Part shown: piece by piece, positions 1 to 53,367 of the stretch
Layout: every line of letters starts with the position of its first letter
How positions within the stretch are numbered: the first letter of the stretch is position 1
Source: Dehalococcoidia bacterium
GTDB taxonomy: Bacteria > Chloroflexota > Dehalococcoidia > DSTF01 > JACRBR01
DNA: 53,367 nucleotides
Assembly: GCA_041494685.1 (NCBI GenBank)
Contig: JBGQBE010000019.1
Location: 1 to 53,367, forward strand
Direction of reading: 5' to 3'
Notes under the pieces: model-generated
Told to the model about the DNA's origin: nothing
The model's database searches: none
The model's input: the letters and a program-made list of their open reading frames with translations, nothing else
Translations under genes and position numbers: made by a program

Positions 1-1
1 C

Positions 2-1222
2 TCAGCCGAGCGCTTCCTGCCGCTTCCATGCGGCCTCCTCTCTCCGGCCGCCAAGGCACGCCCTGACGATGCCGTCCGCGCACGCCTCGATACTGTAGCC
101 CTGGACGATCTTCCGGCTGCGCGCGCCGTATCGCTCGCGCAGGCCCGCATCGGCAACGAGCGTGCACACGGCGCCGGCGAGCGCGTGTACGTCGTCATGC
201 GCCACGGCGAATCCGTTCTCGCCAGACCGCACCAGATCCGCGCCGCAGCCGACCTTGTCGGAAACGACGACCGGCAGCGCGAAGTTCATCGCTTCGTTCA
301 CCACCAGCCCCCAGGTCTCGTGCAACTGCGACGGCAAGACGAAGACGTCCGCCGCGGCGTAGGCGGAGGGCAGCTCGCTCTGGTTCAGGAATCCGGCGAA
401 GCGCACGTCCGGCACGCCCAGGTGCGCGACCAGCGCTTCCGCCTCGTCCCGCAGCGGGCCGTCGCCGGCGATCAGCAGCGTGCATAGCTGCTGGGCGCGC
501 ACCCGCGCGAACGCCTCGATCAGCAGCAGCGGCTGCTTCTTCTCGATCAGCTTGCCGGCGAAGAGCACGACCGGCGCGTCGCCTTCGATGCCGAAGGACG
601 CCCGCACGTCGGCGCGGCGGGGCGCCAGTTCAGCCGCCTTCGCGCGGAAGAACTCGTTGTCCACGCAGTAGCGCGCCGGGTACAGCCGGTCATCCGGCAT
701 GCCGTAGTGTTGGAAGTACGCGCGGTTCCGCTCGCCGATGTAGAGGCCGTGCGCCTGGCTGTAGAGCGCGCGCAGCGCCACCTCCTTGAGCGCGCGCTTG
801 TGCGGGGCGCGGCCGTGGAGCAGCGTCTGCTCGTCGCGGATCAGCACGCGCATGCCGCGCGCCCGCGCGGCGGCGACGGCGAGCCACGTCGTCAGGTGCG
901 CGTAGCCGTGCACCCAGAGCGCGTCGTAGCCGCCGGCGGCGATCTCTCGCACGATGTCGAGGCTGGGCCGGCGCAGGAACGGGCCGGCGATGCCGGTACG
1001 CGCAGCGCTCGGCAGGAAACGCGCGTCGTATCCGTCGAGCAGCGTCGTGTCCCACGCGACCCGCCGGCCGAAGCCGCTGTCGTGGAACTCGCGCGCCGTC
1101 GCGTCGGAGTAGAAGTACACCGTCAGGTCCACCTCGGGCCGCGCCGCGATCTCGCGGTACAGCGGCGCGAAGTACTGGATGGGGTGCGAGACCAGGTGCG
1201 CGAGGCGCAGCGGCGTGCTCAT
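2..1222 (-). CDS. Glycosyltransferase family 4 (GT-B)
   Basis: MSTPLRLAHLVSHPIQY N-terminus; FAGKLIEKK and ETWGLVVNEAM GT4 motifs. ATG at 1222 overlaps the upstream stop (ATGA). Confidence 0.9.
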   Translation of the reverse strand: MSTPLRLAHLVSHPIQYFAPLYREIAARPEVDLTVYFYSDATAREFHDSGFGRRVAWDTTLLDGYDARFLPSAARTGIAGPFLRRPSLDIVREIAAGGYDALWVHGYAHLTTWLAVAAARARGMRVLIRDEQTLLHGRAPHKRALKEVALRALYSQAHGLYIGERNRAYFQHYGMPDDRLYPARYCVDNEFFRAKAAELAPRRADVRASFGIEGDAPVVLFAGKLIEKKQPLLLIEAFARVRAQQLCTLLIAGDGPLRDEAEALVAHLGVPDVRFAGFLNQSELPSAYAAADVFVLPSQLHETWGLVVNEAMNFALPVVVSDKVGCGADLVRSGENGFAVAHDDVHALAGAVCTLVADAGLRERYGARSRKIVQGYSIEACADGIVRACLGGRREEAAWKRQEALG

Positions 1223-2547
1223 GCCGACAGCTCCTCCCGTCCGTGCCACTCTCCGGCTTCGTCTTGTACCGGCGTTTCGACGGGCAGGCCGAGCTGGATG
1301 CGGAAGTTGCGGCGGAACGCCTCCCACGTGAACTCCTCTGAGCGCGCACGCGCCGCCGCTCCCATGCGTTCGCGCAGGGCCGGGTCGTGCTGAAGTTCAT
1401 CGAGCCGCGCCGCGATCGCCTCGGGCGAGCGGAGCGGCACGACGAACCCGTCGATGCCGTCCCGCACGGCATCGGCGCCGGCGTTCGGCGTGACGATCAC
1501 GGGAATACCGCTGGCCATCGCTTCGAGCACGACGAGGGCGGAGCCCTCGATCACGGAGGGCAGCACCAGCACGTCAGCCTTGCGGAAGATGTGCGGCATG
1601 TCCTGCGGGCGCGCTCCGGCGACGCGCTCGAACTCGCCTTCGTACGCCGACAAGCCGCGACCGGAGCCGACGGACGGGCCGGACAGGGTCAACTGGAACT
1701 TCGTGCGGTCAAGCAGCCGCATCGCGTCGAGCGTGTAGGCCACGCCCTTGCGCTGGGTCAGCTGTCCGGCGAAGAGCACGCGCAGCGGCCCATCCGGGCG
1801 CGGCGCTATGCGGGGTCGGAACGCCGCGGTATCGACGCCGTACGGCACCACGCGCACGCGCTGCGTGCCGGCTATGCCGGCGAAGGAGTCCGCCGCGAAG
1901 CGCGAGCCGACGACGATCAGGTCGGCGAGCTGCACCTCGGCGTCGATGCGTTCCCGGTGCTCCGGCGCGAGGCTGGTGCCGCGAATCGTGTCGGCGAAGT
2001 CCGGGCGCAGCGCCGCTTCCTCCGCCAGCAGCCGGTTCGCGTACTCGACGCGCGCGATCGGGTAGTCCAGCACGTTGCGGCCGTAGAGCACCCGTGAGCG
2101 GCGGAACGATTCCAGGCAGCCGCCGTACTGGCCGATGACGGTGCCGCCTGCCTTGAGTTCCGGCGGCATGTGCGCGTCCAGGCTGATGTTGCGGCGCCAG
2201 ATCAGGCGGTAGTCGAGCGAGTGGACGCCGGCGCGCGAGAGCGAGAGCCGAAGCAGCTCCGTCCCCGTCTCCACCAGGCGAGTCTTGCTCGCGAGTTCGG
2301 GCGGCAGCGTGCGGCGGATCACCTGGCGGCCGATCCGCGGCAACGCAAGCAGCCGGCTGTCGGCGTTGGCGGCGTACGGCGTATAGTACGCGCTCAGGCG
2401 GTCGGCGACGGCCAGCGCCATCTGGCGCGTCGTCGGCAGGAAGCCCGGGTCGACCACCACAATCGGCAGCGCCGCGCGGTCGATCAGGCCAGGTGCGCGC
2501 ATGGGCGAGCCCGGCCGGCGCCGCTCTGCGAATCGTCCGTGGCTCAT
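1219..2547 (-). CDS. Glycosyltransferase family 4
   Basis: LFAGQLTQRKG and PSVIEGSALVVLEAMASGIPVI motifs. Start is 2547 (ATGA-coupled) or 2502. Confidence 0.88.
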   Translation of the reverse strand: MSHGRFAERRRPGSPMRAPGLIDRAALPIVVVDPGFLPTTRQMALAVADRLSAYYTPYAANADSRLLALPRIGRQVIRRTLPPELASKTRLVETGTELLRLSLSRAGVHSLDYRLIWRRNISLDAHMPPELKAGGTVIGQYGGCLESFRRSRVLYGRNVLDYPIARVEYANRLLAEEAALRPDFADTIRGTSLAPEHRERIDAEVQLADLIVVGSRFAADSFAGIAGTQRVRVVPYGVDTAAFRPRIAPRPDGPLRVLFAGQLTQRKGVAYTLDAMRLLDRTKFQLTLSGPSVGSGRGLSAYEGEFERVAGARPQDMPHIFRKADVLVLPSVIEGSALVVLEAMASGIPVIVTPNAGADAVRDGIDGFVVPLRSPEAIAARLDELQHDPALRERMGAAARARSEEFTWEAFRRNFRIQLGLPVETPVQDEAGEWHGREELSA

Positions 2548-2596
2548 GACCGCCGCCCCCCGTCGATGAGTCGCTCATGCGACGTCGTCTGTTTCA

Positions 2597-3934
2597 TCAC
2601 AGCGCCACTCCAGCCGCTGCCACGCGAGCCACTTCGGGGTGGAAGGCGCGGCTGCGCCACGCCAGCACGACCAGCACGCCGAGGCTCAGGTACGCCGCCA
2701 CGCCGACCGCCGCCGCGATGCCGACGAGTCCGCCCAGCACGCCGCCCAGCGGCACCACCGCCATGAAGCAAATCCAGTTCGCGCTCTCGGCGATGCTCGT
2801 GAGGCCGGGCCGCCCCACGCCGCGCAGCACGTCCATCGGGAACTGGCGGATGTAGACGGCCACCGCGCCCAGCGCGAGCAGCCGCATGGCCGTCGTCGCG
2901 CCCGCGTAGTCCTGTCCGAAGATCAAGGTGAGCAGCGGATGGGCGCAGACGAACATGACGGCCGACAGCGAGACCACCGCCGCCACTTGCAGCGCGAACG
3001 CCGCCCGCAGTTCCGGCTTCTCGCCCGCCTGGTGCGCCGCGCTCGCCTGCGGGAACACGACCATGCCGATCGACGCCGCCACGAGGCCCGGCGCGGCGAG
3101 GAATGCCGCGGCGGCGACGTAGAGTCCGAGGTCGCGCGAGGTGAGCATGACGGCGATGATCGCCATGTCGACGCCCAGCGACTGCGGCGTCATCCGGCCG
3201 AAGTGCGCGCGCAACCCGTAATGCAGCGCGTCTCTCGCGATGCCGCGTTCAAAGCGGCCGAGGCCATAGCCGCGCCACACGAGGAACAGCGCCAGGAAGT
3301 CGCCGGCAGCGTGGGCGCAGAGGAACGCGACGGCCGCGCTCAGCGGCGACAGGCGCCCGCTCAGCGCCAGGGCGACGAGGCCGGCGCAATAGAGCACCGG
3401 CAGTGTGATCCGCACCAGGTTGAAGGCGCCGAACCGGAGCCGGCCGGCAAGCACGTCGATCGCGACGGCGCCGACGAGGTAGAGCGGGATGAGGGGCGCC
3501 ATGAATAGCGCCTCCTTCATCAACGCCGGCCTCGCCAGGACAAGAGGCATTACGGCGAGGTAGAGCGGCACCAGCACCGCCGCCTGCAGCAGCGAGACGA
3601 CGATCAGTGTCGCGGGGACGTTACGGCGCCGCGCCGGGTTGCCGCTGAGGTACACGGCCGAGAGTTCGACGCCCATGTTGCCGAGCGTGATGACCAGCTG
3701 CGGCCAGAGCAGGATCTGCGCCAGGTCGCCCCGGTGCGCCGGCCCCAACGCGCGCGCCGCGATAGTGCCCGTGACGATGCCCAGCACGGCCCCGGCCCCG
3801 CTGGCGCTCAACGTGCTGGCCAGCTTTGGCAGGAGCGCGCGCATCTCGGGCAGCCAGCCGCGCAGCGCGCCGCTCTCGGCGCGCGCAGCGGCGGCAAACG
3901 GAGCGGAGGAGCGTCCTTCGGCGCGCAGGCTCAT
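2597..3934 (-). CDS. Wzx-type polysaccharide flippase / MOP exporter
   Basis: Many hydrophobic helices; ARALGPAHRG N-terminal flippase motif; LRGVGRPG late motif. ATG at 3934 overlaps the upstream stop. Confidence 0.85.
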   Translation of the reverse strand: MSLRAEGRSSAPFAAAARAESGALRGWLPEMRALLPKLASTLSASGAGAVLGIVTGTIAARALGPAHRGDLAQILLWPQLVITLGNMGVELSAVYLSGNPARRRNVPATLIVVSLLQAAVLVPLYLAVMPLVLARPALMKEALFMAPLIPLYLVGAVAIDVLAGRLRFGAFNLVRITLPVLYCAGLVALALSGRLSPLSAAVAFLCAHAAGDFLALFLVWRGYGLGRFERGIARDALHYGLRAHFGRMTPQSLGVDMAIIAVMLTSRDLGLYVAAAAFLAAPGLVAASIGMVVFPQASAAHQAGEKPELRAAFALQVAAVVSLSAVMFVCAHPLLTLIFGQDYAGATTAMRLLALGAVAVYIRQFPMDVLRGVGRPGLTSIAESANWICFMAVVPLGGVLGGLVGIAAAVGVAAYLSLGVLVVLAWRSRAFHPEVARVAAAGVAL

Positions 3935-4857
3935 GCGGTCAACCTCTCGCGCGCAACGATCGCGCCGGGGCCGCCCGGCCGCGCCTGCTGCTGACCGGCC
4001 TTCGGACGCATCCAGACGGTCATCGAGAACGTCAGCAGGTCCTTCTCGGCGTAGCGGCGCGTCAGAGCGCGCCACTGCGCCGGCTGGCGCCGGCGGAAGC
4101 GCAGCGCCTCCTGTGAGACGCCGAGCACGACGTGCTCCAGGTCGAAGTGCCGCCTGAAGATCGCCAGGTAGTCGTCGTAGCGCAGGCGGCTGAACATGCC
4201 GTTCCGCAACCAGTGGCGCCCCTCCTCCAGTTCGTACGGGAGATCGCGTTCCGTGAGATACCGGTCGAATTCGTCGTCGCTCATGACGAGGTGCTCGTAC
4301 GCGCCGACGTAGTGCGCGCCGGCGTAGGTGTGATAGAGCGGGCCGAAGTTGTGGAACGCGACGCCGCCCGGGCGCAGCACGCGCGCCATCTCGCGCACGA
4401 GCTCTTCGACGCCGTCGACGTGCTCCAGCAGCGCGGTCGACGCGACCAGGTCGAACGACCGATCGGCGAAGCCGAGGTCACGTACGTCCATTCGCGCGAA
4501 CCCGGTCTGCGGGTGCGCACGCCAGGCGTCGCCGTGCGCGAAGAAGTCGGTCGCGACGATCGAGCGGGGCCGTTGCTGCTCCCAGAGCGTCAGTTCGCCG
4601 CCACGGCCGGCGCCCAGCACCAGCACGTCGGCGTCGCGAAGCGGCAGCATGCGCGCGGTACGGCGCAGGTACGCCTCCGGCTCGTTGCCGCGGCCGCCCA
4701 GCCGTACCTCGTCGAACTCCATCCCGGCCAGGTACGGCGCGACGCGCATGTACACGGCGCGGCGGTTGCTCGCCCATGCGATGGCCGGGTACGTGGCACG
4801 CACCGCGCGCACGAGCGCCCCGTTCCGCTTCGCCGCCTGCTTAAGCTGCCGCAGCAC
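3931..4857 (-). CDS. Class I SAM-dependent methyltransferase
   Basis: VLVLGAGRG motif I; FADRSFDLV; LEHV; RVLRPGG. Confidence 0.88.
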   Translation of the reverse strand: MLRQLKQAAKRNGALVRAVRATYPAIAWASNRRAVYMRVAPYLAGMEFDEVRLGGRGNEPEAYLRRTARMLPLRDADVLVLGAGRGGELTLWEQQRPRSIVATDFFAHGDAWRAHPQTGFARMDVRDLGFADRSFDLVASTALLEHVDGVEELVREMARVLRPGGVAFHNFGPLYHTYAGAHYVGAYEHLVMSDDEFDRYLTERDLPYELEEGRHWLRNGMFSRLRYDDYLAIFRRHFDLEHVVLGVSQEALRFRRRQPAQWRALTRRYAEKDLLTFSMTVWMRPKAGQQQARPGGPGAIVARERLTA

Positions 4858-6022
4858 CGCTCACCTTCCCTTCGGTGCGCCCGCCCAGCAGCGGCCGAAA
4901 CACCCGCGCGTCGCGTTCCTCGCCGTACGTCTGCCACGTGCGCGCCGCCGCCGTCTCGCGCGCGGCCGCGCCCATGCGCCGCCGCAGCGAGGCGTCCCCT
5001 AGCAAGGTTCCGATGCGCTCCGAGAGCGCCGTTATGTCGCGTGCAGGTACGACGTAGCCGTTCTCGCCTTCCCGGACCACCTCTGCGCTGCCCGCGTTCG
5101 CGGAGATAACGACCGGCACGCCGGCCGCCATCGCCTCCAGCGTCACGAGACCGAAGCCATCTTCCACCGACGGCAACACGAACACGTCCGCCGCCGCGTA
5201 CTCGGCCGCCAGGGCGGCGCCGGTCCTCACGCCGGCCGCCTCCACGCGCGGCGGCAGCCCGCCCAGGCGCGCGAACAGCGGCGCGTTCTCACGCCCGACG
5301 AGGCGCAGCGTGGCGTCCGTGTCGATGCGGCGAAACGCATCGAGCAGGTACGGGATCCCCTTGCGGAGCGAACAGCCCCCGACGAACAGCACGCGCAGCG
5401 GCCCGTCGCGCTCCGTGCTCGTCATCGGCGCGGCCTCGACGCCGTACGGGATGACGTGGATCTTCGCGGCCGCTACGCCTTGCCGCGTGAACGTGTCGCG
5501 CACGAACGACGAGGTAACGATGATCGCGTCGGCTTCGTCGTACTCGGCGAGCGTGCGGTGAACGACGGCGCGGGGGAACGCCGAGCGCTCCACGTCGGCG
5601 CCGAAGCGGGCGTACTCCTCCTCGATCAGTTCGCGCTGGGCCAGCAGGTGCGCGGACGCGACTTCGAGCACGGCGGGAATGCCCCGCCGGTGCGCGGCGC
5701 GGATCGTGCGGAGCGCCGTACTGCACCACGGGTTCACGATGTCCGCGTCGCCGATCAGCCGCGACGCGGCTTCATCGAACGCGGCGCTGAACGCCGCCTG
5801 GTGCCACGACTGCAGGACGCGCGGGCCCCAGTGCTGGAATGCGTAGTTCCACGCGCCCAGCGGAGTCAGCGCGGTCATGCGCTGCGCGGCGACGCCGAAG
5901 CGGCGCGCACGCGCAAGCGGCACGGGCGAGATGATCGTCTCCAGTTCGCCGCGCGCGTCGTGGTAGCGCGCGGCGGCGAAGGCAGCGGGGAACTTCGCGG
6001 GGGTCGTGATGGTGATCTTCAC
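4841..6022 (-). CDS. Glycosyltransferase family 4
   Basis: LFVGGCSLRKG and PSVEDGFGLVTLEAMAAGVPV motifs. GTG at 6022 overlaps the upstream TGA. Confidence 0.9.
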   Translation of the reverse strand: MKITITTPAKFPAAFAAARYHDARGELETIISPVPLARARRFGVAAQRMTALTPLGAWNYAFQHWGPRVLQSWHQAAFSAAFDEAASRLIGDADIVNPWCSTALRTIRAAHRRGIPAVLEVASAHLLAQRELIEEEYARFGADVERSAFPRAVVHRTLAEYDEADAIIVTSSFVRDTFTRQGVAAAKIHVIPYGVEAAPMTSTERDGPLRVLFVGGCSLRKGIPYLLDAFRRIDTDATLRLVGRENAPLFARLGGLPPRVEAAGVRTGAALAAEYAAADVFVLPSVEDGFGLVTLEAMAAGVPVVISANAGSAEVVREGENGYVVPARDITALSERIGTLLGDASLRRRMGAAARETAAARTWQTYGEERDARVFRPLLGGRTEGKVSGAAAA

Positions 6023-6990
6023 GCCGCCTCCCGCCTGCGCCACAATTCACGCAGGCTGCGCGCCTCGCCCGTGCGCGACGCCACCACCAACACGTGCTCG
6101 GCGAACCAGAACGCCGGCACGTCGGCAAGTCCGCGGGGGGAACGCCGCGCCGCGCGGACCGCGAGCACCATGTTCGGCACGACGAGAAGCGCCGTGACCA
6201 GAGACTTCCCCCAGGCCAGCACGCGCCGCAGTGTCACCAGCGGCAACGGCATCTTCTTGAGTGCATGCTCTATGTACGGCACGGCGCGGCCGCGGCCGTG
6301 CATCTGCTGCCAGAAGCCGCCCAGCGAGTCCGGCACCCGGTGCGCCACGACGATCGAGTAGTCGACCTTCCAGCGGTAGCCCGCGCGGAGCAGGCGGTCG
6401 ACGAACTCCACGTCCTCGCCGCCCGCGCCGGGGATCTCCTCGGGAAACGCGGCCGCGAGGGCGGCTTCGCGGCGGCAGGAGAATCCTTCGGACCAGCCGA
6501 CGGTCGTCTCGCCGTAGTACAGGTGGTGGAGCGCGTCGATGTACCGGCCGGGGACGACGTCGATGTTCTGCACGCGCGACTCCACCGACACGAGGTCGAT
6601 GCCCTGCTGGTAGAGGGGCGCCAGGCGAGCGATGAAGTCCGGCGGCAGCAGCACGTCGGCGTTGAGGATCACGACCACATCGCCCGTGCAGGCGCGGATG
6701 CCCGCGTTGCGCGCGGCGGAGACGCCGCGGCGGCGTCCCTCCTCGATCACCTGCACGCGCGGGTCCTCGGCGTGGCGCCGCAGCACCGACAGGGTCTCGT
6801 CCTTCGACCCGCCGTCCACGACGACCACATCGACGAAGGGCACGGTCTGCGCCAGCACGTGCGCCAGGGTGTCGCCGATGTCGCCTGCCTCGTTGTACGT
6901 CGGAATGACGACGGAGAACGTGAGCCGCCGCGCTGCCTCGGCCGCGCCGCCCGCTTCGTCCTCCGCGAACGAGTCTCGCGCCACGCTCAC
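6019..6990 (-). CDS. Glycosyltransferase family 2
   Basis: SVVIPTYNE, VVDGGSKD, ARNAGI and LNAD motifs; C-terminal hydrophobic segments; GTGA overlap at the start. Confidence 0.9.
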   Translation of the reverse strand: MSVARDSFAEDEAGGAAEAARRLTFSVVIPTYNEAGDIGDTLAHVLAQTVPFVDVVVVDGGSKDETLSVLRRHAEDPRVQVIEEGRRRGVSAARNAGIRACTGDVVVILNADVLLPPDFIARLAPLYQQGIDLVSVESRVQNIDVVPGRYIDALHHLYYGETTVGWSEGFSCRREAALAAAFPEEIPGAGGEDVEFVDRLLRAGYRWKVDYSIVVAHRVPDSLGGFWQQMHGRGRAVPYIEHALKKMPLPLVTLRRVLAWGKSLVTALLVVPNMVLAVRAARRSPRGLADVPAFWFAEHVLVVASRTGEARSLRELWRRREAA

Positions 6991-7943
6991 ACAGCCTCCG
7001 CGAGCATCGCTTCGAAGCGCTGCGAGCAGTAGTACGCCGAGGTTCGGCGCAGGCCCTCCAGCAGCGGCACTTGCGGGTGCCACCCGTAGCGCTCGCCCAT
7101 GCGCGAGATGTCCGGGCGGCGGCGCGACGGGTCGTCGGCCGCGGCGGGCACGAAGACGATGTTGCCGTCGCCGCCGGTCGCCTCGGCGACCAGGCGTGCG
7201 AGGTCCAGCATGTTCACTTCGTGCGGGTTGCCGATGTTGAAGACCTCGCCGTCGGCCTCGCGGTCAAACGCCAGGTGCAGGAGCCCATGGACCAGGTCCG
7301 AGACATAGCAGAATGAGCGCGTCTGCGTACCATCACCCTGGATCGGGATCGGCGCGCCGGCGAGCGACGCGTTGATGAACGCAGGGACCGCGCGCCCGTC
7401 CCCGGCGTCCATGCGCGGGCCGTACGTGTTGAAGATGCGCGCGAGCGACGCGTTCACACCGTGCTTGCGCCGGTACTCGAACGTGAGCGCCTCGCCGTAG
7501 CGCTTCGACTCGTCGTAGCACGAGCGCGGGCCGTTGGGGTTCACGTTGCCCCAGTAGCTCTCCGTCTGCGGGTGCTCCAGCGGGTCGCCGTACACCTCCG
7601 ACGTCGAGGCGAAGATGAAGCGCGCGCCGACGTCCGACGCGATCGCCAGCAGGCGGTGCGTGCCGGCGGAGTTCGCCAGCATCGTCTCGATGGAGAAGCG
7701 CCGGTACTGGATCGGGCTCGCGGGCGAGGCCAGGTGCAGCACGACGTCGACGCGCATCAGCGGCGCGCGGACCACGTCCTCGCGCAGGAAGTTGAACCGC
7801 GGGTGGTCCTCCAGGTCGGCGATGCTGTCGAACTGCCCGGTGAGCATGTTGTCCAGGCAGATCACCTCATGCCCGCGGCGAAGCAGCTCTTCGCACACGT
7901 GACTGCCGATGAAGCCCGCTCCGCCCGCAACCAGTACTCGCAT
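6987..7943 (-). CDS. UDP-glucuronate decarboxylase (UDP-xylose synthase)-like NAD-dependent epimerase/dehydratase
   Basis: GGAGFIGSH; HLASPASP; STSEVYGDP; YWGNVNPNGPRSCYDESKR. Confidence 0.9.
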   Translation of the reverse strand: MRVLVAGGAGFIGSHVCEELLRRGHEVICLDNMLTGQFDSIADLEDHPRFNFLREDVVRAPLMRVDVVLHLASPASPIQYRRFSIETMLANSAGTHRLLAIASDVGARFIFASTSEVYGDPLEHPQTESYWGNVNPNGPRSCYDESKRYGEALTFEYRRKHGVNASLARIFNTYGPRMDAGDGRAVPAFINASLAGAPIPIQGDGTQTRSFCYVSDLVHGLLHLAFDREADGEVFNIGNPHEVNMLDLARLVAEATGGDGNIVFVPAAADDPSRRRPDISRMGERYGWHPQVPLLEGLRRTSAYYCSQRFEAMLAEAV

Positions 7944-8414
7944 GACATTCCCCTGTTCTGTTTCTGCATGTGACGCCAACCGCGGCGCCCGAATCGTCGA
8001 TGCGTCAGCGTGCGGCCGTACGCCAGGCCGCGACGCGGGCTTCGGCGGGCCACGGTCCGGTGTCACGCGTGCAACGCACGTGCCGGTCGCGCGCCGGCGT
8101 GAAGGAACCTGTGATGGCGGGGACGGACAGTCTGGGAACGGTGGCGCGGACGCGCGTTGCGACGCGCCGCACGGCGACGGCGATCGTCGTGCGGAGCACG
8201 AGGAGCCGCCTCGGAAGACGGAGGACTGAGGTGAATCGTGCCGCTTCCATGCGCCATCCCTTCCCTTGCCGCCTTGCTCCGGGAGACGGCCTTCGCCGCC
8301 CATATGCGGCGGCGAAGAACGATGGAATTATCAATTCCAGACGGCAGGCTCAACCATAGGGGTTTCCCCCCGTTATTGAATCTGACGCGGCGGCGCGCGC
8401 CGCCCCGGCCGAAT

Positions 8415-10800
<2,386 letters not shown>

Positions 10801-10801
<1 letters not shown>

Positions 10802-11559
10802 CACTCACCGTCCAGTTTCAGCAGCGGCTTCACCGTCCGCAGCATGTAGCCGGCGTCGTGCAGCAGCGAGACGCGCGGCGCGTACGAGGCCTCGAGTTCC
10901 ATGCGTTCCCGCGGCGAGAGGCCCTTGCGGCCGCGGATCTGGAACGGGCCGGTGAGTCCCGGCTTCACGGCATGGATCCGCTCCGCCAGCTCCGGATCAA
11001 GCGTCTCGCGCGGGAGGTACGGCCGCGGCCCGACGATGCTCATCTCTCCGCAGAGGACGTTCCAGAACTGGGGCAGCTCATCGAGGCTGGTCTTGCGCAG
11101 GATGCGGCCGATCGCCGTGACGCGCGGGTCCTTCTCAAGCTTCCACTCGGTCGAGAGCGCGATCGCCAGGTGCGGGTGCGTCTCTTTCCAGCGCTCGTAC
11201 TGGGCGTCGGCGTCGGCGACCATCGTGCGAAACTTCCACATGAAGAAGCGGCGGCCGTCCTTGCCGATGCGCTCCGAGCCGTAGAAGATCGGCTGTCCCG
11301 AGGTGGCGACGATGATGAACGAGATCGCCGCGATCAGCGGCATCAGCACGGCGAAGAGCAGCGTGCCCAGGACTAAGTCGGCGGGGCGCTTGAAGCGGCG
11401 TTCGTAGAAGCCGCGTGTGTGCTGCGCACACGGCGGCGCCGTGGGCCCCGCCGCCGGTGCGGCGTGCGGGAACGCGACGACCTTGCCGTCGGCCGCGTGC
11501 GTGCTCGCGATCGGTGTCACGGTGCCCTGTGGAACGTCCGATGCCTGCCCCGCGGCCAC
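10801..11559 (-). CDS. Priming sugar transferase (WcaJ/WbaP C-terminal bacterial sugar transferase domain)
   Basis: KFRTM; DPRVT; RKTSLDELPQFWNVLCGEMSIVGPRP; KPGLTG. AAGGAGG RBS before the GTG. Confidence 0.92.
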
Positions 11560-11732
11560 GAAGCGCCTCCTTGCTGCGATGCGACAGAGGACCGCCGGCC
11601 GCGCCCGCCCGGTGATCCACAGCGATAGTGGGCAAAAACCCGGAAAAACGTGAGTGGGGCTTCCCTGATTCGGATCGGCCGCGTCCCTGAGTGCGCGTTC
11701 GCGCCGGGCGGGCGCGCGGAGTACGATCGGGC

Positions 11733-12203
11733 ATGAGCCAACGATTCGCAGACCCCGGCCTGGACTTCCTCTTCGAAGCGCAGATCGAGCTGGAGGCGCC
11801 GCAGCGGCTCGGCGCGACGCCGTTGGGCGGGCGCGCCGTCTACATCGTCGCGAGCGGCACGTTCGAGGGTCCGCGGATGCGCGGCATCGTCCTGCCGGGC
11901 GGCGGCGACTGGTTCCTCACGCGCGCCAACGGCATCGGCGAACTGGACGTGCGCGCCACGTTGCGCACGGACGACGGCGCGCTGATCCTCATGACCTACC
12001 ACGGCGTGCTCGACGCGTCTCCCGGCGTCGTGGAGCGCGTCTTCGCGGGCGAGGACGTGGACCCGGCGGAGTACTACTTCCGCACGGTGCCGCGATTCGA
12101 GACGGGCGACGAGCGATACGGGTGGCTGAACAGCCGCGTAGCGATCGCCAGCGGGCGGTTCGCTCCCGGCAGCGTCGCCTATCGTGCCTACCTTGTGAGC
12201 TGA
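11733..12203 (+). CDS. DUF3237 (UPF0311) family protein
   Basis: GTFEGPRMRGIVLPGGGDW; LDVRATLRTDDGALI; YFRTVPRFETGDERYGWLN. Confidence 0.88.
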   Translation: MSQRFADPGLDFLFEAQIELEAPQRLGATPLGGRAVYIVASGTFEGPRMRGIVLPGGGDWFLTRANGIGELDVRATLRTDDGALILMTYHGVLDASPGVVERVFAGEDVDPAEYYFRTVPRFETGDERYGWLNSRVAIASGRFAPGSVAYRAYLVS

Positions 12204-12210
12204 AGTACCG

Positions 12211-12912
12211 TCAGGCGGTGACCGCGACGGCGGACTCGATCATCGAACGGAAGATGACGAGGCCGTCGGTGCCGCCCATCAGCGCTTCGCCGCAGCGCTC
12301 CGGGTGCGGCATCATCCCCAGCACGTTGCCGCGTTCGTTGATGATGCCCGCGATGTTGTGCAGCGACCCGTTGGGGTTCGCCTCCGGCGTCGCCTCGCCG
12401 CCCGGCGTCACGTAGCGGAAGATCACCCGCCGCTCCGCCTCCAGCCGCTCGATCGTGGCGGCGTCGGCGTAGTAGTTGCCTTCGCCGTGCGAGATCGGCA
12501 CCATCAGCACCTGCCCCTCGCGGCCCGCGCGCGTGAACATCGTGTCCGCGTTCTCGATGCGGAGGTGCGTGGGCACGCAGCGGAACTGCAGGCTGTCGTT
12601 GCGCATCAGGGCGCCCGGCAGCAGGTGCGACTCGCACAGGATCTGGAAGCCGTTGCAGATGCCGATCACCGGCTTGCCGCGCTCGGCGTGCCGCACCACC
12701 GCCTCCATCACGGGCGAGAAGCGGGCGATCGCGCCCGTGCGCAGGTGGTCGCCGTAGGAGAAGCCACCGGGGATGACCACGGCGTCGTAGCCGTCGAGAT
12801 TCGAATCGCGGTGCCAGACGAGGTCGGCGCGCTGGCCAAGCTCGTGCGCCAGCACGTACTGGCAGTCGCGCTCGGACCAGGTGCCGGGGAAGACGAGTAC
12901 GGCGAACTTCAT
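12211..12912 (-). CDS. purQ: Phosphoribosylformylglycinamidine synthase glutaminase subunit
   Basis: AVLVFPG; PGGFSYGD; GICNGFQIL (catalytic Cys); NPNGS; GMMPHPER. Confidence 0.97.
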   Translation of the reverse strand: MKFAVLVFPGTWSERDCQYVLAHELGQRADLVWHRDSNLDGYDAVVIPGGFSYGDHLRTGAIARFSPVMEAVVRHAERGKPVIGICNGFQILCESHLLPGALMRNDSLQFRCVPTHLRIENADTMFTRAGREGQVLMVPISHGEGNYYADAATIERLEAERRVIFRYVTPGGEATPEANPNGSLHNIAGIINERGNVLGMMPHPERCGEALMGGTDGLVIFRSMIESAVAVTA

Positions 12913-12950
12913 ATCTGGCGACAGTATACCGGGCGCCCGAAACGCGCCCG

Positions 12951-13763
12951 CTACCGCCCCTTGAACTGGGGCTGGCGGTTCTCGACGAAGGCGCGCGGGC
13001 CCTCGCGGGCGTCTTCCGTCGTCTGGGCGATCGCCATCGCCTGGCCGGCCTCCTCGAACGCCTCGTGCCACGACGCGTCCAGCCCGCGGTACACCAGCCG
13101 CTTGGCAAGCTGCATCGCGACGGCGGGGCCTTCCGCCAGGCGGCGGGCGAGCGCCGTCGCCGTGGCGAGCAGGTCGTCCGCCGGCACGACCTTCGACACG
13201 TAGCCGAGGCGCAGCGCCTCTGCCGCGTCGATGAAGTCGCCCGTCCAGATCATCTCCAGCGCCTTCGCGATGCCGACGATGCGCGGCAGGAAGTAGCAGC
13301 CGCCGTCGCCGGGCACGAGGCCGACCTTCACGTACGACATGGCGAACTTCGCCGCCTCGGAGGCGATGCGGATGTCGGCCATCGACGCCATGTCCATGCC
13401 CGCGCCGACGGCCGCGCCGTTCACCGCGGCGATGTACGGCTTGTCGAGCAGCTGGACGGCGCGCGGCACGTTGTGCACGCCGTCGCGCAACCAGTTGCGG
13501 CGATCGGCCGCGGTGGGCGGCGTCTCGGCCTGCGCCGCCTCCGACACGCCGGAGCCGCCGCGCAGGTCCGCTCCGGCGCAGAAGCCGCGGCCGTTGCCCG
13601 TCAGGATGACCGCGCGCACGGCGCGGTCGATGCGGGCGTCCTCGAGCGCCGCGGCCCATTCGCGCAGCATGACGTCGGTGAAGGCGTTCATGCGCTCGGG
13701 CCGGTTCAGCGTGATCGTGGCGACGCCGTCCGCCTTGTCGTAGAGGATCTGCTGGAAGTCCAC
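12951..13763 (-). CDS. Enoyl-CoA hydratase/isomerase family protein
   Basis: TLNRPERMNA; FCAGADL; AVNGAAVGAG; EDAREGPRAF. GGGAGG RBS before GTG 13763. Confidence 0.93.
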   Translation of the reverse strand: MDFQQILYDKADGVATITLNRPERMNAFTDVMLREWAAALEDARIDRAVRAVILTGNGRGFCAGADLRGGSGVSEAAQAETPPTAADRRNWLRDGVHNVPRAVQLLDKPYIAAVNGAAVGAGMDMASMADIRIASEAAKFAMSYVKVGLVPGDGGCYFLPRIVGIAKALEMIWTGDFIDAAEALRLGYVSKVVPADDLLATATALARRLAEGPAVAMQLAKRLVYRGLDASWHEAFEEAGQAMAIAQTTEDAREGPRAFVENRQPQFKGR

Positions 13764-13775
13764 GTACGCCTCCCG

Positions 13776-13887
13776 GAGAACCCAGAACTGAGAACCTGGA
13801 ACCTGTGGGTAAGACGGGGCACTGTCGCACAATCGAAGCGCTGGTTCTAGGCACCGTGTCCAGGACCCAGAACCTAGAACCCCAGAG
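13776..13887. repeat. Degenerate heptamer tandem repeats (NAGAACC-type)
   Basis: GAGAACC-CAGAACT-GAGAACC-TGGAACC at 13776; CAGGACC-CAGAACC-TAGAACC at 13861. Confidence 0.7.
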
Positions 13888-14260
13888 CCTCCTTTCGGGG
13901 GCGTTAGGGGGCGCTTTTCGTACCGTCATTTGCTTTATGTCGTGCGATTTGAATCTGAGGATGTACCTGTTTTGTAATTTTGCCTTTTCGGGGCGGGACC
14001 CGGAGCCTGGAACCCGGGGCAGAACTTCCTGCTTCGTCGGGGCGGAACGTAGCACGGAGTGAGGGCGATCTCCAAGCGGGCGGTGTCCGCCCGGACGCGG
14101 AACCCAGAGCCACGGCAGTAGCCAGAACCCAGGCCGCGGAATCGGTGTCAGGTTCCTAATTGTTGGTTGGGTTCTGGTTCGGTCCATTCGGTTCTGGCGC
14201 GTAGCGCCCGGCGGCCGCACAATTCGGGCACATTTCTCAGCTTGCGCACTGGAGGCCCAC

Positions 14261-15049
14261 ATGGAGTTCAAGGAAGTCATCGGCCGGCGGCGTTCCATCC
14301 GATTCTTCGACCCGGACCGCCCGGTCGAGCACGAGAAGATCCAGAAGATGCTGGAGGCGGCGCGCCTCGCCTCCTGCGCGGTGAACGCCCAGTGGGCCCG
14401 CGCCGTCGTCAGCTTCCGCGACGACCTGACGGAGGACCAGCTCACCCGCCTCAAGACGCCCGTCGCGGGCCTGAACGTCGACCTGGCGCCGGTGCACATC
14501 CACTGGTTCAACGACCTGGGGACGGTGAACCGCGCGAAGGGCGCGCCGCTCAAGCAGCTGGTGGACGTGGGCGCGCTGGCGCCGACGCACGGCTGGAGCC
14601 ACAAGTTCGTGGACGAGTTCGTCTACCCCCAGATCCTCAAGCCGCTGACCGAGAACCCGGCGTACGCCGTCGCCTCGACGTTCGACGTCGGCATCGCCGT
14701 CTGCCAGGCGCTGTTGACCGGCGTGGACGAGGGGCTGGGCGTCGGCCTGGTGACGCTGAATGGCGCCGTGCTCAAGGAAGTGTTCAAGGTGCCCGCCGAC
14801 TGGATCCCGCTGTCGACGATCCTGGTCGGCTACCCGTCCGAGTCGTGGGACGGCGGCGGCCAGCGGCCGCGCCCGCCGTTCGAGGACCTGTACTTCGAGG
14901 GCGAGTACGGCAAGCCGTTCCTCCGCGACGACGCGGTCGTGGACGAGTTGAAGCGGGCGAAGATGATCCAGGAGCCCGCGAAGCCGCACGACCCGAAGCG
15001 CATCGAAGAGATCAAGAAGCTGGCCGAGAAGTACGGCCTGCCGATGTAG
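14261..15049 (+). CDS. Nitroreductase family protein
   Basis: IGRRRSIRFF; LEAARLASCAVNAQ; GVDEGLGVG; VGYP. GGAGG RBS. Confidence 0.88.
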   Translation: MEFKEVIGRRRSIRFFDPDRPVEHEKIQKMLEAARLASCAVNAQWARAVVSFRDDLTEDQLTRLKTPVAGLNVDLAPVHIHWFNDLGTVNRAKGAPLKQLVDVGALAPTHGWSHKFVDEFVYPQILKPLTENPAYAVASTFDVGIAVCQALLTGVDEGLGVGLVTLNGAVLKEVFKVPADWIPLSTILVGYPSESWDGGGQRPRPPFEDLYFEGEYGKPFLRDDAVVDELKRAKMIQEPAKPHDPKRIEEIKKLAEKYGLPM

Positions 15050-15081
15050 CCGCGCGAGCGACGCGCGCTCCGGTGCTCGCC

Positions 15082-15156
15082 GTAGGGGCGCAGCCTGCTG
15101 CGCCCGCGCCCACCAACAACCACAACACACGTAGGGGCGCAGCCTGCTGCGCCCCT
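15082..15156 (+). repeat. Two GTAG-type REP-like palindromes in direct orientation
   Basis: GTAG-GGGCGCAGC-CT-GCTGCGCCC at 15082 and 15131, separated by a CA-rich spacer. Confidence 0.75.
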
Positions 15157-15173
15157 CTCCGCCGGAGGGACGC

Positions 15174-15557
15174 ATGCCCGACGAAACGCCAGCACCGGAA
15201 GCGCCGGTGGAACTCCGCGCGATGCAGGAATACGCCTCCGTGCGGACGTGGCTCGACGGGCTGCGCCAGCACTGGGGCGGCGACCCCGCCACCGACGACC
15301 CCGAGCGGCTGCCGATCATGGAAGCGTTCTGCCGCCACACCAACCGCGACCCCGATCAGATCATCAAGGAGACGACGATGATCAAGGACGGCGAACGGCG
15401 CATTCGCCTCAAGGGCCGCGAGCGCTACTCCAACCTGATCGACGCCTGGCAGGCGCAGGTCGAAGGCTCGCGCATCCGCAAGGCCAAGTGCGGCAACACC
15501 GTCCGCAGCTTCCTCATCCACAACGGCGTCCTCCTGGCCTCCGGCATGCAGGCGTAG
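15174..15557 (+). CDS. Hypothetical protein (127 aa)
   Basis: GGAGG RBS, host-like codon usage, non-low-complexity translation. Confidence 0.8.
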   Translation: MPDETPAPEAPVELRAMQEYASVRTWLDGLRQHWGGDPATDDPERLPIMEAFCRHTNRDPDQIIKETTMIKDGERRIRLKGRERYSNLIDAWQAQVEGSRIRKAKCGNTVRSFLIHNGVLLASGMQA

Positions 15558-15770
15558 CGCTCCATACTGGCTGCCGCCGGGGCGCATGTCGGGCGGATCA
15601 GGTCCCAGCCCGGGCCGTAACGGACGAGCGTTCAGCTCCTGCCCCAACCCCGTGGCGCACCACAGCACCGAATGCTCGGTAGTGGGTCAGAAGGGGCTAG
15701 ACAGCAAGACACAGGCCTGATAAACTCGCCATTGTTAAACATCTACGCAGCGAAGGCGGGTATAGCTAAG

Positions 15771-16451
15771 GTGAACGGGACATTTCCTCGTTATGACGAC
15801 CCATCGGAGTTGAGCCTACTTTACCTCCAATCTTTCCCAGCCCGATTCCATGTTGATGCCGCACGAGTCATCCGTGATTCGTTCGGAAGCGCGTTCGGAA
15901 AGGACGACGACCTGTTACCGGGAGCGCGACGCGACAAGTACCCAATTGACCGGCGCGCGCTGGTCCAGACATCGCTTCACACCCTATGCGCTCGATACCA
16001 GAAGCAAGGCGTTCGCTCGGTCGAGCGCGTGAACGCAGCGGCAAACTACCACCACGTCGAGATAACTTCAGGGCCCGTCGTTCTCATCGCCGCCGCTGTG
16101 GACTCCGAGAAAGAAGTGGTACGCGACGCAAAGTATCGACGGTACCTCGCAAAGAACCCTCAGCGCGCTCTCCACGGTCTTGGGGTTTCAGACGACGATG
16201 AGGATGAGCCTGACGACAAGGGGGCGCTCTTGGCGGTGATTCTGTATGGCCCGAGCAGTAAGTATCCGTATCGGCGCGAGGATGCTGCGCCTGGCTTCGT
16301 CTCCGTCCGATTTCCCACCGATGATTTCTCAGGCTACGCGGAGGGCCGCGTAGATCTCCTCGCACGCCTGACGGAACACGACAACGCGCGCCAGCGGCCT
16401 GCTAGCCCAATCGTTGAACCTCGCCGCGCAGCCGATGCAAAGATGTCATAG
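15771..16451 (+). CDS. Hypothetical protein, candidate toxin partner of the downstream XRE-ImmA protein
   Basis: ORF with AT-richer third positions, ending 2 bp before the next gene. GTG at 15771 follows TATAGCT; the ORF is open from 15672. Confidence 0.72.
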   Translation: MNGTFPRYDDPSELSLLYLQSFPARFHVDAARVIRDSFGSAFGKDDDLLPGARRDKYPIDRRALVQTSLHTLCARYQKQGVRSVERVNAAANYHHVEITSGPVVLIAAAVDSEKEVVRDAKYRRYLAKNPQRALHGLGVSDDDEDEPDDKGALLAVILYGPSSKYPYRREDAAPGFVSVRFPTDDFSGYAEGRVDLLARLTEHDNARQRPASPIVEPRRAADAKMS

Positions 16452-16453
16452 GG

Positions 16454-17638
16454 ATGCCTACCGGTAGCCACGGATTTAACGGCGCGAAACTTCGTGAAGC
16501 GCGCGAAGCGCGCCAGTTGACGGGCGTATCACTTGCAGAGATCGCGGGGATCACATCCGCAATGATTTCGCAATACGAGCACGGTACGCGAACACCTCAA
16601 CCGGAAGTGCTCGAACGCCTCGCGCGCGGCCTGAATCTACCCATCGCGTTCTTCCTCGAAAGCGACTCCGCGCCCGAGGACGACTCGCCGCTAACCTTTC
16701 GCTCCTTGAGCGCTGCTACAAAGGCCGCCCGCACTAAGGAAGACCGAAGGTTCCGTTGGCACGGCAAGGCCACGCGATACATCTCCAGCTTTGTACATCT
16801 ACCGCCCGTCACCTTCCCGAATTGGAACTTGCCGGTTGACCCGACGGAGTTGGATAACGACACGATCGAACGTGCTGCCAATCAACTACGACGCTACTGG
16901 AACTTAGACGAAGAACCAATTCCTGACGTCGTCGAACTTCTGGAGGGTCACGGCGCGGTTGTTGTCCGGTACGAGCTCGGCGCTCACGAACTTGACGCGT
17001 ATTCCTCATGGCGCAACGGGCGACCTCACATCGTGCTCGGCGCTGACAAGATGTCGGCGGTTCGCTCTCGGTACGACGCGAGTCACGAGTTAGGCCATCT
17101 CATTCTCCACCGCCGGGCGACGCGCACGCAGTTGAACAACTCGGTTGTTCTCAAGGAAGCTGAACGTCAGGCGTTCTTCTTCGCAGGTGCATTCCTGCTG
17201 CCGGAATCAACATTCTCGGAGGACTTTGGCGTGCCGACGCTCGATGCCCTCCTGTCGCTAAAGATGAAATGGGGTGTGTCGGTCGCGGCCATGATTAAAC
17301 GAGCCGAATGGCTGAACCTCATAACGGAGGAACAGACCGCTCGGTTGTGGGTCGCCATGGGACGAAGACGATGGCGCACCAGGGAACCCTATGACGATCA
17401 GATCTCTCCTGAGGAACCACGCACGCTGCGTACGGCATTCGAGGCGGCGCGCCAAACAAACACGTTCACAATTGGTGGACTACGCGCCGCCCTGAATCTT
17501 CCGGACTCCGACATTGAGCAGCTTTGCGGATTGCCTTCCGGATATCTCGGTTCGGCACCGCCCGCCTATCTCATGACAGATGAGAACGCTGATGCTGAGG
17601 ACTTCCAACTGCTCCAATTTCCTCAGCGGGGCACTTGA
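16454..17638 (+). CDS. XRE-family HTH fused to ImmA/IrrE (peptidase M78) metalloprotease
   Basis: N-terminal LREAREARQLT...ISQYEHGTRTP HTH; RSRYDASHELGH (HExxH); ERQAFFFAGAFLLP; LKMKWGVS. Confidence 0.92.
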   Translation: MPTGSHGFNGAKLREAREARQLTGVSLAEIAGITSAMISQYEHGTRTPQPEVLERLARGLNLPIAFFLESDSAPEDDSPLTFRSLSAATKAARTKEDRRFRWHGKATRYISSFVHLPPVTFPNWNLPVDPTELDNDTIERAANQLRRYWNLDEEPIPDVVELLEGHGAVVVRYELGAHELDAYSSWRNGRPHIVLGADKMSAVRSRYDASHELGHLILHRRATRTQLNNSVVLKEAERQAFFFAGAFLLPESTFSEDFGVPTLDALLSLKMKWGVSVAAMIKRAEWLNLITEEQTARLWVAMGRRRWRTREPYDDQISPEEPRTLRTAFEAARQTNTFTIGGLRAALNLPDSDIEQLCGLPSGYLGSAPPAYLMTDENADAEDFQLLQFPQRGT

Positions 17639-17805
17639 CGATGCCCATCGACGATGCTTCACCGGGACAGGGTTAGGTGAGGACTACACGCGGCGGATTG
17701 AGATCGCGGCATCACTTCGGCGAACTGTCGAAGCGTTAGACGCACTGGCGCCTCGTGTTCAACACGCTGCTAACCGGCGCAGGGGCCACTGCCGCTCCGC
17801 CCCCG

Positions 17806-18693
17806 TCACGCGCTCACGCGCGGCCGGCCTCGCCGGTAGACGAACCAGTAGATGCTCCCCACCATCAGCGCGCCGCCGATGATGTTGCCGATCGTCACAG
17901 GCAGCAGATTGTCGACGAAGAAGCCGGACCACGTCAGGTGCGAAAGGTCGACAGGAGCCGTCGTGTGTATCCCCGTCAGCGTATCCTCGCGCTTCAGTAG
18001 CAGGCCCATCGGGATGAAGTACATGTTGGCGACGCTGTGCTCGAACCCGCTCGCGACGAACGCCGTGATGGGGAACACGATCGCCACCGCCTTGTCGATG
18101 TTGCTGCGCGCGCTATAGCTCAGCCAGACGGCAAGACAGACCAGGCTGTTGCAGAGCATGCCCAGCGCGATCGCCTCCGTGAAGCCCATGTTCACCTTGC
18201 GGTTCGCGATGAGCAGGGCGTTCTGGCCGACCAGGTGCCCGTCGAACGTCCACTGGCGGCTGAAGTAGACCAGCACCGCCGTCGCCAGCGCCCCCGCGAA
18301 GTTCCCGATGTAGACGAGCAGCCAGTTCCGCAGCAGCATCGGCCCGCTGATCTTGCGGCTCGCCCACGCCATGACGATGAGGTTGTTGCCGGTGAACAGC
18401 TCCGCGCCGCCGATGACGACGAGGATCAGCCCGAGACTGAACGCGATCCCGCCCACAAAGCGCGCCGCGCCGTAGCCAAGGCCCGAGTCCGTCGTGACCA
18501 CCGTGAAGAAGTTGGCGCCCAGGGCGATGAACGCGCCGGCGAGGAGCGCCAGTGCCAGCGTGTTCAACAGCGGCAGGCGCGCTTTCGCGACGCCGACGTC
18601 CTCGGCCCGGGAGGCCATCTCCGGAGGCAGCAGCGGATCGAAACGGATCGGCTCCGGCGAGCGGTCTTCGGCGGGCGATGTGCCACCTTGCAT
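17806..18693 (-). CDS. Formate/nitrite transporter (FNT, FocA/NirC family)
   Basis: LAGAFIALG; GAELFTGN; GFEHSVANM; VTIGNIIGG. Confidence 0.95.
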   Translation of the reverse strand: MQGGTSPAEDRSPEPIRFDPLLPPEMASRAEDVGVAKARLPLLNTLALALLAGAFIALGANFFTVVTTDSGLGYGAARFVGGIAFSLGLILVVIGGAELFTGNNLIVMAWASRKISGPMLLRNWLLVYIGNFAGALATAVLVYFSRQWTFDGHLVGQNALLIANRKVNMGFTEAIALGMLCNSLVCLAVWLSYSARSNIDKAVAIVFPITAFVASGFEHSVANMYFIPMGLLLKREDTLTGIHTTAPVDLSHLTWSGFFVDNLLPVTIGNIIGGALMVGSIYWFVYRRGRPRVSA

Positions 18694-18995
18694 CTCACCG
18701 ATCCTCAGGGCGCTACCCGGCGCGCGACGCCTGATTAGAGCAGCCACCGCGGCCATACGTCAACGCGCGCCAGCCGGTGACGGCGCCGCCTCGTCGCATC
18801 TCGCACCGCGCAGCGCCGTACGGTGCGATCAGGGTTCGCACGTCCGCGCTATGCGGCCGAACTCCTCCTCGCGCGGCAGCGCCACAGACCGCCTCCCAGT
18901 GTCACGCCCCGCTGCGATATCGCACGCCCGCCGTCGTACACTGGCGCTCACCCCGTTCCGCCCCCAAACGGAGCCGCCATGCCCATCGCACGCGC

Positions 18996-19110
18996 TTTGC
19001 CCTTTGCCGTTTGCTGTTTGCCGTTTGCTGTTCGCCGTCGTTCTGTTGTCCGTTGTCTGTTGTCTGCTGTTCGCCGTTTGCTGTTCGCCGTCATCCTGTT
19101 GTCTGCTGTC
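18996..19110. repeat. Degenerate heptamer tandem repeat array (TTTGCYG/TTGTCTG)
   Basis: TTTGCCC TTTGCCG TTTGCTG TTTGCCG TTTGCTG TTCGCCG ... TTGTCCG TTGTCTG TTGTCTG; intergenic and strand-skewed. Confidence 0.85.
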
Positions 19111-19211
19111 GTCGGTCAATCAGACACACCAGTCTGGTTGCCGTCGGAGTCAATCAGAAGAATGCGATCCGCGGAAAAAACAATGGTCAATCAAACGCCG
19201 CCGCCGCCGGC

Positions 19212-19580
19212 CTACGCGGCGGCCGTGGACAGCGCCGCCAGCTCGGCCTGCACGCGCCGCAGCACGTCCAGCGGCAGGAAGGGCTTGGCGATGATGCCGT
19301 CGGCGCCGCAGGCGCCCGCATCGACGCCGTCGACGTTGCCGGTCATCAGGAGCACCAGCGGCGGCTGCGGGTTCGTCTTGAGGGCGGCGCAGACGTCGAC
19401 GCCGTTGAGCTTCGGCAGGCCCACGTCCAGCAGCACCAGGTCGGGCCGCTCGCGCCAGGCCGCTTCCAGCGCGGCGCTGCCGTCGGCCGCCTCCACAAGG
19501 CGCGAGCCCGCCGGTCCGAGCGCCGCCGTCAGCAGCGCCCGCACGACGGGCTCGTCATCGACGATGAGGATGGTGTGCAT
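19212..19580 (-). CDS. Single-domain response regulator (REC, CheY-like)
   Basis: ILIVDDEP; LVLLDVGLP (phospho-Asp); LMTG; AKPF. Confidence 0.92.
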   Translation of the reverse strand: MHTILIVDDEPVVRALLTAALGPAGSRLVEAADGSAALEAAWRERPDLVLLDVGLPKLNGVDVCAALKTNPQPPLVLLMTGNVDGVDAGACGADGIIAKPFLPLDVLRRVQAELAALSTAAA

Positions 19581-19658
19581 GCCGGCCTTCCCGGTTGCGA
19601 CGCGGGCGTCCGTGCCCGCGCGCCCCGTCTCCGGGGCCGGCAACCGTGCCTGGTGTCC

Positions 19659-19922
19659 CTACCGTTTTGCCCTGGACAGCGACAGCGTGAGCCGCACGTC
19701 CTTCAGCACATCCTTGGCGGCGTCGCCCTGGCCGATGTCGATGCAGTCGCAGTACGCGGCGAAGATCGACCGGTCCAGCAGGCGCAGCCCCTGCTCGTTG
19801 AGCTCTTCGAAGTGGTCGCGCCGCAGGCGGAGCAGCCGGCGCAGACGGCTCAGGTAGCCATCGCGCAGCTGGTCCGGCCCGGCGTGCGTGATCTCACTGA
19901 TCGACGTCCGTAGATCCTTCAT
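19659..19922 (-). CDS. Small hypothetical protein (87 aa)
   Basis: MKDLRTSISE...AAYCDCIDIG; co-oriented between two response regulators; host-like codon usage. Confidence 0.75.
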   Translation of the reverse strand: MKDLRTSISEITHAGPDQLRDGYLSRLRRLLRLRRDHFEELNEQGLRLLDRSIFAAYCDCIDIGQGDAAKDVLKDVRLTLSLSRAKR

Positions 19923-19959
19923 CGGGCGCTTCTCTCTGGATATGTGGGCGCCGGCCATC

Positions 19960-20694
19960 CTAGCCGACCGCCTGTTCGTCGGTGCCGCCGCCCAGGTCCG
20001 GTCCGCTGTCCAGCCCCACGATGCCCTTGCGGATCGCGTAGCGGATCAGGTCGGTGCGGTTCTGCGCGTGCAGCTTCGACATGATGTGGGCCTTGTGCGC
20101 CTCGACGGTCTTGACGCTGATGAACAGCTCGCCGGCGATCTTCTGGTTGGAGTAGCCCTCGGCGATCAGCTGCAGCACCTCGCGCTCGCGGCTGGTGAGC
20201 AGGTCGTAGCCCGTCTTGGACTCCGGCTTCTTCGCCTGCCACAGGTAGTCCTGGACGGCGTCGCCCTCGCTGATGGCGGAACTGAAGTACGTGTTGCCGC
20301 GGTGCACCGTCTGGATGCCCAGCAGCAGCTCCTGCACGTCCGACTTCTTCACGACGTAGCCGCTGGCGCCGGCGCGCAGCGCCGCCAGGATCTGCTCGTC
20401 CTCCATGTAGCCGGTGAGGATGAGGATCTTCGACTTGGGAGCGCGGCGCCGGATCTGGCGCGTGGCCTCCAGGCCGTTCAGGCCCGGCATGACCATGTCC
20501 ATCAGCACCACGTCGGGGTGCAGCCTCTCGGAGCACTCCAGCGCCTCGCGGCCGTTGCTGGCGTCGCCCACGACTTCCACTTCCGGCTGGTTCTCCAGCA
20601 GCATCCGCAGCGCCTGGCGCAGGACGGCGTGGTCGTCAACGATGAGTACCTTGATGCGGCTTGCGTGCTGCCGCGGGGCCATTCCGTTCGTCAT
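19960..20694 (-). CDS. NarL/FixJ-family response regulator (REC + LuxR HTH)
   Basis: VLIVDDH; VVLMDMVMPG; LTSREREVLQLIAEGYSNQKIAGELFISVKTVEAH. GGGAGG RBS before ATG 20694. Confidence 0.95.
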   Translation of the reverse strand: MTNGMAPRQHASRIKVLIVDDHAVLRQALRMLLENQPEVEVVGDASNGREALECSERLHPDVVLMDMVMPGLNGLEATRQIRRRAPKSKILILTGYMEDEQILAALRAGASGYVVKKSDVQELLLGIQTVHRGNTYFSSAISEGDAVQDYLWQAKKPESKTGYDLLTSREREVLQLIAEGYSNQKIAGELFISVKTVEAHKAHIMSKLHAQNRTDLIRYAIRKGIVGLDSGPDLGGGTDEQAVG

Positions 20695-20768
20695 GTCTAG
20701 GTTCCCTCCCTTAGCGTGGCCGCCCTTGATGCGGGCGATCCTCTCTGCCTGTCGTCCTTGACCGTTCG

Positions 20769-20796
20769 TAGGGAGCACCCTTAGGTGTTTCCCCTA
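20769..20796. promoter_or_regulatory. Tandem imperfect palindromes, candidate operator upstream of the NarL-type gene
   Basis: TAGGGAGCACCCTTA (20769) and TAGGTGTTTCCCCTA (20782), offset by 13 bp. Confidence 0.55.
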
Positions 20797-20808
20797 TCGG
20801 AAGCTACG

Positions 20809-21036
20809 CTACCACACGTTCTCCTTGCCCGGCAACGGCTTCCCGCCGCCCAGATCGGGCAGCAGCGAGACGGTCCGGTTCAGCGATGCCGCCTCGTCGT
20901 ACACGCCCTGGCGGCTGACGCCATCGACGCTGGCGGGGTAGTCCCGCGTCGCGCCGCAGCGCTTGCAGCGGCCCCGGACGACCTCGTCCTCCGGAACGGA
21001 AAGTACCCAGTGATGTACACACGCCTGCGCGACCAT
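20809..21036 (-). CDS. Small putative zinc-binding protein (CxHHW...CxxC)
   Basis: MVAQACVHHW...GRCKRCG; AAGGAGG RBS. Confidence 0.8.
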   Translation of the reverse strand: MVAQACVHHWVLSVPEDEVVRGRCKRCGATRDYPASVDGVSRQGVYDEAASLNRTVSLLPDLGGGKPLPGKENVW

Positions 21037-21099
21037 GAGCTGCCGTCCTCCTTGCTCCGAACGAGGGCGAGTATGCCGCCGCACGAAGAGGGTTCCCAT

Positions 21100-21148
21100 C
21101 AGGGATTACCCTTAGAAACCCTAGGGGAAGACCCCTAAAACCCTAAGG
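21100..21148. promoter_or_regulatory. Cluster of TAGGG/CCCTA palindromes, candidate operator
   Basis: CAGGGATTACCCTTA (21100), TAGGGGAAGACCCCTA (21122) and extra CCCTA half-sites, upstream of a CATACT -10-like hexamer (21070-21075, minus strand). Confidence 0.6.
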
Positions 21149-21318
21149 AACAGCAGGATCGGGAGGGATTTGCGAAGCCGCAGTGGGCGGAACCACCCGT
21201 GCGCATGAGGGCGCCACTGCCCCGCCGCGCGTGTTTCTCCCGCGCGAGGGAAGCGTCGATCCAGGACGGCACGGCGGGCGCGGCCTTACGCGATCGAGCT
21301 GGCGGCGCTCCGCGGGCG

Positions 21319-21609
21319 TCAGGGATCTCCGGCGGGCGGCAGATCCAGGGCGACGCGGGCACGGGCGAGGTCCTTGCGGAGCACCCACAGTTCGCACGAC
21401 CCGGGCAGGCCCGCGAATCCGTAGTTCACGCTCAGCGGGTCGGTCCGCTTGAGCATCGCCTGGATGCCCTGGTCGGCGAGGATGCCGCGGTAGAGTTCGG
21501 CCGATGGCTCGTTGTCGGCGCCGGTAAGCAGCACCAGCTCGTCGGGCGAGGGCAGCCGGCGCGGAGCGGCGGGATCAGGGCGGCGAAAGACGCGGCCGAG
21601 GAATCGCAT
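21319..21609 (-). CDS. DUF2007-like putative signal-transducing protein
   Basis: NEPSAELYRGILADQGI...ELWVLRKDLARARVAL pattern. Confidence 0.72.
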   Translation of the reverse strand: MRFLGRVFRRPDPAAPRRLPSPDELVLLTGADNEPSAELYRGILADQGIQAMLKRTDPLSVNYGFAGLPGSCELWVLRKDLARARVALDLPPAGDP

Positions 21610-21685
21610 GGTCGCAGAGTATACGCACCGCGCCGGGCGAGGGATGCGGCGGGGCGGGCATGTTAGAATGTCGCGCGCTCGGCGA

Positions 21686-21777
21686 GGAGGGGTCGCATAG
21701 TGGCCTAGTGCGGGCGCCTGCTAAGCGCTTATCCCGGGAAATCGGGATCGAGGGTTCGAATCCCTCCCCCTCCGCCA
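21686..21777 (+). tRNA. tRNA-Ser(GCT)
   Basis: Acceptor stem GGAGGGG/CCCCTCC; anticodon loop CT-GCT-AA; long variable arm; GGTTCGAATCC T-arm; discriminator G and encoded CCA. TGnTAGAAT extended -10 at 21661-21669. Confidence 0.97.
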
Positions 21778-21837
21778 ACCTCACGCCACAGCCACACGCC
21801 GTACAAGATTATGCGCCGTGCGACGGCGGATGTCCGC

Positions 21838-24800
21838 TCAGGCGGCCCGCTCCGCGTCTTCACGCGGGTCGTCGGGCGTGAACTCCAACTCGCCGCGGCC
21901 GTGCAGACGGACGAGCGCCTCTACGACACGCGGCGAGAACTGCGCGCCGGAGCAGCGCACGATCTCGTCCACGGCGTCGCCCGTCGGACGGCCGAGCCGG
22001 TACGGGCGGTCGTTCGTCATGGCGTCGAAGGCGTCGGCGACCGCGGTGATCTGCGCCGCCTCGGGGATGTCGTCGCCGCGCAGCGCCTCCGGGTACCCCG
22101 CGCCGTCCCAGCGCTCGTGGTGCGAGCGTGCAACCTGCGCCGCCAGTTCGAAGCCTTGCTGGCCGGAGAGGAATTCGCTGCCCCAGATGGTGTGGTGCTT
22201 CATCAGCACCCACTCGCTCTCGGCGAGTTTGGCGCTGCTGCCGAGCACCATGTCGGGCACGCGGATCTTGCCGATGTCGTGCAGCACGGCGGCGAGGCCG
22301 AGATCCTGCACGGCGGATTCGTCGTAGCCAAACTCGCGCCCCAGCGACTCGGCGAGGCTGCGCACGCGCTGGAGGTGACGCCCCGTCGTGTGGTCGTGCG
22401 CCTCGGCGGCGCCGGCGAGCATGAGGACGGTCTCGGTATGTGCGCGGCGCAGCCGGGCGGACGAAGACCGCAGCTCATCGACGAGCGTGTCCATGCGGAC
22501 GATGGCGGTGACCTGCGTTGCCACAGCCATGACGAACTCCGTGTCGCTCAGGCTGAAGCCGCCGGCGCGCTTGCTGCCGATGGAGAGCAGTCCGATCAGC
22601 TCGTCCTCCCAGAGCATCGGCGCGATGAGCACGGAGCGCAGGCCGATCGACAGCAGCATCTTCCGCTCGGTGTCGCCGAGCAGTGCGTCGGCTTCCAGGT
22701 CGTCCACGATCAGCGGCCGGCGCAAGCGGAGCAGGACTTCGGAGAGACGCCGCGGTATGCCGCGGCTGGCGCGGCGGTTCCACGCCTCGATCCCGGCCTC
22801 GGGCGCGCGGGCGAAGGCGCTGCTCGCGAGCTTGGCGTTCGCCGCGTCCGCGAGGAGGAAGTTCACGCCGTCGTAGCCGGCACCGACGGAGAGGCGGTGC
22901 GCGACCAGGCGCATCTTGTGGCTCAGGTTGCCTTGCGACGTCAGCAGGGGCACGATCTCGCCGACCATCTTCGCGGCGCGGTCGCCGCCAAGCGGGCGCG
23001 TCAGCGTCGCGTCGCCCGTGCTGCGCTGGCGGCGCGAGGCGTACATTGCGCTGTCGGACAGACGGATGAGGTCGCCGACGGCCTCCGCCTCCTCGGGATA
23101 GATCGCGAGGCCGATGCTGGCGACGACGGGGATTGGAGCACTGCTCTGCGGGTCCGTCAGGTCAGACGCAGACAGCGCCTGCAGCACCTCGTCGCGGTAG
23201 CGCTCGGCGGCGTCGCGATCGGCACCGGGAAGGACCACCATGAACTCGTCGCCGCCGTATCGGCCCACGATGGCGCCGTGCCGGTCCAGCTTCTGCGCGA
23301 CCTTGATGAGCACCGCGTCGCCGACGGGGTGGCCGTAGGTATCGTTCGCGGCCTTCAGGCCGTCGACGTCCAGCATGGCGATGGCGACGTACCCGTTTCC
23401 GGCGGCAGCGATCGCCTCACGCATCTCCTCGGCGATGGCGGCGTGGTTGAGCGTGCCAGTCAACTGGTCGTGGCGGCCGCGCTCGCGCTCTTGCTCCAGG
23501 GCGCGCTCTAGCAGTACGGACTTCGCTTCGAGTTGCAGCTTCGAATCTTCCAGGTCGGCGTTGACGCCGATCAGGCGCTCGTAAAGCCGCTCCAGTTCTT
23601 CCGCGCGGCTGCGGGCAGCCTCCTCGGCGCGATGCTGCTCGATGGCGACGCCCGCCATGTGAGCGGCGACCTCCATCAGGTCCCGCTCGCGGTCGCTCGG
23701 CTCGCGGGCCTCGCGATAGTACGTAGCGACCACGCCGAGCACAGCGCCCGCGGTGGAGAAGATCGGCGCGGCGGCGCAGGCTTGCAGGCCGTGCGCCAGC
23801 GCCAGGTCGCCGTGTTGCTCCCACATCGGATCGCTCCGGATGTCGACCGTCGTGACGCGGCGTCCGGTCTGCACAACGGCTCCGCAGGCGCCGGAGGCCG
23901 TGGTCGCCGGGGCGCCGTCGTAGGCAAGCGTGAACGCCGACGGCAGCGTCGGCATAGCGGCCGCGCGCAGCGTCGTGCCGCCGTCGCCCACGAGGTAGAT
24001 GGCGCACATGACGCCGGGCGCGTGCGATTCGAGCGTCAGAGCCAGTCGATCGAGGACGCCGTCCATCGGCGCGCCGACAGCGATCATCTCCAGCACGTGA
24101 CGCTGTCCAGCGACCATGGACTCCGTCCATTTGCGGTCCGTGATGTCGTGGATGATCGAGCAGATCAGCACCCGGCCGTCGCCGCCATCCAGCGGACCGG
24201 CGTACAGTTCGATGTCGCGGATCTCGCCGGACGCGAGACGATGCTTGAACTGGAAGTAGCTGCGGCGCTCCGCCGCTGCCGCCGCGAGTTCGGCCAGCAC
24301 TGCTTCGCGCGGCAGACGATTCAGATCGAACACCGTCTTGCCTGTGAGCTCTGCGTACGAGTAGCCGTAGAACTCGCACGCGGCCGGGTTCGCATCCACG
24401 ATGCACCCGTCGGCGGGGTCGACGATGAGCTTCACCGCCGTGTTGCGCTCGAAGATCTCACGGTAGCGCGACTCGCTCGCGCGGCGCGCCTGCTCCGCCT
24501 CCGAGCGCTGAAGCGCCAGACCGGCGACGTGCGCCGCCATCTGCGCCAGTTGGACGTGTTGCTCGTCGACCTCGACCGGGTGATCGGACCACAGCTCGAT
24601 GCTGCCGAGCAGGCGGTCGCCCGCGCGTACCGGCGTGGACCAGCCGTGGCGGCCGCCGCAGCTGGTGACGTATTCGCCGAACGCATCCGGCGCGGCTACA
24701 TCGGTGAACAGCGCGGCGGGGAGACCCGCGACGGCGCCGCAGCGCAACGGCGCACCGGCCGCGTCGGCGACGAGGATGGCGCACGCGGCTCCGCCGGACT

Positions 24801-26052
24801 GCTCGTGGACCGCGCGCGCGAGCGCATGGAGCGTTTCGCCCAGCGGCGACCCGGCCGCCACCATCTCAAGCAGGCGGCTCTGCGCTTCCATGGCTGCCTG
24901 CGCACGCCGGAGATCCGTGATGTCTTCCGCCGTACCGACCGCACCGGCCAGGACGCCTTGCGCGAACATCGGCGAGAGGCTCACACGCAGCGTGCGGGTC
25001 GTGCCATCCTTGCGCAGGATCTGGAACTCGGCGTCGCTCAGGCTGTGGCCGCCCCTGACCATGCGGACGAGCCCGCCGTCCGGCAGCGGTTCTGTCGGAA
25101 CGCGGAGTAGCTGGAGCGTCTCACCCAGCAGTTCCTCTTCGCCATAGCCGGTAATCTCGCAAAGGCGGCGGTTGACGAGCGTGACGCGGCTTTCCGCGTC
25201 GAACGCGACGATGGCGCTGGACGCGGTATCCATTACGTGGTCGCGGAAGTCGGCAGCCGCGCGCAGCGCTTCTTGCGCGCGCACGCTGTCCGTCGCGTCG
25301 ACGGCCACGCCGAGCATGCCGGTGATCGCGCCCTGCTCATCGCGGATGGGCGAGTAGTGCGTCTCGAAGGACGTGTCCCCCAGGGTCGTGTTCGTAGAGA
25401 ACACGTCGCCCGCCAGCGCGCGGCGGACATCGGCGATGACGCCCGGATGTTCGCGATAGAGGTCGAACACGCTGACGCCGACCACCTCGCCCGGGCGCAG
25501 ACCGAGGAGCGCCAGCCCCTTCCCCTCGGACAACGTGAAGATGCCGTCGGTGCCGATCGTGTAGAGCACGACCGGCGCGTTGGTCACGACAGCCGAGAGG
25601 CGCGCCTCGCTCGTGCTCAGCGCGTCGAGGACCGTGCGGTTGGCGGTGATGTCGCGTGATATGACGACGATGCGCCGCTCGCCGTCTTCGGCGACGAACG
25701 ACGTCAGCGTGCACTCAAGCCAGTGCCAGGCGCCATCGGCGGCACGGGTACGGAACGCCACAATGCTCGGGTCTTGCGTCTTTACGGCCGAACGGAACGC
25801 CCTGGCGGCAAGTTCGAGGTCGTCCGGGTGAATAAGCTGTCTCGCGTGCTGCCCGAGGAGCGACTCCGGCGGGTATCCCAGCTCGCGGCCGAAGCTATCA
25901 CTGACGAAGGTGAACTGCCCGGCGGCGCTGAACTCCGAGAGCAGGTCGACGCTGTTGGCGGTGATCGCGCGGTAGTGCGCCTCGCTGCGCAGCAGCGGAC
26001 CGCCCGCGCCATCTGCGGCGCTGCCCTCCGGGACGCGTCCTTCAGTCATCAC
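21838..26052 (-). CDS. Multi-sensor PAS/GAF diguanylate cyclase with HD-GYP phosphodiesterase domain
   Basis: About four PAS/PAC repeats (ending RDIT/EDIT/HDIT); GAF domains; RYGGDEF; HDIGK and HHERWDGAGYP. Confidence 0.93.
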   Translation of the reverse strand: MMTEGRVPEGSAADGAGGPLLRSEAHYRAITANSVDLLSEFSAAGQFTFVSDSFGRELGYPPESLLGQHARQLIHPDDLELAARAFRSAVKTQDPSIVAFRTRAADGAWHWLECTLTSFVAEDGERRIVVISRDITANRTVLDALSTSEARLSAVVTNAPVVLYTIGTDGIFTLSEGKGLALLGLRPGEVVGVSVFDLYREHPGVIADVRRALAGDVFSTNTTLGDTSFETHYSPIRDEQGAITGMLGVAVDATDSVRAQEALRAAADFRDHVMDTASSAIVAFDAESRVTLVNRRLCEITGYGEEELLGETLQLLRVPTEPLPDGGLVRMVRGGHSLSDAEFQILRKDGTTRTLRVSLSPMFAQGVLAGAVGTAEDITDLRRAQAAMEAQSRLLEMVAAGSPLGETLHALARAVHEQSGGAACAILVADAAGAPLRCGAVAGLPAALFTDVAAPDAFGEYVTSCGGRHGWSTPVRAGDRLLGSIELWSDHPVEVDEQHVQLAQMAAHVAGLALQRSEAEQARRASESRYREIFERNTAVKLIVDPADGCIVDANPAACEFYGYSYAELTGKTVFDLNRLPREAVLAELAAAAAERRSYFQFKHRLASGEIRDIELYAGPLDGGDGRVLICSIIHDITDRKWTESMVAGQRHVLEMIAVGAPMDGVLDRLALTLESHAPGVMCAIYLVGDGGTTLRAAAMPTLPSAFTLAYDGAPATTASGACGAVVQTGRRVTTVDIRSDPMWEQHGDLALAHGLQACAAAPIFSTAGAVLGVVATYYREAREPSDRERDLMEVAAHMAGVAIEQHRAEEAARSRAEELERLYERLIGVNADLEDSKLQLEAKSVLLERALEQERERGRHDQLTGTLNHAAIAEEMREAIAAAGNGYVAIAMLDVDGLKAANDTYGHPVGDAVLIKVAQKLDRHGAIVGRYGGDEFMVVLPGADRDAAERYRDEVLQALSASDLTDPQSSAPIPVVASIGLAIYPEEAEAVGDLIRLSDSAMYASRRQRSTGDATLTRPLGGDRAAKMVGEIVPLLTSQGNLSHKMRLVAHRLSVGAGYDGVNFLLADAANAKLASSAFARAPEAGIEAWNRRASRGIPRRLSEVLLRLRRPLIVDDLEADALLGDTERKMLLSIGLRSVLIAPMLWEDELIGLLSIGSKRAGGFSLSDTEFVMAVATQVTAIVRMDTLVDELRSSSARLRRAHTETVLMLAGAAEAHDHTTGRHLQRVRSLAESLGREFGYDESAVQDLGLAAVLHDIGKIRVPDMVLGSSAKLAESEWVLMKHHTIWGSEFLSGQQGFELAAQVARSHHERWDGAGYPEALRGDDIPEAAQITAVADAFDAMTNDRPYRLGRPTGDAVDEIVRCSGAQFSPRVVEALVRLHGRGELEFTPDDPREDAERAA

Positions 26053-26256
26053 ACCGCTTATCTACGAACCAGCACCGCTGGAATCGAACGCAACGTCTGA
26101 GCGGCCCGCTTCATACAGCGCTCACATCCCCGTAGGTATCGGCACACAACGGAACTCCGTACAGATAGCCACGCCCAGATTCGCCTCAGCCGGGTGGCTG
26201 CACCCGGGCCAGAGGACACTTGACCCAGGAGATCCGCCGCGACACTCTTGGGAGCG

Positions 26257-27261
26257 ATGCAAGTTGAGCGCCTGGCCGCCTACCTCCAGAAGCAGTTCCC
26301 CGGGGCCCCGGACGTCGCTGTCTCGAACCTATCGCGCATTTTCGGCGGCGCCTCGCGCGAGACGTGGGCGTTCGACGCCTCCTGGACCGCGGCGGACGGC
26401 AGCCAGCAGCAGTGCGGCTTCATCATCCGCCGCGACCCGCCCGCCAGCCTGCTGGACAGCAACAACGACCTGGAGTTCGACCTCTACACCGCGCTGGCCG
26501 GGAGCGGCACCCCCGTCCCCCGGGTGCGCTGGATCGACCGCGCCGGCACGGAGCTGGAGCGGCCGTTCTACGTGATGGAGCGACTGCCGGGCATCACCGA
26601 CGCCGCGCGACTGTGCGTTTCGCCGGAGTTCGCGGAGGCGCGGCCGTCCATCGCGCGGCAAAAGGCGCAGATCCTCGCGAAGATCCACCGCTTCGACATC
26701 GATCGCGTTCCCTCGCTCGACCGGCCGGCGTCGCCGGCGGACGCCGCGCTGCATGAGGTGGAGCGCTGGGAGCGGACCATGCGGCAGGACGCGCTGGAGC
26801 CGCAGCCAGTGCTGGAGATGGGGTTCAGCTGGCTCAAGCGGCACCTGCCGCCGCCACCCGAGCGCCTCGTGCTCGTACACGGCGACTACCGCACCGGCAA
26901 CTTCCTCTACGAAGGCAGCACGATCACGGGCATCCTGGACTGGGAGATGGCGCACGCCGGCGATCCGATCGAAGACCTGGGCTGGGTGGTGATGAAGTCG
27001 TGGCGCTGGGCGCGCGACCACAAGGTGGGCGGCCTCTGCACGCGCGACGAGTTCGTAACGATGTACGAGGCGAGCGGCGGCGCGAAGGTGAATGCCGACA
27101 CGCTGAAGTTCTGGGAAGTCTTCAGCAACGTGAAGTTCTGCATCATCTTCCTCACGGGCGCGAAGTCCATCATCGAGGGCAAGACGCCGGACCTGCTGCT
27201 GGCGCTCACCGCCTACGTGAACCCGGGCGTGGAAGTGGAGATCCTGGAGCTGATCAAGTGA
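26257..27261 (+). CDS. Phosphotransferase family protein (APH / ACAD10-11 N-terminal-like)
   Basis: GGASRETW; PFYVMERLPG; VHGDYRTGN; ILDWEMAHAGDP. Confidence 0.9.
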   Translation: MQVERLAAYLQKQFPGAPDVAVSNLSRIFGGASRETWAFDASWTAADGSQQQCGFIIRRDPPASLLDSNNDLEFDLYTALAGSGTPVPRVRWIDRAGTELERPFYVMERLPGITDAARLCVSPEFAEARPSIARQKAQILAKIHRFDIDRVPSLDRPASPADAALHEVERWERTMRQDALEPQPVLEMGFSWLKRHLPPPPERLVLVHGDYRTGNFLYEGSTITGILDWEMAHAGDPIEDLGWVVMKSWRWARDHKVGGLCTRDEFVTMYEASGGAKVNADTLKFWEVFSNVKFCIIFLTGAKSIIEGKTPDLLLALTAYVNPGVEVEILELIK

Positions 27262-27731
27262 GGCCGAATCAGGAAGAGCTGATCAAGGCGATCCAGACCG
27301 GCATCGGCGCGTTCTTCGCGCCGGAGTTGCAGTCCTTGTACGCGCAGTCGCAGATGGCGGTGGCCATGACGCTGTTCGGCATCGCGCAGCGCGACTACGA
27401 CAGCGCCGTGCCGGACCTGGTCGAGGCGAACGCACAGCTGCGCGCCATGCTGGCCGCCGCGACGGCCGCCCTGGCGCAGATCGACCGCGACGACGCGCGC
27501 ACGGCGATCGAGACCGCGCCCGCCGTGCCGGAGCCCTCCGCTTCGTTGCGGCTTTCCGCGCTGCGGGCGGAGCATGACGGGCTGCGTGCGGTACTCTGCG
27601 CACTGGCGCCGCTCATCGAGCCGGCGGCCGACGATCCCGCACTGGCGCCGCTGCGTCCCGTCCGTGCGGCGCTGTTCGCGTGGCTGTCGGCGGACTCGAA
27701 GAAGCGCGTCGTACCGATCCTCAACAACTAG
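27258..27731 (+). CDS. Hypothetical helical protein coupled to the phosphotransferase
   Basis: GTGA overlap with the upstream stop; VRPNQEELIKAI start. Confidence 0.75.
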   Translation: MRPNQEELIKAIQTGIGAFFAPELQSLYAQSQMAVAMTLFGIAQRDYDSAVPDLVEANAQLRAMLAAATAALAQIDRDDARTAIETAPAVPEPSASLRLSALRAEHDGLRAVLCALAPLIEPAADDPALAPLRPVRAALFAWLSADSKKRVVPILNN

Positions 27732-27760
27732 CGCCACGGCATCGCGCACTGAAAGGCCTG

Positions 27761-28327
27761 ATGATCGAGACGATCCGAGCCCGCCTTGCCGCGTACCAGC
27801 CCGCGTACATCGAGGGCGAGTCGCTGGCGCGTGCGGCCGTGCTGCTCCCGCTCTATGAGCGCGACGGCGAGACGCACGTGGTGTTCACCCGCCGGTCGGA
27901 GCTGGTGGAACACCACAAGGGGCAGATCTCGTTCCCCGGGGGCATGTACGACGCGACCGATCCGGACCTCCGCTTTACGGCGGTGCGTGAGACGTTCGAG
28001 GAGATCGGCGTGGCGATGGACCACATAGAGATCATCGGGCAGCTCGACGAGATGATCACGATCTCCAACTTCCTCGTGCGGCCGTTCGTGGGGCGCATCA
28101 CGGAGCCGGGGCCGTACCCGTTCGTGCACAGCGAGGTGGAGGTGGCGGAGATCCTGGAGGTGCCGCTGCCGCACCTGCGCGACGAGGCGAACTTGCTGGC
28201 GGAGCCGCGCGTCTACCAGGGGCGCGAGATCACCGCCTACACCTGGCGGTGGCAGCACCACCTGATCTGGGGCGCGACCGCGCGGATCCTCAAGCAGTTC
28301 ATGGACGTGGTGGATCGGGCGAGCTGA
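27761..28327 (+). CDS. Nudix CoA pyrophosphatase
   Basis: AAVLLPL; FTRRS...HKGQISFPGG; Nudix box AVRETFEEIG; IWGATARIL. Confidence 0.93.
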   Translation: MIETIRARLAAYQPAYIEGESLARAAVLLPLYERDGETHVVFTRRSELVEHHKGQISFPGGMYDATDPDLRFTAVRETFEEIGVAMDHIEIIGQLDEMITISNFLVRPFVGRITEPGPYPFVHSEVEVAEILEVPLPHLRDEANLLAEPRVYQGREITAYTWRWQHHLIWGATARILKQFMDVVDRAS

Positions 28328-28344
28328 TCGCGAACGCCGAGGCG

Positions 28345-29511
28345 CTACGCCGCGGGCATCTCTTCCCAGAACAGGCGCAGGTCGTTGGACGTGCGGACGC
28401 GGTTGCCGCCTTCGCGCTTCGCCAGGTACATGGCCTGGTCGGCGACCTTCACGAGCGTGATGTAGTCCTGCGCGTCGAAGGGCATCGTCGCAATGCCGAC
28501 GCTGAGCCCGACATACAGGTCCTCGGGCAAGCTCTCGTTGACGCCGCGCACGCAATCGATGAGCGCCTCCGCGCGGTCGTAGGCGGTCTCACGCGTCTGG
28601 TTCGGGAGCACGACGACGAATTCGTCGCCGCCGTAGCGGCCGATGATGTCCTGCGACCGCAGGCAGTGCCGCAGCGCGGAGCCGACGCCGCGCAACACGC
28701 GATCGCCGGCGTCGTGGCCCAACTCGTCGTTGATCCGCTTGAGCTTGTCCATGTCGCAGAACAGCACGCTGACGTAGCCGCCATGCCGCACCTTCCGCAG
28801 CTCCTTCAGCGCCTCTTTCTCCAGGTAGCCCCGATTGAGCAGGCCGGTCAGGCGGTCGAAGCGGGCGGCGCGCTCGGTCTTGGTGAGCAGGCGCGCGTTC
28901 TCGGCGTTCAGCTTCTCGATGACGTCGACCTGGCGGGAGCGGGTGTTCTCCTCGCGCGCGAGATGGCCGACGGCGAAGCCGATGATGAACATGTACGCGC
29001 CGCGCAGCGCCAGCAATCCGAACTCGTTGCTGGTGCCGCTCCACGTGCTGATGCAGGCGACGGCGTAGGTGAGCGCGTAGAAGCAGCATGCGACGAGCGC
29101 CTGGCGCAGGTCGAAACGCATGGCGACCGCGGCGATCGACAGGTAGTACAGCGGGAAGTACGGGCTGGCGTCGCCGCCGGTCACGACGATGAACGCCATG
29201 ATGGCGACGGAGTCGAGCGCCGCCGAGAATATGCTGGTCTGGAAGACGCGCCAGCGCCGGTATGGCTGCAACGCGGCGATCGCGGCGGCGTACGAGATGG
29301 ACAGCGCGACGATGATCCACGCCAACGTCAGGTGCATGTGACTGGTGTCGAGGAAGACGGCCAGCAGCGATGCGTTCACCAGCAGCACAACGAGGCGGAG
29401 GCGCGCGATCAACGCTTCCATGCGGAGCGTGCGGTCGCTGCGCGGCGGCAGCTCAAAGAGCCAGGCGAGACGCCCTGCGGGCACGGCTCCCCGTGGCGTA
29501 TCAGCAGCCAT
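28345..29511 (-). CDS. Membrane-bound diguanylate cyclase (GGDEF)
   Basis: About six N-terminal TM segments; DRLTGLLNR; RSQD I-site followed by RYGGDEF. Confidence 0.92.
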   Translation of the reverse strand: MAADTPRGAVPAGRLAWLFELPPRSDRTLRMEALIARLRLVVLLVNASLLAVFLDTSHMHLTLAWIIVALSISYAAAIAALQPYRRWRVFQTSIFSAALDSVAIMAFIVVTGGDASPYFPLYYLSIAAVAMRFDLRQALVACCFYALTYAVACISTWSGTSNEFGLLALRGAYMFIIGFAVGHLAREENTRSRQVDVIEKLNAENARLLTKTERAARFDRLTGLLNRGYLEKEALKELRKVRHGGYVSVLFCDMDKLKRINDELGHDAGDRVLRGVGSALRHCLRSQDIIGRYGGDEFVVVLPNQTRETAYDRAEALIDCVRGVNESLPEDLYVGLSVGIATMPFDAQDYITLVKVADQAMYLAKREGGNRVRTSNDLRLFWEEMPAA

Positions 29512-29554
29512 CTCACTACCGCGCGCATACGGGAGCGCGGCCCCTTCACACAAA

Positions 29555-29581
29555 TGTTCGGCGGCGAATACGTCGATCTGA
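29555..29581 (-). promoter_or_regulatory. Candidate sigma28 (FliA/SigD/WhiG)-type promoter
   Basis: TCAG-N15-GCCGAACA upstream of the GGDEF gene. Confidence 0.45.
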
Positions 29582-29642
29582 GACGTAACTGAGAGAACTT
29601 TCTCACGGACGGCGATGTCAGCCGTGACGTCGCGCTGGCAGG

Positions 29643-30998
29643 CTACGGCGTGGCGCTCGGCTTCGGCGTGGCGCCCGGCTTTGGCGTGCGCGTGGGCGTC
29701 GGCGGCGTGCCGGCCGGCGTGGAGGTGGCGCGCGTCAGCGGTGTCTGCGTGGGACGTGGCGTGCTCGTGGCAGGCGCGCTCGTCGGCGTCGGCGGCTGCG
29801 GCGTCGGCGTCACGCTGGCCGTCGGGGTGACGGACGGCGTGAGGTTCGGCGTGGGCGTCTCGATCGAGACGCCGGGTGTCAGCGTGCCCGCGGGCGTCGG
29901 CGAGGATGTCGGCCTCGCGGTGCGCGATACCTGCGGCTGTACGCCTCCGCCGCCCGTGTCGCCGCCGCCGAGCGCGCGCGAGATCACGAACGCGCCGGCG
30001 AAGGCGACGATCAGCAAGCCGGCGGCCGCCCCGGCGAAGAGGTAGATGCGCTGGCGATCCCATTCGCCGCCGGCGGCCCCGAACAGCCCGCCGCCGGACC
30101 CGCCCCCTCCGGCGCCGCCCAGCGTCAGGCCGCCGTCGGCCGCACCGAGCGCCGCGTCCGCGCCCGGCCATGCCGCGGCGGCGACGCGCGGCCGCGCATT
30201 CCAGGCGGCGGCGAGCTCGCGCCAGATGTCGCCTTTCAGCGCGAACGGCGCCTGCACCGGGGCGAACGCCCCAAAGATGTCGATCGGCGCGATGGGCAGC
30301 TTGCGCGCGCGCTGGCAGGCGCCGCACTCCTTCGTGTGCGCCTCCACCGCGCGGCGCATGCCGTCGGTATAGGGCGGGAAGTCGTAGGAGGCGAGCACCT
30401 GCTGGAGCGCGCCGCAGTCCTTGCCGCCGCGTCGCGCCAGCACGTAGCCGCTCAGCACATCGGCGGCGGCGCTCGTCAGGCGGGCGACGACGGACGCCGC
30501 GCTGTTCCTGTTCGCTCCCGTGACCGCCGCCAACTCGGCGCTGTCAAGGCCCTGCCGGAGGTGCAAGTCGAGCAGCGCGTAGTCGCGCGGCGCCAGGGAG
30601 CACGCGGCCTCCCACACGAACGACGCGAGCTCGTAGTCGTGGCCGACGACGGAGGGGTCATCGATGCGACAGGGGTCGGGCACGTCGAACGAGCCGAACG
30701 CCTCGTCGTGCAGGGGAACGGCGGCCGGTGCGGGCCGGGCGGCGGCCTCGGCCAGCGGGACGATCGTCGCCTGGGTGATGGCGAACAGCCAGGCGCGGAA
30801 GCTGGCGCCGTTCGGCACGCCGGGCAGCTCGCGTGAGGCGCGCAGGAAGACGTCCCGGGTGGCATCCGCCGCGGCGTCGGCGTCGCGCAGGATACGCCAG
30901 GCCAGATCGTAGACGCGGGGGAAGTAGCGGTCGTAGAGCTGCCCGAAGCTGTCCAGGTCGCCGGCGATGGCGCGGCCGACCAGCAGCGCGTCTTCCAT
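29643..30998 (-). CDS. ECF sigma factor with fused HxxxCxxC zinc-binding motif, TM helix and Pro/Thr-rich tail
   Basis: GDLDSFGQLYDRY...FRAWLFAI (region 2); LAPRDYALLDLHLRQGLDSAELA (region 4); HTKECGAC; IYLFAGAAAGLLIVAFAGAFVI; PTPT repeats. GGAGG RBS. Confidence 0.87.
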   Translation of the reverse strand: MEDALLVGRAIAGDLDSFGQLYDRYFPRVYDLAWRILRDADAAADATRDVFLRASRELPGVPNGASFRAWLFAITQATIVPLAEAAARPAPAAVPLHDEAFGSFDVPDPCRIDDPSVVGHDYELASFVWEAACSLAPRDYALLDLHLRQGLDSAELAAVTGANRNSAASVVARLTSAAADVLSGYVLARRGGKDCGALQQVLASYDFPPYTDGMRRAVEAHTKECGACQRARKLPIAPIDIFGAFAPVQAPFALKGDIWRELAAAWNARPRVAAAAWPGADAALGAADGGLTLGGAGGGGSGGGLFGAAGGEWDRQRIYLFAGAAAGLLIVAFAGAFVISRALGGGDTGGGGVQPQVSRTARPTSSPTPAGTLTPGVSIETPTPNLTPSVTPTASVTPTPQPPTPTSAPATSTPRPTQTPLTRATSTPAGTPPTPTRTPKPGATPKPSATP

Positions 30999-31197
30999 GA
31001 CACCTCCGAGGGGCGCAGCGGGACGCCCGCTGGGCGGTGGCCGGGACGGGCCGGCGGCGTCCGACGGGAACGATAACACAGCCCCGGAGCCCGCGCGACG
31101 CGGGGGTGCGGCGGCGCGATCGAGCGCCCGACTGCGTCAAGCAGGGCGACGACGGACCCGAGGGCCGCACTAATCCGGCGAATCCGCAACAAGGCCC

Positions 31198-31236
31198 TTG
31201 ACAGCAGCGTACATGTGTTCTACAGTACGCATGTTC
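31198..31236 (+). promoter_or_regulatory. Sigma70 promoter overlapped by two LexA-type (SOS) boxes
   Basis: TTGACA (31198)-N17-TACAGT (31221); GTAC-atgt-GTTC (31209-31220) and GTAC-gcat-GTTC (31225-31236). Confidence 0.78.
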
Positions 31237-31256
31237 GAAACAGGAGGGCCGTCGCC

Positions 31257-31460
31257 ATGCCGTTCGCACTTCTCGTCTCGCTGCTGTTGCTCGTCTCCAC
31301 GGCCGTGCTCTTGTACCAGTTCTGGACCGGCGCCCTCGCGCCCGCCGACGAGACGGACGCCGCAGCGCGCCAGCCGCAGCGCATCGAGCACCGCGACGAG
31401 CGCGCCGCAACTGCAGCGTCAGCGCCATCGCGAACGTACCGCGTAGACAGCGCCGCCTAG
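31257..31460 (+). CDS. Small single-pass membrane protein (67 aa), probably SOS-regulated
   Basis: AGGAGG RBS at 31242; MPFALLVSLLLLVSTAVLLYQFW hydrophobic N-terminus followed by a polar tail. Confidence 0.75.
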   Translation: MPFALLVSLLLLVSTAVLLYQFWTGALAPADETDAAARQPQRIEHRDERAATAASAPSRTYRVDSAA

Positions 31461-31628
31461 CCCGCGCACACACCACACCGGGTCTCCCGCACCGCCGTCC
31501 GACGAGGTCGGGCGCTGATGCGCCTCTCTCTCATGAACGGCCGCTCCCTCTGTCCTGCCGGGAGCGGCCGTTCGCCACGTCCCGCGTGGGCGGCGCCGCG
31601 GGACCGGCGCGCGCGATAGACTCGGCAC

Positions 31629-32732
31629 ATGAAGATCCTGGCGGTCGACATGGGCACGGGCACGCAGGACGTCCTGCTGTTCGACTCGTCCGGGCCGGTC
31701 GAGAACAGCGCGAAGATGGTGATGCCCAGCGCGACGCAGATCGCGGCGCGGCGCATCCGCCGTGCGACCGCCGCGGGCCGGGCGCTGCTGCTGACCGGCG
31801 TCACCCAGGGCGGCGGGCCGTGCCACTGGGCACTCGAAGAACACCTGCGCGCCGGGGGCGCCGCGTGGGCGACGCCCGAGGCGGCGCAGACGTTCGACGA
31901 CGACCTGGAACAGGTGGCGCGGATGGGCGTCCGCGTCGTCAGCGAGGACGAGGCCGCCGCGCTGCGGGACGTCGAGCGCGTCGTGCTGCGAGATCTGGAC
32001 CTGGCGGCGATCCGCGCCGCGCTGGCCGCGTTCGAGGTCGCGCCGGACTTCGACGGCATCGCCATCGCCTGCCTGGACCACGGCGCGTCGCCGCCCGGCT
32101 ACTCCGACCGCCTCTTCCGTTTCGACCACCTGAAGCGCGTGGTCGGCGCGCGCAACGACCTGCGGGCGTTCGCCTGTCTGCCGGAAGAACTGCCTGCATA
32201 CCTCACCCGCGCGCGCGCCATGGCGGCCAGCGCCCGCGAACAGGAGCCCTCGGCGCCGATCGTCTTCCTCGACACGGGGCCGGCGGCGGCGCTGGGCGCG
32301 CTGCAGGATCCGCGCGTCGCGGATGCCGGGCGCCGGCTGGTGCTGAACCTGGGCAACATGCACGCGCTGGCGTTCCACCTCGAGGGCACGCGCATCATCA
32401 GCCTGTACGAGCACCACACGGGCGAGATGTCGCGCGCGCAGATCGAGGACTTCAGCGAGCGGCTGGTGGCCGGCACGCTGGCGCACGAGGAGGTTTTCGG
32501 CACGAAGGGGCACGGCGCGTTCTACGCGGACCCCGGCGCGGCCGGCGGCGACGCCGAGATCGTGGCGGTGACGGGCCCGCAGCGCGGCCGCATCCGCGAC
32601 AGCCGGCTGCGGCCGTACTTTGCCGCGCCGCACGGCGACATGATGATCAGCGGCTGTTTCGGGCTGCTGGTGGCGTTCGCGGAGAAGCAGCCGGCGGCGC
32701 GCGATGAGATCGAGGCGGCGCTGGCGGGCTGA
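31629..32732 (+). CDS. DUF1786-family protein (actin-like fold)
   Basis: ILAVDMGTGTQDVLLFD; ENSAKMVMPS; DHGASP.GYSDRLFRF; EHHTG; PHGDMMISGCFG. Confidence 0.82.
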   Translation: MKILAVDMGTGTQDVLLFDSSGPVENSAKMVMPSATQIAARRIRRATAAGRALLLTGVTQGGGPCHWALEEHLRAGGAAWATPEAAQTFDDDLEQVARMGVRVVSEDEAAALRDVERVVLRDLDLAAIRAALAAFEVAPDFDGIAIACLDHGASPPGYSDRLFRFDHLKRVVGARNDLRAFACLPEELPAYLTRARAMAASAREQEPSAPIVFLDTGPAAALGALQDPRVADAGRRLVLNLGNMHALAFHLEGTRIISLYEHHTGEMSRAQIEDFSERLVAGTLAHEEVFGTKGHGAFYADPGAAGGDAEIVAVTGPQRGRIRDSRLRPYFAAPHGDMMISGCFGLLVAFAEKQPAARDEIEAALAG

Positions 32733-32825
32733 CGATCCACTGCGCGAGACCCCGGCGCTGCCACGCCACAGCCCTAACCACGCGCCGGTTTCGGCTACCG
32801 CCGCCAGCCGCTAGACTCCCGGCAT

Positions 32826-34262
32826 ATGAGCGGGATCCCCAGCTCGGTATTCCGGCCGCGAAGCGTGGCGATCGTCGGCGCGTCGGCGAACGTCGATAGC
32901 CCCGGCCACGACTACGTGCGCGCCATCGTCGACGCCGGCTTCGCGGGGCCGGTCTACCCGATCAACCCCCGCGCGCCGGAGATCCTGGGCCTGCAGGCGT
33001 ACCCTTCGCTTTCGGCCGTGCCAGGCGACGTCGACCTCGTCATCTCCTGCATCCCGGCCGACCGCGTGCTGGAGCTGATCGGCGAGTGTAAGGCGAAGGG
33101 TGCGACGACGCTGCACCTCTTCACCGGCCGCTTCAGCGAGACCGGCGACGCGAAGGCAGCCGAGCTGGAGCGCGAGGTGCAGCGCGTCGCCGCGGCGGCG
33201 GGCGTGCGGATCATCGGGCCGAATTGCATGGGCGTGTTCGACTCGGCATCCGGCCTGTCGTTCCGGCCGGACCTGCCGAACGAGCGCGGCGACGTCGCGT
33301 TCATCTCGCAGAGCGGCAACAACTCGGTCGAGTTGATGCTGCACGGCGCGGCGCGTGGCCTGCGCTTCAGCAAGGTCGTGAGCTACGGCAACGCGCTCGA
33401 CATCACCGAGGCCGACTTCCTGGACTTCCTCGCCGACGACCCCGAGACGCGGGTCGTCGGCGCCTACATCGAGGGCACGCGCGACGGTCGGCACTTCTTC
33501 GAGGCGCTGCGGCGGTGCGCACGGGCCAAGCCGGTCGTGATCCTGAAGGGCGGCCGGACCGGCGCCGGGTCGCGCACGGCCGCCTCGCACACGGCGGCGC
33601 TGGCGGGCCAGCGGCAGGTCTGGAGCGCGGTGCTGCGCCAGGCCGGCGCGGTCGAGGTCGCGACGTTCGACGATCTGATCGACATGCTGGTCGCGTTCGC
33701 ATTCCTGCGCGGCGGCGAGGGGGCGGCCCGCGGCACCGAGCGGCCGCGCGCGGGCATCGTCGGGGGCGGCGGCGGCCGCGCGGTGCAGTCGGCGGACGTC
33801 TGCGAGGAGGCCGGGCTCTCGGTGCGGAAGCTGCCGGAGAGCATCCGGGCGATGCTCCGCGAGAAGGCGCCGCAGCTGGCGGACTGGGTCGACAACCCGG
33901 TGGACCAGTCGATCCTGGCGGGCAGCGGCGTCTCGGGCGCGCGCGTGCTGGAGATGATGCTGGACGCGCCGGAGATCGACGCGCTGATCGCGAACGTCGG
34001 TGAAGACTGGGTGCTGGGCCGGCCGGACGCGATCGACCGGATGGCGCACCTGGTGGACCGCTTCGTGGCGATCGGCGTGAAATCAAAGAAGCCGATGGCG
34101 TTCGTGCTGGGGCCGGCGGACTCGCCGGACGAGACGAAATGGCGCGCGGTGGAGGGCGGGCGAGGGCGGCTGACGGACGCGCGCCTCGCGGTGTACCCCA
34201 GCGTCGACCGCGCCGCCTCCGCGCTGGCGCGCTACCTGCGATCCCTGCGCGACAGGGAGTAG
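32826..34262 (+). CDS. Acyl-CoA synthetase (NDP-forming), CoA-binding alpha subunit
   Basis: FRPRSVAIVGAS; IIGPNCMG; FISQSG; SYGNALD; AASHTAALAG. Confidence 0.9.
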   Translation: MSGIPSSVFRPRSVAIVGASANVDSPGHDYVRAIVDAGFAGPVYPINPRAPEILGLQAYPSLSAVPGDVDLVISCIPADRVLELIGECKAKGATTLHLFTGRFSETGDAKAAELEREVQRVAAAAGVRIIGPNCMGVFDSASGLSFRPDLPNERGDVAFISQSGNNSVELMLHGAARGLRFSKVVSYGNALDITEADFLDFLADDPETRVVGAYIEGTRDGRHFFEALRRCARAKPVVILKGGRTGAGSRTAASHTAALAGQRQVWSAVLRQAGAVEVATFDDLIDMLVAFAFLRGGEGAARGTERPRAGIVGGGGGRAVQSADVCEEAGLSVRKLPESIRAMLREKAPQLADWVDNPVDQSILAGSGVSGARVLEMMLDAPEIDALIANVGEDWVLGRPDAIDRMAHLVDRFVAIGVKSKKPMAFVLGPADSPDETKWRAVEGGRGRLTDARLAVYPSVDRAASALARYLRSLRDRE

Positions 34263-34498
34263 CCGAGGGCCGCCCGGACCGCCACATCCCGCCCGAATGC
34301 AGCCACCTCGGCGCGGCCGCCTTTCCCGAAGGGCGGAGCCTCCGCTGCCTCCCCCTGGTCTCCGGCCGCCCCATCATCGACGCGTCACCCGCGACCTATC
34401 CGGCCGGATCAGGGGGTTCCCGTACGCGATCTGCCGCGGATCTCGGGGTGGAGACACGGAGAAGCGCCGGCTGAGTGCCGGCTGAGGGTGCGCGCACC

Positions 34499-34525
34499 TA
34501 CATTCCGCCGGGAGGGTGTCGATAT
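34499..34525 (+). promoter_or_regulatory. Candidate sigma28-type promoter upstream of flaH
   Basis: TACA-N15-GTCGATAT versus consensus TAAA-N15/16-GCCGATAW; one mismatch in each element. Confidence 0.6.
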
Positions 34526-34638
34526 AGATATAGGAGCCCAGCGCGGAGCGCCGGGCGTCTGCGCATGCATCCTCGCGTGCGCGGGCATGGAAGCCGCGCG
34601 AGCCCACAGGGCTGGCGTACGGGTGGGAGGCAGGAGCC

Positions 34639-35361
34639 GTGGTAGCAGAAGCAGCAGTCGACGGCGCGCGTCGGGTCGTATCGACCGGCAGTGGCGAGAT
34701 CGACAAGAAGATGGGTGGCGGCATCCCGGAAGGCTCGCTGATCCTCATCGAGGGGTCGTCGAACGCCGGGAAGAGCGTCGTGACGCAGCAGTTCATCCAC
34801 GGTGCGCTGAACAGCGGGTTCCGCTGCGTGCTGTACACGACCGAGAACACGGCGCGCAGCCTCTTCCGCCAGATGGCGAGCCTGAGCCTGGACGTGACCG
34901 ACTTCTACCTGCTGGGCGCGTTCAACGTGTACCCGGTACCGGCCGCCATGACGCCAGACGCCGCGAGCACCGCGTTCGCCAAGCTGCTCGAGCATTTCGC
35001 GCAGTTGGAGGGCAAGTTCGACGTCATCTTCATCGACGCGATGACGTCGTTCGTGTCGCAGGTGCCGGAGAGCCAGACCCTGCAGTTCCTGACGGCCGTG
35101 AAGCGGTTCGTGGACGACAACATGACCATCTTCTTCACGCTGCACTCGCACGCGTTTGAGGAGGCGATGTTCATGCGGATGCGGTCGCTGTGCGACGCCC
35201 ATCTGCGGCTGCGCACCGAAGAGATGCGCGACCAGCTGATGAAGGTGCTGGAAGTCGCGAAGGTGCGGGGCGCCGAGAAGACGACCGGTAACATCGTGAG
35301 CTTTGACGTGGAGCCAGGACTGGGCATGCGGATCATCCCCGTGTCGAGCGCCAAGGCGTAG
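34639..35361 (+). CDS. flaH: Archaellum accessory RecA/KaiC-fold ATPase FlaH (ArlH)
   Basis: STGSGEIDKKMGGGIPEGSLILIEG; Walker A GSSNAGKS; YTTE; atypical Walker B FIDAMT; KVRGA...FDVEPGLG. Single domain, directly upstream of flaI. Confidence 0.87.
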   Translation: MVAEAAVDGARRVVSTGSGEIDKKMGGGIPEGSLILIEGSSNAGKSVVTQQFIHGALNSGFRCVLYTTENTARSLFRQMASLSLDVTDFYLLGAFNVYPVPAAMTPDAASTAFAKLLEHFAQLEGKFDVIFIDAMTSFVSQVPESQTLQFLTAVKRFVDDNMTIFFTLHSHAFEEAMFMRMRSLCDAHLRLRTEEMRDQLMKVLEVAKVRGAEKTTGNIVSFDVEPGLGMRIIPVSSAKA

Positions 35362-35370
35362 CAAGGAACC

Positions 35371-37143
35371 ATGCCGCAGCGTCTGCCGTTCGAGGCCCCG
35401 GAGCAGATCGACGACCACGGCGGTGGGCAGGCAGTATCGTGCCCGCTCCACAACCTGCTCTCGCCCGAGCTGCGCGACGTGGCGGACGAGGCGCCGCACC
35501 TGATGCGGTACCTGCATAAGGTGCCGTTCAACGAGTTCGGCGTGCCGGACTTCTACCCGGAAGTCAACCGGAAGATGGGCGACATGAAGGACCCAAACTT
35601 CATCTACCCGGTGGGCGTCAACAGTTTCATCCACATCTTCCCGGACAACCAGGAGGCCCGGAACTATTACATCGCCATCGAGCCGGGCTCCGACACGATG
35701 GGCGACCTGATCGAGCAGATGGAGTTCCGCCTGCTGGACTTCGTGGAGATCCTCGCCGACGCGATCTCTCCCGAAGAGAAGACCGAAGTGCTGCTCAAGG
35801 CGATCGAGGACTCGTGCGAGGTGGTGGACCGCAGCGCGGAGCCGGCCGCGGTGGGCGCCGCCAAGGTCAAGAAGGGCGAGGGCGGGTTCCTCAAGCTGCC
35901 GTTTGGCGGCGGGAAGGAAGGCGCCCGCGGCGGGAAGATGAAGGTCACCGAGTTCGAGATGGAGAGCCTGCGGTACATGGTGATCCGCGACAAGGTGGGC
36001 ATGGGGCCGCTGGAGCCGCTGATCAGCGACCCGTGGATTGAGGACATCAGCTGCAGCGGCATCGGCCCCGTGTACATCGAGCACAAGGTGTTCGGCGGGC
36101 TGAAGAGCAGCATCAACTTCGACACGCACGAAGAGCTGGACGACTTCGTGCTGAAGCTGGCAGAGAAGATGAAGAAGCCGGTGACGTTCCGCAGCCCGAT
36201 CGTGGACGCGACGCTGCCGGACGGCTCGCGTATCAACATCGTCTACGGCGGCGACGTCTCGAAGAACGGATCGAACTTCACCATCAGAAAGTTCATGGGC
36301 ATCCCGCTGAGCATCGTGGACATCTGCAACTCCGGGATGCTCACCTGGCAAATGGCGGGGTACATGTCGCTGATCGTGGAAGAAGGGATGAACTTCTTCG
36401 TCTCGGGTGAGACGGCCTCCGGTAAGACGACGCTGATGAACTCGTTGATGACGTTCATCCGGCCCGACGCGAAGATCGTCAGCATCGAGGACACGCCGGA
36501 AGTCCAGGTGCCGCATCCGAACTGGACGCGGGAGGTCGTCCGCGGCGCGATGAGCCAGGGCGGCGGCAGCGTGGACATGTTCAGCCTGCTGAAAGCCGCC
36601 CTCCGCCAGCGACCCAACCAGATCATCATCGGAGAGATCCGCGGAGAGGAGGGGAACATCGCGTTCCAGGCCATGATGACCGGCCACGCGGTGTGCTCCA
36701 CGTTCCACGCGGCCACGGTAGAGAAGCTGATCCAGCGTGTCACGGGTGTGCCGATCAGCGTGCCGCGGACGTACGTTGAGAACCTGAACGTAGTCGTGAT
36801 CTGCAGCTCCGTGCGCCTGCCCACCGGCAAGATGGGCCGCCGGATCCTGAGCATCAGCGAGATCATCGGCTACGACCCGGTCGCGGGTTCGTTCTCGTTC
36901 ATCGAGGTGTACCGGTGGGACCCCGTGAAGGACGAGTTCGAGTTCGTCGGCCTGAACAACAGCTACCTGCTGGAGCAGCGCATCGCCCCCAACAGGGGAC
37001 TGTCCGAGAAGAAGCGCCGGATGATCTACAAGGAAGTGGACCGCCGGGGCGCGCTCCTCCAGAAACTGGCCGAGTCGGGAGTCAGCAACTTCTACGAGCT
37101 GTTCAAGCTCCTCTCGAAGGCACAGAAGCAGGGGCTGTTCTAG
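35371..37143 (+). CDS. flaI: Archaellum motor/assembly ATPase FlaI (ArlI)
   Basis: Archaeal-type N-terminus PHLMRYL...PNFIYPV...FIHI; DPWIEDISCSG; LPDGSRINIVYG; GETASGKTT; LRQRPNQIIIGEIRG; TGH/TFHA His boxes; F.WDPVKD.F C-terminal domain. Confidence 0.9.
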   Translation: MPQRLPFEAPEQIDDHGGGQAVSCPLHNLLSPELRDVADEAPHLMRYLHKVPFNEFGVPDFYPEVNRKMGDMKDPNFIYPVGVNSFIHIFPDNQEARNYYIAIEPGSDTMGDLIEQMEFRLLDFVEILADAISPEEKTEVLLKAIEDSCEVVDRSAEPAAVGAAKVKKGEGGFLKLPFGGGKEGARGGKMKVTEFEMESLRYMVIRDKVGMGPLEPLISDPWIEDISCSGIGPVYIEHKVFGGLKSSINFDTHEELDDFVLKLAEKMKKPVTFRSPIVDATLPDGSRINIVYGGDVSKNGSNFTIRKFMGIPLSIVDICNSGMLTWQMAGYMSLIVEEGMNFFVSGETASGKTTLMNSLMTFIRPDAKIVSIEDTPEVQVPHPNWTREVVRGAMSQGGGSVDMFSLLKAALRQRPNQIIIGEIRGEEGNIAFQAMMTGHAVCSTFHAATVEKLIQRVTGVPISVPRTYVENLNVVVICSSVRLPTGKMGRRILSISEIIGYDPVAGSFSFIEVYRWDPVKDEFEFVGLNNSYLLEQRIAPNRGLSEKKRRMIYKEVDRRGALLQKLAESGVSNFYELFKLLSKAQKQGLF

Positions 37144-37241
37144 GGTTGGGAAGCTAGAAGTTGGAAATTGGAGACTGGGGATTGAGCGACTGAGCCCCTT
37201 CTCGAACCCCACCGACCAGAGACCAGCGACCAGCGACCAGT
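37144..37241. repeat. Heptamer repeat tracts downstream of flaI
   Basis: TAGAAGT TGGAAAT TGGAGAC TGGGGAT, then GACCAGA GACCAGC GACCAGC GACCAGT (37214-37241). Confidence 0.7.
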
Positions 37242-37271
37242 ATCTACGCCCCAACCCCCAGCATCCCATCC

Positions 37272-37312
37272 GAGGGTTCACCCCTAAGGGATTCGCCTAA
37301 CGCTGCCGATAC
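37272..37312 (+). promoter_or_regulatory. Sigma28-type promoter overlapped by tandem palindromes
   Basis: TAAG (37285)-N16-GCCGATAC (37305); GAGGGTTCACCCCTA (37272) and TAAGGGATTCGCCTA (37285). Confidence 0.62.
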
Positions 37313-37370
37313 TTCCGTGAGCAATGTGCCGCGCCTCGTGGGCGCGCGCTCTCGGAAGGCGGTGAGCGGC

Positions 37371-37715
37371 ATGGCATTCGGCAAGAAGAAGGACAGCGGG
37401 GCGGCGCCTGCCGTCGAGGCCACGGACTACGGCATCGAGGTCTCGGACGCGTTGTTCGCCGAGCAGCCGGCGGAGGAAGAAGACCCGATCGCGGCGGGCC
37501 TGCTGGCGGAGGAGGAGGCCGAGGCGGCCAAGGACCCGTTCGCGGGCGACCTCCTCAACATGTTCCAGACCACCCAGATAGAGACGGACGACTTGACGGT
37601 CCTGCTCGACCTGGCTGGCGACGTGGACGTGGACGACCTGCTCGAGGATCTGCAGACGATCGCCGCGGCGATGGGATGCAACCTGGTGACCGCGGAGGAA
37701 TACACGGCGGCCTGA
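37371..37715 (+). CDS. Small highly acidic hypothetical protein
   Basis: MAFGKKK start; Asp/Glu-rich; C-terminal DVDVDDLLEDLQ amphipathic segment; host-like codon usage. Confidence 0.8.
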   Translation: MAFGKKKDSGAAPAVEATDYGIEVSDALFAEQPAEEEDPIAAGLLAEEEAEAAKDPFAGDLLNMFQTTQIETDDLTVLLDLAGDVDVDDLLEDLQTIAAAMGCNLVTAEEYTAA

Positions 37716-37928
37716 GGGTGGATAGTCCACAGGAGACAGCTCGCAGTTCGAGACAGGGGCGGATCAGTGATCCGCCCCGTCCTCGTTGTGTGCCCGGCCG
37801 ATCACGTGGCGTTGGGGGACCGCGCCCTCGTGGCGCGGCGAGCCCGCTCTCCACAGTGACCGGCCAGCCGTCTACTCGAAATCGTTTGCCTTCCCCTAAA
37901 CAATTGGCACTGGCATACTCCCCCCGTT

Positions 37929-38342
37929 ATGCCAAAACGACCCATTCCCCAAGCGACACCCGAGACCGCCGAATTCTGGGCCGGCACGAAGCGGCACCAG
38001 CTGCGCATCCAGCGCTGCAACGGCTGCGGCAAGGCCTACTTCTTCCCGCGGCCGTTCTGCCCGTCCTGCTCGTCACGCGACGTGGCATGGTTCACGGCGA
38101 GCGGACGGGGCAAGCTCTACTCGTACGTCATCAACTACCGCGCGGCGCACGGCTTCCAGGACTACGCGCCGTACGTCATCGCCGTCGTGGAGCTGGAAGA
38201 GGGGCCGCGGATGATGACCAACATCATCGGCATCGAGCCGACCCCCGAGAACCTGCCCATCGACCTGCCGGTCGAGGTGACGTGGGAGGAGCAGGACGCG
38301 GAGATCACGCTGCCGCTCTTCCGCCCCAGGAGCGCATCATGA
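37929..38342 (+). CDS. Zn-ribbon OB-fold protein (DUF35/ChsH2-like)
   Basis: FWAG...IQRCNGCG...FPRPFCPSC; VELEEGPRMMTNI. Confidence 0.92.
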   Translation: MPKRPIPQATPETAEFWAGTKRHQLRIQRCNGCGKAYFFPRPFCPSCSSRDVAWFTASGRGKLYSYVINYRAAHGFQDYAPYVIAVVELEEGPRMMTNIIGIEPTPENLPIDLPVEVTWEEQDAEITLPLFRPRSAS

Positions 38343-39487
38343 GCCTGCGCATGAGCGTCGCCATCGTCGGCGCGGCCGAGACCGACAGCGTCGCCATCCA
38401 GCCCGACAAGTCCGCGATCCAGCTGCACGCGGAGGCGGCGCTGAACGCGCTGGCCGACGCCGGCATCAGCAAGGACGACGTGGATGCGGTGCTCTGCGCC
38501 GGCCAGTCGCCCGTGGCGGTGGCGGAGTACCTTGGCATCGTGCCGACGTACATCGACGGCACCTCGGTGGGCGGCTGCTCGTTCATGCTCCACGTGCGGC
38601 ACGCGGCCGCGGCGATCAAGGCCGGCCTGTGCACCACGGCGCTGATCACGCACGGTCAGAGCGGCCGGTCGCGCGTCGGCGAGAGCGGCTGGGGGCAGTC
38701 GCGGCAGAGCCTGAGCGCGCAGTTCGAGGAGCCGTACGGCGTGGCGGGGCCGCCGACGCGCTTCACCATCCCGATCCTGCGCCACATGCACGAGTACGGC
38801 ACGACGCACGAGCAGCTCGCCTCCGTCGCGGTGGCGACACGGCGCTGGGCGGAAACGAACCCGCGCGCGATGATGCGCGATCCGATCACGATCGAAGACG
38901 TCCTGAACTCGCGGATGATCGCCTACCCGGTGCACCTGCTGGAGTGCTGCCTCGTCACCGACGGCGGCGGCGCGCTGGTGATGGTCTCGGCGGAGCGGGC
39001 GAAAGACTTCCCGAAGAAGCCGGTCTACCTGCTCGGATCGGGCGAGTCGTCCGAGCACTCGATGATCAGCCAGATGGTGGACTTCACGGAGTCGCGCGCG
39101 TTCAAGGTGTCGGGGCAGCTGGCGTTCAAGGAAGCCGGCATCGCCCACAAGGACATCGACCACGCGATGTTCTACGACGCGTTCGCGCACACGCCGATGT
39201 TCGCGCTCGAGGCGCTGGGCTTCGTGGGCAAGGGCGAGAGCGGGCCGTTCTTCGCCGAGATGCGGACGGCGCCCGGCGGCGACTTCCCGCTGAACACGAA
39301 CGGCGGCGGCCTGAGCTACACCCACACCGGCATGTACGGCATGTTCGCGATCCAGGAGTCGGTGCGACAGCTCCGCGGCGAGGCCGCAAACCAGCTGCCG
39401 AACGTGCGCACGAGCATCTCGCACGGCGTGGGCGGCATGTTCCACGCGGCCGGCACGCTGATCCTGACGAACGACGAGCGCGCATAG
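38339..39487 (+). CDS. SCP2-type thiolase / Ltp2-like aldolase
   Basis: AIVGAAE; ECCLVTDGGGA; YDAF; NTNGGGLSYTHTG. ATGA-coupled to the DUF35 gene. Confidence 0.9.
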   Translation: MSLRMSVAIVGAAETDSVAIQPDKSAIQLHAEAALNALADAGISKDDVDAVLCAGQSPVAVAEYLGIVPTYIDGTSVGGCSFMLHVRHAAAAIKAGLCTTALITHGQSGRSRVGESGWGQSRQSLSAQFEEPYGVAGPPTRFTIPILRHMHEYGTTHEQLASVAVATRRWAETNPRAMMRDPITIEDVLNSRMIAYPVHLLECCLVTDGGGALVMVSAERAKDFPKKPVYLLGSGESSEHSMISQMVDFTESRAFKVSGQLAFKEAGIAHKDIDHAMFYDAFAHTPMFALEALGFVGKGESGPFFAEMRTAPGGDFPLNTNGGGLSYTHTGMYGMFAIQESVRQLRGEAANQLPNVRTSISHGVGGMFHAAGTLILTNDERA

Positions 39488-39558
39488 GCGGAGCAACGAT
39501 CGGGTAGTCTGACGCGTGGCCGGCCACGGCGAGCGGCCGGCGGGGCGGGAGGGCCGCG

Positions 39559-39816
39559 ATGACGAAGACGCTCGAACTGCTGGGGTACGCGCCGGACGAC
39601 CGCGTGCTGATCATCCACGCCGACGACGTCGGCTACTCCCACGCATCCAACGTCGCCGCGTTCGAAGCAATGTCACAGGGCAGTCTCACCTGCGCGTCGA
39701 CCCTTGTGCCGGGGCCATGGTTCATGGAGACCGTGGACCTGCTGAACGCGCACCAGCAGGCCGACATGGGCGTCCACATGACGCTCACCGCCGAGTACCG
39801 CACGTACCGCTGGCGG
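39559..39816 (+). pseudogene. 5' fragment of a ChbG/YdjC-family deacetylase
   Basis: LIIHADDVG...SN...VPGPWF...GVHMTLTAEY..YRW, after which family-like sequence stops. Confidence 0.72.
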
Positions 39817-40112
39817 AGCGCGAGCGGACAGCCGTCACGGCGACCGCGGTGCTGCCCGGCACGACGCGCACCGACTTCTTCGAGGTGCAACGGACCAACG
39901 ACGGCCACGTCTCCGCACCCACCGGCCCCCGGCAGGATCCGGACGCCGTCGCGCGGGCGATCGTCCGCTCGGTGCGCAAGCCGACGCCCGAGGTGAACAT
40001 GGTGCGGATGTTCCGCGTCGCCTACGGGCTGCACGGATTCTTCCCGGCGCTGCGGGATATCGCCGGCCGCCAGTTCTACCGCCGCACGCGCGGTAAGCCG
40101 CGCCGGAAGTAG
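39810..40112 (+). pseudogene. 3' fragment of a short-chain dehydrogenase/reductase
   Basis: VTATAVLPGTTRTDFF...QDPDAVARAIVRSV..P.PEV in a different frame; no Rossmann or YxxxK region present. Confidence 0.65.
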
Positions 40113-40129
40113 CGGGCCGCGGCGCGCCG

Positions 40130-40813
40130 TTACGCAGCTGGCTTGTCCTGCTGCGGCGCATCGTCCGGGGCGTACTGCTCCAGGGTGTCGCGCTGAAACT
40201 CCAGGTCGAGCCAGTGCGCCGGCGCGCCGCTCTCCTTCAGCGTGCTGTAGGTGTGCGTCAGCACGTCGTGGTCCAGCCCCATCGCCTCCAGGCGCTGCAG
40301 CTCGGCCTGCGCCTGCTCTTCCGAGATCAGGCCGCGCGCCACCTGGTTCCAGATGGTGCCCGCCATATACGACGACTGCGTCCAGACCGTCTCATCGAGC
40401 GCATCACCTGCCATCGCCTCGTTCACGAGCGTCACCGGGTACCGGCAGTGGTTCATGACTTCGTCGGCGACGCTGCCGAGCACGGCCCTCTTGAGGCCGC
40501 GCCGGCCGCGCGTGCCCATGATGATGGCATCGACCTGGTACTCGTCCGCGACCTTCACGATCTCCTCCGCCGGGTCGCCCTTGCGCACGATGCCATGCGC
40601 ATCGACGCCGTGCGCCTGCAACTGCGATTCGCAGGCGTCGACGTACGACTCGGCCGCGCGGGCGGCCTGAGGCTCCAGGGCCTTGATCCCCGAGATGACC
40701 TGCAGCAGGTGGATCGTGGCACCGGTGGCCTCGGAGATGCGCTTCAGGTGCGGCAGCAGGATACGGTCACGGGACGAATGGTCGAGCGGTGCGAGTATCT
40801 TGAGTTGGGACAT
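40130..40813 (-). CDS. Universal stress protein with C-terminal extension
   Basis: KILAPLDHS; GDPAEEI; IIMGTRGRRGLKRAVLGSVADEV. AAAGGAG RBS. Confidence 0.9.
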   Translation of the reverse strand: MSQLKILAPLDHSSRDRILLPHLKRISEATGATIHLLQVISGIKALEPQAARAAESYVDACESQLQAHGVDAHGIVRKGDPAEEIVKVADEYQVDAIIMGTRGRRGLKRAVLGSVADEVMNHCRYPVTLVNEAMAGDALDETVWTQSSYMAGTIWNQVARGLISEEQAQAELQRLEAMGLDHDVLTHTYSTLKESGAPAHWLDLEFQRDTLEQYAPDDAPQQDKPAA

Positions 40814-41260
40814 TGCAATCTCCTTTCCGGAGTATCGACGTGCCCAGCCCAGAGTTGAGAGCGGAGCTGGTGGATCCGCTGCTCGCCAGCCACCTGCACG
40901 GCAGATCCATCGTCCGCCCAGTGCCGAACGGCGGGGCCGGGAGCATGGCACTCTTTCGTCAGGCGGGCGCGACCTTCCTCTTAGCGTCGCGCTCCACTCA
41001 GCCGTCCTGCCGCAGGGCATGCGGCAGGGACGGCACGGGCAGAAGGGCGCGGCCGCGAGCGACCTCACGTCCCCTCCGACGTCACTATCGCCGGCAAGGG
41101 CTTCGGGAAGGCCAGTTCCGGTACCCGGCAGGCATAGTCATATCGGGTAACCGGATCTATATATCGCGCATCGCGAAAACGGCGCATCGACACATGGACT
41201 CCGTGCGGCGGGCGCCGTCTAATGAGTGCAAGCCGCCATGAGCGCACGCCAGCAAGCAGC

Positions 41261-41362
41261 GAGGCCGACCAGGTCGCGGCGACAGTGAAGGACGGCGTGT
41301 GACCTGTCGTGCAGCGGCTGCAAGCCGTCGTCGGCAAGCAGATCGAAGTGAAGAGCGCCTAG
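41261..41362 (+). pseudogene. Remnant of an Hsp20/alpha-crystallin C-terminus
   Basis: Translates EADQVAATVKDGV*...GKQIEVKSA*, matching the A-x-x-x-D-G-V-L and I-x-V motifs. Confidence 0.5.
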
Positions 41363-41498
41363 CAGCGCACAGAAGCTTGTCCCTGGGTCGAGCCGCCGAA
41401 CACGCACCACCAGTTCCCCCTGGCTCGGAGACCTGTCCGGCGACTCGACCACCCCTCCGCTCGTCGATCGCCGGCGGCAGAGGCGGCGAGGAAACGTC

Positions 41499-41762
41499 AT
41501 GTCTCATAGGGCTACGCCGCGGCTACATATCGACACCGCGCGGTTCGCAAGGTCGCTGCAACCGCTCACGGCGCACGATGCACGACCGCGCGATCGGGCT
41601 CTGCTTCAGCGCGAGTACGTGCGCTGGGTGGCCGGATTCCGGACGCTCGAGGGGAAGGGTGCCGCGTTGCTTCAGCGAGCTGCCGCTCACCCGCGTCCGT
41701 TCCTGCACGCGGCCATTCTGGCGTTGGCGGCTGTCACGGCCGCCGTGGCGATCGGAGAGTGA
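41499..41762 (+). CDS. Small hypothetical protein with a hydrophobic C-terminus
   Basis: GAGG RBS; ends 1 bp before the next ORF. Confidence 0.5.
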   Translation: MSHRATPRLHIDTARFARSLQPLTAHDARPRDRALLQREYVRWVAGFRTLEGKGAALLQRAAAHPRPFLHAAILALAAVTAAVAIGE

Positions 41763-41763
41763 C

Positions 41764-41976
41764 ATGAAGCTGTTACTGAAGGGCTGCGCTCGATGCGGCG
41801 GCGATCTGTTCCCCGACAGCACGGAGCCGGAAGCCGCATCGTTTGCCTGTCTGCAATGCGGGTCTCAGCCGTACCGGCGCCTGCGATCCGCGGGCGCCGA
41901 ACGAGATGTTATGCGGGCGCGCAGACCGGAAGCAAGGAACGAACATGCCGATCGCACAAGTCGCGCCGCTGTTTGA
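41764..41976 (+). CDS. Small zinc-ribbon protein
   Basis: MKLLLKGCARCGGDL...CLQCG; GGAG RBS. Confidence 0.72.
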   Translation: MKLLLKGCARCGGDLFPDSTEPEAASFACLQCGSQPYRRLRSAGAERDVMRARRPEARNEHADRTSRAAV

Positions 41977-42012
41977 CTGTCGTCGCGGACGATCCAGAGC
42001 AACGCGCCGCAT

Positions 42013-43731
42013 TCAGTTCGCCGGACGTTCGTGAGAAGCGCGGGCGCGCGCGATCGTTCGACCCGAGTGCCGCGCTGGACGCCGCACGCGCGGCAGCTTC
42101 CGCAGCTCGCCCGCGCGCGCTACGGCCAGTGCGATGCCCGGGAGCTGCAAATCGCTGCCATACATGAGGTAACGCGGCTCCCACCGCGGTTGGAACTTCT
42201 CCTTGAACTCACGCAGCCCCGTGTATCGGAAGAGGAACGAGCCGCGGCGGTACAGCAGGCTCATCGCGCGCGCGGCCGGCGACCTGGGCGCGCTGACGTC
42301 GACTCCGCTGAACGGCGCTAGCCCGAGGTTCATGCCGTCGAATCCACGTGCGCTGAAGTACTGAATCAGTGAGATGTAGAGGAAGTCCGCGACTGCCTTC
42401 GGCTCGCTGCCATAACGGAGCATATCGAAGTTGCCATCCGGCGAGTTGTACGAAGGGATGATGTTGGCGAACGCGACAATCTTCTCGTCGGGTGCGCGCA
42501 CGAGCATGATGGGACAGTCCTGCAACATCGATTCATCGAACTGGCCGAGTGTGAAGGTGCGCTCACGGCGGCGGCCCTCGGCGAGCCACGCATCTGAGAT
42601 CTCTCGAAGCCGTTGGAGCAATTCCGCGGTGTGCGGCGGACCAACGACTTCCGTCCCGTAGCCTTCGCGCGCGAAGCGGTTCATCGTCGCGCGCAGATGC
42701 TTCGCGGGCGTACCGGAGAGCGTGAACTCCCCTACCGCGACGATCGCCTCCTCGCCGATCTTCAGCGGTTTGAGCCCGTGACGTGCGTACAAGTCGAGGT
42801 ATCGCGGCGTCGCCTGATGGAAGGCGTACGCCCATCCATCCAGTTCGCAGTGTTCATGGAACGCATCGAGCAGCCGCGGAAATTCGGATTCGTCGCCGAT
42901 CGGATCACCCATGACCACGGCCGTGTTGCCCACCACCTTGAACGCCAGCACCGCGTGGCCCGGCTCCGAGAAGAAATACGCCTTGTCGGGCAGCAGTGCG
43001 AAGTAGGCGATCGATGTCCGGCCGTAGCGCTCGAGCAGGGCCCGCACTCGATCGCGTTCAGCCCGCCCTGTGCTGATGCGATGGATGATGGGCTGCAGCA
43101 GCAGCGACACGCCGGCCACAGAGACGGTGAGGAACGCGACACGCACGGAATCCACAAACCAGGTGCCGTGCGGCGTCTTCGGCTGGGACTCGGTCGCGGG
43201 CACGATGAACAGCAGGCGCACGCTGTCGGCGATCGCCGTGCCGATGTGGATACGCTGGCTGAACTCCCGGTCGAGCAGCCACAGTCCCGCGACGCTGTAG
43301 ACAAACACCGCCGCGGTCCCGACGACCAGGACCCCGACGCCGAGTGCGAACCGAGGCGGGTCGCTGCGCGCCGGGAACTGTGTGCGGGCCCCGACAAGCA
43401 CCCCGGCGAGCATGACGCTCGCCAGCGTCCCCCAGAGATCGACATTCTTGAGCGGATGCGCCGCTGCGGACGCTCCGCAGCACGCGAGCGCGATCATCCA
43501 CGCCAGCCGTTTGCCGTGAAGCAGCCCCGGCACCGTCGTCAGCAGCAACAGGCCGACGACGATCAGCACGAAGCGGCTTCCGTTGATAACGCCCGTCTCG
43601 ACGACATCCTCGATCTGGCCGAATCCCGAGAACGGCGCGGGGAACGCCGTGAGAAACACGTCGAACAGCCCGAGCACCGTCGCGGCCAGCGCGATCAGGC
43701 GGCGCTCCGTGCGACTGTGAGGTTTCGTCAT
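42013..43731 (-). CDS. Aminoacyl-phosphatidylglycerol synthase catalytic part (MprF C-terminal / DUF2156)
   Basis: N-terminal TM segments; DKAYFFS; MGDPIG; LKIGEEA; ERTFTLG; NLGLAPF; GLREFKEKFQPRWEPRYL. Confidence 0.9.
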   Translation of the reverse strand: MTKPHSRTERRLIALAATVLGLFDVFLTAFPAPFSGFGQIEDVVETGVINGSRFVLIVVGLLLLTTVPGLLHGKRLAWMIALACCGASAAAHPLKNVDLWGTLASVMLAGVLVGARTQFPARSDPPRFALGVGVLVVGTAAVFVYSVAGLWLLDREFSQRIHIGTAIADSVRLLFIVPATESQPKTPHGTWFVDSVRVAFLTVSVAGVSLLLQPIIHRISTGRAERDRVRALLERYGRTSIAYFALLPDKAYFFSEPGHAVLAFKVVGNTAVVMGDPIGDESEFPRLLDAFHEHCELDGWAYAFHQATPRYLDLYARHGLKPLKIGEEAIVAVGEFTLSGTPAKHLRATMNRFAREGYGTEVVGPPHTAELLQRLREISDAWLAEGRRRERTFTLGQFDESMLQDCPIMLVRAPDEKIVAFANIIPSYNSPDGNFDMLRYGSEPKAVADFLYISLIQYFSARGFDGMNLGLAPFSGVDVSAPRSPAARAMSLLYRRGSFLFRYTGLREFKEKFQPRWEPRYLMYGSDLQLPGIALAVARAGELRKLPRVRRPARHSGRTIARARASHERPAN

Positions 43732-44774
43732 GGCGTCGCCGTGTTCGCTCTCGGCTCGTGCACGAACCGCAGCGCGATCGCTCCCAGGACCAGGGGGATC
43801 CAGAATTCGTAGAGGCGATAGAGCAATGCGACCGCGATCGCCGAGTGGCGGTCGACGCCGAACGAGACGAGAAGCAGGCCGAGGGACGCCTCCACGAATC
43901 CGATGCCGCCCGGCGTCACGGCCACCATCGCGAACAGGAACGACATTGCGTAGCCGGCGAGCGCCATCTCGAACCGCACCTCGACATGCAGCGACCGCGC
44001 GACGACGTACAGCGTTGCCACACTGACCATCTCGACCAGCATGGCATGCCCGAACGGCACGATGTATGCCGCGGGGTTGCGCTTCACGTGCGCGACCGCG
44101 TCATACAGTTCGTTGACCGTCTTGATCGCCGTCGCTCGTTCTACGAACGGATCCCGGCGTAGCAGGTGGGCGATCACGTTAAGGGGCCGCGCCACGAGCA
44201 GGTACATTCGCTCGAGCGCAGCTTCGCTGCGAAGTCCGGCCGCCATGATGACGGCGCTCACCACAACGATGACGAGCATCGTGATCGATGCCGCCACCTC
44301 CGCTGTCTGCAGCGAGCCGCGCAGGTAGAGCAGGATCAGCGCCGTGATCAGCACGGTGAAGTACGCCATGTAGCCCAGCACGTACGCGGTGAGGTACGCC
44401 GCGGTGATGCGCGCCGACGACTCACCGAAGCGCCGTCCCTCGCGGAGGTAGAGGGCAATGCCACCGAGCCCGCCGCTCTTGGAGATGATGTTCACGAAGT
44501 GCGAGGCCGACGTCAGGAGAATAAAGCGTCCATGCGTTGCCTGGACGCGGCTTGCCCGGAACGTCGAGGTGTAGAACAGCGCCAGGTTCAGGACGAAGAC
44601 AACCTCGATCCCAATCGCCGCCGCAAGGTACCGCCGGTCGGCCGCCTGGATCGCGCGCCAGATCTGCCGGAGCTCGCCGATGTTCGTCGCGATGCCGAAG
44701 GCCATGACGGCCAGCATCACGATCCAGAAGATCCGCGCGATCGGTACGTGGCCGCGTGTTGCCGTCGTCCGCAC
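43728..44774 (-). CDS. Lysylphosphatidylglycerol synthase TM (MprF flippase-like) protein
   Basis: Polytopic; TPGGIGFVEAS; ALLYRLYEFWIP. ATGA-coupled to the DUF2156 gene. Confidence 0.87.
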   Translation of the reverse strand: MRTTATRGHVPIARIFWIVMLAVMAFGIATNIGELRQIWRAIQAADRRYLAAAIGIEVVFVLNLALFYTSTFRASRVQATHGRFILLTSASHFVNIISKSGGLGGIALYLREGRRFGESSARITAAYLTAYVLGYMAYFTVLITALILLYLRGSLQTAEVAASITMLVIVVVSAVIMAAGLRSEAALERMYLLVARPLNVIAHLLRRDPFVERATAIKTVNELYDAVAHVKRNPAAYIVPFGHAMLVEMVSVATLYVVARSLHVEVRFEMALAGYAMSFLFAMVAVTPGGIGFVEASLGLLLVSFGVDRHSAIAVALLYRLYEFWIPLVLGAIALRFVHEPRANTATP

Positions 44775-44979
44775 CTCGATCCTCCTGTCCCGCGCGATCC
44801 GTCGCCGGCCAGACGTCTCATGGTGGAATCAGGCAAGACCGCACGTCAATCAGCCATTCGGGCCGATCTTCTGGGACGCGAGCCTACGGAGCGGCGAGTG
44901 TCCCGGCTCTCACCCCGTCGTCGGCAGCGCCTGCTTGATCCGCGGCGATGACCCGCACGGGGCGGCGTACCTGCGCGAG

Positions 44980-45081
44980 CGGGCAATCGGGGCGCCCGTC
45001 ATCTCCTTCGAGTGGACGTCGCAGACGAAAGGACACGTACCCGGCGCGACGGTGAGTGCGCCGATGGTGTTCGGTCGGGCG
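44980..45081 (-). pseudogene. Remnant of a cupredoxin (blue-copper) domain C-terminus
   Basis: Translates LTVAPGTCPFVCDVHSKEMTG, with type-1 copper C-x2-H-x3-M spacing; no start codon or N-terminal half visible. Confidence 0.5.
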
Positions 45082-45130
45082 TTGTGCGACCCACGTGGCC
45101 CCCGTGTCTCTGGCCGAGCCGGCTTGTCTC

Positions 45131-46360
45131 CTAATACCTGAGGATCGCGGCCGCGCCGTGCGAGCGCAGCAGTTCGGCGGCCTCGCCGCGCACGAACTCC
45201 ACCTCCGCGTCTGTCGCCATCGCCAGACGCGCCGCCTGTGCCGCCAGATCGTCGATCACCCACACGGGCTCGTCGCAGAGCGGGCACAGCTCGGTGTGCC
45301 GCTTGGCGACAAAGTGGCCCTCGGGGCACGCGTAGCCACTGGCGGTCTCGCCCTCGATCAACACCAGCCGGTGCACGCGGCCCTCGCCGAGCGCGGCGAG
45401 CGTGCCGTCCCAGCCGGTGACCGCGAGTTGGCCCTTCGGAGCGCGCTCCAGGATGTCCGACACCAGCGCGGCCTCGTGGGTGCGCTCCGCCTGCTCCTCG
45501 ATGCCGCGAACACGGTCGACGAGCTCGGCATCGGACGCGTACCACTCGCCCCCAAACTCTCCGACGACCCTCGCGGCGAGCGAACGGGGCAACATCGGCC
45601 GTAGGGCTGACACCGCCTCCGGGGGACCACCGATGATCAGCCGATCGAAGGTCCGGTGACGGCTCAGCCGCCACAACTCGTCGATGACCCGCTGCAGATG
45701 CAGATGCACATGGTATTCGAGGTGGCGGACGTACGCGGCCTGGGAGCTGTGAACTCGGCCCGGGCCCATCTCCGCGATGTTCCCGCGGCCCCGCGGCGCA
45801 GGCGCCGTTGCCCAATCACCGCCGCCGGGGCGCCCCGGCAGCGGATCGGCGAACTCGCTCCGCTGTTCGATGCGTCCCATCCAGACCGTGAGGAAACGGG
45901 CGCGCTCCTTGTCCACGAGCGCAACACAGTAGCGCTCGTGTTCGTCGAGCGCGGCGATGAGAGGCAAGAGGTAGGCGCGTGGCCAGAATCGCGCGCCGGT
46001 GAGCACGGGCACGTCGAGGGCGACGGGCAAGAACGTGTCCAGCGCCAGCGAGCTGAAGATGGCGACCGAGCGCCCCGGCGCCACATCCCAGCTGCGGACG
46101 TAGGCGTTCACGCGATCGATCTCCTGTTCGAGTCGCACGGCCAGGTCCGTGTCGCGTACCTGCGCGCGTACCGGCTTCCACAGGTCAAGAAGCGCAGCTT
46201 CGAACCCCTCGCGCTGCATCTCGGACGGTTCTACGTCGAGGTACACGCTGAGCACGCCATCACGCGCCTCGAGGCGCGTGACGCGATCCAGAGTGTCGGG
46301 CTGGAACGTCAGCGCCGGATAAGTGTCGAGCGAGATGACGCCGCCGTCGTTGTGTGGCAT
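45131..46360 (-). CDS. Bacterial aRF1/eRF1-like release factor (baeRF type) with C-terminal zinc ribbon
   Basis: VLSVYLDV; PRAYLLPL; ALVDKERARF; SQAAYVRH; LIIGGP; AVTGWDGTLAALGEGRVHRL; CPEGH...CPLC; GAAAILRY end. Confidence 0.87.
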   Translation of the reverse strand: MPHNDGGVISLDTYPALTFQPDTLDRVTRLEARDGVLSVYLDVEPSEMQREGFEAALLDLWKPVRAQVRDTDLAVRLEQEIDRVNAYVRSWDVAPGRSVAIFSSLALDTFLPVALDVPVLTGARFWPRAYLLPLIAALDEHERYCVALVDKERARFLTVWMGRIEQRSEFADPLPGRPGGGDWATAPAPRGRGNIAEMGPGRVHSSQAAYVRHLEYHVHLHLQRVIDELWRLSRHRTFDRLIIGGPPEAVSALRPMLPRSLAARVVGEFGGEWYASDAELVDRVRGIEEQAERTHEAALVSDILERAPKGQLAVTGWDGTLAALGEGRVHRLVLIEGETASGYACPEGHFVAKRHTELCPLCDEPVWVIDDLAAQAARLAMATDAEVEFVRGEAAELLRSHGAAAILRY

Positions 46361-46795
46361 ACGCCCCCCTTGTGGAACGAGAATGGAAGTTCAACTCCGC
46401 GCGCATCGCGTACGAACCAGTCTATGCCGTGAGGCGACGCACGGGAACCTGCTGTCCGGCCTGACTCTGCGCGACGAACGTCGCGCCGTAGAGCCGAAGG
46501 CCGGTGGCGCCATCTCGGCCGGCGCCGGAGTGCGCATCCGCCAGATACAACAAAGCTCCGGGCCATCGCCCAGAGCTTCTTCCGGCTATTCTATTTTCCT
46601 GATCTGCCGGCGCCCTTCGTCTTGACTCGCTACCGGTTCATTCCGAACCGAGGGGGCGTCGCCACTTCCGTCTCCGGAGGGTCCTCCGCCCGCAGTCCGC
46701 GCCTTCGAGCGTTTCCTTTTCAGCGAGTTACGGGTCGGGGCGCCGGGTTCGTCCGGGACCTACCCATTACGCTCCTCGTACCTCCTTCCACTACT

Positions 46796-46804
46796 ATTAT
46801 ACCA
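46796..46804 (-). promoter_or_regulatory. Extended -10 promoter TGGTATAAT just downstream of the rtcB stop
   Basis: Perfect TGnTATAAT in a GC-rich genome, followed by AAGGAGG. Confidence 0.55.
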
Positions 46805-46810
46805 CCGCCG

Positions 46811-48268
46811 TCAACCCTTGATCACGCCGAGCGGCCGCATCTTCGCGACGTTCCGCGAGATGCCTGCGCGTTCGAGCACGTCGACGACGGTGGCGACGTC
46901 CTTGTACGCTTCGCTCGCCTCTTCAGCGAGCGCGGCGCGGTTGTGGCACCGGACGACAATGCCGGAGTCGGCGAGGCGCCGCGCCACATCGACGCCCTTG
47001 AGCAGGCGCTTCGCGGCGTGGCGGCTGCATACGCGGCCGGCTCCGTGGCACGCCGACCCCCACGTCTCCTCCATCGCCCGCTGCTGGCCGACCGCCAGGA
47101 ACGAGTAGCGTCCCATGTCGCCGGGAACGAGCACCGGCTGCCCGATGTCGCGGTAGCGTTCCGGCACGTCGGGATGGCCGGCCGGGAAGGCGCGCGTCGC
47201 GCCCTTGCGGTGCACGCACAGCTCGATTTCGGCGCCTTCGAATCGATGCTGCTCGATCTTGGCCATGTTGTGCGCGACGTCGTACAAGAGGCGCATACCC
47301 ATCTCCTCGGCCGTACGGTGGAAGACGTGCTCGAACGAGCGGCGCACCCAGTACGTGATGTACTGCCGGTTCGCCCACGCGAAGTTCGCGGCCGCCGCCA
47401 TCGCCGCGAGATAGCGCTGCCCTTCGTCCGACCGGATGGGCGCGCACGCGAGCTGCTTATCGGGCAACTGGATGTCGTAGCGGGCGGCGGCGACCTCCAT
47501 CACGGCGAGATAGTCCTGGCACACCTGGTGCCCGAAGCCGCGCGAGCCGCAGTGGAGGAAGACGACGACCTGACCCGGCGCGCTGATGTCGAACCGCGCC
47601 GCAACCGCCGGATCGTACACGGTGTCGACAACTTGCACTTCCAGGAAGTGGTTGCCGGCGCCGAGCGTCCCGAGCTGGGCCGAGCCGCGCCGACGCGCGC
47701 GGGCGCTGACGGCGGCGGGGTCCGCGCCTGCCAGGCAGCCGCCGTTCTCCGTCACCTCCAGGTCGTCGCGCCAGCCGTATCCCCGCTCGACCATCCACGC
47801 CGATCCGCGCACCATGACCTCGTCGAGCTCGGCATCGGTGAGTGCGAGCGGCCCGGTTGCGCCGAGGCCCGCCGGCACGTCGCGGAACAACTGGTTGACC
47901 AGATCGGTGATCCTCGGCGCGACGTCGCGCTCGGTCAACGTCGTCGTGATGAGGCGCGTGCCGCAGTTGATGTCGAATCCGACGCCGCCCGGCGAGACCA
48001 CGCCGTCATCGACACGCATCGCTGCGACGCCGCCGATCGGAAACCCGTAGCCCCAGTGGATGTCCGGCATCGCCAGCGAGCGCCAGACGATGCCGGGCAG
48101 CGTGGCGACATTCGCCACCTGCTCGAGCGCCTGCTCTTCCTCGAGGATGGCGAGGAGCGCTTCGTCGGCGTAGATGCGCGCGGGAACGCGCATGCCGGGC
48201 TTGTAGTCGACCGGCAGCTCCCAGCGATACGCATCGACGCGCTGGAGGACGTGGCGCCAGTCGGTCAT
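46811..48268 (-). CDS. rtcB: RNA-splicing/repair ligase RtcB (archaeal/eukaryotic-type length)
   Basis: MPDIHWGYGFPIGGV; GFDINCG; GAGNHF; YDVAHN; HRKGATRAF; HGAGR; EEASEAYKDV; C-terminal IKG. Confidence 0.97.
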   Translation of the reverse strand: MTDWRHVLQRVDAYRWELPVDYKPGMRVPARIYADEALLAILEEEQALEQVANVATLPGIVWRSLAMPDIHWGYGFPIGGVAAMRVDDGVVSPGGVGFDINCGTRLITTTLTERDVAPRITDLVNQLFRDVPAGLGATGPLALTDAELDEVMVRGSAWMVERGYGWRDDLEVTENGGCLAGADPAAVSARARRRGSAQLGTLGAGNHFLEVQVVDTVYDPAVAARFDISAPGQVVVFLHCGSRGFGHQVCQDYLAVMEVAAARYDIQLPDKQLACAPIRSDEGQRYLAAMAAAANFAWANRQYITYWVRRSFEHVFHRTAEEMGMRLLYDVAHNMAKIEQHRFEGAEIELCVHRKGATRAFPAGHPDVPERYRDIGQPVLVPGDMGRYSFLAVGQQRAMEETWGSACHGAGRVCSRHAAKRLLKGVDVARRLADSGIVVRCHNRAALAEEASEAYKDVATVVDVLERAGISRNVAKMRPLGVIKG

Positions 48269-48278
48269 CGTTGCGCTC

Positions 48279-48698
48279 CTACAGATCGAAGAGGACGCGG
48301 GCGCGGAATCCACCGTCCTCCGGTACGACCTCCATCATGTGACGCGTGACGCCTTTGACCATGCCGCCCAGTTCATGGCGCCCGGGGTCCAGCGCTTCGC
48401 CGTACGCGCGGGCGCGGAGCGTTGTGCCCCGCACCTCGACATCGAACCGGCGGAAGACGAGGCCCTCCGTCTCGGTCACGAACAGCAGCTCCAGCAGCCA
48501 GTTCGTGAGCAGCCGTTCGAGATCCTCTCCCGAAGCGGCGACCTCTCGCGCCTCAGCTTCATAGACACCCCCGAGATCGACCATGAGCGCATACATCCCT
48601 TCCGCGGCGTGGGCGAACGTCTCCGCCAACGTGCTGCCATGGGCAACGATGCCGGCGTCGGCCGTGTGCTCGAGCATCTCGAAGTGCGGTCGCGGCAG
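48279..48698 (-). CDS. Archease
   Basis: FEMLEHTAD; VKGVTRH; C-terminal VLFDL. Start is either CTG at 48698 (after AGGAGG) or ATG at 48677. Confidence 0.92.
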   Translation of the reverse strand: MPRPHFEMLEHTADAGIVAHGSTLAETFAHAAEGMYALMVDLGGVYEAEAREVAASGEDLERLLTNWLLELLFVTETEGLVFRRFDVEVRGTTLRARAYGEALDPGRHELGGMVKGVTRHMMEVVPEDGGFRARVLFDL

Positions 48699-48870
48699 AT
48701 GCCACCCTCCTGTGCCGATGATGCGCTGTGAGGCAGCGGTCTCAGCGAGCCGACCGCGCCGTCCGTGCTGGCGTGAACATCAAACGTAGCCGCAACGCGC
48801 GCAGAAGGTCAGTGCCGATCGGTCCCCGAAACCCTCGCCCACCGGCCCTAACGGGCGCGCACATACGGTG

Positions 48871-48934
48871 CGTCGCCGACATGCACCTGTTCGTGCGCGA
48901 GACGCGCGCCCTTGGCTACGACGCCATCGAGATC
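48871..48934 (+). repeat. Direct repeat of the 5' part of the isomerase gene (other copy at 49761-49824)
   Basis: CGTCGCSGACATGCACCTGTTCGTGCGCGAGACGCGCGCSCTYGGCTACGACGCCATCGAGATC occurs twice with 3 differences. Confidence 0.92.
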
Positions 48935-49047
48935 GCGCACTCGCTGGCGGCGGACCCGTCCGGGGGTGGCCGCTGTGCCATCCGGCGTGCCGATTCCGGA
49001 GTAGCGCGCCCGCCAACGGGGGATTGTGAATCAGATATAGTTCGGGC

Positions 49048-49371
49048 ATGGACGATATCCTCGCCCGCCTGCACGTCACGGACGACCAGATCGGCGCGTT
49101 CTGCCGGAAATGGGAGATCGTGCGGTTCGAGTTGTTCGGGTCCGCGCTGCGTGACGACTTCGACGAACGGAGCGACGTCGATGTGCTGGTGACGTTCGCA
49201 CCGGACGCGAAGCCCCGCCGAATCGCGCATTACCTCGACATGGAAGAAGAACTGGTCACCCTGTTTGGGCGGCCTGTGGATCTCATCGAGCGGCGGTTGG
49301 TGGAATCGAGCCCGAATTGGATCCGGCGGCGTCACATCCTGGGGTCTGCGCGCGCGGTGTATGCAGCCTGA
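49048..49371 (+). CDS. mntA: Minimal nucleotidyltransferase (MNT) antitoxin
   Basis: LFGSALRDDFDERSDVDVLV (GS-x10-DxD); FGRPVDL. Confidence 0.9.
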   Translation: MDDILARLHVTDDQIGAFCRKWEIVRFELFGSALRDDFDERSDVDVLVTFAPDAKPRRIAHYLDMEEELVTLFGRPVDLIERRLVESSPNWIRRRHILGSARAVYAA

Positions 49372-49720
49372 CGACGAAGCGCTGCTTGCCGACATCTTCA
49401 TCGCCGCCCGGCGGGTGCAGTCGTTCATGTCAGGGCGCTCGCGTGAGGACCTCGACGAGGACTATCAGCTACAGTTTGCGGTCCAGAAGGGCATCGAGAT
49501 CATCGGCGAAGCCGCCGGACGGCTGACGGAAGCCGCGAGGACGCGCAGCCAGGGTGTCCCGTGGCGGGACATCATCGGCATGCGGCATCGGCTTGTGCAC
49601 GACTACGGCAGAGTTGACCTCGATGTGGTGTGGGAGGTGGTTGAGAGCGATATTCCGCTTCTGATCGCCGTGATTGCGCCGTTACTGCCTTCGCCGGAAC
49701 CGCCGGAGGAACCCGCATGA
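49361..49720 (+). CDS. hepT: HEPN (DUF86) ribonuclease toxin
   Basis: IEIIGEAA; PWRDIIGMRHRLVHDY (R-x4-H-x-Y); overlaps the MNT gene. Confidence 0.9.
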   Translation: MQPDDEALLADIFIAARRVQSFMSGRSREDLDEDYQLQFAVQKGIEIIGEAAGRLTEAARTRSQGVPWRDIIGMRHRLVHDYGRVDLDVVWEVVESDIPLLIAVIAPLLPSPEPPEEPA

Positions 49721-50646
49721 CACTCTCCCTCTCCACCATGTGGGCGCAGCAGGACCGGTTCGTCGCGGACATGCACCTGTTCGTGCGCGAGACGCGCGCG
49801 CTCGGCTACGACGCCATCGAGATCAGCCACTCTACCGCCACCGCCCAGTTCGACCGCCTGCTCGCCTACCCCGGCGTCCCCATCTCCTCCATCCACGCGC
49901 CTGCCCCGCTCGCGCGCGACGCCGCCGGCAAGGCCAACAGCCACCTCAACCTCGCCTCCACCGACGAGGCCGAGCGCCGCGAAGCGATCGCGTACACGAA
50001 GGACAGCATCGACCACACGAAGCGCGCCGGCGGGCGCTACGTCGTCGTGCACCTCGGCGGCGTCGGCAACGCCATTTTCGACCCGGAACGCGAGCTGCGC
50101 CGCCTGTTCGACTCCGGCACACGCGACGGCGCCCACGTCGAAGAGCTGCGCGCGCGCTGCCACCAGCTCCGCGCGGAGCAGGCGGGGCCATGGATGGAGC
50201 AGGCGCACAAGACGGTGCGAGAGCTGGCGGCGCACGCCGAGTCGCGGGGCATCGCCATCGGCCTCGAGAACCGGCTGCACTACCACGAGATCCCGCAGCC
50301 GGCGGAGTGCGCCGAGTTGCTGGCCGGCATCGCGCCGGAGGTGGCGGGCTACTGGCACGACGTCGGACACGCGGAGGTGCAGTGGCGGCTGGGGCTGGTG
50401 GACAAGCGGCTCTGGCTCGACACGAACGGCCCGCGCTGCATCGGCTCGCACCTGCACGACGTCGACGGCATCGGCGACCACCGCGCGCCGGGCCGCGGCG
50501 ACGTGGAGTGGGACTACATCGCCGCCGGACTCCCGGCGACGGCGCTGCGGGTGTTCGAGATCAACCAGTCTCAGCCGGCGGAGGCGGTGGCGGCGGCGAT
50601 CCCGTTCCTGCGCGCGCGCGGCGTCATCGCAGAACCAAGAACCTAG
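49717..50646 (+). CDS. Sugar phosphate isomerase/epimerase (xylose isomerase-like TIM barrel)
   Basis: GYDAIEISH; SIHAP; GLENR; WHDVGHA; HLHDVDGIGDHRAPGRG; VFEIN. Confidence 0.87.
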   Translation: MTLSLSTMWAQQDRFVADMHLFVRETRALGYDAIEISHSTATAQFDRLLAYPGVPISSIHAPAPLARDAAGKANSHLNLASTDEAERREAIAYTKDSIDHTKRAGGRYVVVHLGGVGNAIFDPERELRRLFDSGTRDGAHVEELRARCHQLRAEQAGPWMEQAHKTVRELAAHAESRGIAIGLENRLHYHEIPQPAECAELLAGIAPEVAGYWHDVGHAEVQWRLGLVDKRLWLDTNGPRCIGSHLHDVDGIGDHRAPGRGDVEWDYIAAGLPATALRVFEINQSQPAEAVAAAIPFLRARGVIAEPRT

Positions 50647-50732
50647 CGCCAGCACGGACGGGATCCTCGGCTGTCGCTCCCCCGTTCATGGCTCTCGCTC
50701 CTCCATTCTCGGTTCTCGCCGCCGGCTTCCCA

Positions 50733-50760
50733 GGTTCTGGGTTCTTGGTTCTCGGTTCTG
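50733..50760. repeat. Heptamer tandem repeat GGTTCTN x4
   Basis: GGTTCTG GGTTCTT GGTTCTC GGTTCTG; reverse complement of the NAGAACC units at 50630 and 13776. Confidence 0.8.
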
Positions 50761-50770
50761 GCCGCCCCAC

Positions 50771-50835
50771 TTCGTGTCATATTGACACCAACTGGGGCCT
50801 GTGATAGCGTTATCTTAGTGTCATAGGGACACTAA
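50771..50835 (+). promoter_or_regulatory. Two NrtR-type operators flanking the nadA promoter
   Basis: 21-bp palindromes TTCGTGTCATATTGACACCAA (50771) and TTAGTGTCATAGGGACACTAA (50815) with GT-N7-AC core; TTGACA (50782)-N17-TAGCGT (50805). Confidence 0.82.
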
Positions 50836-50868
50836 CTACGCTGGTACCCGGCCAAGAAGGATCCCGCC

Positions 50869-52071
50869 ATGACGATGTTGCTCACCCGCACCCCGACGAA
50901 GCCGATCGGCGGCATCGCCTGCGAGAGCGACTCGATCGACACGGTGCCGCTGGAAGCGGAGCGCTCGTTCGCCTACTGGCAGCAGGACATCCCGCGCGAG
51001 TACTGGCAGCTCACCGCGGGCGAGCTGGCGCAGCGCATCGCGGCCGCGCGGCGCGTGCTGGGCACGCGGCTCGTCGTGCTGGGGCACCACTACCAGCGCG
51101 AAGATGTCATCGCGTTCGCCGACGTGCGCGGCGACAGCTTCAAGCTGTCGCAGTGGGCGGCGGAGCGGCCCGAGTCCGAGTACATCGTCTTCTGCGGCGT
51201 CCACTTCATGGCCGAAGCCGCCGACATCCTCAGCGCGCCGCACCAGCAGGTGATGCTGCCCAACATGGCCGCCGGCTGCAGCATGGCCGACATGGCCGAC
51301 CCCGACGACGTCTACAACGCCTGGGCGGAGCTCGAAGAACTGGGCATCGCGCAGGACACCATGCCGATCACGTACATGAACTCCGCGGCGGCGCTCAAGG
51401 CGTTCGTCGGCGAGCACGGCGGCGCGGTCTGCACGTCGAGCAACGCAGCGAAGGTGCTGGCGTGGGCGTTCGAGCGCAAGAAGCGCGTGCTCTTCTTCCC
51501 GGACCAGCACCTGGGCCGCAACACCGGCCACGCCATGGGCATCCCGCCGGAGCAGATGGTGCTGTGGGGCTGGGCGCGCCCGTACGGAAGCATGGGCGGT
51601 CAGACGCTGCAGGCGCTGCGGAACAGCCGCGTGATCCTGTGGGCGGGACACTGCTCGGTGCACCAGCGCTTCACCCCGCGCCAGATCGCCGAGGCGCGCG
51701 CGCAGCACCCGGACGTGCAGGTGATCGTGCACCCGGAGTGCCGGCTGGAGACGGTGCAGGCCGCCGACCTCAACGGCTCAACCGAGTTCATCGCGAAGAC
51801 GATCACGCAGGCGCCGGCCGGCAGCGTGTTCGCCGTCGGCACCGAGATCAACCTGGTGAGCCGGCTGGCGAAAGAGAACCCGGACAAGACGGTGTTCTGT
51901 CTGGACCCGGTGGTCTGCCCGTGCAGCACCATGTACCGCGTGCACCCGGCCTACCTGGCGTGGACCATCGAGTCGTTGGCGCAGGGCCGCGTCGTCAACC
52001 GCATCGAGGTGCCGCCGCAGATCGCGGCGAACGCGAAGCTCGCGCTCGACCGGATGCTGGCGATCACGTAG
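50869..52071 (+). CDS. nadA: Quinolinate synthase A
   Basis: LGHHYQR; FCGVHFMAE; AGCSMADM; TYMNS; CTSSNA; HCSVHQRF; HPEC; GTEINLV; CSTMYR. Confidence 0.97.
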   Translation: MTMLLTRTPTKPIGGIACESDSIDTVPLEAERSFAYWQQDIPREYWQLTAGELAQRIAAARRVLGTRLVVLGHHYQREDVIAFADVRGDSFKLSQWAAERPESEYIVFCGVHFMAEAADILSAPHQQVMLPNMAAGCSMADMADPDDVYNAWAELEELGIAQDTMPITYMNSAAALKAFVGEHGGAVCTSSNAAKVLAWAFERKKRVLFFPDQHLGRNTGHAMGIPPEQMVLWGWARPYGSMGGQTLQALRNSRVILWAGHCSVHQRFTPRQIAEARAQHPDVQVIVHPECRLETVQAADLNGSTEFIAKTITQAPAGSVFAVGTEINLVSRLAKENPDKTVFCLDPVVCPCSTMYRVHPAYLAWTIESLAQGRVVNRIEVPPQIAANAKLALDRMLAIT

Positions 52072-52282
52072 CCACGCGCCGCCGCCAGCGGCGGAACGCC
52101 ACGACCGTCCAGATCGCCTCCACCACGCCGAAGGGCCACGCGCCCTGCAGGAAGCCGTACGCCGACGACGCGGCGCACGCCACCGCGAACGCCAGCACGA
52201 AGGCCGGCGCGCGGTGCTCCAGCGCGTAGAAGATCAGCATCGCGCTGACCGCCGCAGCGCCGAAGATCGTCAACGTGTCCAT
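52064..52282 (-). CDS. Small membrane protein (72 aa)
   Basis: Three hydrophobic segments; YGFLQGAWPFGVVEAIW motif. Confidence 0.75.
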   Translation of the reverse strand: MDTLTIFGAAAVSAMLIFYALEHRAPAFVLAFAVACAASSAYGFLQGAWPFGVVEAIWTVVAFRRWRRRVAT

Positions 52283-52375
52283 CAGTGTCCCTTGCCGCCG
52301 GCACAGCGTCACCCCAGCCGGAGCCCATCGCTCTGCCGACCTAGCCCCCGTCCGTGCACCCAACTACCAACTGCG

Positions 52376-53367
52376 TCACACCGCGCCGCGCTCCCGCAGC
52401 ACGCCGATCTGCTCCCACGTATAGCCGAGCGACAGCAGCACCTCTTCGGTGTGCTGGCCCAGCTCCGGCGCGGCCGCCGCCGGGTGCATCGGCATCTCGC
52501 TGAAGCGCCACGGCATGCCGACGATCTGCGTCGGTCCGTTGGAGGGATGCTCCACCGTCACCAGGTACTCATTCTCCAGCGCCTGCGGGTCGATGATCAG
52601 GTCGGCGTAGTCGGCGACCGGCGCGCAGATCATGTCGTGCGCCTCCATCAGCGCCATCCACTCCGCCGTCGTCTTCGCCGCGAACTTTGGATCGATCACC
52701 TCGTACAGCGCGTCCAGGTTGTCCTTGCGCGCGCCGGCGTTCGCGAAGCGCGGATCGTGCTGCAGCTCCGGGATGCCGACGGCGGTGCAGAACGCCGGCC
52801 AGCGGTCGTCGCCGACGCCGCCGATGACGGCCCAGCCGTCGGCCGTGCGGAAGGTGCGCCAGATCGTCGGCAGGTAGGCGTGGCCGCGGCCGCTGCGCTT
52901 CTTGCGTCCGCTGAGGATGAAGTACTGCAGCTCCCACGCCTGCGCCGCGATCTGCGAGCCGAAGAGCGACGTCTCCACCTTCTGGCCCGCGCCCGTCGTC
53001 TCGCGCGCGTACAGCGCCGCCAGTATCGCGATCGCAAGGTCCCTCGACCCGCCGAAATCCGCGATGGCCACGCCCGCCGGCAGTGGCCCGCCGTCCGCCT
53101 CGCCCGTCATCGACATCAGCCCCCCGCGGGCCTGCGCGGCGATGTCGAACGCGGGGTGGTGGGCCTTCGGGCCGCGCGCGCCCCAGCCGGACGCGTGGGC
53201 GTAGATCAGGCGCTCGTTGAGCGGGCGCACGTCGTCGTAGCCCAGGCCCAGCTTCTCCATCGCGCCGGGGCGGAAGTTGTGGACCATGACGTCGGCGCCG
53301 GGCACCATGCGCCGCACGACCTCGCGCCCCTCTTCCGTCTTGAGGTTGATCGTGACGCTGCGCTTGC
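52376..53367 (-). CDS. CoA-transferase family III (CaiB/BaiF), 5' end outside the window
   Basis: KRSVTINL; ADVMVHNFRPG; AFDIAAQARGG; APELGQHTEEVL. Confidence 0.93.
   Translation of the reverse strand, partial: KRSVTINLKTEEGREVVRRMVPGADVMVHNFRPGAMEKLGLGYDDVRPLNERLIYAHASGWGARGPKAHHPAFDIAAQARGGLMSMTGEADGGPLPAGVAIADFGGSRDLAIAILAALYARETTGAGQKVETSLFGSQIAAQAWELQYFILSGRKKRSGRGHAYLPTIWRTFRTADGWAVIGGVGDDRWPAFCTAVGIPELQHDPRFANAGARKDNLDALYEVIDPKFAAKTTAEWMALMEAHDMICAPVADYADLIIDPQALENEYLVTVEHPSNGPTQIVGMPWRFSEMPMHPAAAAPELGQHTEEVLLSLGYTWEQIGVLRERGAV

Follow-up and report, generated by a model that had tools for sequence, protein, structure and literature searches.

The stretch of DNA analysed here (the window; 53,367 nt, on contig C19) belongs to the genome of a Dehalococcoidia-class member of the Chloroflexota, a 3.29-Mb draft of 87 contigs that is 97.6% complete. 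Two adjacent genes on its forward strand were the starting point, with arlH (flaH; 34639..35361, GTG start, 240 aa) predicted to encode an ATP-binding partner of ArlI with a single KaiC/RecA-type domain, and arlI (flaI; 35371..37143, 590 aa) a hexameric ATPase of the secretion superfamily that powers archaellum assembly and rotation. The arlH gene lies directly upstream, its stop (35361) and the arlI start (35371) being separated by 9 nt. Work in archaea has established that ArlI forms a hexameric ATPase, which docks on ArlJ, the platform in the membrane, and powers both archaellin assembly and rotation; ArlH is its binding partner and modulator.

A preliminary description of the window had reported an adjacent FlaH–FlaI pair with archaeal-type signatures, and its coordinates proved exact. 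ArlH scores 263.5 bits, above the cut-off of 194, against NCBIfam NF004723 ("flagellar accessory protein FlaH"), and falls under the cut-off of 215 for both the ArlH equivalog NF052589 (188.8 bits) and NF006320 (100.7 bits). ArlI passes the cut-off of 550 for NF058587 ("archaellum ATPase motor FlaI") with 636 bits, the next families being BasE at 191 bits and TadA at 169 bits, and the match covers model positions 2–522 of 527, so that the whole FlaI-specific N-terminal region is kept. The closest solved structures are Sulfolobus acidocaldarius FlaI for ArlI (4ii7, E 7e-127, with CpaF at 1.5e-43) and FlaH for ArlH (4yds, E 3.7e-32, full length). Thus neither a grouping of FlaI with the Tad ATPases nor one of its partner with KaiC/GvpD is seen: family scores and the ranking of structures place FlaI far above CpaF, and FlaH 4yds first. 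At the level of sequence, these results confirm a genuine ArlH/ArlI pair, the ATP-driven motor of an archaeal-type swimming machine.

Across 21 aligned ArlI sequences, two of them from archaeal-type loci, G346-E-T-A-S-G-K-T-T354 (Walker A), E373-D-T-P-E377, G421-E-I-R-G425 with E427, and H439 and H446 are invariant; we take these positions to be the Walker A, Walker B, acidic and His boxes of secretion ATPases. Residues G39, S41, G44, K45 and S46 of the Walker A P-loop of ArlH are likewise invariant in 20 sequences. Judged from dN/dS values of 0.07–0.33 (arlH) and 0.11–0.30 (arlI), at dS of 0.4–1.1, both genes are under purifying selection. Their codon usage is host-like, as had been noted before, with GC3 at 0.909 (arlH) and 0.929 (arlI) against 0.952 and 0.943 for two upstream bacterial genes.

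The surroundings of the pair are metabolic. To the left lies a CoA_binding and Succ_CoA_lig protein of the ADP-forming acyl-CoA synthetase type (32826..34262, forward strand), and to the right a ChsH2-type zinc-ribbon/OB-fold protein (37929–38342, forward strand) followed by a thiolase-like protein (38339–39487, forward strand); these Pfam-assigned genes border the insertion site and are not archaellum genes. The synthetase had been recognized correctly in the preliminary description, while its "thiolase pair" is this ChsH2-type and thiolase-like couple, and a gene between arlI and the couple had been overlooked. This gene, X1 (37371..37715, forward strand), encodes an acidic protein of 114 aa and of no known family; it begins with MAFGKKKD, followed by an acidic linker and a C-terminal helical motif, and ends in Ala-Ala. 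Database clusters containing X1 number 55, none of them with a Pfam domain and each labelled "hypothetical" or left unnamed, and a search of the ESM Atlas returned only unnamed Chloroflexota clusters at 0.81–0.83, under the lead threshold. Structure prediction of an ArlI, ArlH and X1 complex, run from alignments with X1 as the partner and without controls, scored 0.00 and is uninformative either way.

Two secondary-structure elements accompany these genes. An imperfect long hairpin (37143..37257, assigned to neither strand; dG −39.3 kcal/mol, z −2.44) pairs a G/T-rich arm with a C/A-rich one, the latter containing the heptamer repeats already spotted after flaI, 4.6 copies of CCAGCGA at 37209–37240 as scored by TRF. 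Period-7 arrays of at least three copies number 208 genome-wide, nine of them of the CCAGCGA unit class, and the hairpin with its array belongs to this genome's generic intergenic repeats; it may serve in termination or in RNA stability. A specific link of the heptamer repeats to the archaellum module was considered and rejected in view of their genome-wide scatter. A G+C-rich stem-loop of 10 bp (37756..37778, forward strand), read directly from the sequence 40 nt past the X1 stop, probably marks the end of the transcription unit; it escapes a simple terminator scan because it has no T-run. In 34000–38400, that scan gave only two terminator-like sites, both inside arlI and at chance level, and a simple sigma-70 scan gave no promoter-like site. 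A search of RNA runs for 34300–37900 listed none containing the stretch.

The rest of the machine

Genes for arlJ, arlF/G and arlB were not found in the 53-kb window, and no further arl gene lies on C19. The earlier statement of missing flaJ, flaF/G and flaB is true of the window and false for the genome, where all four turned up on C33, C51 and C27 in a whole-genome search that returned no flaHI paralogue. A module on C33/C51 comprises at least four arlB, an ArlCDE-like gene (a 234-aa coiled-coil protein), arlG, arlF, arlJ and an amidase (Amidase_3), with a further arlB on C27. The run arlB(n)–ArlCDE-like–arlG–arlF–arlJ forms a single module without an ATPase of its own. Seven PF01917 matches correspond to five archaellin genes and two ArlG/F-like genes, the archaellin at the C33 end being cut by the contig end. 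ArlJ matches NF004703 with E 8e-137 and 456.7 bits, under the cut-off of 570, and has no Pfam match; ArlG and ArlF are assigned by weak matches (32 and 24 bits, below curated cut-offs) together with gene order. Matches to Pfam T2SSF (PF00482) in this genome are confined to the Tad loci, and since this model is blind to ArlJ, a Pfam-only search would falsely suggest that arlJ is missing.

The genome further holds one Peptidase_A24, three CheW matches and two Tad loci, each with its own CpaF-type ATPase and TadB/C; a bacterial flagellin was not found in it. On the FlaI model the Tad ATPases score 196 and 176 bits against the cut-off of 550, leaving ArlI as the sole match above it in the genome, and ArlH is present in one copy. 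The gene set is thereby complete in one genome (archaellins, signal peptidase, ArlF/G by weak matches, ArlH, ArlI and ArlJ), while single-locus co-localization and adjacency of the arlHIJ core fail, with arlJ on C51 and arlHI on C19. By its gene content, the genome encodes one predicted archaellum whose genes are split between two distant chromosomal sites. Behind arlJ lies a second acidic gene, X2, which sequence comparison identifies as a diverged X1 paralogue left there: with an X-family HMM, X1 and X2 are the only matches among the genome's six-frame ORFs, linked weakly at E about 1e-3. The same query gave no match in eight archaeal-type loci (L045–L048, L050–L053), a very small sample.

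Layout across relatives

The separation is seen directly in one closed genome, a single-contig relative of 3.62 Mb in which arlI (at 56,920) and arlJ (at 1,630,826) are 1.57 Mb apart; elsewhere "separated" denotes two genes on different contigs. All 33 genomes of four other families of the order (f2–f5) keep arlI next to arlJ. In the window's own family the two genes co-occur in 28 of 36 genomes (the window's genome counted), which comprise 2 with the canonical layout, 4 with a divergent one of about 6 kb spacing and 22 with separated genes; of the eight genomes that are discordant or empty, seven are incomplete or have neither gene. X1 follows arlI and X2 follows arlJ in split and divergent loci alike, and canonical loci have one X gene, after arlJ. 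A tree of 46 ArlI rows unites 22 split rows in a single group (SH-aLRT 94), which together with the divergent forms makes a 100%-supported clade, sister to the canonical genus, and the window's ArlI nests among its counterparts from canonical arlB..J loci within the order. As read from the ArlI tree, the split layout is derived, the end of a nested series running from canonical through divergent to separated.

The insertion site can be followed in the same relatives. The acyl-CoA synthetase orthologue flanks arlH in 16 of 34 related loci, the ChsH2/thiolase synteny of the right border is kept, and many species-level relatives show the whole context of acyl-CoA synthetase, arlH, arlI, X1 and ChsH2 again. 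In two divergent-layout genomes, G035 among them, the acyl-CoA synthetase gene lies directly beside a ChsH2-like gene, with no arlHI in between. This pattern points to a joint relocation of arlH–arlI and X1 into the intergenic site between acyl-CoA synthetase and ChsH2/thiolase.

These comparisons also bear on whether the split could be an artefact of assembly or binning, with C19 (or C51/C33) foreign, or with the two modules adjacent across contig ends. The draft is fragmented into 87 contigs and the arlB tandem copies do break the assembly, C33 ending and C51 starting inside archaellin genes. The arlHI pair, however, lies 34.6 kb and 16.2 kb inside the ends of a contig otherwise free of arl genes, its GC3 fits that of neighbouring genes, its gene context is shared by many species-level relatives, and the closed chromosome holds the modules far apart on one contig. 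Contigs of independent sediment metagenomes moreover span the local junctions with 0–3 differences. We consider an artefact extremely unlikely.

Very unlikely, too, is that a recently transferred or decaying archaeal fragment, non-functional in a bacterium, is being observed. Such a reading could draw on ArlJ, ArlF and ArlG lying under curated cut-offs, and on function in this clade being predicted from sequence. Against it stand the host-like codons, the low dN/dS over the dS range given above and the invariant catalytic residues, as well as the presence of arl genes in 66–68 of the 93 genomes of the order. The cluster also conserves bacterium-specific additions (amidase, X gene and NarL-type regulator, the last described below), and a cultured member of the Chloroflexota is reported to swim with an archaellum (Sivabalasarma et al., Nat Microbiol 2025, PMC12488501).

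The preliminary description had left a choice between a split, long-domesticated locus and a second ATPase module, able to swap onto the motor or dedicated to a different filament, and its interpretation survives in part. The former gains support from the single ArlI and ArlH, the ATPase-less arlJ module, the host-like codons, the purifying selection and the nested series in relatives. The latter finds no support: the genome has no second arlHI, the arlJ module has no ATPase of its own and the Tad loci own their CpaF.

Upstream block and proposed explanation

Alignment of 21 arlH upstream regions reveals a conserved block (34485..34545, forward strand), comprising in order the perfect palindrome GGTGCGCGCACC (34487–34498), CTACATT and an AT-rich TCGATATAGATAT stretch, which we infer to be a candidate operator with promoter. 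With its TA extension the palindrome occurs once in the genome; the form GGTG-N4-CACC has 70 sites in 3.29 Mb, the sole close pair of which lies upstream of arlB (C33 33574–33608). Among split loci GGTG-N4-CACC precedes arlH by at most 300 bp in 16 of 21 and likewise precedes arlB in 7 of 7, counts drawn from kin, so that binomial p-values overstate the case. Ahead of arlH, the N4 form was not found in 5 of 21 split and 5 of 5 divergent loci, and canonical loci have the palindrome upstream of arlB in 3 of 10. Beyond the palindrome, comparison by eye of the arlH and arlB upstream regions gave no shared motif. Divergent from arlB, and kept beside it in relatives, is a gene (C33 32686–33438) for a NarL/LuxR-type regulator that has glycine at the position of VraR Asp55 and thus misses the phospho-acceptor aspartate. 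The shared palindrome and the adjoining regulator together suggest control of both sites in trans.

It may be asked whether the detached arlH–arlI pair still serves the archaellum or has been repurposed, either for another filament or secretion system (for example of Tad type or type IV) or as a KaiC-like signalling ATPase pair, with arlB..J a remnant. The position of arlHI among metabolic genes far from arlJ would fit this, as would the near-complete genome G030 (97%), which holds arlHI and one archaellin with no detectable arlJ or arlF/G, so that the halves are not always found together, and additional arlHI-only copies in some relatives (G044:C2, G070:C36). Yet the arlJ module has no alternative ATPase in the genome, both Tad loci own CpaF and TadB/C, ArlI retains the full FlaI-specific N-terminal region, one rare palindrome precedes both modules, and the family-wide co-occurrence of ArlI and ArlJ is broken almost exclusively by genomes that are incomplete or lack both genes (7 of 8). 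Repurposing is judged improbable.

We instead favour, as very probable, a split two-site archaellum whose cytoplasmic motor module (arlH, arlI and X1) lies in the window, a reading that includes the origin, cassette move and shared operator proposed here. The second locus would make ArlJ, the stator-like ArlG/ArlF, the ArlCDE-like protein, several archaellins and a cell-wall amidase, and with ArlJ and the others made there, the machine would have to assemble from the products of two transcription units. An arlH–arlI–(arlJ)–X block would first have been duplicated or relocated beside arlB, each half keeping an X paralogue; the arlH–arlI–X1 cassette would then have moved to the acyl-CoA synthetase/ChsH2–thiolase intergenic site, and the NarL/LuxR-type regulator without phospho-acceptor would keep the halves in step by binding a GGTG-N4-CACC operator common to both. 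The sole basis of the duplication-and-loss route is the two X paralogues with their weak HMM link.

A wider version of this scheme is conceivable, although we hold it to be doubtful: a two-module regulon throughout this family of soil and sediment Dehalococcoidia, arising by motor-block duplication and reciprocal loss, in which X1/X2 were kept and one NarL-type regulator acting on GGTG-N4-CACC switches both halves and the archaellins, and in which X, Chloroflexota-specific and with its Ala-Ala end, might be a protease-controlled assembly or docking factor. If this were true, bacterial archaella would be clearly under-counted by locus-based surveys, and the clade would offer a natural experiment in the rewiring of a horizontally acquired machine after operon breakage.

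Comparison with known systems

Bacterial archaella were described only in 2023–2025. The published survey leaves the split layout seen here uncounted. The clade shows that the link between ATPase and platform genes, otherwise almost universal, can be broken with both halves under purifying selection. Genomes with split loci being scored as lacking an archaellum, estimates of archaellum-based motility in soil and sediment Chloroflexota would change. The candidate operator, candidate regulator and accessory protein family also provide concrete parts for studying regulation and assembly of a cross-domain machine in a bacterium.

The closest precedent is the archaellum of Chloroflexota bacteria (Litorilinea aerophila; SAR202) described in PMC12488501, whose survey of 3,780 Chloroflexota genomes, according to the portions available, required a single co-localized locus and in its table gives Archaeal-T4P as 0 for the genus JADMII01 in 8 of 8 genomes and for the family JACRBR01 in 20 of 24 rows. 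The JADMII01 genome that we searched contains both halves (loci L034 and L073). Shared with that archaellum, as far as described in the same portions, are the gene set, the arl2-type order with arlG before arlF, an ArlCDE-like gene in place of arlX, a signal peptidase encoded elsewhere, the lack of a bacterial flagellum and the company of Tad pili, whereas here arlH–arlI is unlinked, by 1.57 Mb in the closed relative. Neither an amidase nor a small acidic gene is mentioned in the accessible text, and the same holds for a regulator/operator. No occurrence of split loci, arlH, amidase or Dehalococcoidia was found in bioRxiv 10.64898/2026.05.11.724246 or PMC13319060.

At the protein level, ArlI residues 198–589 align to 114–503 of S. 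acidocaldarius FlaI (4ii7/4ihq) and ArlH 13–239 to 2–227 of its FlaH (4yds) with the E values given above, the Walker motifs being conserved in both, and FlaH of Methanocaldococcus jannaschii (4wia) is also among the best solved relatives. Compared with S. acidocaldarius FlaI, the N-terminal stretch of ArlI, of 200 residues, is longer and diverged, with a Gly/Lys-rich insert at about 160–190, and unlike archaeal FlaI/FlaH the pair resides in a bacterium and is not followed by flaJ. With the Tad ATPases CpaF/TadA (with TadB/TadC), of which the genome has two loci, ArlI shares the secretion-ATPase superfamily (Pfam T2SSE), but it stands apart from them by scoring 636 bits with the FlaI model and 169 with TadA. 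In archaea, archaellum/T4F genes scattered over several sites are reported for Prometheoarchaeati (Asgard) and Nanobdellati (DPANN) in the available part of PMC13705601 (PLoS Genet 2026), where multi-site components are, as here, missed by ordered-locus searches. The Nanobdellati ATPase and platform genes stay close according to that part, whereas the present clade, a bacterial one, has lost this very link, and canonical relatives allow the history of the split to be traced.

Motor genes in the window

The adjacent FlaH and FlaI reading frames claimed in the preliminary description are borne out by profile comparison, with arlH (34639-35361, + strand) encoding a protein of 240 residues with a single KaiC/RecA-type domain and arlI (35371-37143, + strand) one of 590 residues. 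The arlH protein scores 263.5 bits on the NCBIfam 'FlaH' model NF004723 (cut-off 194) and 188.8 bits on the ArlH equivalog NF052589, under its cut-off of 215. For the arlI protein, the FlaI equivalog NF058587 (cut-off 550) gives 636 bits and is matched from model position 2 to 522 of 527; BasE (191 bits) and TadA (169 bits) come next. The top solved structures are S. acidocaldarius FlaI for ArlI (4ii7, E 7e-127; CpaF 1.5e-43) and FlaH for ArlH (4yds, E 3.7e-32, full length). Given these matches, the opposing outcome raised in that description, FlaI grouping with Tad and its partner with KaiC/GvpD, does not hold. Codon usage is host-like, as had been claimed, with GC3 of 0.909 and 0.929 for arlH and arlI and of 0.94-0.95 for the adjoining bacterial genes. 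Walker and box residues are unvarying in 21 ArlI and 20 ArlH sequences from relatives, and pairwise dN/dS, calculated versus nine relatives, ranges from 0.11 to 0.30 for arlI and from 0.07 to 0.33 for arlH.

Upstream of arlH lies the gene for a CoA_binding and Succ_CoA_lig protein (32826-34262). Directly 3' of arlI is an imperfect hairpin of 115 nt (dG -39.3 kcal/mol, z -2.44), the 3' arm of which is the heptamer array 37209-37240, followed by X1, an acidic ORF of 114 aa (37371-37715), a G+C-rich stem-loop read from the sequence (37756-37778), and genes for a ChsH2-type zinc-ribbon/OB protein and then a thiolase-like protein. The heptamer repeats described earlier are present; with 208 period-7 arrays of at least three copies genome-wide, this one among them, we rejected the array as an archaellum feature and regard it as a generic intergenic element. 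Low-GC units (e.g. AACAGAC, AACCTAG) occur in 147 of the 208 arrays, which are frequently paired as inverted copies giving hairpins in intergenic DNA, and which we take to be reminiscent of cyanobacterial STRR repeats; within the window they lie at 13860-13882, 18996-19070, 37209-37240 and 50706-50759. Further downstream, an MprF-like lysyl-phosphatidylglycerol synthase is encoded as two adjoining ORFs (42013-44774, - strand; TM region 43728-44774, C-terminal domain 42013-43731), adjoined by a bacterial archaeo-eukaryotic release-factor-like protein of baeRF family 10 (45131-46360, - strand).

The rest of the archaellum and the age of the split

The source genome (3.29 Mb in 87 contigs, 97.6% complete, the window being all of contig C19) was searched for flaB/F/G/J and further flaHI, as the preliminary description had proposed. 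ArlH occurs in one copy, and no ATPase other than this ArlI reaches the FlaI cut-off; two that score lower on that model, at 196 and 176 bits, adjoin TadB/C-type genes on contigs C9 and C10. The archaellin family has matches on C33, C51 and C27, and the order on C51 is arlB, arlB, a 234-aa coiled-coil protein (ArlCDE-like by position), ArlG-like, ArlF-like, ArlJ, X2 (5410-5823, 137 aa) and Amidase_3, with ArlJ at E 8e-137 and 456.7 bits on NF004703, under the cut-off of 570. Therefore flaJ, flaF/G and flaB are missing, as described, from the window but not from the organism. Since C33 ends and C51 starts inside archaellin genes, the two are probably contiguous. Also found in the genome were one Peptidase_A24 and three matches to CheW; bacterial flagellin was looked for and not found. 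With arlH and arlI single, the remaining genes elsewhere, host-like GC3 and dN/dS of at most 0.33, the first alternative offered in that description, a split and long-domesticated bacterial archaellum locus, stands: the window genes are the motor half of one split, long-resident bacterial archaellum, which the sequences suggest to be functional in the clade.

We fetched 34 related loci, the close ones coming from MAGs labelled Dehalococcoidia, Chloroflexia or Chloroflexota. In window-like loci arlH-arlI has the same neighbours, namely an acyl-CoA synthetase, X1, a ChsH2-like gene and a thiolase, and no further arl genes were found beside arlH-arlI within flanks of at most 10 kb, several of them shorter. 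A relative assembled as a single 3.62-Mb contig has arlI at 56,920-58,680 and arlJ at 1,630,826-1,632,415. Junctions between upstream sequence and arlH, across arlI, repeat and X1, and between X1 and ChsH2 are spanned by independent sediment metagenome contigs with 0-3 differences. Of the order's 93 genomes, 66 have an ArlI match and 68 an ArlJ match. In the other families (f2-f5) arlI adjoins arlJ in all 33 genomes having both, the canonical order being arlB(n), coiled-coil, arlG, arlF, arlH, arlI, arlJ, X, amidase. The window's family has 28 genomes with both genes: two canonical (genus g8), four divergent, in which arlJ to arlB and arlH-arlI are on opposite strands with about 6 kb between them, and 22 separated, arlI and arlJ being on different contigs or at a distance of 1.57 Mb. 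Counted among these 22 is G011, which may have a divergent locus broken at a contig end; G007 has a poor ArlI match with two TGA codons. An ArlI tree (quick LG+G4; 46 rows, three of 49 tblastn hits with fewer than 400 aligned residues being left out; rooted on five archaeal-type rows) places canonical g8 as sister (SH-aLRT 92) to a 100%-supported clade of divergent and split loci, within which 22 split loci group together (SH-aLRT 94); locus L041, labelled split only due to its 1.1-kb upstream flank, groups with a divergent locus.

Amidase_3, an N-acetylmuramoyl-L-alanine amidase with an N-terminal membrane segment (C51 5831-6847), stands beside arlJ and ends the archaellum cluster in split and many canonical loci of the order (L058-L074). 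Its role, as a bacterium-specific addition, may be to open peptidoglycan for the archaellum; 'amidase' is not mentioned in the available text of PMC12488501 or PMC13319060.

Genome G030 (97% complete; its locus L077 is the sequence of L024) has arlH-arlI and one archaellin, and neither an arlJ match nor an ArlF/G-like match to the archaellin family was found in it; either its filament module is unbinned or the lineage is losing that module. A second arlI, long-branched and of 47-50% identity, accompanies the canonical locus in two genomes (L075, contig C2 of G044; L076, contig C36 of G070), that of L075 adjoined by arlH, with neither arlJ nor X in the 18-kb fetched region. Both may be what PMC12488501 calls a 'second incomplete locus'. 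The canonical locus L049, from a distant Dehalococcoidia MAG (54% identity), has one stop codon in the ArlI frame (10001-11731), which may be a sequencing error or mark a pseudogene. L045 (DATIYC010000028.1, a 9.4-kb contig labelled 'Candidatus Acidiferrales bacterium', Acidobacteriota) holds a canonical arlB-G-H-I-J cluster, and its ArlI falls inside Bathyarchaeia sequences; wrongly binned archaeal DNA is the probable explanation, not an archaellum in a second bacterial phylum. In divergent loci the 2.4-kb arlB-arlH spacer codes for a protein of 532-625 aa (L040 7060-8937, - strand; L042 7162-8760, - strand), which may be a sensor between the two modules because that of L040 has a weak dCache_1 match, under the Pfam cut-off.

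Shared palindrome, X genes and proposed origin of the split layout

Some 150 nt upstream of arlH, a sequence block shared between genera includes the perfect palindrome GGTGCGCGCACC and, after it, AT-rich DNA. GGTG-N4-CACC sites number 70 in the source genome, the sole pair at most 40 bp apart lying upstream of the first arlB on C33. Of 21 split-clade loci, 16 have the motif no more than 300 bp upstream of arlH, and it stands upstream of an arlB in 7/7 split-clade and 3/10 canonical loci; it was found in none of the five divergent-clade arlH regions, three of which have the variant GGTGTACACC at the aligned position. The p-values for these counts take no account of kinship between the loci. 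Divergent from arlB, in a position kept in split and canonical loci, is the gene for a GerE/LuxR-type response regulator with Gly at the position of VraR Asp55, the phospho-acceptor. Judged from sequence, this regulator is the candidate binder of the palindrome, of which arlH would have acquired its own copy on leaving the operon.

X1 is a called yet unnamed gene (55 clusters, all 'hypothetical' or unnamed), in which no Pfam domain was found; its product begins with a short basic segment, continues with an acidic linker and has a motif at the C-terminus. An Ala-Ala end (…YAA, …LAA, …RRKAA; alignment A2) is common to nearly all X-family members, X1 and X2 alike; we take it to resemble the C-terminal ssrA-type ClpX recognition signal, and it would fit a proteolytically controlled factor. 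Run on all six-frame ORFs of the source genome, the X-family HMM matches X1 (E 7e-24) and X2 (E ~1e-3) only, and it has zero matches in eight archaeal-type loci. Canonical loci have a single X gene after arlJ; divergent and split loci have X1 after arlI and the diverged paralogue X2 after arlJ. One X per half leads us to prefer motor-block duplication over simple excision, reciprocal loss having presumably followed, with each half retaining an X copy. G035, a genome of divergent layout, has the orthologues of the acyl-CoA-synthetase and ChsH2-like genes side by side with a gap of about 200 bp; these genes are 1.2 kb apart in G022 and on different contigs in G024. An empty site between these two genes would have received arlH-arlI-X1 in the ancestor of the split group.

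Comparison with published archaella

Locus L034 has arlH-arlI and comes from record JADMII010000001.1, of the assembly whose WGS prefix gives, by GTDB convention, the genus label JADMII01. Its genome, G025, has a different contig (L073) for arlB, coiled-coil, arlG, arlF, arlJ and amidase. Archaella in bacterial Chloroflexota are already published (PMC12488501), and in the accessible part of the supplementary table there Archaeal-T4P is scored 1 in four of the 24 f__JACRBR01 (o__DSTF01) rows listed, and 0 in 8/8 rows of g__JADMII01, including GCA_015478665.1 (the 'JADMII01 sp015478665' species representative). No description of a split bacterial archaellum was found in the literature on archaella of Chloroflexota and Dehalococcoidia, covered mostly by titles and abstracts. 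According to the available text of PMC13705601, archaellum genes are scattered in Asgard and DPANN archaea, and the split as such therefore has archaeal precedent; the split layout is a variant new to the known Chloroflexota archaellum.
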